Part shown: in pieces, positions 1-40,450 of the stretch | Layout of the letters: each line of letters starts with the position of its first letter | How positions within the stretch are numbered: position 1 is the stretch's first letter | Source of the DNA: an uncultured bacterium | GTDB lineage: Bacteria; Fidelibacterota; Marinisomatia; Marinisomatales; UBA1611 | NCBI GenBank assembly: GCA_964498175.1 | Contig: CAZCHA010000001.1 | Coordinates: 1 to 40,450 of the forward strand | Direction of reading: 5' to 3' | DNA: 40,450 nt | Notes under the pieces: model-generated | What the model saw: the letters and a program-made list of their open reading frames with translations, nothing else | The model's database searches: none | Told to the model about the DNA's origin: nothing | Translations under genes and position numbers: made by a program

Positions 1-1
1 T

Positions 2-532
2 CAAATATTGCAACTCTGCAACAACGCCCTTTGGATCAATGCTATCCAAATTGAACAAACATTGTTGGAGATGAAGATGAGTTGAATTTTCTTCTAATAT
101 TTCTATAAAATTTCCAATATTGAGAAATTTCCCTGATAATTGGAAATTCAGAGAATGGCGCTCTAGGTCGATTCGAATATCTTCTACATTATTATTTAGG
201 GCTGGAAAAGTATTTCTTGGATCAATCTCTAAATTGTTAATATTCAAACCCATTTCATTTGCCAGATCACTCAAACTTTCAATTTCATTTAATAAATCGG
301 GACTAGATATCCGATGTGATAATAAAAAAATTTTCTTTTCCGTAAAATGTTGTCGGATATGCAACACTTCATCCATGATACCTGTACCTGACCTAAGTTG
401 ATCATCCATATTACTGAGTTTTGAATTAATTTGTTTAAGCTCGCTTTTTATATTAAAACTGTCCCAAGCATAGACTGCAATTATCATCACAGTTAGTATT
501 AACAAGGTAACATATTTTGTCTTTTGATGCAT
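2..532 (-). CDS. PilO-like pilus/T2SS alignment-complex protein. The N-terminal 177 codons are present and the ORF runs off the window start
   Basis: Manual translation from ATG (532-530) gives MHQKTKYVTLLILTVMIIAVYAWDSFNIKSELKQINSKLSNMDDQLRSG...DLERHSLNFQLSGKFLNIGNFIEILEENSTHLHLQQCLFNLDSIDPKGVVAELQYL, with no stop down to nt 2. The layout is a short basic N-terminus, one TM helix, a coiled-coil stretch and a beta-rich core, which matches PilO/GspM. The start lies 6 nt after the stop of the upstream PilN-like module. Confidence 0.6.
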   Translation of the reverse strand, partial: MHQKTKYVTLLILTVMIIAVYAWDSFNIKSELKQINSKLSNMDDQLRSGTGIMDEVLHIRQHFTEKKIFLLSHRISSPDLLNEIESLSDLANEMGLNINNLEIDPRNTFPALNNNVEDIRIDLERHSLNFQLSGKFLNIGNFIEILEENSTHLHLQQCLFNLDSIDPKGVVAELQYL

Positions 533-538
533 GTTTAC

Positions 539-3500
539 CTATAAGACCAAATTAATTGAAAAGGATGTTTGTTCATTTTTTAATTCTTGTCCATTACTGA
601 AATCCACTATATTGAACCAACCGCTACTTTCCAATGAACTCCGGAAAGGTATCACCAAAGTAGATGCCTTTTCTAGGTTTAGGTTATAAAACCCTTTTAA
701 GGTAATGATAAGTTTGGGATCTTCTAATTTTGATAGTTTGTCCCACACTCTATCATTCACTAGGTGGTTGGATATAATTTTGTTAAGCGCTAATTCTGTA
801 ACTCGAAAATTGGCAGGAATCTTGTTACTCAAATATTTTAGCATCGCTACCATGTTAGTAGATAAAGTTTTATCTTCATTAATAAGTTTTTCAAAAGTAG
901 TTGCTGCCATGGTTTGATTCTCCACGATTCCCTTTATTTCTTGGCGCATGGTCAGCAATGAAAGTTCAGAATATTTGTTTGGAAGGCTCGCTTCCAGGGG
1001 CTCAATCTTACTGCGTTGTGCATAAGCAGCCAATGAGAACACCATTACCAGAACTAAAAGCGCATTCTGTATGATGCGGTTAGTTGCAAAGTAGCGGTAC
1101 TCTTCTTTGTGTTTGTCAGGGAGCAGATTTAGTTTTGAATAGGGATCCATCAACAAACCCAAGTTGGCTGTATAATCCAGTTCTATGGTATTCTTTTTGA
1201 TCATTTCTTCTTTTATTGCGACCTGTTGATATTGATTCTGGATTCTGTCCAAGGAACGATCTAGGTCTTTCAACATCAATTCATACTCTACTTCTCTATC
1301 TCTAAACTCTTTTAATTCTTTTTCAAGGGTCTCAATGCGATTACTATAGTTAGATGAATGTCCTTTAAGTTCTTTGAGGTTTTTTTCCAAATCTTCAACA
1401 TCATTTTTCTCTTTGGTGATTTGTAATTCTAATCTGTTACAAAGTTCTTCCATGTTTTTAATTTTTTTCTGGCTCATTTTTTCAGATTCATTTATCGCAT
1501 ACTGTATTGACAATTGCTTTTTTTGGAGTTCTGCAATATCCTGCTCGGTTTGAATAATTTCATTAAAAAGTACTTTTGAGCGAGTTTTCATATCTGCCAA
1601 ATCCACATAACTTCGCATTTTATTTTCTGGAATATTCCATAGCCATTCATCTTCTACAGTGGTAGGCTGTTGTTCGTAAATTGAATACTCCAAAACCTTT
1701 TTCATATCTTTGTTGACCTTGGATAACTCCTTATCAAGGATGGCTATTTCAACCCTTTTATCTTTCAGTTCTTTTTCCATATCCTGCAATAAGGTGTCTA
1801 GTTTATTTTTTTCCTTTGTTTTTATTTCAATCAAGGTATGTAATTCTTCAACACGTTCATTGAGCATAGTTTTGACAGGTGGATAAATATCCTTAATATG
1901 AATTAACCGAGTCAATACGTCTTGGTGAGGTTCTTTGAATGCTTCTATGCTATTATTGTTAGACTTTTTTAATTTTTCTATTTTTTCGAGATCAGCATGA
2001 AATGTTTCAAGATTATTATCTAAGGATTGTAGAGTATTTTGAAGCTCTGATTCTTGACCACGCATCGTATCCAAAGCCTCACTAAGGTCATTTAGGGTGT
2101 TTTCCAAATGGGCTACATGAGTTAGAAGATCTTGGCCCATGTTAACCATAGTTTGAAGCTGATCTTTATCATTTTTGATTTTTTTATACTTTTGGTTACT
2201 TTTGGTTATTTTAGATACATTGAACATTTCTTGGTCTGGAATCTTAATCGTTTTCTTTAGTTTTTGAATCTCAGATAAAGTATCATTATAAATTTCATCT
2301 AGCTTTCCAAGTCTACGCTCTAGCTCAAGCATATTATTTTTGTTGGTTTGGTAATCTTCCTGATGTTGAGCTAACTCCTTTTTATTTTTTTCTAAAAAGT
2401 TTACTAACTCTTTTTCTTTATTTTCAAATTGATCTTCCTCGTTTTTGATATCTGATTTAATCTTGGTTAGTTTATTTAAAACATTTTTTAGTTTTTCTTG
2501 GTGACTAGAAAGAACCTGGGGGCTTTTTTCCTTTTTTTCTTTTAATAAATCAAGTTGGTTCAGGATTGTTTTCAATTCATCATTATCAGATTTTAATTGC
2601 TGCTTTAACTCCTTCATCTCTAAATAGACATATTGCTGCTGAAGAACTTCATCAATTGCCTGAACTGCTTGATCATGTTCATTCTCTACCATATTTATTT
2701 TGTTAGAAATTTCTGCTAATATTTCTTGAAGTTTGGATGTGATATTTTTTTTTGAATTAGCCTCTTTTATAGCAATCTGATCGATCTCTCGTTGGATCCT
2801 GTTTAGCTTATATTTTGTATTTTCGTTCAATTCAAGAAATTCTACTTCTTTTTCAGAGAGTAAACTATTTTTTTGATCAAGCTTATCTTTCAAATTTTGA
2901 ATAACTTTCTCAGCTGTAGCAATTTTCTTTTCTGCGCTAACAATTTTAGCCGTAATTGTCTTTTTTCGACCTCCATAAGGTTTAAGTTTTGTAAGGATTT
3001 TTTTACTATTGGTACGATAGCGAATCATAAATGTCTGATAGCGCTTTTCAATGCGCTCGAAGGCTAGGTTTACTTTGGCTATTTCTTCACGGTCCAGAGC
3101 TATACTTTCATCTGCCAATGCTTGCGCGGCTTCTATGGGATCAACATCTTTCTTCAGCCGAACAAAACCATCCTTTAAAAATAACAGGTACGAATTTGAT
3201 TGTTTCCGTGAAATATTATTTTCTAGAACTTTACTCTGTTCTTCTGATTTAATCCTTTCCTTTTCTAAAAGACTTTCCCATTCACTTTTTTTATCTTCAA
3301 GATTATCAAGCCTTTGTTGTAAGGTGTGACCACGCTTCAGATCACGATGCCAACTTTTTATCTCTTTTTCCCATCCTTTAATCTGTGACAATTTTTTCTT
3401 TTTCTTTTCCACAAGTGACACATGTATTCTATCCCTATCAATTATTAATCTTTCCATTTCTTTTGTACTTCTAGTTAAAATATTTTCAATCGACTTTTGT

Positions 3501-6500
3501 TTATTTGCTAGGGCTGTAGCTTCCTTCTTAAAAAAAGCTTTAATCGTTACAGCTTTAATCTCTTTAGCTTCTTTTATTTTTTTCTTTTTTTCTTTTTGAA
3601 GTTTTTTCAGTCTACCGTTCAGAACCTTTTGAAATTTGTCCTTTTCTTTATCTGCTTCCAAAACCAATGGAAGATATTGCTCATTCAATTTTTCTATTTC
3701 TTTTAATCCTTCCGCCTTTTTCTTCTCCAACTGGCTATAGATATTCTTGGTATCATTAATTTCTAGAACTACATTAATATTTTTTTGAGAATGCCCTTTT
3801 ATCATCCCTTCTAGCTCTTCTTGCTGGATAATGAGTTGCTCTCTTTGATCTTTCAGCTTCTTAGATTTTTGTTTATGGGTATTGGTAAGATCGGAATTAG
3901 AATCTATATGTCCATTAATATTTTCTTCGCAAATCACGATAACATTATCTAGCCCTAGCAACTCATTTTGCAGTGCTTTTAATGCCTTTTTAATTGTTTT
4001 TTTCTGAGGTTGAAGGTCCTTTAATTCATCCTGTTTTTTATTTAAATCCTTAATCATGTCTATGGTTTCATGGTTGAAATCCACAACATCTAATATTTCC
4101 TGCAGTTTGATTTCTTTCTTTTTCAGATCCTTTAAATAAATATCTATCTTTTTCTTTAAAGATGACAGTTTTCTCTCCTTCTCTTTTCTTTCTTGGAGAC
4201 TTAAATTGACCTGACCCTGTAAATTTTCCCCTTTTTCATTCAGATCATGTTGTTCAATATTGACCTTAACTATCTCTGATGTAAGTTTGTTGATCTCTTC
4301 TAAATTATCTGGTGTCTGCAAAACTACATCTAATACCGTTAGCAGTTTCCTACGAGTATTAAATCCATTATCACCATCCAAATATTGTGATGAATGATAT
4401 TCGGCTTCTCCAGATACTATTTTTTCAAAACTTTTTCTTATCCCTTTCAATCGTTCATTATTATGGGATAATAAATATTCTGCTTGTCGAAGTATGTTTA
4501 CATCTTCTTCGCCTAGTTCAAATAAATACTTTAAATGCTCTAAGAAAGATTTTTTAAATACCTTTGCCGTATTATGCACGGTGTCTTTTAAATACTCCAG
4601 AATTGTAATTTCATCATGACCCCTTCCCAGCTTCATTGCCATTTCTTGACGGGTGTCTTCAACTTTTACAATTTTTGTTTGTAGGTCATCAATCTCCTGT
4701 TCATAAAGTTCTTTTCGTTCTGTCAAAGATACGCGTGACTTAGCAGCCTTCTTAATTTGTAATTCATATTCACCTTTTGATGCCCTTCCAGCTTCTTCTC
4801 TTTTTTTCTGAAAATGATCAGTTTCATATTCTATCTCGGATATTTTTTTAATTAAATAATCGTGCTCCTTATAGTGATCCAATAAAGTTTCACTTTTATT
4901 ATCAACTTGGGTTGTAACCGCATCAAGGTCAGCGGTCAAGGCCTCTTGACCATCCATATATTCAACTTTTAATTCTTTAAATTCCTTAGCCGTTAATATT
5001 AATTTTTCATTGGCTTCATCAATGGATTTAAGTTTTGAATTTTTATCAATTTCTAAACGTGCTAAACGATACTTTGCGCTTTCTGGACTTTTTGACATTT
5101 CAATGGATTTTTTTCGCTCCTGAATTTTATTCTGTACATTTTTCAGATTATTCTTTGATCTTTTTTTATTATATAAAATATAATTTTCCTTAGCTCTTGT
5201 TAGAAAACCCTTTTTAGAATCAAACCGTTTTTTAAAGGAAGTTGTCGTTATAGAATTCAATTTTTCTACTGGATCACCAATAGTATCTACTATTTGTTTA
5301 TCCAAATTTTTTATATGACTTCCAGGACCACCAATATATACACCCCCAAAAGTGAAATCATTATTGCCAATTGCTGGTGGTACTTTTGAAAAATTATTTA
5401 TTGAATCTTTTAGTTGAACCATCATAATGCTTGATAATTCATTTATCAGTAACCTCGCTTCATTATATGGGAATCCATCCTGCAATTCAAACTTAGTTTT
5501 TGTTTTTGATACACCATAATTCTCTAAGAAGTGTAAAACAGTGTTACGCGTTTCTTCAGTTGGTAAATTATCAGATGATAATTTGGAAAGACGGGTTATA
5601 AAATAATTTAGTCCAATATGAAAATAACGAGACTCCAAAAGTTGATTTTCCTGAATTAAAACTATGTGTGTTTTAAATTGATCTATATATATAAGGAGTG
5701 AATATCCAGCATTTTTTTCTAGATTATAGTAATTGTAAATGTTCTGAAGCAATTTTGGTATTGATGTGTTATATCGTGGCTGCAACCCGGAATCAACAAG
5801 AGTTTGATAGTCTTGATCTATATCGCCCTTTTTAGTTGAATAACAAATAATGGCTTTTTTATCATTTGCATTATTAATATCAATTTCAATCATGCTATTG
5901 TTTGGATCAATGGAATATAAGTTTGACAAGTTTTTTATAAGTACATTCTCAAAATCGCCCTTAAGTTTCTCTTCGGTTTCTAAATATGTCATTTCATATT
6001 GATAAGAATCAGAATGTATTGCTAGATAAATATTTTTCCTTTGCGATTTTTTAATATATTGTTGGTATACATTTATAATTAAATCAGGCAATGTTTTAAT
6101 GTTATGGTTTTCGATTTTAATGGGTAATATGTAATTCCTAACTCGTTCTATATAAAATCCTTTGTTATCTAGTGTGGCCTGCATAAATGTCACAGTATTT
6201 CCTGTATACACAAAGGTCATGGCTTGGTTAATGCCATTAAGATTTAATAAATAATTATTAAATATTTTAGATTTTAATTTATGTGTAAAAGGTTTTTTTA
6301 TTTTTCCCTTTTGATTGAATGGGCCATCTATGCTGTTTGTAATAATACGTCTTTCTATATTAGACCGTCTGTTTATGACACTCCTTTTATTTTCATTGCC
6401 GAATTCATTAACCTTTAAAGGATTATCCTCATTTCTACGATCATTGCTTCTTCGCCGATCAATAATAGTTCTATTAACAAAATCTGTTTTTACTGTTTTG

Positions 6501-6871
6501 ATTTTTTTTGATGTAGATAAATTCGTTTTAGATTCGGTAATCTTTTTATCAGAATCGATTTTAGATGTTTTTAATGATGGTGTTTCCCCTTTGTATTTTA
6601 TTTTAAAATGTTTTGCAGCTGGCAGAAATTTCTTCTGTTCTATTCCCTTTACTATTTCTGTTTCTGCTATAAATATAATTTTAACGGATAATAATTTTTT
6701 TAGGTGATAGTATATTTTATCTTTTGGGAAAGAAACGGCTTGGGCTATTTCAGAAGCCGTTTTTGGAGAATCATCAAAGCAATTAATTATCTGCTTTGTA
6801 AAGGGTTTTTCAAAAATTTTGATAACTTTTATATCATCAATTTCTGAAACCTGTTTTTGTATCTGGCTCAT
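539..6871 (-). CDS. Giant 2,110-aa fusion protein: ArsR-like wHTH, PilM-like actin-fold domain, ~1,340-aa coiled coil, NLLP motif/TM helix, PilN-like domain
   Basis: Uninterrupted 6.3-kb ORF with an ATG start. Domain calls are from motif reading and are listed in the sub-features below. It has no signal peptide and only a single TM helix near the C-terminus. Confidence 0.85.
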   Translation of the reverse strand: MSQIQKQVSEIDDIKVIKIFEKPFTKQIINCFDDSPKTASEIAQAVSFPKDKIYYHLKKLLSVKIIFIAETEIVKGIEQKKFLPAAKHFKIKYKGETPSLKTSKIDSDKKITESKTNLSTSKKIKTVKTDFVNRTIIDRRRSNDRRNEDNPLKVNEFGNENKRSVINRRSNIERRIITNSIDGPFNQKGKIKKPFTHKLKSKIFNNYLLNLNGINQAMTFVYTGNTVTFMQATLDNKGFYIERVRNYILPIKIENHNIKTLPDLIINVYQQYIKKSQRKNIYLAIHSDSYQYEMTYLETEEKLKGDFENVLIKNLSNLYSIDPNNSMIEIDINNANDKKAIICYSTKKGDIDQDYQTLVDSGLQPRYNTSIPKLLQNIYNYYNLEKNAGYSLLIYIDQFKTHIVLIQENQLLESRYFHIGLNYFITRLSKLSSDNLPTEETRNTVLHFLENYGVSKTKTKFELQDGFPYNEARLLINELSSIMMVQLKDSINNFSKVPPAIGNNDFTFGGVYIGGPGSHIKNLDKQIVDTIGDPVEKLNSITTTSFKKRFDSKKGFLTRAKENYILYNKKRSKNNLKNVQNKIQERKKSIEMSKSPESAKYRLARLEIDKNSKLKSIDEANEKLILTAKEFKELKVEYMDGQEALTADLDAVTTQVDNKSETLLDHYKEHDYLIKKISEIEYETDHFQKKREEAGRASKGEYELQIKKAAKSRVSLTERKELYEQEIDDLQTKIVKVEDTRQEMAMKLGRGHDEITILEYLKDTVHNTAKVFKKSFLEHLKYLFELGEEDVNILRQAEYLLSHNNERLKGIRKSFEKIVSGEAEYHSSQYLDGDNGFNTRRKLLTVLDVVLQTPDNLEEINKLTSEIVKVNIEQHDLNEKGENLQGQVNLSLQERKEKERKLSSLKKKIDIYLKDLKKKEIKLQEILDVVDFNHETIDMIKDLNKKQDELKDLQPQKKTIKKALKALQNELLGLDNVIVICEENINGHIDSNSDLTNTHKQKSKKLKDQREQLIIQQEELEGMIKGHSQKNINVVLEINDTKNIYSQLEKKKAEGLKEIEKLNEQYLPLVLEADKEKDKFQKVLNGRLKKLQKEKKKKIKEAKEIKAVTIKAFFKKEATALANKQKSIENILTRSTKEMERLIIDRDRIHVSLVEKKKKKLSQIKGWEKEIKSWHRDLKRGHTLQQRLDNLEDKKSEWESLLEKERIKSEEQSKVLENNISRKQSNSYLLFLKDGFVRLKKDVDPIEAAQALADESIALDREEIAKVNLAFERIEKRYQTFMIRYRTNSKKILTKLKPYGGRKKTITAKIVSAEKKIATAEKVIQNLKDKLDQKNSLLSEKEVEFLELNENTKYKLNRIQREIDQIAIKEANSKKNITSKLQEILAEISNKINMVENEHDQAVQAIDEVLQQQYVYLEMKELKQQLKSDNDELKTILNQLDLLKEKKEKSPQVLSSHQEKLKNVLNKLTKIKSDIKNEEDQFENKEKELVNFLEKNKKELAQHQEDYQTNKNNMLELERRLGKLDEIYNDTLSEIQKLKKTIKIPDQEMFNVSKITKSNQKYKKIKNDKDQLQTMVNMGQDLLTHVAHLENTLNDLSEALDTMRGQESELQNTLQSLDNNLETFHADLEKIEKLKKSNNNSIEAFKEPHQDVLTRLIHIKDIYPPVKTMLNERVEELHTLIEIKTKEKNKLDTLLQDMEKELKDKRVEIAILDKELSKVNKDMKKVLEYSIYEQQPTTVEDEWLWNIPENKMRSYVDLADMKTRSKVLFNEIIQTEQDIAELQKKQLSIQYAINESEKMSQKKIKNMEELCNRLELQITKEKNDVEDLEKNLKELKGHSSNYSNRIETLEKELKEFRDREVEYELMLKDLDRSLDRIQNQYQQVAIKEEMIKKNTIELDYTANLGLLMDPYSKLNLLPDKHKEEYRYFATNRIIQNALLVLVMVFSLAAYAQRSKIEPLEASLPNKYSELSLLTMRQEIKGIVENQTMAATTFEKLINEDKTLSTNMVAMLKYLSNKIPANFRVTELALNKIISNHLVNDRVWDKLSKLEDPKLIITLKGFYNLNLEKASTLVIPFRSSLESSGWFNIVDFSNGQELKNEQTSFSINLVL
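542..1135 (-). other. PilN-like module: NLLP motif (aa 1915-1918), TM helix (aa 1933-1951, nt 1019-1075), ~160-aa extracytoplasmic domain
   Basis: SKLNLLPDKHKEEYRYFATNRIIQNALLVLVMVFSLAAYAQ reproduces the PilN N-terminal signature: an INLLP peptide, basic residues and a single TM. A helical stretch and a beta-rich domain follow it. Confidence 0.6.
1172..5179 (-). other. ~1,340-aa K/E/L/I/N/Q-rich predicted coiled-coil region (aa ~565-1900)
   Basis: Long heptad-like, charge-rich sequence with very few Pro/Gly. It is interrupted by a few short breaks and by a non-heptad segment at aa ~1225-1305. No exact tandem repeats were seen. Confidence 0.7.
5252..6259 (-). other. PilM-like (FtsA/actin-fold) domain (aa ~205-540 of the giant ORF)
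   Basis: The segments LLIYIDQFKTHIVLIQENQLLESRYFHIGLNYF and FGGVYIGGPGSHIKNLDKQIVDTIGDPVEKLN align by eye with the PilM phosphate-2 and C-terminal 'I-LtGGga-l-gL-..l...lg.pv...nP' blocks. Context supports the call: a PilN-like module in the same protein and a PilO-like gene next door. Confidence 0.5.
6596..6823 (-). other. N-terminal ArsR/HTH_20-like winged-helix DNA-binding domain (aa ~17-92 of the giant ORF)
   Basis: FTKQIINCFDDSPKTASEIAQAVSFPKDKIYYHLKKLLSVKIIFIAETEIVKGIEQKKFLPA follows the ArsR pattern: ligand-name helix, recognition helix ending in HLKKL, then a beta-wing (V-KG-x-x-K-F). Confidence 0.6.
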
Positions 6872-7004
6872 CCGATTGAATTTCTCATTATTTTATTGAA
6901 GTAGAGCCAGTACCTGAACTGATACTGCACACAATGGTATAGCTACCATTTTATGATTAGACTCCACATCTTAATTACCTCGGGTAAAGTAATAAATTAA
7001 ATTT

Positions 7005-7033
7005 ATCCTTGTAAAGATATGAATTACAAGGAT
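7005..7033. repeat. 10-bp inverted repeat (ATCCTTGTAA / TTACAAGGAT, 9-nt loop) in the AT-rich spacer upstream of the giant gene
   Basis: Read directly: 7005-7014 pairs with 7024-7033. It is the only GC-containing stem in an otherwise ~18% GC spacer. It could be an operator, or a distal terminator for the ABC-F gene ~490 nt upstream. Confidence 0.3.
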
Positions 7034-7522
7034 TTATTCTAGTTACAATATTGTATATATTTGAATATATAATTTATTATAATTACGTTACTATTATAAT
7101 TTTATGTAATACTAGATCTTGCATTTAAATGTTATATTTATTTATTACACACCTAATATAAATATGTACCTAATAATTAAATATTTGACTTTATAACTCA
7201 CTGAGAATTATAATTCGAAAATAACTGTTCCTTTATATATGCTGATTATAATAGTTCTATAACCAATGACGATGATTATTTTATTATTAGATACTCATAT
7301 ATTCTAAAATTGTATTTAGAAAATATATTCCTATGTGTCACAATAAGCACTGTGGTATATACTACTCTGTAAATATTTTTAGAGAAAGAATTATAATTTA
7401 CAATCCAACAACTAGAAATTATTTAACACTGTATAATAATATATTTATGTTTGTAATAAATGGTAAGTATATAAATGTTATTTCCAATCAATAACTACTA
7501 ATCTATATTGATAAGAAACCTA

Positions 7523-9388
7523 TCAATTCATTAACTTTTCTTTTTCCTCCATCAGCTCTAGATATTCTTTTTCTAAAGTATTCATATTGTTAAGTGCACT
7601 CTGGAGTTTCTCATAGTCATCGCTATGGCTTGGATTGTTTGTAAATGCTCGTTCCTTTTCAATTAGATTTTCTATGGTTTTAAATCTTTTATCGATCCAC
7701 GTTATACGATTCCGAATTTTTTTTCGTTTTTTGTAATCTGACTTTTTTCTTGATTCATTTTTTACTTTCGGTGTACTAGAATTACTTTGTGTTTCTTGTT
7801 GGTTTTTCCATTCATAGTATTCGTAATTCCCTTCAAATATTCTGATACCACCACCATCTATTTCACAGGTTAGATTAGTCACATTATTTAAAAAATGCCT
7901 ATCATGAGATATACAAACAATAGATCCAGAAAATCGGATAAGCGCCTGTTCTACTACATTCCGAGTAACCATATCCAAATGGTTTGTGGGCTCATCCAAT
8001 AAAAGAATATGCGATGGTTCTACTAACATTCTTGCCAAGGCTACCCGTGCTTTTTCGCCACCGGAAAGCACCTTTACATATTTTTCAATCTCATCACCTG
8101 TAAACATAAAACTACCTAGATAGCTCCTTATCTCAATCTCGCTCCATCCATGACTTATTTTTTGAATAGATTCAAAAACTGTCTCATCTGGATTTAATAT
8201 TTCCAATTGGTGCTGCGCATAGTAAGCACTATCGACATTTGAACCGATTTGTACAGCACCAGATGTAACCGGTTCTACACCAGCCAACATTTTCAATAAC
8301 GTCGACTTACCAGCACCATTATGACCGACCAAACCAATTTTTTGTCCTCGTTCCACTACCATATCCATATTATTAAATACTTCAATATCTTCATAGTGTT
8401 TGGTCACGTTCCGACAGGATGCCACAATCAAGGGAGATCGGGTTGGCTGCGGTAATTTTAAATTCATGGCATTGGTCTGTTCCGTAGGTGCTTCAATTTT
8501 TTCTAATTTATCCAACATTTTTACTCGACTTTGGACCTGAGTCGCTTTTGTATTTTTTGCACGGAATCTTTCAATGAACCTTTCTGTATCTTTGATTTGC
8601 TTTTGTTGATTGCGATAGGCATTTCTGTGTTGTTCCATTCGTAATGATTTTTCTTCTCTGTATTTCGTATAATTTCCGTGAAACAACGTAATTATTTTAA
8701 GATCAATTTCTAGGATATTATTAATGGATCGATCCAAAAATTCCCTATCATGGCTTATCATTACCATCCCACCTTTCCATTTTGATAAAAATGATTCCAG
8801 CCAAATGGTTGCTTCCAGATCTAAATGATTTGTCGGCTCATCGAGAAATAAAATATCCGGTTCTTGCAATAGAATAGATGCTAAAGCCACTCGCATACGC
8901 CAGCCACCGCTGAAGGTATCCATAGGTTCAGTGAATTGGTTATCGACAAACCCCAGTCCACTCAATATTTTTTTCGCCTTGTCTTCAAGATTCCAACCAC
9001 CTAATGCTTCAAAACGATGTTGAGCATCACCCAATTTTTCAACTAAATCGGTATTCCCATGATCTTTGGAAATGGCTTCCGATAATGTGAGAATTTGTCC
9101 TTCTAATTCACGTACTTCCGGATAGGCTGTTAAAACTTCTTCTAAAATAGATCGTCCTGTTCCGGCTACAATATCCTGTGCCAAATAGCCGATGGTAGTT
9201 GATTTATCAACTTGTACATTTCCAGAATCAGGTGACTCTTTACCCAGCATTATTCGGAGTAATGTTGTTTTTCCAGATCCATTAGGACCCACAAGTCCGA
9301 TACGCATCCCACGTTTAATGGAAATATTTACATTATTAAATAGGTCACCATCTGGAAAGGATTTGGATAGGTTTTCAAGGCGGATCAT
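7523..9388 (-). CDS. ABC-F family ATPase (Uup/YheS-like; two ABC cassettes, no TM domain)
   Basis: Walker A GPNGSGKTT and GHNGAGKST. Signatures FSGGWRMR and LSGGEKAR. Walker B ILFLDEPTNHLD and ILLLDEPTNHLD. Charged inter-cassette linker and a K/E-rich C-terminal tail. Confidence 0.92.
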   Translation of the reverse strand: MIRLENLSKSFPDGDLFNNVNISIKRGMRIGLVGPNGSGKTTLLRIMLGKESPDSGNVQVDKSTTIGYLAQDIVAGTGRSILEEVLTAYPEVRELEGQILTLSEAISKDHGNTDLVEKLGDAQHRFEALGGWNLEDKAKKILSGLGFVDNQFTEPMDTFSGGWRMRVALASILLQEPDILFLDEPTNHLDLEATIWLESFLSKWKGGMVMISHDREFLDRSINNILEIDLKIITLFHGNYTKYREEKSLRMEQHRNAYRNQQKQIKDTERFIERFRAKNTKATQVQSRVKMLDKLEKIEAPTEQTNAMNLKLPQPTRSPLIVASCRNVTKHYEDIEVFNNMDMVVERGQKIGLVGHNGAGKSTLLKMLAGVEPVTSGAVQIGSNVDSAYYAQHQLEILNPDETVFESIQKISHGWSEIEIRSYLGSFMFTGDEIEKYVKVLSGGEKARVALARMLVEPSHILLLDEPTNHLDMVTRNVVEQALIRFSGSIVCISHDRHFLNNVTNLTCEIDGGGIRIFEGNYEYYEWKNQQETQSNSSTPKVKNESRKKSDYKKRKKIRNRITWIDKRFKTIENLIEKERAFTNNPSHSDDYEKLQSALNNMNTLEKEYLELMEEKEKLMN

Positions 9389-9421
9389 TGTTTAATCATA
9401 CGAAAAGACCCAAGAATATAT

Positions 9422-10717
9422 TTAGGATAATTTTCCATCAACAACTATACCATGATTATCGACTAGTTTTACTGAATGGATTGAATTAATAAGGTCGGAA
9501 TCACCTTCCATTTGAATCTGAATATAATTATCCGTGTGCCCTAATAGTTTTCCATTTTTCATATTTTCAAAAAGAACCGGACGATATTTTCTGATGAATT
9601 GATCATGGAAAAAACGTCGTTTTTTATCGGATAAAATATGAAGCATCTTGCTTCGTTCTTTTCGGATTTCTTTTGAAACAACTTCATTCATTTTAATAGC
9701 ATCAGTATTGGGCCGTTCCGAATACGTAAATACATGAAGATAGGAAATATCCAATTCATTCAGAAAATTATACGTGTCGAGAAAATCTGTATCTGTTTCG
9801 CCGGGAAAACCCACTATCACATCTACGCCAATACAGGCATCTGCAATAATTTGTTTTATTCGGGTAACTCGATTTACAAATAAGTCTCGTTTATATCTCC
9901 GGCGCATTGCGCCTAAAATTTTATCTGAACCGGATTGAAGAGGCACATGAAAATGTGGCATGAATTTTTTTGATGAAGCACAAAATTCAATTATTTCATT
10001 GGTAAGTAGATTAGGTTCAATAGATGAAATTCGGATTCTCTCAATTCCATCAAGTAAATCTAATTGCTGAATGAGATCAAAAAATGTTTCGTTAGACCCT
10101 TTTCCATAATCGCCAATATTTACGCCAGTGAGAACAATTTCTCTAGTATCCGTTTGCGCCACTTCTTCTGCTACTTTCAACGTTTTGGCAATTGTATCGC
10201 TTCTACTCTGGCCACGAGCTAGGGGAATAGTACAAAAAGAACAGGTGTAATCACAGCCATCCTGAATTTTTAAAAATGATCGTGTTCGTTCAGCAGAAGA
10301 ATATGAAGGAGTGAATTTGTGTACATGGTCAATCTCGGATTGAATCACTTTTGTGCTACCATTCAGATTAATGGAATCCAAATGATTCAATAAATTAAAT
10401 TTCTCTTCCGCACCTAATACTATATCCACTCCGTCAATGGCAGCAATATCATTAGGTTTTAATTGGGCATAACAGCCGATTACAGCTACGGATGAGTGTG
10501 GATTACGCTTCTTCGCTTGGCGAATAAATTTCCGTGCTTCTTTGTCAGCATTTTCTGTTACGGAACATGTATTCAAAACATAAATGTCGGCTTGATCTCG
10601 ATAGTTTACTTTTTCGAATCCATAATGCAGAAAATCACGAGAGATTGTAGCTGTCTCTGAAAAATTTAATTTGCATCCTAATGTATGGAATGCCACACGT
10701 TTAGCTTGTGTACTCAT
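9422..10717 (-). CDS. mtaB: Radical-SAM methylthiotransferase, MtaB-like (tRNA ms2t6A37)
   Basis: N-terminal MTTase Cys triad (LGCKLN, NTCSV, GCY). Radical-SAM motif CDYTCSFC. C-terminal TRAM-like segment. Assigning MtaB rather than MiaB/RimO rests on N-terminal resemblance and length only. Confidence 0.8.
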   Translation of the reverse strand: MSTQAKRVAFHTLGCKLNFSETATISRDFLHYGFEKVNYRDQADIYVLNTCSVTENADKEARKFIRQAKKRNPHSSVAVIGCYAQLKPNDIAAIDGVDIVLGAEEKFNLLNHLDSINLNGSTKVIQSEIDHVHKFTPSYSSAERTRSFLKIQDGCDYTCSFCTIPLARGQSRSDTIAKTLKVAEEVAQTDTREIVLTGVNIGDYGKGSNETFFDLIQQLDLLDGIERIRISSIEPNLLTNEIIEFCASSKKFMPHFHVPLQSGSDKILGAMRRRYKRDLFVNRVTRIKQIIADACIGVDVIVGFPGETDTDFLDTYNFLNELDISYLHVFTYSERPNTDAIKMNEVVSKEIRKERSKMLHILSDKKRRFFHDQFIRKYRPVLFENMKNGKLLGHTDNYIQIQMEGDSDLINSIHSVKLVDNHGIVVDGKLS

Positions 10718-11019
10718 AAAAAAGTGGTGAGAAATTTAAATATTATCGATAACGATCCTTTTATATAAAAAGTATATATAGTCTAAATATTAATCAACAT
10801 TATATTAATGCAGTGTTTTAACACAACGGGAAATGAATCTCATAATCTTTTTGTAGTCTTATACCCATAGGCATTATTGCTTAATATTCAAAGCTAACCT
10901 ATAGATGCGCGTACAGAAACACAGATAATTCTATCATCATATAAATTGATACAGAAGATTCCAGTTTTAATGAATATGGCATATATTTCATCTTTGGTTA
11001 TTAAAGTAATTTCAATTTA

Positions 11020-13785
11020 TTAACCAGTAGTTTGCATTGCTGCTGCAATTGCATTAATGGACATAAAAATTGATCTGTCCAAATCTTGGTTCACTTGGTC
11101 ATTATTTTCTCTTCGACGCCTTAACAGCAAAACTTGAATGATATTTAACAAATCAGTAAACGGATTTCGGAAAGCAATAGAGTTAGAAATAACAGGATTT
11201 CGATCCAACAAATTTGCATAGCCACTTACGTTTTTGTAGGCATTTAAACATAGATGATATTCCTTCATTAAAATCGTATGGAATGCTTTTTCATTTTTGG
11301 TTTTTGCGTATAACTCCGATATGTGCAACCTGGATCTAGCCATCTCAAAAGACATATTATCCATAAGCTGTCTGAAAAATTTTGATTTTTTATATAACAT
11401 TTTTACTTCATTCAGTTTTGATGATTTATCAATCAAATGGGATAATGCCGTGCCCAAGCCAAACCATCCGGTTAGATTATACCTCAATTGCGTCCAGGAA
11501 AATACCCAAGGGATTGCTCTCAAATCATAAAACCCTACTGTATCTTCTGCAAACTTTGCCCTTGTTGGAGGTCTTGAAGCGATTGGTAATCTACTAATAT
11601 GATTAATGGGGGTTGCATTTATGAAATATTCCCAACACTGTTGGTTTAATATATTTTTCTGATAGGTGTCGAAGGATCTCATTGAAATGTCTAAGTTCAG
11701 TGGGTTTTCAAATTCTTTTTTATCATCAATAATGCCAGCCAATCCAATCATCTGTGCATGGACAAGTTGTTCTAGATGCCTTTTTGCAATTCTAGAAGAT
11801 CCGTAACGATAAGAAATGACTTCTCCCTGTTCTGTCATCCTTATTTTTCCATTATGGCAAATGGGAGGTAAACTAATTATTGCTTTATTTGATTTTCCAC
11901 CACCCCTGCTTATTGATCCGCCACGTCCATGGAATAATCTAAAATCAATCTGATTCTCTTTACAAAGTTTCGCCAAATTTTCTTGACATTTGTAAAGAGA
12001 ATATTGGGCCATACCCATACCTCCATCCTTGTTGCTGTCAGAGTATCCTAGCATGATTTCTTGAAATACACCTTGGCTTTGTAAATATTTCTTATATATG
12101 TCATAATCCAATAACTCAGCAAATTTCCTGGGCGCTGATTGAAGATCAGCAATGGTCTCATAAAGGGGTACAATATGGAGGCCACAATCCATTTTACCGT
12201 CATGATAATGTAGAATCCCAGTAAGTCTCGCCAAAAGGAGTACTTCAAGAATATCACTATTGGTATGGGTCATACTCACGATATAGGATGAGATTGAATC
12301 AGGGTCAATCAATAACTCATTTTTGATAACTAAAAAAGTAAGGAGTGTTTCCTGAGACTCATCAGATAGGGTATCAATAAATGATTGTTCTAATTTTTGT
12401 TGAAATTTGATGCCTTCAGTCAGAATTTTATTTTTTTTGGATTCATCCAACGCTTTATAATTCGATTGCCAATTTAATTTTTTTAATATTTCATGAATCA
12501 CTTCTTCATGTACATCCGAATGTTCACGTATATCCAGGCTCATCATATTGAAACCAAATATTTCCGCTTGAATAATTAAATCGCGGATGAGCCCTTTGGC
12601 TATGCTTATTTCATGCGATAATAACTGGAGAGATACTTGGATGATCTTCAATTCAGATATGAATTCTTCAGATGTATAATCCGTTTTTTTAGAAGGGATG
12701 GTTAATTTTTCTTTGTGATGCTCTAATTTTCGTTTTATACATAAAATCTTCAATCGGAATGGTTCAAATTGTAGTTTTTCTTTAATTTTTTCATCAATAC
12801 CCAAGTTTTTTACATCAGCTTTGATAGAATTCTGAAGTGTTATAATCTTCGTTTGGTCCTTCACTGTGACACTTAGGTCATCGTATAACATTTCCAATGC
12901 AGCAATATATTTTCCCGTGATACGTATTTTTTGAGTTTGGAGTGCATATTCTGTAATTCTATGTGTTACTGCAGGGTTGCCGTCTCTATCTCCCCCTACC
13001 CAATTATGGAACCTGATGAAATTGGAAATGGTAATTTTTTCATTATAATAGATTTCAAATGCTGATGTCATGTCATATGAAAGTCTGGGTACCGCATCCC
13101 AGAGCGCATCTAAGGTATTATTAATTGTATTATTTATTTCATCTTTTATTGATATTCTGTGTGAGCGGATATCATCAGTCATCATGAGCAACACACAAAG
13201 ATGCTCCGCATCATTCATCAAATTTTCTTTTTCTTTTTCACCAATGGTATCAAATAAAATTTTATCGATCTTTTTGATGATATTTTTTTGTTTAGTTATG
13301 GCAGATTGCCGTCTTGATTCTGTGGGATGTGCGGTAAATGTCGGGTGTATACTTATCCGTTTAAGAATTGTTTTAGCGGAATCAAAATCTATATTTTTCT
13401 TTTTTATTGCTTTAATGCCAGCATAAATAGAATCCGCTTTTGGGATGTTGAATGTAGCATTATTTGATCTATTCCTGTTTATTGATATGATTTCACTCAG
13501 TTCTGCCTGATTGAGAAGGTGAAAGTAGGTACCAATAAATTTCAATACTTGATATAGATCACTATTTGACCATGTTTCCAACCTGGACAATATGGAACTG
13601 TTCAATGAAATATGGTTTTCTGAAGATAAAATTGAGTGTAAAAAATTCTTGAATTGAATATCTTTAGAATTTTCTAGATTGGAAAAGACTTTTTCCAGTA
13701 ATTCAAATACCAATACCGATCTAGATTGCATTTGAGCTGATATACCGGATCGCTTTGCGAAAGTATTGAGTTTATCCTTTACCAT
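11020..13785 (-). CDS. ppc: Phosphoenolpyruvate carboxylase
   Basis: TAHPTE, GYSDSNKDGG and FHGRGGSISRGGG motifs, with a C-terminus ending ...AAAMQTTG. At 921 aa it is typical for bacterial PEPC. Confidence 0.95.
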   Translation of the reverse strand: MVKDKLNTFAKRSGISAQMQSRSVLVFELLEKVFSNLENSKDIQFKNFLHSILSSENHISLNSSILSRLETWSNSDLYQVLKFIGTYFHLLNQAELSEIISINRNRSNNATFNIPKADSIYAGIKAIKKKNIDFDSAKTILKRISIHPTFTAHPTESRRQSAITKQKNIIKKIDKILFDTIGEKEKENLMNDAEHLCVLLMMTDDIRSHRISIKDEINNTINNTLDALWDAVPRLSYDMTSAFEIYYNEKITISNFIRFHNWVGGDRDGNPAVTHRITEYALQTQKIRITGKYIAALEMLYDDLSVTVKDQTKIITLQNSIKADVKNLGIDEKIKEKLQFEPFRLKILCIKRKLEHHKEKLTIPSKKTDYTSEEFISELKIIQVSLQLLSHEISIAKGLIRDLIIQAEIFGFNMMSLDIREHSDVHEEVIHEILKKLNWQSNYKALDESKKNKILTEGIKFQQKLEQSFIDTLSDESQETLLTFLVIKNELLIDPDSISSYIVSMTHTNSDILEVLLLARLTGILHYHDGKMDCGLHIVPLYETIADLQSAPRKFAELLDYDIYKKYLQSQGVFQEIMLGYSDSNKDGGMGMAQYSLYKCQENLAKLCKENQIDFRLFHGRGGSISRGGGKSNKAIISLPPICHNGKIRMTEQGEVISYRYGSSRIAKRHLEQLVHAQMIGLAGIIDDKKEFENPLNLDISMRSFDTYQKNILNQQCWEYFINATPINHISRLPIASRPPTRAKFAEDTVGFYDLRAIPWVFSWTQLRYNLTGWFGLGTALSHLIDKSSKLNEVKMLYKKSKFFRQLMDNMSFEMARSRLHISELYAKTKNEKAFHTILMKEYHLCLNAYKNVSGYANLLDRNPVISNSIAFRNPFTDLLNIIQVLLLRRRRENNDQVNQDLDRSIFMSINAIAAAMQTTG

Positions 13786-13888
13786 AATAACAGAGACACA
13801 ATAATTATTTTAAAACTATTTTATAGAAATTTTATATCATCACTTTACATGATTCTCAAAATTTGGTTAATAGAAATAAAGAAGACCA

Positions 13889-13973
13889 TCGGCATCTATA
13901 ATGTAAGCCGACAATCGGGTTGGTGCAACTCTCGAGAATATTAAAGTTTATGCTATGGGTTAGGCACCAACCC
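13889..13973 (-). terminator. Hairpin cluster downstream of glnK, upstream of ppc (possible terminator)
   Basis: 10-bp perfect inverted repeat GGGTTGGTGC (13917-13926) / GCACCAACCC (13964-13973). In minus-strand RNA this is followed by a 5-bp UCGGC/GCCGA hairpin and then the U-rich tract uggucuucuuuauuucuauu. Confidence 0.3.
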
Positions 13974-14013
13974 TGTCTTGGAATAAGTAGTTTCGAATAT
14001 TCTTTACTGATTA

Positions 14014-14358
14014 TTACCCGATTGCTTCCTTACCGGTTTCACCGGTTCGGATGCGAATACACTCTTCGATGGGCAGAACAAATATTTTACCCCGACCTTT
14101 GTCTCCGTCTTTTTTTGCTACAATAGTAACTGCTTCAATTACAGCATCCACAAATTCATCGTTTACTGCAATTTCGAGTCTGACTTTTTTTAATAAAGTG
14201 ATTTCATGAGATATGCCTCGATAGACCTCTTGTACCGGGATTTCTTTTCCCTGTCCCCTGGCATTGGTAACGGTAAATTTGTAAATGTTTCTTTTAAGAA
14301 GTTCTTCTTTAATGGCCGGTAATTCTTCCGGCTGAATTATTGCAATAATTAGTTTCAT
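14014..14358 (-). CDS. glnK: P-II nitrogen regulatory protein (GlnK-type, linked to amt)
   Basis: 114 aa. The T-loop GQGKEIPVQEVYRG keeps the conserved Tyr, and GKIFVLPIEECIRIRTGE is present. It sits immediately downstream of the ammonium transporter gene. Confidence 0.93.
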   Translation of the reverse strand: MKLIIAIIQPEELPAIKEELLKRNIYKFTVTNARGQGKEIPVQEVYRGISHEITLLKKVRLEIAVNDEFVDAVIEAVTIVAKKDGDKGRGKIFVLPIEECIRIRTGETGKEAIG

Positions 14359-14370
14359 TGATTATTTCTC

Positions 14371-15672
14371 CTATTCTACAGTAAAAATTTGAAATCCGGC
14401 ATATGACTCCATATCATGTTCACCAATATCGAGTCCTATGATTTCTTCGTCTTCTGATACCCTTAAGCCAATGGAATATTTCAATATCGTAAAGATTAGG
14501 ATTGAACCAATGAGACAAAAAATTCCATATGCCACAACACCTAAAGCTTGAACATACAGACTATGTGCAGCACTAAAAATACCTACAGCAAGCGTCCCCC
14601 AGATACCGCATACGAGATGGACTGATATAGCACCGACCGGGTCATCAATTTTTAATTTATCTAATTGAATTACAGACAAAACCACAATGATTCCTGCAAT
14701 AAAACCAACTAATACAGAATTCATTGGACTGATAACGTCTGCACCTGCGGTGATACCAACCAACCCTGCTAATGAACCATTTAATATCATGGATAAATCT
14801 GGTTTTTTACTTACATACCAAGATGTGATCATAGCTCCAATTACACCCGCTGCGGCTGCCAATGTAGTCGTAACGAATACCAGAGATACACCACCAGGGT
14901 CTGCAGAAAGAACTGACCCACCATTAAATCCGTACCAGCCAAACCATAGAAGAAAAACACCAATAGTTGCAAGCGGCATATTGTGGCCTAGGATTGGTTT
15001 AATTTGTCCATTTTGCCCATATTTCCCAAGCCTAGATCCTACTAAAATTGCACCTACAAGCGCAGCCCATCCTCCGACACTGTGCACCAGAGTGGATCCA
15101 GCAAAATCATAAAAGCCCAGTTGATCCAGCCAGCCCGCACCCCACTTCCAAGATCCTGAAACTGGATATATTATTGCTACATATACGGTTGAAAATATCA
15201 GAAATGATGATAATTTTATCCTCTCTGCTACTGCTCCAGATACAATAGTCGCAGCAGTTGCTGCAAACATAGCTTGAAAAATAAAATCTGTAAAATAAGT
15301 ATAAGCTCCACCAGCATAATCAATCAGTCCTGCTGAGCCAATAGGATTAGTTATACCAAAACCGGCAAAACCAAAGTAACCATTGAATTCTCCTGGATAC
15401 ATTAGGTTAAACCCGCAAACGGCGTAAGTCAAAATACCAATCGCAATGATAGAAACATTTTTAAAAAGAATGTTTACTGTATTTTTTGACTGAGTAAGCC
15501 CCGCCTCTAAGCTTGCAAATCCTAAATGCATTATAAATACTAAAAATGTTGCAACCAGCATCCATGTATTATTTACAGTAAATATAGCATCCGCAGCTGT
15601 TGGCTCTCCATTAGCTAGTAATACAGAAAAACTCATGAAATACAAACCAACTAATAATCTAATTTTTTTCAT
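14371..15672 (-). CDS. amtB: Ammonium transporter (Amt family)
   Basis: Polytopic membrane protein with Amt blocks FASLEAGL, DFAGSTLVHSVGGWAAL and GAISVHLVCGIWGTL (twin-His pore). Confidence 0.95.
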   Translation of the reverse strand: MKKIRLLVGLYFMSFSVLLANGEPTAADAIFTVNNTWMLVATFLVFIMHLGFASLEAGLTQSKNTVNILFKNVSIIAIGILTYAVCGFNLMYPGEFNGYFGFAGFGITNPIGSAGLIDYAGGAYTYFTDFIFQAMFAATAATIVSGAVAERIKLSSFLIFSTVYVAIIYPVSGSWKWGAGWLDQLGFYDFAGSTLVHSVGGWAALVGAILVGSRLGKYGQNGQIKPILGHNMPLATIGVFLLWFGWYGFNGGSVLSADPGGVSLVFVTTTLAAAAGVIGAMITSWYVSKKPDLSMILNGSLAGLVGITAGADVISPMNSVLVGFIAGIIVVLSVIQLDKLKIDDPVGAISVHLVCGIWGTLAVGIFSAAHSLYVQALGVVAYGIFCLIGSILIFTILKYSIGLRVSEDEEIIGLDIGEHDMESYAGFQIFTVE

Positions 15673-15692
15673 TTTTATGCCCCTTACTTATT

Positions 15693-16346
15693 TTAGAAAC
15701 TTTTACCAACAACTAGAAACGCCAGGCCACTATCAGGATTTAAAATCCAAGAACAGCTATACTTTTCATTACTCGCTGAAACTCCAACTTCAATCGGCGC
15801 AAACTTTCCGTCACTTGTATACCCGCCATCTCCAAATCCCAGCATAAAGGGACCATAAGAAATATTGATATATTTTGACATTGGTGCCTTATCAGGGACG
15901 AATGCGCCATAAAATCCAGGCTCAACAACAAACATTGCAGCTGTTAGGCCAATGCCACTAAAAGACCCACCGAAAGATAATTCAATGTTATGTGCGCCCG
16001 TATCAGAAGCAGTTTCGTTAAAGTTGCCACCTGGTGAAGCACCGGGGAAATAATAGTCAGTTATTGTGATGGAATAATCACTAATAGAATAACTTGCGTA
16101 CAAATCATTCTCACTGCCTTGTCCACTAACCTGCCAAGCGCTCCAGGCCCCTAAAGTTAGATTACCCGTTGTATAGGTTAATCCCGGTTGGATGGATGGG
16201 CTGGTGCCAAAATCTGCGCCTCTCCAGACATACCTGTTATAGATATCACATGAGACACCCCATGTTGATCCATTTTCCTGCTCTTGCGCAAAAAGAGATG
16301 TGATTCCTGTTATTACAATGAGAACGTATATTATTATTTTATACAT
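15693..16346 (-). CDS. Small outer-membrane beta-barrel protein, TorF/Gcw_chp-like, first gene of the amt-glnK operon
   Basis: Signal peptide MYKIIIYVLIVITGITSLFAQE. Alternating beta-strand pattern and a C-terminal Phe (...VVGKSF). The block YNRYVWRGADFGTSPSIQPGLTYTTGNLTLGAWSAW resembles the Y-V-F/W-R-G ... Q-x-G-x-x-Y ... G-x-W signature of the Gcw_chp/TorF family. The family call is from memory only. Confidence 0.6.
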   Translation of the reverse strand: MYKIIIYVLIVITGITSLFAQEQENGSTWGVSCDIYNRYVWRGADFGTSPSIQPGLTYTTGNLTLGAWSAWQVSGQGSENDLYASYSISDYSITITDYYFPGASPGGNFNETASDTGAHNIELSFGGSFSGIGLTAAMFVVEPGFYGAFVPDKAPMSKYINISYGPFMLGFGDGGYTSDGKFAPIEVGVSASNEKYSCSWILNPDSGLAFLVVGKSF

Positions 16347-16570
16347 GTAATTTATCCTTATTTTTTTAATATTTTATATATATTTTCATTAATTATTTAT
16401 TTATATAATGAAATAATGGTATAATTTTAAATTATATTCAATTTGATGTCAAGCTATAATTAATATTTTTAATATAAATAATTATATATATTAATATTAT
16501 TATTTATTATTTAACTTTCAATTAATATATTTACCATTCTATATATAATAATCATAGATAATATATATTA
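16347..16570. promoter_or_regulatory. Extremely AT-rich divergent control region between the OMP-amt-glnK operon and gltB
   Basis: I counted 17 G/C in the 180 nt at 16381-16560 (~9% GC). TTAATAT appears at least 5 times. No sigma-54 (GG-N10-GC), NtcA or TnrA-type site was recognisable. Confidence 0.5.
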
Positions 16571-19500
16571 ATGATGCATAAGGAAAAGAAAATTTACCCA
16601 TTATTTGACCCACAGATGTTTCACGATGCCTGTGGTATCGGGTTCATTGTAACCCGATCTGGAAAACCGGAGAAACGAATTCTGCCCCTTGCTATAAAAG
16701 CATTAAAACGACTATCCCACCGTGGTGCAAAATCCTATGATCGAAAATCGGGTGATGGTTCCGGTATTCTCATAGACTTGCCAATAACCTTTTTCAAGAC
16801 TGTCCTGCGTAATGAGTTTAATATGTCCATTGTCCGAGGAGAAATTTTGGCAGTGGCTATGGTTTTTACAACTGCACATGAGCGGAAGTGGCTGGAAGAA
16901 TTATTTGACGCTCATGTAAAGAAGTCGGGATTCGATTTACTTGCGGTTAGGCTTGTTCCCACAAAAAAGAAATCTTTAGGTGAACTCGCATCTAAAACTA
17001 AACCGCTGATATTGCAATTCATTGTTTCTGGTAAAAAAATCAGGAAGAGAAATATTGAGACTAGATTATATCTTTTAAGAAAAATAATTGAGAAACATAT
17101 ATTAAATAAAAGAAAAAGATCATATATCTGTTCTTTCTCATCAAAAATAATTGTCTATAAGGGCCTGATGGCATCAGTACAGCTCGATCAGTTTTATCTT
17201 GATCTACGCCATATAGATTTTATTGTAAAAATGGTTTTATTCCATGAGCGGTTTTCTACGAATACAGGATCGACCTGGGCCATGGCCCAGCCGTTTCAAA
17301 TGATTGCCCATAATGGTGAATTCAATACCATAAAAGGAAACAGGTTATGGATGAAAGCTCGTGAAAATGCAATTTCATCAAAATTTTGGGGGTCGGATTT
17401 AGATAACCTGAAACCAATTATAAAATATAAAGGAAGTGATTCAAAAAGTTTCGACAATGTATTGGAATTTTTGGTAAGAAGCGGTCGGGATATTTTTGAG
17501 AGTGTTATGATTATGATCCCGGATTCATATTATCAAAACAAGAAATATTACAATAACCGAGACATGAATAAAAAAATGCGTGATTATTTTGTGTACCATG
17601 AAAATTTTATAGAACCCTGGGATGGCCCTGCTGCAGTTGTTTATACCGATGGTGATTTTGTGGGTGCTAAAATGGATCGTAATGGTTTGCGCCCTCTGAG
17701 GTATACCATTACGAAAGATGATCTTGTCATCATGGCCTCAGAAGCTGGCATTATTGACGTGGATGATGATAACTTGGTTCTACACCATCATATGAAATCC
17801 GAGGAAATATTTGGTGTGTCTCTATGCGATGGTACTATCACCAAAAATAAAGAATTGAAAATTAGAGAAGCATCAAAAAAGCCCTATGGCCAGCTTTTAA
17901 GAAATAACCTGCACGTTTTAAAGAGACAGAAACCTTCCGATGAGTTTGGAAAATTCGAATTGCCGGCAGACGGATTTGATCAGCGTTTACGAATTGCACT
18001 TGGATGGTCAAAAGAAGACATCACTAAATTTTTAATTCCAATGGCTACGAATAGAAGAGAACCGTTGGGATCTATGGGAGATGATACACCCCTGGCGGCA
18101 TTTTCACAAATCGACCGCAGGTTTTATGATTATTTTAAACAGTGGTTTGCCCAAGTTACAAATCCGCCGATTGATTCAATCAGAGAACGATCCGTCATGA
18201 GTTTATTTAAATACTTGGGAAGCGAGGATAACCTATTAAGTACTACACCGACATTTGATGGCGCAATAAGAATAACGAGTCCTGTCCTATCGCCAAATGA
18301 ACTATTAGAACTCTATGGGCATCATAAATGGTTTGCACACAAAAAATTTATTTGCCAATATAAAAAATCTGGTAGCCTGAATTCAAAGCTTCAACGGATC
18401 AATCATGATTGTGCAAATGCAGTACAAGAGGGTGCTAAAATTATTTTATTGAGTGATGAAGGTTTAAAGTATAACACCCTGCCTGTACCAATGCCCCTGG
18501 TCGTTTCTTCCGTACATCATTATCTGGTTGAAAAAAAGTTAAGAAGCAAAGTTTCAATCCTCTGTATTGCCGGTGATGTTGTTGAAGATCATCATATTGC
18601 AGTTTTAATTGCTTTGGGTGCCAGTGCGGTATATCCCTATATGGCTTATGAACTCATCAGAGAACATTTTAGAAAAGATGATTGGGTAGAAAAAATGAGT
18701 AATTATCGTTACGCACTCGAAAAAGGATTACTCAAGATCATGTCCAAAATGGGAATATCCACCATAAGCAGCTACCATGGCAGTATGTTACTGCATTCCA
18801 TCGGTTTGGGTCCAAAAATTTCTAAAACCTATTTTCCAACCATGACCAGTTACCTGGGTGGAATTGAGCTTGAACATGTTCATGATTCACTATTGAAACG
18901 TCATGAAATGGCTTTTGAAAAGGAAAAGATGGCATTGGGTGAAAAGGGTTTATACAGGTACAGAAAGCAAGGGGAACGTCATGGGTTTAACCCTGCGAAT
19001 TTTAAAAAAATACAATCTGGATCAGCAGGTAAATTGGCCTCAAAACCATCCGCTGATATTGATTTAGTTTACATTAGAGAATTTTTCACCATAGCAAGTA
19101 AAAGAACTTCTATCAATATTGATATGGTGGAGTCACCAGAATCAATTCTCAAGCGATTGGGCTCAGGAGGTATCTCGTTTGGAGCAATTTCTGAAAAATC
19201 CCATCGAGAGCTTGCAAGAGGTTTTGCTTTAGTTGGTGCCAGAAGCAATACAGGCGAGGGAGGTGAGCTGGAAGATCGTTACAATGTCTCCAACCCTGAT
19301 AAAAATGTGAATTCTTATATAAAACAGATTGCAAGCGGAAGATTTGGGGTCAACGTTGAGTATCTCACGGCAGCGCGCGAAATACAAATAAAAATGGCAC
19401 AAGGTGCAAAACCAGGTGAAGGGGGTCAGTTGCCTGGGTTTAAAGTTTCAAATTTAATTGCTTCTGCCAGGTCCGCAACTCCGGGCATGCCGTTGATTAG

Positions 19501-21067
19501 CCCGCCACCTCACCACGATATTTATAGTATTGAAGATATCAAACAATTGATTTATGATCTAAAAGTGGTAAACCCACGAGCGAAAGTATCTGTAAAACTG
19601 GTGGCCCAGCCAAGTATTGGTACAATTGCTTCTGGGGTTGTAAAGGCCGGCGCGGACATTGTTTTGATCTCTGGTGCAGACGGAGGTACAGGTGCAAGTC
19701 CATTGGGTTCATTAAAACACGCAGGTTTTCCCTGGGAGTATGGGTTGGTGGAAGCCCACCAGGCTCTTCATGCAAATGGACTTCGTAATCGAGTTATCCT
19801 TAGAGTCGATGGTGGAATTAAATGGGCCAGAGATATTATCAATGCGGCCATCCTTGGTGCGGAGGAGTTTGATTTTGGTACGGCAGCCCTGGTTTCTTTG
19901 GGTTGTGTCATGGCCAGGCAGTGTCACTTAAATACTTGTCCTGCCGGCATTGCTACAAATGATGAAAAGTTTATGAAGAAATTCAAGGGAAAAGCAGAGA
20001 ACGTTAGTAATTACCTGGAAAAGATTACCCAGGAATTAAGATTAGAATTATCTCAAATGGGCTATGTGCATTTACAGTCCATTATAGGTCGGACAGATTT
20101 ATTAAAAATCAACAGTGCATATAAGGGATATATGAAAAGCCGCGGACTTAATTTTGATATCCTATTAAACAAAAATGCAAAAAATGGCTTACCATTGCTA
20201 TCTGACATGAAAGTGCAATATACAGATGTTAGGCAGAAAAAAACCATCGATGAAGAAATTATCGATGAAATACGATCAGAACTGCTGACCCATGGTCATG
20301 CGGTTGTCTATAAAAATATAAAAAATACGGATAGAGCAATCGGTACACGTATCTCCGGTGAAATTTCTTTTCTATTCGGAAGAAATAATTTTAAAGGAAA
20401 TATCCAGTGCCGTTTATTTGGTACAGCTGGACAAAGTTTTGGCGCATTTTTAAGCAAGGGCATAGAACTTCGTTTAAAAGGGATTGCCAATGATTATGTG
20501 GGCAAAGGCATGTCCTCAGGATTGATTACTATTCGAATGCCGGAAAAAATTCGTAGACAAGATACAGACCATACAGTTATTGGCAATGTAGCCCTCTATG
20601 GAGCAACCGGAGGACAAATGTTTGTTGCGGGTAGAGGGGGAGAAAGATTCGCTGTTAGAAATAGTGGGGCATCAGGTGTAATAGAAGGGGTCGGCAATCA
20701 TGGGTGTGAATACATGACACAGGGAACGATCATTATTCTTGGGCAAATAGGGAAAAATTTTGGCGCCGGTATGACAGGAGGTATTGCTTATGTTTACTCC
20801 AAGAAAAAAAAGCTAAAAAATTATATTAATAAAGACTTTATAAATGAAGTTAATTTGGAGAAAAAAGATCAGAGTTTGGTTTTAAGGTTTTTAAGAAGCC
20901 ATATTTTTCATACTGATTCATCCATCGGTAAAAGGATTGTAAATAATTGGAATCATGAAATACAGTTTTTTAAAAAATTAATTCCCACTGCCATGGATAT
21001 TATGGATCTGGACAATATATACAACTTACATGTTGCAGATCGAATCAATGTGATGTTAAACGAGTAG
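16571..21067 (+). CDS. gltB: Glutamate synthase large subunit
   Basis: Ntn-amidotransferase Cys in MFHDACGIGF. FMN/3Fe-4S region CHLNTCPAGIAT. C-terminal GXGXG beta-helix (GNHGCEYMTQGTIIILG, GAGMTGGIAYV). Length 1,498 aa. Confidence 0.95.
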   Translation: MMHKEKKIYPLFDPQMFHDACGIGFIVTRSGKPEKRILPLAIKALKRLSHRGAKSYDRKSGDGSGILIDLPITFFKTVLRNEFNMSIVRGEILAVAMVFTTAHERKWLEELFDAHVKKSGFDLLAVRLVPTKKKSLGELASKTKPLILQFIVSGKKIRKRNIETRLYLLRKIIEKHILNKRKRSYICSFSSKIIVYKGLMASVQLDQFYLDLRHIDFIVKMVLFHERFSTNTGSTWAMAQPFQMIAHNGEFNTIKGNRLWMKARENAISSKFWGSDLDNLKPIIKYKGSDSKSFDNVLEFLVRSGRDIFESVMIMIPDSYYQNKKYYNNRDMNKKMRDYFVYHENFIEPWDGPAAVVYTDGDFVGAKMDRNGLRPLRYTITKDDLVIMASEAGIIDVDDDNLVLHHHMKSEEIFGVSLCDGTITKNKELKIREASKKPYGQLLRNNLHVLKRQKPSDEFGKFELPADGFDQRLRIALGWSKEDITKFLIPMATNRREPLGSMGDDTPLAAFSQIDRRFYDYFKQWFAQVTNPPIDSIRERSVMSLFKYLGSEDNLLSTTPTFDGAIRITSPVLSPNELLELYGHHKWFAHKKFICQYKKSGSLNSKLQRINHDCANAVQEGAKIILLSDEGLKYNTLPVPMPLVVSSVHHYLVEKKLRSKVSILCIAGDVVEDHHIAVLIALGASAVYPYMAYELIREHFRKDDWVEKMSNYRYALEKGLLKIMSKMGISTISSYHGSMLLHSIGLGPKISKTYFPTMTSYLGGIELEHVHDSLLKRHEMAFEKEKMALGEKGLYRYRKQGERHGFNPANFKKIQSGSAGKLASKPSADIDLVYIREFFTIASKRTSINIDMVESPESILKRLGSGGISFGAISEKSHRELARGFALVGARSNTGEGGELEDRYNVSNPDKNVNSYIKQIASGRFGVNVEYLTAAREIQIKMAQGAKPGEGGQLPGFKVSNLIASARSATPGMPLISPPPHHDIYSIEDIKQLIYDLKVVNPRAKVSVKLVAQPSIGTIASGVVKAGADIVLISGADGGTGASPLGSLKHAGFPWEYGLVEAHQALHANGLRNRVILRVDGGIKWARDIINAAILGAEEFDFGTAALVSLGCVMARQCHLNTCPAGIATNDEKFMKKFKGKAENVSNYLEKITQELRLELSQMGYVHLQSIIGRTDLLKINSAYKGYMKSRGLNFDILLNKNAKNGLPLLSDMKVQYTDVRQKKTIDEEIIDEIRSELLTHGHAVVYKNIKNTDRAIGTRISGEISFLFGRNNFKGNIQCRLFGTAGQSFGAFLSKGIELRLKGIANDYVGKGMSSGLITIRMPEKIRRQDTDHTVIGNVALYGATGGQMFVAGRGGERFAVRNSGASGVIEGVGNHGCEYMTQGTIIILGQIGKNFGAGMTGGIAYVYSKKKKLKNYINKDFINEVNLEKKDQSLVLRFLRSHIFHTDSSIGKRIVNNWNHEIQFFKKLIPTAMDIMDLDNIYNLHVADRINVMLNE

Positions 21068-21084
21068 TTTTCGAAGAAAAATAT

Positions 21085-22698
21085 TTATTCTTTCTTTTCC
21101 AATAAATTGACTTTTTGTTTTATTTTAGTTTTCATTAACCGGTAATTAAAACTGTCTCTTAATGCTTCCCAACTGGCTTCAATGATATTTTCAGACACAC
21201 CAATAGTTGACCAACTTTCATTCCCATCTGAGCTTTCTATTAATACACGAACTTTTGCGCTGGTACCATCTTGCTCGTTCAAAACACGAACTTTATAATC
21301 CGTGAGTTTTATTTGTTCTAGCTCAGGAAAAAATCTAACCAATGCTTTCTTGATTGCATTATTCAGTGCATTGACTGGACCATTGCCATCAGCCGCAGTA
21401 TGTTCAATTTCACCATCAACTTTTACTTTCAGCATAGCATCTGCATTGCTTTGCCCATGCTTATCATAATTCACATTGACCCGGGATTCCAATACTTCAA
21501 AAAAGGGAACAAATGACCCTTTCCGTTTTTGCAATATGAGTTCAAAAGATGCTTCGGCGCCTTCAAATTGATAGCCATCATGTTCCAATGATTTAATCTG
21601 ATGCACCAGATCTTTGGTTAATTGTTTATCACCATTCAGTTCAACATTTAACTCATCAGCTTTAAATCGAATATTACTTTGACCCGAAAGATCCGATACA
21701 AGAACACGTTGATGACTCCCTACTTTCTTGGGATCAATGTGCTCATACATTCTACTATCTTTCATAACGGCACTTACATGGATTCCACCTTTATGAGCAA
21801 ATGCCGATTTCCCTACATAAGGTGCCTGATCATCGGGGTGTAGATTCATTAATTCATAAACGAAGTGCGTTAAAGAAGTCAGCTTTTCTAAATCGATTTC
21901 TGATTGCATTTGGCGATTCATTTTTAAAATTAAATTGGGTATAATTGTCCCTAAGTTTGCATTGCCGCAACGTTCACCCACACCATTTATCGTCCCTTGA
22001 ACATGAGTAGCACCTGCTATAACCGCAGACAAAGTATTGGCTGTTGCGAGGCCACCATCATTATGAACGTGCACACCAATTTGTGATTCAAACTTTTTAA
22101 CTACGGCTTCCGTAGCTTTTTGAATAAACTCTGGCAAAGAACCACCATTTGTATCACATAATACTAACGTGTCTGCACCACCTTTTTGTGCTGCATCTAA
22201 CATCTTCAATGCAAAAGATGGAGATGTTTTATAGCCATCAAAAAAATGTTCCGCATCAAAGATGATACGCTTCCCTTCCTTAACCAAAAAGGCGACCGAT
22301 CTTTCTATCAGTTCTGCATTTTCATCTTCTTTTAAACTGAGCCCTTTTTTTGAATGAAGTTGCCAAGTTTTACCAAAAATTGTTATAATTGGTGTTTCAG
22401 CTTTTAAAAGAGCATTCAAGTTAGGATCTGATTCTATTTTATCTGGCCAACGTGCTGTAGAGCCAAAAGAGCAAACTTGTGCCTGTTTCAGATTTAATTC
22501 ATGGCATCTCTGGAAAAACTCCTGATCACGTGGATTGCTACCAGGCCAACCTCCTTCCAATATATTAATCCCAAAGTCATCTAATTTATCCGCAATTCGA
22601 AGCTTATCATCAACGGATAAATTGACGCCTTCACCTTGAGTCCCATCTCGAAGAGTTGTATCAAATAATTCAATCGTTTTTAATTGTTCATTTATCAT
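21085..22698 (-). CDS. cimA: Citramalate synthase-type LeuA paralogue (LeuA_rel / CimA-like)
   Basis: [15 protein letters not shown] (TQGEG rather than the GEQ of LeuA), [12 protein letters not shown], and a C-terminal LeuA-type regulatory domain. I prefer the ATG at 22698 (MINEQ...), which makes an ATGA overlap with the leuD stop. The track's 22713 start is a TTG. Confidence 0.75.
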
Positions 22699-23336
22699 GT
22701 TGTAAATAGCCAAGGATGTTTTTTCTGGTAATTTGCCTCAAATGCTCTTATCACATCTTCATGGGCTAAGGTCAGGCCAATTTCGTCCAACCCTTTCAAT
22801 AAGGCATCTTTCCTGAATTTTTCCAGTTTAAAAAATAATTTATTGCCGGAAGAATCAATTAATGACTGCTCATCTAAATTCACCTTCAAAGTAAATCCAG
22901 GTTTAGACTCCGTTTTTTTAAAAAGAGATAAAATAATATCCTCATCTAACGTTATTGGTAGGATTCCATTTTTAAAACAATTATTATAAAAAATGTCTGC
23001 AAAACTTTCTGCTATAATCGTTTTGAAACCATAATCTACCAAAGCCCAAGGAGCATGCTCACGGCTGGAACCACATCCAAAATTTTCACGAGTTAATAAA
23101 ACAGATGCACTTTTATATCGATTCTGGTTTAAAACAAAATCTTGATTTAGGGGGCGGTTGCTGCAATCCTGACCTGGCTCACCATGATCCAAGTACCGCC
23201 ATTCATCAAATAAGTTTGGACCAAAACCAGTCCGATGAATAGATTTCAAAAACTGTTTTGGGATAATTGCATCAGTATCAATATTGGCACGGTTTAATGG
23301 TGCGACAATACCGGTAAATGTTTGAAATTTCTCCAT
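22695..23336 (-). CDS. leuD: 3-isopropylmalate dehydratase small subunit
   Basis: LeuD swivel-domain motifs [15 protein letters not shown]. Adjacent to leuC with a 1-nt gap. Confidence 0.93.
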
Positions 23337-23337
23337 C

Positions 23338-24729
23338 TTAATTATTCCAATTTGTTGTCACATTAACAAAGTGGCCTTTAATTGCTGCAGCAGCGGCCAT
23401 GGCAGGACTCACCAAATGTGTCCGCCCGCCTTGCCCTTGGCGACCTTCAAAATTCCGGTTCGATGTTGATGCGCAGCGTTCACCTGATTCTAAACGATCC
23501 GCATTCATAGCCAAACACATAGAACAGCCGGGCTCCCGCCATTCAAAACCTGCATCCAGGAATATCTTATCCAACCCTTCCTTTTCAGCTTGGTCTTTTA
23601 CAGGGCCAGACCCAGGAACAACCATAGCCAATTTGATAGAATCAGCAATTTTTTTACCTTCAACTACTTTTGCTGCTTCCCTTAAATCTTCAATTCTGGA
23701 ATTTGTACAAGACCCGATAAATATTTTATCCAACAAAATATCTTTTATAGGCTTTCCCATTTCTAATCCCATATAATCCAATACTGGTTGAAATTTTCCA
23801 TTAGTTGAAAAAGGAATTTCACCTTCAACATCCACAACTAATTCAGGTGATGTTCCCCAAGTAACCATAGGATTTATATCATTTGCATTTATTGCAATTA
23901 TTTTATCAAATACAGCATCTTCATCACTTTGTAGAGTCTGCCAATATTCATGAGCTTGTTCCCATAATTCACCTTTAGGAGAAAATGGTTTTCCATTTAC
24001 ATAGTCCAACGTTGTTTGATCCACAGCGATTAAACCGGCGCGCGCGCCAGCTTCAATGGTCATATTGCAAACTGTCATTCGCCCTTCCATGGATAATGCT
24101 TTTATCGCATTGCCGCCAAATTCGATTGCATAGCCTGTCCCCCCAGCTGTACCAATTTTTCCAATAATAAATAATATTAGATCTTTAGCAGTGATGTCTT
24201 GTTTCAATTCACCATCTACTTTGATGAGCATATTTTTTGATTTTTGCTGAATCAAACATTGGGTAGCCAGTACATGCTCAACTTCTGATGTACCAATTCC
24301 AAATGCCAAAGCACCTAAAGCACCGTGAGTTGATGTGTGAGAATCTCCACAAACGATAGTCATACCGGGAAGTGTCAATCCCTGCTCCGGGCCGATGACA
24401 TGTACGATGCCCTGATTTGGATCCGACATTTTAAATTCTTTGATTTGAAAGGAATCGCAATTTTTATCTAGTGTATCCACTTGTAATTTTGATACGGGAT
24501 CTTCAATCCCTTTATCTCGATCTTTGGTTGGAATATTATGATCCGGAACTGCCACATTTGCTTCGGTTCGCCACAAGGAACGATTTGTCAAACGCATTCC
24601 ATCAAATGCTTGCGGTGATGTCACCTCATGAATAAGTTGCCGATCAATATACAATAGGCTTGTCCCATCTTCATTCTCACGAACAAGGTGACTCTCCCAT
24701 AGCTTGTCAAATAATGTTTTTCCATTCAT
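23338..24729 (-). CDS. leuC: 3-isopropylmalate dehydratase large subunit
   Basis: Aconitase-family motifs [23 protein letters not shown] and GCSMCLAMN (Fe-S Cys ligands). Confidence 0.95.
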
Positions 24730-24732
24730 GCT

Positions 24733-26310
24733 TTATACAGTTTCAGTGATTTCTTCAAAGACGTTTTCCATATTTTTCAAGGATTCATAATGATTGAGCG
24801 CTTGTAAATATGCTTTTGCACTGGCACGAATTGTATCAGTTGAAACGCCTTTTCCAGAATAAGCGCTATCTTGAATTTTTATTCGTACAGTTACTTCACC
24901 TTGGGCGCCCTTCCCAGCTGTAACAGATCTGACTTGGTAATGCTCCAACTTTGACATTTCTTGAAAATTTATGGCACGATTAATAGCACGGAAACAGGCA
25001 TCAACCGGGCCATCTCCTGTTGCTGATTCCTCATGCATTTTTTCTTCTGTTTTAATACGAACCGTTGCAGTGGCAATGGTAGTGGTTCCTAAATTAACAT
25101 GAAGATAATCCAAAGTATAAAATCCAATTTCACTTTTGGCTTCATCTCCCATTAAAACTCTTAAATCTTCATCAAATATTTCTTTTTTCTTATCAGCCAG
25201 GAGGACAAAGCGTTCGTAAATATTTCCAATTTTTTCATCGCTAATTTCATAACCTAACGCTTTCAATCTAGATGTTAATCCATGGCGGCCGGAATGACGA
25301 CCCAAAACGATTTTATTATTCACTATTCCAACAGATTCTGGCGTCATAATTTCATAAGTATCTCTGTTTTTCAGCATTCCATCCTGATGGATACCAGACT
25401 CATGGGCAAATGCATTTTCGCCAACAATAGCCTTGTTCGGTTGTACAAGTATCCCTGTAAAACCAGAAACCATTCTGCTGGCATTGTAAATTTCTTCTGT
25501 ATTGATACCTGTATGAAAATTCCAAAAATTTGAACGAACATTCAACGACATGACAAATTCTTCCATACTGGCATTACCGGCACGTTCACCAATTCCATTG
25601 ATGGTACATTCAACCTGCCGGGCACCATTAGCCACAGCAAAAAGTGAATTCGCCACAGCTAACCCAAGATCATTATGACAGTGAACACTAATCACCGCTT
25701 GATCTATATTTCTTACGCGAGATTTTAATTCTGCGATCTTTGTGCCGAATTCTTCAGGCATTGTATATCCGGTCGTATCAGGAATATTGACAGTGGTTGC
25801 ACCAGCATCAATAACCGCTTCAATAATTTCGCATAAATAGCCAATATCTGTACGACCGGCATCTTCCGCAGAAAATTCCACATCATCTGTAAATGTTTTT
25901 GCATACTGAACTGCATCGGTAGCCATCTTCAAAATAGTAGCTTGTTTTTCCGGTAGGGATTTTCCGTAGCGAGATGATTCAAATTTTCCATTAATATGAA
26001 TATCAGATGTCCCAATAAAGGTGTGAATTCGAGAACGTTCAGCCCCTTTTAATGATTTGTGACAGGCATCAATATCTCCATCAATCGTCCGGGCCAATCC
26101 AGTGATAATCGCATTCACAGAATCTGCAATTCGCTGAACCGCTTCAAATTGACCTTGAGATGATACGGGGAACCCTGCTTCAATCACATCCACATTTAAT
26201 CGTTCAAGCTGTTTTGCAATTTCTACTTTTTCAAACACATTCAAAGATGCGCCTGGTGCTTGTTCACCATCACGTAACGTGGTATCAAAAATAATTATTT
26301 TTTCACTCAT
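24733..26310 (-). CDS. leuA: 2-isopropylmalate synthase
   Basis: [24 protein letters not shown], and a C-terminal LeuA dimerisation/regulatory domain. Confidence 0.93.
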   Translation of the reverse strand: MSEKIIIFDTTLRDGEQAPGASLNVFEKVEIAKQLERLNVDVIEAGFPVSSQGQFEAVQRIADSVNAIITGLARTIDGDIDACHKSLKGAERSRIHTFIGTSDIHINGKFESSRYGKSLPEKQATILKMATDAVQYAKTFTDDVEFSAEDAGRTDIGYLCEIIEAVIDAGATTVNIPDTTGYTMPEEFGTKIAELKSRVRNIDQAVISVHCHNDLGLAVANSLFAVANGARQVECTINGIGERAGNASMEEFVMSLNVRSNFWNFHTGINTEEIYNASRMVSGFTGILVQPNKAIVGENAFAHESGIHQDGMLKNRDTYEIMTPESVGIVNNKIVLGRHSGRHGLTSRLKALGYEISDEKIGNIYERFVLLADKKKEIFDEDLRVLMGDEAKSEIGFYTLDYLHVNLGTTTIATATVRIKTEEKMHEESATGDGPVDACFRAINRAINFQEMSKLEHYQVRSVTAGKGAQGEVTVRIKIQDSAYSGKGVSTDTIRASAKAYLQALNHYESLKNMENVFEEITETV

Positions 26311-26312
26311 TC

Positions 26313-27419
26313 TTATTCCCTTACAAGTTCACGAGAATCTAAAATAGACTTATCCGTTTGTTGAAACGCATGAATTATTTCATCTCTCATTCCGTCAGTT
26401 GTTACAATTGTTGAACCTGGAGAAGCAATATCGATCGTTTTAATTCCATTTTCTAAAACAGATTCAATAGCGTTATTTAATCGATGCGCTGCTTTCGGTT
26501 GGTTTAATGTGATTTCTATCATCATAGCTACAGAACATATCATAGCAATTGGATTTGCCTTATTTTGTCCAGCAATCTCCGGGGCGGTGCCATGAACAGG
26601 TTCGTACATGGCGTGTTTTTCTCCGATACTAGCGGATGGCAACATCCCAAGACTGCCCGTAATCATGGCAGTAATATCACTTAAAATATCTCCAAATAAA
26701 TTTTGGGTTACAATCACATCAAATTGTTTGGGATCACGAACCAGTTGCATAGCTGCATTATCCACATACATATCTGATAATGGGACATCCGGATAATCTT
26801 TATGGACTTCATGGACTATATCCCTCCAGAATTGTGAACTATCTAGAACATTAGCTTTGTCAACCGATGTAACGTGCCCATTTCGTTTTCGAGCTAATTC
26901 AAATGCAACTTTGGCAATGCGTTCAACTTCATATTTTTTATATCGTAATGTATTAAATCCTTCACGTTTATCATGTCCACGGGGTTCACCGAAGTAAATT
27001 CCACCGGTCAGTTCCCTGACAACCATAACATCAGATCCAACGATAACATTTTTTTTTAAAGATGATGCATCTGCAAGAGGCGCGAAAATTTTTGCTGGAC
27101 GAAGATTGGAAAAAAGACCAAGCGCTTCACGGAGTTTCAATAATCCCTTTTCAGGTTTTTTCTCTTGGGGAAGGTTATCCCATTTAGGACCACCCACAGC
27201 ACCTAGAAGTACTGCATCAGATTCTAGACAGGACTGGAGTGCAGATTCGGTAATGGGTTGGTTAAACTGATCAAGAGATGCGCCTCCGGCTAATTCTGAT
27301 TTGATTTCAAAATTCAAGCCATATTCACTACCAACTAAATCTAATACAGCCAAGGCAGCATTCATCACTTCCGGACCTATCCCGTCTCCGGGAAGTGTAG
27401 TTATTTTGAAGGTTTTCAT
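26313..27419 (-). CDS. leuB: 3-isopropylmalate dehydrogenase
   Basis: LPGDGIGPEV, NLFGDILSD and GSLGMLPSAS blocks of the isocitrate/isopropylmalate dehydrogenase family. Operon context also supports it. Confidence 0.93.
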   Translation of the reverse strand: MKTFKITTLPGDGIGPEVMNAALAVLDLVGSEYGLNFEIKSELAGGASLDQFNQPITESALQSCLESDAVLLGAVGGPKWDNLPQEKKPEKGLLKLREALGLFSNLRPAKIFAPLADASSLKKNVIVGSDVMVVRELTGGIYFGEPRGHDKREGFNTLRYKKYEVERIAKVAFELARKRNGHVTSVDKANVLDSSQFWRDIVHEVHKDYPDVPLSDMYVDNAAMQLVRDPKQFDVIVTQNLFGDILSDITAMITGSLGMLPSASIGEKHAMYEPVHGTAPEIAGQNKANPIAMICSVAMMIEITLNQPKAAHRLNNAIESVLENGIKTIDIASPGSTIVTTDGMRDEIIHAFQQTDKSILDSRELVRE

Positions 27420-27437
27420 ATCAAGAATTTCAAAAAT

Positions 27438-28481
27438 CTATAGATTTTCAGGACGAAGCTGACGGAGCTGTTTCCCGGCAATCCACATTTCCTGATTGTT
27501 AACTTCTGCTAATTCTTCTTCCAATCCTACGCGATAATCAGATTTTGAATTTGATTCAATGGAACGCCGTGCTTCTTCGCCACTCAACACTTTTTGATAG
27601 CATTCTTCAATAACTGGCTTTAAGGTATCCCGAAATTTTGGTGCCCAGTCCAAAGCCCCCCGCTGTGCGGTTGTTGAACAATTGGCATACATCCAGTCCA
27701 TTCCATTTTCTGCAACAAGTGGATAAAGGCTTTGTAACGCTTCTTCAATAGTCTCATTATAAGCTTCGGACGGGGAATGTCCATGCTCGCGTAAGACTTC
27801 ATATTGTGCTAAAAACGCACCCTGAAGGAGGCCCATTAATACACATCGTTCCCCAGTTAAGTCACTATGGACTTCCTTTTCAAAAGTGGTTTCAAACAAA
27901 TGTCCGGAACCAATAGCAAATGCTGTAGCGACACATCGCTCTTTTGCACTTCCTGTGAAATTCTGGTGAATTGCAAATGAAGAATTAATCCCTCGGCCTG
28001 CCTTGAAATGAGTACGCACTGTTAACCCACTTCCTTTTGGTGCAACGAGAATAACATCTACATTATCCGGTGGAATAATACCCGTGTCTTCATGGAAAAC
28101 AACACCGAATCCATGTGAAAAATAAAGAGCATTTCCTTCACTCAAATTCTCTTTGACCGTTGGCCAAGCCTGTATTTGCCCAGCATCTGATAATAGAAAC
28201 TGAATGATGGTGCCGCGTTGAACCGCTTCAGCAATTTCAAACAGATTTTCGCCTTCTACCCAACCATCTTTCACTGCTTTTTTCCAACTGGAGCCACGTC
28301 GCAATCCAAGGATTACATTAAATCCTTGATCCCGCATATTCATTCCTTGACCATAACCTTGAGGACCATAGCCTAAAATGGCTGTTACTTCATTTTCTAA
28401 AATGGATTTGCATTTCTCCCGGGGATAATCCGATCGTTCAATAATTGTTTCAGTATACCCATTAATGTTCAATTCTTTCAT
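27438..28481 (-). CDS. ilvC: Ketol-acid reductoisomerase (class I)
   Basis: GYGPQGYGQGMNMRDQG Rossmann motif. Length of 347 aa fits class I. Lies between ilvN and leuB. Confidence 0.93.
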   Translation of the reverse strand: MKELNINGYTETIIERSDYPREKCKSILENEVTAILGYGPQGYGQGMNMRDQGFNVILGLRRGSSWKKAVKDGWVEGENLFEIAEAVQRGTIIQFLLSDAGQIQAWPTVKENLSEGNALYFSHGFGVVFHEDTGIIPPDNVDVILVAPKGSGLTVRTHFKAGRGINSSFAIHQNFTGSAKERCVATAFAIGSGHLFETTFEKEVHSDLTGERCVLMGLLQGAFLAQYEVLREHGHSPSEAYNETIEEALQSLYPLVAENGMDWMYANCSTTAQRGALDWAPKFRDTLKPVIEECYQKVLSGEEARRSIESNSKSDYRVGLEEELAEVNNQEMWIAGKQLRQLRPENL

Positions 28482-28512
28482 TGTTTCTCCATTTGATTAA
28501 TACCAACTCTTG

Positions 28513-29064
28513 TTAATAGGATTCCAGAATCCGAGAAGTAGTCCAGTTCGGCTCTGATTTAGTCAACTCTGGCTGATTTTTCGAAGAATTTCCTGCAACC
28601 ATAGCCACCTTGCCGGAACGAACAATCTCAAGGATATCATATTTTTCCAGCGCTTTAATAACAGATTCTACTTCTTTTTCATAGCCGGTTAATTCAAAGA
28701 TTGTCGCATCATCAGTACCATCAATTATTTTTCCATGAACCGATTTAACAATTTTATTGACTTCATCAAGGTCATCTTTTTTTAGGGCAACCTTGACCAG
28801 GGCATATTCGCGAATATGGCTGTCGATTTCTGTAGCATCAATTACGTCATAAACATCAATAAGCTCTTTAAGACTGTTGACAACAGTGCGTTGCTTGGTT
28901 TTGTCTGGTTCGTTCAAAACGACAGTCATACGGGTGATATCTTTTCTTTCCGTCCTGCCGGCAATCAGGCTTTCTATATTAAAATTTCGTCTCCGAATAT
29001 GACTTGATATTCTATTCAAAACGCCAGGTTCATCCTGAACAAAAACGATTAATGTTTGTTTCAT
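28513..29064 (-). CDS. ilvN: Acetolactate synthase small (regulatory) subunit
   Basis: N-terminal ACT domain LIVFVQDEPGVLNRISSHIRRRNFNIESL plus an ALS_ss_C-like C-terminal half. Directly downstream of ilvB. Confidence 0.9.
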   Translation of the reverse strand: MKQTLIVFVQDEPGVLNRISSHIRRRNFNIESLIAGRTERKDITRMTVVLNEPDKTKQRTVVNSLKELIDVYDVIDATEIDSHIREYALVKVALKKDDLDEVNKIVKSVHGKIIDGTDDATIFELTGYEKEVESVIKALEKYDILEIVRSGKVAMVAGNSSKNQPELTKSEPNWTTSRILESY

Positions 29065-29084
29065 AGCAAGGGGTTCTCCTATTG

Positions 29085-30812
29085 TTATACTTCTTGAAAT
29101 TGTTTATTCTTTGGTCGGGATATCATGGCATTCAAGTCAGCACCTGCGGGAACCATTGGATAAACCATATCATGTTGCTCTACCACGAATTCCACCAATA
29201 CAGGTCCATTGATTTTCTTAACCTTCTTGATAACTCCAGAGATCTCTTTTCTCTTATTTACCCGGTACCCTGATAGGCCATAAGCTTCAGCAATCTTTAA
29301 ATAATCAGGACTACTGATGGGTGTTTCCGCATAGCGAGCATCATAAAATAGTTGCTGCCATTGACGGACCATACCCAGATAACCATTGTTTATGATGGCA
29401 ATCTTTATATTGGCATTTTCCTGAACGGCCGTGGCTAACTCTGTAATAGTCATCTGGATACTGCCATCGCCGACAATCACCCAAATATCTTTATTTTGTC
29501 TGGTAAAACTGGCACCAATAGCTGCTGGCAAACTGTAACCCATTGTCCCCAAACCGCCAGAAGTCAAAAGTGTATTAGGCTCTTCATGTTCATAGTATTG
29601 TGCCTCCAGCATCTGGTGTTGGCCCACATCGGTAACAATGAGTGCATCTCCATTTGTCTCCTTCCAGATATCGCGAATAACCTGAGCACCATAAAGTGTA
29701 TCAGTTTGGACATTAATAATATCTCTTCCTAAAGATTCATTTTGCCATCCAGAAATTGTTTTGATCCATTTAATATTTTGCTTTTTACTAATGTGGGGTA
29801 ATAATTGTGTCATTGCAGTACGCAAGTCACAGGAAATTCCTACATCAACAGGAACATTTTTATTGATCTCAGATGGATCAATATCTATGTGAATCTTTTT
29901 GGAATCAGGAGAATAGGTTTTAATATTTCCTGTAACTCTGTCATCAAAACGCATTCCGCAGGCGATCAAAAGGTCCGCATCTTGAATAGCATTATTTACT
30001 GCAAATTCTCCATGCATACCCATCATTCCCATATTCAGGGGGTGGCTTGCAGGGACGCTCCCTGCACCCAATAATGTCCATCCAATTGGTATGGAAGCTA
30101 TTTCGGCTAATTGAATTATTTCCTGAGAAGCACCAGACAGGAGAATCCCATGTCCTGCAAGTATTACTGGTTTCTTTGCATTGTTAATTAGGCTTGCAGC
30201 ATCCTGTATGTTTTTTTCAGATGCTTCTATAGGAAGATTATTTCCAGGTAGTCTGACAGGTTCATCTGGGTAGACAAATTCAATTGTATCATTCTGGACA
30301 TCTTTAGGTATATCAATTAACACAGGTCCTGGCCGGCCAGAACGTGCCACGGCAAAAGCTTCTTTTATCGTGGAAGCTAAATCGTAGAGATCCATAACAA
30401 GGTAGCTATATTTTGTTACCGGTAAAACAGTACCAGAAATATCAACTTCCTGAAAGGCATCAGTACCAATGGCTGCTTTCGGGACCTGCCCTGTGATACA
30501 CACTATTGGGATAGAATCCAATTTTGCAGTTGCAAGGCCCGTAACCATATTAGTCGCACCTGGTCCAGATGTTGCCATAGCTACACCTACTTTGCCACTG
30601 GCTCGTGCATAGCCATCCGCCATGTGAGTAGCACCCTGTTCATGCCGAACTAACACATGATGGATTTTATCACGATACTTATTAAGTGCATCATAAGCTG
30701 GTAAAATCGCACCACCAGGATATCCGAAAACAACATCAATATTTTCCCGAATAATACATTCCCAAATTATTTCTGCACCTGTTAATATTCTTTTCTTCAT
30801 ATTATATCTCAT
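29085..30812 (-). CDS. ilvB: Acetolactate synthase large (catalytic) subunit
   Basis: ThDP-enzyme blocks GYPGGAILP, GLGTMGYSLPAAIGA and GDGSIQMTITEL...NNGYLGMVRQWQ. The start could instead be the ATG at 30800 (MKKRILTG...). Confidence 0.93.
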   Translation of the reverse strand: MRYNMKKRILTGAEIIWECIIRENIDVVFGYPGGAILPAYDALNKYRDKIHHVLVRHEQGATHMADGYARASGKVGVAMATSGPGATNMVTGLATAKLDSIPIVCITGQVPKAAIGTDAFQEVDISGTVLPVTKYSYLVMDLYDLASTIKEAFAVARSGRPGPVLIDIPKDVQNDTIEFVYPDEPVRLPGNNLPIEASEKNIQDAASLINNAKKPVILAGHGILLSGASQEIIQLAEIASIPIGWTLLGAGSVPASHPLNMGMMGMHGEFAVNNAIQDADLLIACGMRFDDRVTGNIKTYSPDSKKIHIDIDPSEINKNVPVDVGISCDLRTAMTQLLPHISKKQNIKWIKTISGWQNESLGRDIINVQTDTLYGAQVIRDIWKETNGDALIVTDVGQHQMLEAQYYEHEEPNTLLTSGGLGTMGYSLPAAIGASFTRQNKDIWVIVGDGSIQMTITELATAVQENANIKIAIINNGYLGMVRQWQQLFYDARYAETPISSPDYLKIAEAYGLSGYRVNKRKEISGVIKKVKKINGPVLVEFVVEQHDMVYPMVPAGADLNAMISRPKNKQFQEV

Positions 30813-32495
30813 TTATTCTAATACAGCACCGGTATTTGCAGATGTAACCATTCTGGCATATCGGCCTAAATATCCATTTGTTATTTTTGGTTTAAATTCC
30901 GAAAGCGTATCCAGTCTGGACTGGATTTCTTCATCAGTTAGTTCAGCGTTCAAACTTTTGTCCGGAATGTTCACATGAATAGTATCCCCGTTTTCTAATG
31001 CCGCGATAGGTCCTCTTTCTGCTGCTTCCGGTGATATATGACCGATGCAAGCACCACGTGTTCCTCCAGAAAAACGCCCATCAGTAATGAGTGCAACCTT
31101 ATCTCCTAATCCCATTCCCATAATTGCACTGGTTGGTGATAACATTTCTGGCATACCCGGCCCCCCTTTAGGGCCTTCATAACGAATAACAACCACATCT
31201 CCTGGTTGCACTTCATGATTCATAATGCCTGAGAGCGCTGTTTCCTGAGAGTCATAAATACGTGCCGGTCCTGAATGAACAAGCATTTTAGAATCTACTG
31301 CTGCAGTTTTTACAATGGATCCATTAGGAGCTAGATTTCCGAACAATGCAGCTAATCCGCCTTGCTGAGAATAGGGAGAGTTTATACTTCGAATGATGGA
31401 CTCATCTTTAGAGTGAGCCGCTGCAATATTTTCACCAAGACTTTGGCCTGTTATGGTTGGAAGATCCAATCTTAAAACATGATCCTTTTTTGACAACTCA
31501 TTTAATATTGCAGAAATGCCACCAGCACGATCCACATCTTCCATATGGACATCCGGGGTGGCGGGGCTCACCTTACATAGGTAAGGTGTATTCTTTGAAA
31601 TTTCATTTAATTCTAGTAGGTCAAAATCAATATTAGCTTCGTGTGCAATTGCTAAAGTATGTAGGACAGTATTTGTACTCCCACCCATGGCCATATCGAG
31701 AGCAAATGCGTTTCGGATAGATTCTTTGGTAATGATGTCTCGTGGTTTTACATCATGGTTTACCATATTTAATATTTTTTCTCCAGCTTGTTTAACAAGT
31801 TCAAGGCGACCTTCATCAACCGCCAGAATAGAACCATTCCCAGGTAACGCAATACCCAGTGCTTCCATAAGGCAATTCATTGAATTTGCAGTGAACATTC
31901 CGGAGCAAGAGCCACAAGTGGGGCATCCTTCCTTTTCAATTTCTGTTAATTCTTGTTCAGAAATTGTACCGGCCTCAACCTTACCCACGCCTTCAAATAC
32001 TGAAATCAAGTCAACTTTTTTTCCATCTACTTCTCCCGCTTTCATGGGACCACCAGAAACAAAGACAGTTGGAATATTTATACGAACAGCCCCCATAAGC
32101 ATACCGGGAACAATTTTATCACAATTGGTAATGCATAAGAGGCCATCCAAACGATGGGCCTCTGCGACTGTTTCTACCGAATCCGCAATCAATTCTCGAC
32201 TGGGTAAGGAATATCGCATTCCAATATGCCCCATGGCGATTCCATCATCTACACCGATGGTATTGAATTCAAATGGTATACCGCCAGCATCGCGAATAGC
32301 CTGTTTAGCAACTTTACCAAATTCTTGTAGATGGACATGGCCAGGAATCAGATCAATATAAGAATTAGCAATCCCAATGAACGGTCGCTCAAAGTCAGAC
32401 TCTTCTTGTATAACACCTGTCGCACGTAAGAGGCTGCGGTGCGGTGCATGTTCAAATCCTTTTTTTATTGTATCTGATCTCATTTCTGTTCTCAT
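30813..32495 (-). CDS. ilvD: Dihydroxy-acid dehydratase
   Basis: IlvD/Edd blocks [28 protein letters not shown] and [14 protein letters not shown]. First gene of the 9-gene operon. Confidence 0.95.
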
Positions 32496-32623
32496 TTTTT
32501 AATTTTAATGGAAACACGTTTACCAAATCGTTCAGAATATATATACAGGCAGGGTATAGGAATTGTTGGGGAGGAATTTGTCTCCGCCGTCATCTTCACC
32601 TACCATATTTTTTAAATAATCTG

Positions 32624-32770
32624 TCAGGCGATTTGGACGGCGAGTCCAATAATCACTAGAATCAATAAATCAATAAGTAGATTATTAATCTGAAGGAGAT
32701 TAATGTCAACACCAAGAGCAAATGGTGCATTTGCTATCTGTGTATTTTGTAATTTGTATTGATTATTCAT
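32624..32770 (-). CDS. 48-codon small ORF upstream of ilvD: candidate BCAA leader peptide, or a small single-TM peptide
   Basis: Manual translation gives MNNQYKLQNTQIANAPFALGVDINLLQINNLLIDLLILVIIGLAVQIA*. An AAGG lies 9 nt before the ATG. 13 of residues 31-47 are Leu/Ile/Val. It is below the 60-aa track cutoff. No clear U-tract terminator follows it. Confidence 0.35.
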   Translation of the reverse strand: MNNQYKLQNTQIANAPFALGVDINLLQINNLLIDLLILVIIGLAVQIA

Positions 32771-32812
32771 TTTAGCTAACCTTATTCTCCATTGCTGGAG
32801 ATATTGGGCGCG

Positions 32813-32841
32813 ATTTTACAGGAGAATAAAAGTTTGTACAA
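32813..32841 (-). promoter_or_regulatory. Sigma-70-like promoter candidate for the small ORF and the ilv-leu operon
   Basis: On the minus strand: TTGTAC (32841-32836), 17 nt spacer, TAAAAT (32818-32813). Confidence 0.35.
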
Positions 32842-32874
32842 TATATTTTTCATTGAATTACACTTTAAAATCAA

Positions 32875-34464
32875 TTACTCCCGATAATCTTGTAATTCCC
32901 GTGCAGATGGATCTATCACGTCCGTCCATTTAGGCATCCAAAAGTGTGGGATTAATTTTTCATTCTCTCCAAAATAAGAATCAAAAACTTTTCGGTAGTA
33001 ATAGCTCTCTTTTAAAACAGGTGTACAGTGGCTAATCGTTTTGCTTTTTTGTTGAAATTCATTATCAGATATTTTTTTGTCAACATATGCTTGAATAATA
33101 TGATGCCAAGATTTCTTCTTGGCACTGACGCCATCAGAAAATGCACATTTTCGTCGCCATAATACTTCGTCAGGCAAGATTTCTTGGCCTTCGAATGCTT
33201 GTCTGAGTAAATATTTTTCCAACCGGTTTATGCCATCAAATGATTTTAATTCTGGAGGAATAGATAGGTAATATTTCACAAAAGCTTTATCTAAAAATGG
33301 CGTCCGCGCTTCCAATCCGTTTGAACTAATACTCCGATCGGACCGCAGCACATCAAAATAGTGAATCTCTTCTACCAGTTTTTCACTTTCCTTTTGTAGA
33401 TCTTTTGATGTTGGAGCATTCTTTAAATACACATAACCGCAACAGACTTCATCGGCACCATCACCATTAAAAATCACTTTACAATCAGAGTTTTCTGATA
33501 TGTATTTTGAAACTAGATAATTGCCCACACTAGCCCTAACTGTTGTAGTATCATAAGATTCAATATTATAAATAACTGTTTCAATAGCATCTAAAAATTC
33601 ATCCTCAGATACTTCGATTGGATGATGTTTTGTGTCCAAATAATCCGCCACGGTTTGTGCATATTCAAGATCAATGCTCCCCGGAAGTCCAATAGAAAAT
33701 GAATTGAGTTTTGGTCCTTCATAATACTTATTTACCAAGGCACAAATTAAACTAGAATCCAATCCGCCGGATAAGAGACACCCAATCTCACGTTCTGTCA
33801 TGAGCCGTTTCTTCACTGCATCTATTAATAAAGACCGAATTTTATCGCAAATTTCTTCTTCATTGTGTTCCTGAATTTTGGTACCATTATAATGGAAATA
33901 AGGGTTGAATCTATCTGGGGCGTCGGAGCACCACCAATTCCCTGGAGAGAATGGTATAATTTCTGAACAATGATTCACCATGGGCTTTATTTCTGATGCA
34001 ATCATAAGCTCATTTCCATCTCTGCCCATAAATCCTGGTCGGACACCCATGGGGTCCCGCCCAGCGAAAAGTAGGCCAGTATTTGTTTCGTGTATTACAA
34101 ACATGAATACACCATCTAATTCTTTCACAGTTTTATCAATACCAAATTTTTTAAACATCAGCAAAATGATTTCACAATCTGAACCGGTCACCAAATTGAA
34201 ACCATATTTGTCAGCCAGATCTTTATAATTATAAATTTCGCCATTACAGATCAGAGTGAGTGAAGCATCATTTGGATGTTTCATGGGTTGATCACCCATT
34301 TCTGTTGTACCCATAATTGCTAATCGATGGAACGCAAATAACACATCATTTCCAATCATTTCATGGTGTGTATTATCGGGGCCACGATAACCGATCCGGT
34401 TAATATCATTTTCCAATGAATCCCAATCTTGTTTTTGCCCTTTGTATAAAAATATGCCACACAT
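32875..34464 (-). CDS. asnB: Asparagine synthetase, glutamine-hydrolysing
   Basis: N-terminal nucleophile MCGIF (class-II GATase). PP-loop LLSGGLDSSLI. AGGAAG RBS 8 nt before the ATG. Confidence 0.93.
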   Translation of the reverse strand: MCGIFLYKGQKQDWDSLENDINRIGYRGPDNTHHEMIGNDVLFAFHRLAIMGTTEMGDQPMKHPNDASLTLICNGEIYNYKDLADKYGFNLVTGSDCEIILLMFKKFGIDKTVKELDGVFMFVIHETNTGLLFAGRDPMGVRPGFMGRDGNELMIASEIKPMVNHCSEIIPFSPGNWWCSDAPDRFNPYFHYNGTKIQEHNEEEICDKIRSLLIDAVKKRLMTEREIGCLLSGGLDSSLICALVNKYYEGPKLNSFSIGLPGSIDLEYAQTVADYLDTKHHPIEVSEDEFLDAIETVIYNIESYDTTTVRASVGNYLVSKYISENSDCKVIFNGDGADEVCCGYVYLKNAPTSKDLQKESEKLVEEIHYFDVLRSDRSISSNGLEARTPFLDKAFVKYYLSIPPELKSFDGINRLEKYLLRQAFEGQEILPDEVLWRRKCAFSDGVSAKKKSWHHIIQAYVDKKISDNEFQQKSKTISHCTPVLKESYYYRKVFDSYFGENEKLIPHFWMPKWTDVIDPSARELQDYRE

Positions 34465-34490
34465 AATTTTTTCTTCCTTTTATTTGATAT

Positions 34491-34525
34491 AAAAAAAAAC
34501 CCCCAAGAATTGAAATTCTTGGGGG
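34491..34525 (-). terminator. Intrinsic terminator inside the asnB 5' leader (attenuator terminator)
   Basis: Minus-strand RNA reads CCCCCAAGAAUU-UC-AAUUCUUGGGGG, a 12-nt perfect inverted repeat (~11 bp usable). Nine consecutive U follow (34499-34491). The U-tract ends 26 nt before the asnB ATG. The plus-strand version has only five U. Confidence 0.8.
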
Positions 34526-34550
34526 TTTTTATTAAAGCTTAACCTTATGG

Positions 34551-34655
34551 TTACAAAGCTTCGCCCCCACTCATATTATTATTGTTATTAATCAAAGTGT
34601 TAAACTGAATCATTTTATTAGGGCGCTTCCGCCATAAGATATTTTGTAATTCCAT
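34551..34655 (-). CDS. 34-codon leader peptide with an Asn5 run (candidate asnB attenuation leader)
   Basis: Manual translation gives MELQNILWRKRPNKMIQFNTLINNNNNMSGGEAL*. Codons 23-27 are aat aac aat aat aat, and 8 of 34 residues are Asn. An alternative start at Met15 keeps the run. The stop codon lies inside a hairpin arm that precedes the terminator. Confidence 0.6.
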   Translation of the reverse strand: MELQNILWRKRPNKMIQFNTLINNNNNMSGGEAL

Positions 34656-34716
34656 GATCAATTTTATGAATAAATTTTAGTGATATCAATAATAAGATTT
34701 ACTTTTTTACTATTCT

Positions 34717-34745
34717 CTAATAATATCATTAATTTTATTAGTCAA
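34717..34745 (-). promoter_or_regulatory. Sigma-70-like promoter candidate for the asnB leader transcript
   Basis: On the minus strand: TTGACT (34745-34740), 17 nt spacer, TATTAG (34722-34717). This is ~60 nt upstream of the leader ATG. The -10 element is weak. Confidence 0.3.
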
Positions 34746-34782
34746 TTTTACCCATTTATAAACGTACTTAATTAGTATTAAT

Positions 34783-37167
34783 ATGAAAATTCTCAAATTT
34801 GGCGGATCATCCGTAAAAACGACTAAACGAATTGAACAGGTGGTGCAGCTCATTTTGTCTGAACATCCATGCGGTGTAGTTGTATCTGCATTTGGTGGCG
34901 TTACGAATCAACTCATTCAATTAATCGCATGTGCGGAACGGGGTACTGATTATAATAATGAAATGCAATTATTATTCGATAGACATCGGCAAACCATTCA
35001 TGATCTCCATCTCGAAAAAGAATTATTGTTTAGCACTATTCAAAAAATAGAAAATGAATTAGGTGTTACATTAAGCACAATTGCCAACCAGAAAAAGTGT
35101 ACACCACAATTAAAAGATGCGGCACTAAGTGTTGGTGAACGATTATCTGCAAATATTATTACGGAAGCGTGTATTGAAAAAGGAATAAATGCAGCATATT
35201 TGGATGCGCGAAAAGTTATTTTAACAGATGATCATTTCGGAAGCGCATTTGTTCATTATCAAAAATCTTACAATAATATTCGCAATGAATGGAAAGATGA
35301 ATCAAAAACAAGGATAATTACTGGATTCATTGGTGCCACTGAATCAGGAGAAACGACAACTTTTGGAAGGAGTGGTTCAGACTATACCGCATCCATTTTT
35401 GGTGCTGCTTTAGATGTAAAAGAAATAGAAATCTGGACTGATGTAAACGGTATTTTGTCTGCGGACCCCAATGTGGTTTTTGATGCAAAAACCATTTCTC
35501 ATATTACGTATGAAGAAGCCATGGAACTGGCTCATGCCGGGGCAAAAGTCATTTTCCCCCCCACCATGATTCCTGCTTTATATAAATCTATTCCCATCCG
35601 TATAAAAAATACATTTGAACCGGACAATCCAGGGACGGCTATTACACAGGATCGTTTAAGGGATGATCATTTTGCCGTGGGTATTTCATCTTTGTATAAT
35701 ATTTCCCTAATCCGATTCCAAGGAGCCGGTATGGTGGGGCGTTTTGGAGTGATTGGTCGGGTATTTGATTCATTGGCCAAAAAGAAAATAAATATTATTC
35801 TTGTATCTCAAGTGTTTAGCGAACATTCCATTTGTTTTGCCATCCAACCTGCAGAAGTTGATTTAGCTGAATCTATTTTGAAAGAAGAATTTTTATTTGA
35901 ACTGGAAAATCATTTTATCGATTCTATTAAAATTGAGAATGATCTTTCTCTCATTGCTGTTGTTGGTGAAGGAATGCGCCATACACCTGGAATTGCCGGA
36001 AAATTATTTAGCGTCCTAGGCGAACAGAATGTGAATGTGATAGCTATTGCTCAAGGATCTTCGGAAAGAAACATATCCTTCATTATTAAAAATGATGGAG
36101 TCAAATCAGCCGTTCGATCTTTGCATCAATATATTTTTTCAGACAATACTATTATTAATGTATTTATCGCTGGGGTTGGTTTGGTTGGTTCAGATTTAAT
36201 AAGGTTAATCCAAGACAATAATTCCATAAATATATGCGGTATAATGAATAGCCGAAAAATGATTTTGAATCCAAATGGATTAGATTCCCAACATTATGTG
36301 GAAGAATTAGCAAATGGCGATACAGTTGATTTGGAATCATTTATTTCTTCCGCATCCCAATCTCTGAACGCTGTATTTGTGGATGTAACATCATCACCAG
36401 CAATTGCAGAAAAAACGGCAAATATTCTTAAAAAAGGAATTTCTGTTGTAACTGCTAGCAAACTGGCCAATGCCATGAATCAGGATTATTATAATTCGAT
36501 TCGTGAAAATTCAAAAGCCGGTGGTACTCTATTTAAATATGAAACAAATGTTGGCGCAGGGCTCCCCATTATTGAAACATTACAAACTTTATTAAACACA
36601 GGCGATACAGTTGAAAAGATTAAAGGAACTATATCTGGAACGTTAAGCTATTTATTCAGCCAATTTGATGGTTCTATTCCTTTTAGTGAATTAGTAAAAA
36701 GTGCTCGGGAAAGCGGATACACTGAACCGGATCCGAGAGATGACTTAAATGGTGTGGACGTGGGAAGAAAAATTCTCATTTTAGCACGAGAGACTGGTGC
36801 AAAACTAGAGCTTGAAGATGTATCTATTCAAAGCTTGATTCCAGAAAATCTGGAGCCGACACTTTCCATTGACGAATTTTTAGAGCGATTATCTAAAAAT
36901 GATGACCAATTTTTAAACATGTATACTTCAGCTTCCCGGGAGGATAAGGTGCTACGATATATAGCCACCTGGAATGGCCAAAATGCAACAGTGGAATTGA
37001 AAGCAGTAGGAATTAAAAACCCTTTTTATCATCAAAATGGACGAGAAAATTTTATTGTGTTTACAACCAAAAGATATAAAGATACACCCATGATTATAAA
37101 AGGACATGGCGCCGGAGCTGAAGTCACAGCTGCTGGTGTTTTAGGAGATATTTTAAAATGTCAGTAG
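34783..37167 (+). CDS. thrA: Bifunctional aspartokinase / homoserine dehydrogenase
   Basis: N-terminal kinase KFGGSSV. Two ACT-like regions (GMVGRFGVIGRVF..., GIAGKLFSVLGE...). C-terminal HSD half (GTISGTLSYLF, TEPDPRDDLNG(V)DV). Length 794 aa. Confidence 0.93.
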   Translation: MKILKFGGSSVKTTKRIEQVVQLILSEHPCGVVVSAFGGVTNQLIQLIACAERGTDYNNEMQLLFDRHRQTIHDLHLEKELLFSTIQKIENELGVTLSTIANQKKCTPQLKDAALSVGERLSANIITEACIEKGINAAYLDARKVILTDDHFGSAFVHYQKSYNNIRNEWKDESKTRIITGFIGATESGETTTFGRSGSDYTASIFGAALDVKEIEIWTDVNGILSADPNVVFDAKTISHITYEEAMELAHAGAKVIFPPTMIPALYKSIPIRIKNTFEPDNPGTAITQDRLRDDHFAVGISSLYNISLIRFQGAGMVGRFGVIGRVFDSLAKKKINIILVSQVFSEHSICFAIQPAEVDLAESILKEEFLFELENHFIDSIKIENDLSLIAVVGEGMRHTPGIAGKLFSVLGEQNVNVIAIAQGSSERNISFIIKNDGVKSAVRSLHQYIFSDNTIINVFIAGVGLVGSDLIRLIQDNNSINICGIMNSRKMILNPNGLDSQHYVEELANGDTVDLESFISSASQSLNAVFVDVTSSPAIAEKTANILKKGISVVTASKLANAMNQDYYNSIRENSKAGGTLFKYETNVGAGLPIIETLQTLLNTGDTVEKIKGTISGTLSYLFSQFDGSIPFSELVKSARESGYTEPDPRDDLNGVDVGRKILILARETGAKLELEDVSIQSLIPENLEPTLSIDEFLERLSKNDDQFLNMYTSASREDKVLRYIATWNGQNATVELKAVGIKNPFYHQNGRENFIVFTTKRYKDTPMIIKGHGAGAEVTAAGVLGDILKCQ

Positions 37168-38264
37168 AAAAAAATATTAAAGTAAGTGTTTTGGGTGCTA
37201 CCGGAATGGTTGGGCAAAATTGCTTACGATTATTAGAAAACCATCCATGGTTTCACGTTATAGATGTGGCCGCTTCAGAGCGTTCCTCCGGAAAAACATA
37301 TAGGGAAGCAACGGATAGCAAATGGGTTATGGAAACGCCAATACCTGATGCCATTTCTGGCTTAATTGTTCGGAATGTGCATGATTTTGAATCGATGCCC
37401 GAGAATGTAACCTGTGTATTTTCTACGCTAGACTTGCAAGAAAAACAAGACACACGTGATTTTGAATTTCGGTATGCCCAAAAAGGATATGCTGTTATTT
37501 CCACCAGTTCTGCAAATCGTCAAACCCCTGATGTACCTATGATCATTCCTGAAATAAACGCCCATCATGCAGACGTGATTCCCATTCAACAAAGGAACCG
37601 AAATTTACCAGGTTCTGGGTTTGTAGCAGTAAAACCTAATTGTTCAATTCAATCCTATATTGTTGTATTAGAAGCATTAAAACAAGCAGGGTTTCCGGTG
37701 GATCGCGTACAAGTGACTACCCTTCAGGCATTGTCAGGTGCCGGCTACAAAGCATTAACCAATCCAGATTTAAAAGAGAATGTGGTGCCATATATTGGCG
37801 GAGAAGAAGAAAAGACAGAAAAAGAACCATTAAAAATATTTGGGGAAGTGACGGAAAACGGTATTGAACAATCCATGGGAATAAATATAAATGCAGTATG
37901 TACACGTGTGCCAGTAGTGGATGGACATACAGCTGTAGTGCATATTGGATTTGGTGATGTTGTCCCTACTCTAGGTGAATTCAAATCAATTATATCTTCA
38001 TTTACAGCAGAGCCACAATCATTGCATCTGCCATCAGCGCCAAAGACACCTATTATCGTTTTGAATGAAATAGATCGTCCCCAACCCAAATTAGATCGAG
38101 ATGTCGGGAATGGCATGGCTGTAACTGTAGGGCGAATAACGGATGATACATTTTTTAATATTCGATTTATTGGATTGTCACATAATACAGTTCGTGGCGC
38201 TGCTGGTGGTGCGATTCTTATGGCAGAATTATTGGCTCAAAAAGGATTTATCCATGTTGAATAA
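37158..38264 (+). CDS. asd: Aspartate-semialdehyde dehydrogenase
   Basis: VLGATGMVGQ NAD(P)-binding motif, active-site Cys in KPNCSIQ, and SGAGY. The ATG overlaps the thrA 3' end by 10 nt. Confidence 0.92.
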   Translation: MSVEKNIKVSVLGATGMVGQNCLRLLENHPWFHVIDVAASERSSGKTYREATDSKWVMETPIPDAISGLIVRNVHDFESMPENVTCVFSTLDLQEKQDTRDFEFRYAQKGYAVISTSSANRQTPDVPMIIPEINAHHADVIPIQQRNRNLPGSGFVAVKPNCSIQSYIVVLEALKQAGFPVDRVQVTTLQALSGAGYKALTNPDLKENVVPYIGGEEEKTEKEPLKIFGEVTENGIEQSMGININAVCTRVPVVDGHTAVVHIGFGDVVPTLGEFKSIISSFTAEPQSLHLPSAPKTPIIVLNEIDRPQPKLDRDVGNGMAVTVGRITDDTFFNIRFIGLSHNTVRGAAGGAILMAELLAQKGFIHVE

Positions 38265-39189
38265 TTCGATTCGAGTCCGGGCAACAGCTTCAGTAGCTAA
38301 CGTATCTTGCGGTTTTGATTGTATTGGTTATGCCATTACAAAACCCGGCGATATTGTTACGATTGAAAAACAGAATCAGTCCGGGATAGAAATTTCAATG
38401 TCCGGAATAAAATATGAATCTATTCCGGTTGATGCTGAAAACAATACTGCGGGAAAAGCCATTTTATCTCTTCTTGATACTTTGGGAAGGAAACAGGGAT
38501 TTAAGGTTCATATTGAAAAAGGGATTCCCCCGGGAAGCGGGATTGGTTCCAGTTCTGCCAGTGCGGCGGCGGCTGTTGTGGGTGTGAATGAATTATTGGA
38601 TAAACCACTCAAAAATAGTGAATTACTGGTTCATGGCATGGCAGGAGAAGCCGTGGCATCGGGTGGATTTCATGCCGATAATATTGCGCCGGCACTTTTC
38701 GGTGGAATCATCCTGATTCGCAGTTATGAACCTTTAGATATTCTGAATTTGCCGGTACCAAAAAGTTTATTCAGTACAGCCGTATTACCTGATTTTATCG
38801 TGAATACTCTGGACGCACGGCGTTTGCTACCTAAACGGGTGCCTTTAAAATCTGCAGTTGAACAGGCCGGAAACCTGGCGGGTTTTACTTTGGGCCTTCA
38901 TGAATCTGATTTTGATCTCTTAGGCCGTTCCATGGTGGACCTTTTCGCTGAACCAATTCGAGCAGAACTCATCCCCGGTTACCACTCTGTTCGACAATCC
39001 GCAATGGATGCCGGAGCAATCGGCTGCGGAATCTCTGGCTCTGGGCCTGCTCTTTTCGCTTTATCCAATTCATTGGAAATAGCAAAACAAATCGGGGCAA
39101 CTATGGTGGATACATTTAATAAAGCGGGACTTAAGAGCATAGCCTACAGTACACCTATTCATACAAAACCACCGGAAATATTGGACTGA
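38254..39189 (+). CDS. thrB: Homoserine kinase
   Basis: GHMP-kinase motif PPGSGIGSSSASAAAAV. The conserved N-terminus begins at MLNNSIRVRATASVANVSCGFD (ATG 38254, overlapping the asd stop). The track's 38143 start adds 37 non-conserved residues that lie inside asd. Confidence 0.9.
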   Translation: MLNNSIRVRATASVANVSCGFDCIGYAITKPGDIVTIEKQNQSGIEISMSGIKYESIPVDAENNTAGKAILSLLDTLGRKQGFKVHIEKGIPPGSGIGSSSASAAAAVVGVNELLDKPLKNSELLVHGMAGEAVASGGFHADNIAPALFGGIILIRSYEPLDILNLPVPKSLFSTAVLPDFIVNTLDARRLLPKRVPLKSAVEQAGNLAGFTLGLHESDFDLLGRSMVDLFAEPIRAELIPGYHSVRQSAMDAGAIGCGISGSGPALFALSNSLEIAKQIGATMVDTFNKAGLKSIAYSTPIHTKPPEILD

Positions 39190-39192
39190 TAC

Positions 39193-40450
39193 TTGCGCTT
39201 TTACAGTACAAAAGGCAACTCTATTTCCGTCGGATTCAAGGATGCACTGTTCCATGGATTAGCACCGGACGGTGGCCTTTATATGCCCGAGACTATTCCT
39301 CACTTAGGGATTGACTTTTTTAAATCTGATTTAAGCTACCCTGAATTAGCTGTTGGTATGATTCACCCATTCACGAAAGATGATTTAACACACGCTCAAC
39401 TAATTAACATTTGTGAATTGGCATTTGATTTTCCTCTGCGAATTAAGGAATTAAATAAAACCGATTCTGTACTGGAATTATTCCATGGACCTACATTCGC
39501 CTTCAAGGATTTTGCTGCCCGGTTCATGGCTCGGACCATGTCTTATTTTCTTGAAAATAAAGATGATGAGCTAACCATTTTAGTAGCTACATCCGGTGAT
39601 ACGGGAAGTGCCGTTGCAAACGGTTTTTTTAACGTAGATGGCATTAACGTTATTATTCTTTATCCTTCCAATCGAGTAAGTGCTATCCAGGAAAACCAAC
39701 TTACAACTTTAGGCGGAAATATTACAGCTTTGGAAATAGACGGCTCCTTTGATGATTGCCAACGAATGGTTAAAGCTGCTTTTCAAGATATCGATTTGCA
39801 AAATCGTTTATCTTTAAGTTCTGCTAATTCGATAAATATGGCTCGCCTTCTCCCACAGTCTGTTTACTATTCATGGGCATGGAAACTATGTGCTGAAAAC
39901 AAACCTATCATTTTCAGTGTCCCCAGTGGGAATTTTGGGAATTTAACCGGTGGACTATTGGCAAACCGAATGGGCGTTCCAGTTGAGAAATTTATTGCTG
40001 CTACGAATGCAAATGATACTTTTCCAAACTTTTTAAGCAGTGGTACAATTCAACATCAAGATGCTGTACAAACAATATCCAATGCAATGGATGTGGGTGT
40101 TCCCAGTAATTTAGATCGAATTCAAAACTTGTTTCATGATGATGTAAATCAAGTAAAGGTGGATATTTCCAGTTGGAGCTTTCCTGATAAAGATACAAAA
40201 GAATCTATTCGAAATATGCAAAATGAGTTTGGCTATTTGATTGATCCACACACCGCAGTTGGTGTTTTGGGATTAACTAAATATAGAAATGAAACAAATT
40301 CTAAAACAAAGGGTGTTGTTTTATCTACGGCGCATCCGGGGAAATTTGCAGATGTGATTGAACCCATCATTGGAAATAAGACAACCTTACCAGAGTCATT
40401 ACAAATTGCCATGAAAAAAGAAAAAAATTCCATTAAAATGCCCAAGAAAT
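39193..40450 (+). CDS. thrC: Threonine synthase (partial; continues past the window end; TTG start)
   Basis: Manual translation gives (L/M)RFYSTKGNSISVGFKDALFHGLAPDGGLYMP...FHGPTFAFKDFAA (PLP Lys)...SANSINMARLLPQSVYY...PSGNFGNLTGG...DPHTAVG...LSTAHPGKF, open to nt 40449. An in-frame TGA at 39187-39189 forces the start to be TTG at 39193. It is absent from the ORF track because no stop lies in the window. Confidence 0.92.
   Translation, partial: MRFYSTKGNSISVGFKDALFHGLAPDGGLYMPETIPHLGIDFFKSDLSYPELAVGMIHPFTKDDLTHAQLINICELAFDFPLRIKELNKTDSVLELFHGPTFAFKDFAARFMARTMSYFLENKDDELTILVATSGDTGSAVANGFFNVDGINVIILYPSNRVSAIQENQLTTLGGNITALEIDGSFDDCQRMVKAAFQDIDLQNRLSLSSANSINMARLLPQSVYYSWAWKLCAENKPIIFSVPSGNFGNLTGGLLANRMGVPVEKFIAATNANDTFPNFLSSGTIQHQDAVQTISNAMDVGVPSNLDRIQNLFHDDVNQVKVDISSWSFPDKDTKESIRNMQNEFGYLIDPHTAVGVLGLTKYRNETNSKTKGVVLSTAHPGKFADVIEPIIGNKTTLPESLQIAMKKEKNSIKMPKK

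Follow-up and report, generated by a model that had tools for sequence, protein, structure and literature searches.

A candidate asparagine-sensing leader-peptide attenuator upstream of asnB in Marinimicrobia

The window analyzed here, a 40,450-nucleotide stretch of DNA, derives from a Marinimicrobia/SAR406 (Fidelibacterota) bacterium, and upstream of its asnB gene lie a short open reading frame containing a run of asparagine codons, an intrinsic terminator, and a competing antiterminator. We consider it probable, at roughly 85%, that this element is a ribosome-mediated (leader-peptide) transcription attenuator that ties asnB expression to the supply of charged tRNA-Asn. It would constitute a new amino-acid class of classical ribosome-mediated attenuation, a function that we infer from sequence comparisons. 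The preliminary description of this region proposed that translation of the Asn-codon ORF chooses between the terminator and an antiterminator in which a G-run pairs with a C-run, and every comparative test that we ran supports this core model.

Organization of the asnB leader

The features of the region are as follows, with positions given in the coordinates of the window.

34689-34661, minus strand: promoter-like TTGATA-N17-TAAAAT (score 10/12), whose -10 hexamer stops 5 nt before the leader AUG
34655-34551, minus strand: leader ORF of 34 codons plus UAA (ATG at 34655, TAA at 34553-34551), peptide MELQNILWRKRPNKMIQFNTLINNNNNMSGGEAL
34640-34620, minus strand: region 1 (codons 6-12), AUCUUAUGGCGGAAGCGCCCU, the putative 5' strand of an anti-antiterminator, containing a GGCG/CGCC hairpin
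34589-34575, minus strand: run of five Asn codons, AAU AAC AAU AAU AAU, the proposed sensing codons
34569-34564, minus strand: UGGGGG (the G-run, core of region 2), 5' strand of the antiterminator, with the same letters as the end of the terminator 3' arm
34562-34534, minus strand: stop-codon hairpin P2, with outer helix AAGCUU:AAGCUU and inner helix (U)AACC:GGUU(A), and UAA 34553-34551 inside it
34569-34520, minus strand: complete antiterminator, in which the G-run:C-run helix closes P2 and an A-rich spacer; mutually exclusive with the terminator
34525-34520, minus strand: CCCCCA (the C-run), partner of the G-run
34530-34491, minus strand: intrinsic terminator, AAAAACCCCCAAGAAU-UUCA-AUUCUUGGGGGUUUUU, with nine U in all
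34478-34473, minus strand: AGGAAG Shine-Dalgarno sequence of asnB; AAGGA-type motifs occupy the equivalent place in relatives
34464-32875, minus strand: asnB, glutamine-hydrolyzing asparagine synthetase B (529 aa), the gene proposed to be regulated

The 34-codon ORF, the Asn run, the repeats, the terminator, the ribosome binding site and the asnB ATG all lie where the preliminary description had placed them. Asparagine accounts for 8 of the 34 leader codons, including the run of five, and the G-run ends 10 nt ahead of the leader stop. The two AAGCUU copies (34561-34556 and 34540-34535), together with AACC and GGUU on either side of the stop codon, form P2, which is stacked under the G-run:C-run helix. 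The terminator stem (34530-34495) has 16 pairs, six of them G-C, and a loop of 4, and is followed by U9 to position 34491; the asnB ATG at 34464 is 26 nt past this U-tract. The open-reading-frame list begins the leader ORF at an upstream TTG rather than at the ATG at 34655.

The leader promoter is more likely to be TTGATA-N17-TAAAAT than the TTGACT-N17-TATTAG motif (34745-34717) put forward in the preliminary description. The latter motif is present, but it coincides with the final codons left from a deleted proC, and related loci L003, L001, L002 and L081 do not conserve it. TTGRYA-N17-TAARAT, by comparison, keeps a fixed spacing to the AUG in all of group A, the group of leaders to which the window belongs, and leaders of the other groups have TTTG...TAnnTTTG-like motifs 8-11 nt ahead of the AUG. 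Because TTGATA-N17-TAAAAT directly abuts the AUG, it implies a leaderless or near-leaderless ORF, with transcription probably starting at or beside the leader AUG. No Shine-Dalgarno sequence precedes this AUG, so translation of the leader would depend on such a leaderless start.

The product of asnB passes the cut-offs of two NCBIfam equivalogs, NF006949 (501.6 bits, cut-off 499) and TIGR01536 (366.3, cut-off 267.1), its N-terminal Cys2 glutaminase domain is intact, and its homologues are Marinimicrobia AsnB proteins. The gene is located in an amino-acid biosynthesis supercluster with thrA, asd, thrB and ilv/leu genes as neighbors. The gene upstream of the leader is divergent in the window, and a co-directional proC occupies this position in L001, L002 and L081; only a proC remnant is kept in the window.

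Conservation and covariation of the leader

We collected orthologous asnB loci in a metagenome scan that was blind to the leader, selecting for a terminator 3' end and then an MCGI start. Three or more Asn codons in a row occur in an upstream ORF at 51 of the 56 Marinimicrobia-type asnB genes and at 2 of 57 controls (Fisher p = 1e-23), although the sequences are mutually related and the counts are not independent events. The remaining five asnB genes have Asn-rich ORFs with NN pairs, and the two controls with such an ORF turn out to be asnB genes of another type. The link of the element to asnB is thus exclusive; in unbiased sampling it is carried by seven of eight AsnB protein clusters (60-84% identity) and by six of ten species-representative Marinimicrobia genomes, and is absent from 5 of the 18 lineages sampled. 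Model R1 has no match in Marinimicrobia loci L004, L006, L009, L061 and L083, nor outside the phylum. Conservation of an Asn-rich mini-ORF and of the alternative pairings upstream of orthologous asnB genes had been proposed as a check on the model, and both are retained.

The 48 distinct leader peptides collected upstream of orthologous asnB genes have diverged almost completely except for their Asn codons, and peptide conservation is restricted to Asn and the residues encoded by the G-run. Asparagine makes up 17-57% of each peptide (mean 27%), compared with 5% of AsnB, and the Asn runs vary in length from 2 to 13 codons but are always in frame. The codon totals (AAU 289 and AAC 93, against AAA 52 and AAG 29) depart from what the A-rich background would favor; inside the runs the third position is a pyrimidine without exception, with AAU and AAC interchangeable. 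Insertions and deletions within the ORF have lengths that are multiples of 3, and none of 102 alternative frames is open over the leader span. These patterns are consistent with translation of the leader ORF.

The pairings are also conserved. A terminator is found in every relative that has the leader ORF, and all 51 non-redundant sequences share a constrained geometry, with 8-11 nt from the end of the G-run to the stop and 21-27 nt from the stop to the terminator. A single alignment of all 47 leaders (A2) failed to bring the stop-codon hairpins of the several groups into line with one another, and we therefore split it into two (A3 and A4). The covariation score for P1, P2 and the terminator is 0.351, compared with 0.210 for shuffled alignments, and none of 500 shuffles reaches it; slid-alignment controls score no more than 0.115. 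The terminator is 89.8% paired, with 4 of 12 pairs altered on both sides. Within group A the outer helix of P2 is 98.5% paired and the inner helix 82.7%, and in the counterpart of this hairpin in groups B-E five of seven pairs are altered on both sides. The G-run:C-run helix (90-95.5% paired) is nearly invariant and thus carries little covariation, apart from one lineage with a compensatory AGGG:CCCU. The test of stem covariation suggested in the preliminary description therefore comes out in its favor for the stop-codon hairpin and the terminator, with one compensatory change in the antiterminator helix.

A covariance model built from groups B-E, leaving out the window's own group, matches positions 34588-34491 on the minus strand with 62.6 bits (E ~1e-9), and this is its only real match in 40 kb; the same model scores 53-61 bits on group-A loci. 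Neither the window nor any of 12 related loci has a match to an Rfam 15 family at its gathering threshold, which answers the question of whether the leader belongs to a known family. Sub-threshold scores, relative to the gathering thresholds, include those of His_leader (RF00514; 33/49), Thr_leader (22.5/55) and Phe_leader (22.6/55), and these matches, His_leader the best among them, are mostly terminator-driven. A T-box was found neither at the gathering threshold nor among the 56 matches listed at E-values up to 10. The full-text literature open to search without subscription contains, as far as we searched it, no Asn leader-peptide attenuator, and the earlier remark that no Asn class was known agrees with both Rfam 15 and this literature.

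Alternative folds and a model for asparagine sensing

The leader region of the window folds with an energy of -49.7 kcal/mol (z = -4.95), and none of 200 shuffled sequences is equally stable. We compared the energies of the two mutually exclusive states, as the preliminary description had proposed: in the nascent RNA of the window the antiterminator fold is predicted at -18.7 kcal/mol and the terminator at -19.9 kcal/mol. Nascent-RNA folds that pair the G-run with the C-run around the stop-codon hairpin are obtained for 51 of 51 relatives, with mean energies of -15.6 kcal/mol for the antiterminator and -17.1 kcal/mol for the terminator.

We also examined folds in which the RNA covered by a ribosome is masked. 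With a ribosome at the stop codon the antiterminator is abolished and the terminator alone folds, in line with the earlier proposal that a ribosome reaching the stop melts the antiterminator; the nascent-RNA fold likewise behaves as the model requires. The companion claim, that a ribosome stalled at the Asn codons leaves the antiterminator in place, is not reproduced by the equilibrium fold of the full-length masked RNA, in which pairing of regions 1 and 2, together with the terminator, wins. Because these full-length folds retain region 1:2 and the terminator with a ribosome on the Asn codons, read-through must be kinetic or steric, relying in this model on the order of co-transcriptional folding and on exclusion of region 1 by steric hindrance or a queued ribosome. 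The Asn run begins 20 nt upstream of the G-run, and a ribosome halted at the final codon of the run would itself sit over the G-run; read-through is therefore expected only when the ribosome stalls on one of the first two or three Asn codons.

Within region 1, the preliminary description noted a small GGCG-GAAG-CGCC hairpin that might act as a pause site. The hairpin exists but is weakly conserved, the local pairing being present in only 66.9% of cells among relatives. The codon 8-12 segment is better explained as one strand of a long-range region 1:2 pairing that would sequester the G-run. In the minimum-free-energy fold of the free leader, region 1 pairs with the G-run and stop-codon hairpin region (34567-34542), and among 22 group-A sequences pairing in the three segments of this helix extends to 90.4%, 95.5% and 78.2% of cells; of the 19 pairs that the segments comprise together, 4 are altered on both sides. 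Region 1 in the window's group is 10 codons upstream of the Asn run and does not overlap it, so masking it would need a queued ribosome or steric exclusion. By-eye inspection of the other groups suggests that the role of region 1 could fall there to a patch rich in C or to the beginning of the ORF.

We propose the following model. When no ribosome is on the leader, region 1 (34640-34620) would pair with 34567-34542, the terminator would form, and transcription would stop before asnB. When asparagine is plentiful, a ribosome would reach the UAA with a footprint covering both the G-run and the stop-codon hairpin; the C-run would then be free, so that the terminator could form and transcription stop. 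When charged tRNA-Asn is scarce, a ribosome would stall on the opening codons of the Asn run (34589-34575). Either this ribosome or one queued behind it would keep region 1 from pairing, and the G-run, lying 20 nt further downstream, would stay exposed. The G-run could then pair with the C-run (34525-34521) as soon as the latter is transcribed, stacked on the stop-codon hairpin, and with this antiterminator in place the terminator would be blocked and RNA polymerase would continue into asnB.

Alternative explanations and related systems

An attenuator of this form might report general translation capacity or ribosome speed rather than asparagine, with the Asn codons merely reflecting an A+U-rich genome. 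AAU-rich sequence arises easily at about 30% G+C, some leaders have NN pairs only, and a ribosome slowed for whatever reason ahead of the G-run would affect the structure in the same way. We nonetheless regard this as unlikely, given the great excess of AAU and AAC over AAA and AAG despite the A-rich background, the pyrimidine third positions, runs that stay in frame at every length from 2 to 13, the enrichment of Asn (27% vs 5%), the restriction of the element to asnB, and the presence of unrelated, independent Asn-rich leaders upstream of other asnB types. A somewhat smaller chance attaches to a terminator that works constitutively, in both directions or leakily and shields asnB from transcription arriving from upstream (from proC in relatives), the ORF being untranslated or irrelevant. 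The hairpin is a palindrome, has A- and U-tracts on each side and scores as a terminator on both strands, proC is co-directional in L001, L002 and L081, and the leader AUG has no Shine-Dalgarno sequence, all of which would suit such a role; in the window, however, the upstream gene is divergent and there is nothing to terminate, and throughout group A a promoter-like element lies between proC and the leader. Moreover, lineages that otherwise share no sequence keep the frame, the run of Asn codons, the placement of the G-run and the hairpin around the stop codon, and a plain terminator needs none of these.

A ligand- or protein-binding switch, such as a riboswitch, a T-box-like tRNA sensor or a target of an RNA-binding protein, could also contain conserved hairpins like P1 and P2 and alternative pairings, the open frame then being incidental. 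We think this very improbable: no Rfam 15 family is detected at threshold in the window or the 12 related loci, there is no conserved unpaired core, codon identity alone is conserved upstream of P1 and the G-run, and translation is favored by indels that come in steps of three bases and by there being only one open frame. Lasso-peptide cyclases are asparagine-synthetase homologues and are often preceded by a precursor gene, with a leaky terminator between the two. On that pattern the product of the small ORF could be the precursor of a RiPP or lasso peptide and the AsnB-like enzyme could cyclize it, with the terminator setting the ratio of precursor to enzyme. The protein does match NF033535 weakly, but at 138.6 against a cut-off of 525, whereas it passes the asnB equivalogs and has an intact Cys2 glutaminase domain; genes for a protease or B protein are absent from the vicinity, where the neighbors are thrA, asd, thrB and ilv/leu genes, and the peptide is unconserved except for Asn and the G-run-encoded residues. 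On the NCBIfam scores and gene context we reject this reading and assign it a negligible probability.

Asn-sensing attenuation may extend further. We give slightly less than even odds to the idea that it forms an unrecognized polyphyletic class, comprising a structurally coherent family spanning the Marinimicrobia/SAR406 phylum, other lineages, and a tandem ilvD sensor. The Marinimicrobia family would then combine a leaderless ORF, a stop codon built into the antiterminator and, in one subgroup, a queued second ribosome that masks region 1. Asn-rich leaders and terminators would have evolved independently before other asnB types, in Holophagae (Acidobacteria) and at least one further lineage, and in the window a second, branched-chain leader-peptide element before ilvD would stand in tandem with the asnB element, giving one cluster two amino-acid-specific ribosome sensors. 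A homologue search places high-GC asnB genes in Holophagae, and the candidates there include cultured Geothrix oryzisoli and Mesoterricola sediminis. The Holophagae leaders have few Asn codons, and some conserve a PPPGW motif; we therefore do not count them as established Asn attenuators.

Leader-peptide attenuation is known for Trp, His, Phe, Leu, Thr and Ile/Val, and more recently for Cys. The asnB leader resembles hisL (RF00514), trpL, leuL, thrL, pheL and ilvL/ivbL in having a short ORF with tandem codons for the end product ahead of a biosynthetic gene. It also shares with the classical enterobacterial attenuators an intrinsic terminator between the ORF and the first biosynthetic gene, an incompatible antiterminator that uses the terminator 5' arm, and a stop codon sited such that a terminating ribosome would cover region 2, while one at the first regulatory codons would leave the G-run free; an upstream strand that would sequester the antiterminator (1:2 / 2:3 / 3:4) may be a further likeness. 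It differs from hisL and its kin in the amino acid and in the phylum (Fidelibacterota/Marinimicrobia, FCB group), and it is not a member of the hisL family at the level of sequence or model (His_leader, 33 bits vs 49). Unlike those leaders, its stop codon is inside a dedicated hairpin that belongs to the antiterminator, its ORF is probably at the 5' end of the transcript and without a Shine-Dalgarno sequence, and in the window's group region 1 is ten codons upstream of the regulatory codons rather than overlapping them.

Other systems respond to asparagine by different means. In Firmicutes, tRNA-Asn T-box leaders bind the uncharged tRNA itself, by way of a specifier loop and the T-box sequence, and involve no translation; the asnB leader would likewise sense tRNA-Asn charging and choose between terminator and antiterminator upstream of an Asn-related gene, but it has no T-box match and is proposed to sense through translation. 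The asnA gene of Escherichia coli is controlled at its promoter by the DNA-binding transcription factor AsnC, with no leader peptide and no terminator, and the two cases would have in common an asparagine-responsive control of an asparagine synthetase gene. Attenuation beyond the classical amino acids is illustrated by the mycobacterial polycysteine leaderless short ORFs that precede genes of Cys metabolism (Canestrari et al., bioRxiv 10.1101/834739). These are similar to the asnB leader in being short ORFs with consecutive codons for one amino acid (10.1101/834739), the leaderless start being predicted for the asnB leader; the latter differs in having a canonical terminator with a U-tract as its output, and in phylum and amino acid.

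If the model is correct, asparagine joins the amino acids sensed by leader-peptide attenuation, and the mechanism extends to an abundant and almost entirely uncultured marine phylum. To our knowledge, no gene regulation has been characterized so far in the Marinimicrobia. Two variations on the classical design, a start that is probably leaderless and a stop codon lying within the antiterminator, are of interest in their own right, and the 48 peptide variants on a single RNA architecture, with Asn runs of 2 to 13, constitute a natural experiment on how run length and spacing tune an attenuator. The working covariance model provides a compact, sequence-defined marker for annotating asnB regulation in SAR406 genomes, and the ratio of leader to asnB coverage in metatranscriptomes could report asparagine (nitrogen) limitation.

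The asnB leader and its gene neighbourhood

Reading of the minus strand between 34300 and 35000 bears out all elements listed in the preliminary description, save for its promoter and pause-hairpin readings.

Elements of the asnB leader, from sequence reading
34655 to 34553-34551, minus: leader ORF MELQNILWRKRPNKMIQFNTLINNNNNMSGGEAL, ATG to TAA
34589-34575, minus: run of five Asn codons, AAT AAC AAT AAT AAT
34569-34564, minus: UGGGGG (the G-run)
34561-34556 and 34540-34535, minus: two copies of AAGCUU, with AACC/GGUU between them, flanking the stop codon (hairpin P2)
34530-34495, minus: terminator stem of 16 pairs, 6 of them G-C, then nine U ending at 34491
34478-34473, minus: AGGAAG

The gene 3' of the leader clears the NCBIfam equivalog models for asparagine synthase B, and its ATG (34464, minus) lies 26 nt past the end of the U-tract. 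Upstream, thrA runs divergently, followed by asd and thrB, so no upstream gene in the window could own the terminator; downstream of asnB on the same strand are ilvD, ilvBN, ilvC, leuB, leuA, leuCD and cimA. Homologues of AsnB carry the names Marinimicrobia, Neomarinimicrobiota or Fidelibacterota (best identity 95%), a group that NCBI assigns to the FCB clade. Folding of the 176-nt leader gives -49.7 kcal/mol (z = -4.95). The terminator at 34491-34534 is a near-perfect palindrome between A5 and U9, and for this reason its plus strand also scores as terminator-like or sRNA-like (RsaE, MicC and others below threshold; 39 bits with R1, a covariance model of the asnB leader element); no plus-strand gene in the window runs into it.

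The TTGACT-N17-TATTAG motif proposed earlier as the promoter is present, but it sits inside a proC remnant and is not conserved, and we reject it in that role. A better promoter-like candidate is TTGATA-N17-TAAAAT at 34689-34661 (minus). Throughout group A, the set of related asnB leaders that includes the window, TTGRYA-N17-TAARAT ends 5 nt ahead of the AUG, and in groups C and D TTTG...TAnnTTTG-like motifs of Bacteroidetes type stand 8-11 nt ahead of it. Because these motifs abut the AUG, the sequences suggest a leaderless or near-leaderless ORF, which would explain the missing Shine-Dalgarno sequence. What remains of proC, the pyrroline-5-carboxylate reductase gene, at 34700-34782 (minus) is roughly its final ten codons, ending NKINDIIRE and a stop. 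As an intact proC occupies this place, between thrA and asnB, in the related locus L081, and C-terminal sequence indicates the same for L001 and L002, we take the gene to have been deleted in the window's lineage; L003 likewise has only a remnant.

A second small ORF, MNNQYKLQNTQIANAPFALGVDINLLQINNLLIDLLILVIIGLAVQIA, lies between asnB and ilvD (32624-32770, minus, with following RNA to about 32585). Its C-terminal LLILVIIGLAV is conserved in four related loci (L081, L002, L003 and L083). Past the ORF there is also a conserved long-range complement, CGCCGUC with GACGGCG (32591-32585), which in L002 has the compensatory form CGCUGUC with GACAGCG. This region has neither a U-tract terminator nor an Rfam match. 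Judged by its sequence, the ORF resembles a leader peptide for branched-chain amino acids that would serve the ilvD-ilvBN-ilvC-leuBACD-cimA cluster.

Conservation and occurrence of the leader

The 48 distinct leader peptides form at least five groups (A-E) with almost no common sequence, as illustrated by MELQNILWRKRPNKMIQFNTLINNNNNMSGGEAL (window), MNYKIFSGHFSVINFSSDFLILFNNNNNNPKGVKAL, MNYKKTNFNNNNVNLFDVGSSV, MIKNNFKINNFNNANQFGMGFLI, MGYTINNNNNNNNNNNNNANNNGVGALV and MNNPNYNDIFVNNNNNNANNRSVGDIV. What is kept is a frame rich in Asn, whose runs span 2 to 13 codons, together with a G-run ending 8-11 nt ahead of the stop codon, a terminator 21-27 nt past the stop codon, and a C-run opening the terminator 5' arm. 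Mean Asn content is 27% (17-57%) in the leaders against 5% in AsnB proteins. AAU and AAC swap freely, none of 102 alternative frames is open, and indels are of 3, 9 or 12 nt within the ORF and 1-4 nt past the stop codon; the ORF bears a clear coding signature.

Among species-representative genomes, a short Asn-rich ORF and then a terminator precede asnB in five of ten Marinimicrobia loci and in none of 70 loci from other phyla; the element is absent from four of the ten, and in the remaining one the sequence ends 39 nt upstream of asnB, within the terminator 3' arm. Eight AsnB protein clusters (about 65-80% identity) were picked without regard to the leader, and seven have the element. A leader-blind metagenome pattern (terminator 3' end, 8-38 nt, ATGTGYGGNAT) yielded 120 loci, including 56 Marinimicrobia-type asnB genes with at least 220 nt upstream and 57 controls (glmS, purF, other amidotransferases and chance matches). 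An ORF with at least three consecutive Asn codons is present in 51/56 of the former and 2/57 of the latter (Fisher p = 1e-23), in line with conservation of the mini-ORF upstream of orthologous asnB genes; the remaining five asnB genes have Asn-rich ORFs carrying NN pairs, and both positive controls proved to be other kinds of asnB.

We also trained a covariance model on groups B-E alone, leaving out the window and other group-A sequences. Its match in the window covers 34491-34588 (minus) and scores 62.6 bits (E about 1e-9); below E = 1 the window yields just one more match, on the opposite strand of the terminator palindrome. The remaining group-A loci score 53-61 bits, and there is no match in five Marinimicrobia lineages without the element or outside the phylum.

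In the Marinimicrobia clade L083-L086 (AsnB cluster P0017, 72% identity) the leader survives only as a decayed remnant without a terminator, and locus L163 retains Asn run, G-run and terminator but lacks an in-frame ATG start. From these sequences the attenuator looks to be in the course of being lost. The upstream arrangement is seemingly the same in both: a divergent SAM riboswitch (RF00162, 55.3 bits, 301-422, minus) upstream of the L163 leader, and homoserine O-succinyltransferase and Cys/Met-metabolism genes at the matching position in L083-L086.

The control loci with Asn ORFs are other asnB types. In L191 (A+T-rich), a terminator follows MKPFFNNNNNTLLH, and pairing is possible between the terminator 5' arm and the stretch around the stop codon (UAAGCGAGG); in L149 and L187 (Holophagae, Acidobacteriota) the ORF ahead of the terminator is MTFASVNFANNNLPPGWMW or MTFASNTMANGNPPPGWSW. 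Counting L223 and L224, also Holophagae, these are unrelated Asn-containing short ORFs, each followed by a terminator before an E. coli-type asnB. Among cultured organisms, Mesoterricola sediminis has MTFVLANVASNHPPPGWSR and Geothrix oryzisoli MTFPCPRFNRNFNNRLPRANRAWAGEGLT, each with a terminator; a third Geothrix has no such arrangement upstream of asnB. Asn-sensing leaders may have evolved independently outside Marinimicrobia, a suggestive but weaker case that we do not count as established, since Asn codons are few and a PPPGW motif, perhaps a ribosome-stalling one in its own right, recurs in some Holophagae leaders.

Alternative RNA structures and a model for attenuation

For 51 non-redundant sequences we folded the nascent transcript, starting at the G-run and stopping where the terminator 5' arm ends. 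In all 51 the G-run pairs with the C-run around P2, with the stop codon in the P2 loop, bulge or stem, in agreement with the proposal that UGGGGG competes for the terminator 5' arm with the stop-codon hairpin enclosed. Mean energies are -15.6 kcal/mol for this antiterminator and -17.1 kcal/mol for the terminators (-18.7 and -19.9 kcal/mol in the window). P2 pairing is retained while its sequence differs between groups (AAGCUU/AAGCUU, UAGCU/AGCUA, UUCCG/CGGAA, UCUCA/UGAGA, UCUUA/UAAGA, UCUCG/CGAGA, CUCGU/ACGAG, CUGUGU/ACACAG and UCCCGU/ACGGGA).

In the alignment of groups B-E, 93.9% of cells are paired in P1, an additional hairpin located after the Asn run and before the G-run (4/6 pairs changed on both sides), 75.3% in P2 (5/7) and 89.8% in the terminator (4/12). 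Covariation scores 0.351, compared with 0.210 for shuffles (none of 500 as high) and at most 0.115 for slid controls. The G-run:C-run helix is nearly invariant; L102/L219, the most abundant lineage, has AGGG:CCCU, a compensatory change leaving a U-G wobble in the terminator. In group A, pairing is 98.5% for outer P2, 82.7% for inner P2 and 95.5% for the antiterminator.

The free leader of the window is predicted to form a 19-pair helix between an upstream strand, region 1, and region 2 around the G-run, sequestering the G-run and leaving the terminator free to form.

Paired segments of the region 1:2 helix
34640-34632 (AUCUUAUGG), minus: pairs with 34550-34542 (CCAUAAGGU)
34629-34625, minus: pairs with 34559-34555
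34624-34620 (GCCCU), minus: pairs with 34567-34563 (GGGGC)

Across 22 group-A sequences these segments are paired at 90.4%, 95.5% and 78.2%, with changes on both sides (e.g. CUUAUGG:CCAUAAG to CUUUCGG:CCGGAAG in L001). The GGCG-GAAG-CGCC hairpin previously put forward as a pause site does exist, but it uses the same bases and is only 66.9% paired, and we therefore read the codon 8-12 segment as an anti-antiterminator strand rather than a pause hairpin.

These parts match classical four-strand attenuation logic, from which we infer a role in asparagine sensing. With the leader untranslated, region 1:2 would form, then the terminator. A ribosome at the UAA would cover the G-run and P2 with its footprint, so that only the terminator could form. 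A ribosome stalled at the first Asn codons would leave exposed the G-run, 20 nt past the first of them, which would catch the C-run before the terminator 3' arm is synthesised. Folds masked for a ribosome at the UAA give the terminator only, as the stall/read-through model of the preliminary description requires. Equilibrium folds with the ribosome masked on the Asn codons, however, still favour region 1:2 and the terminator, so that the choice has to be made kinetically. As region 1 of group A is one ribosome-length upstream of the Asn run, keeping it away would call for steric hindrance or for a second ribosome queued behind the first. Judged by eye, region 1 in groups B-E could be a C-rich patch or the ORF start, located beside the Asn codons.

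Codon specificity and the restriction of the element to asnB speak against a general sensor of translation speed, which we consider unlikely. A plain insulating terminator, which we regard as very improbable, would not account for the conservation of frame, G-run and stop-codon hairpin, and a riboswitch or protein-binding site is scarcely credible, as there is no conserved single-stranded core and the three-base periodicity does not fit. A lasso-peptide precursor was also considered and rejected (cyclase model 138.6 against a cut-off of 525; metabolic gene context).

Relationship to known attenuators

Rfam 15 gives no family at threshold anywhere in the window, including the leader element, or in 12 related loci, and no T-box match in the window; the best permissive-mode match, His_leader (33 bits; gathering score 49), is mostly terminator-derived. 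The earlier impression that no Asn class is known agrees with Rfam and with the literature searched in full text, where no asparagine attenuator of the leader-peptide kind turned up, including in a premature-terminator survey, an Actinobacteria survey and a mycobacterial polycysteine study. The proposed mechanism is classical; what is new is the amino acid, the phylum and some details of design.
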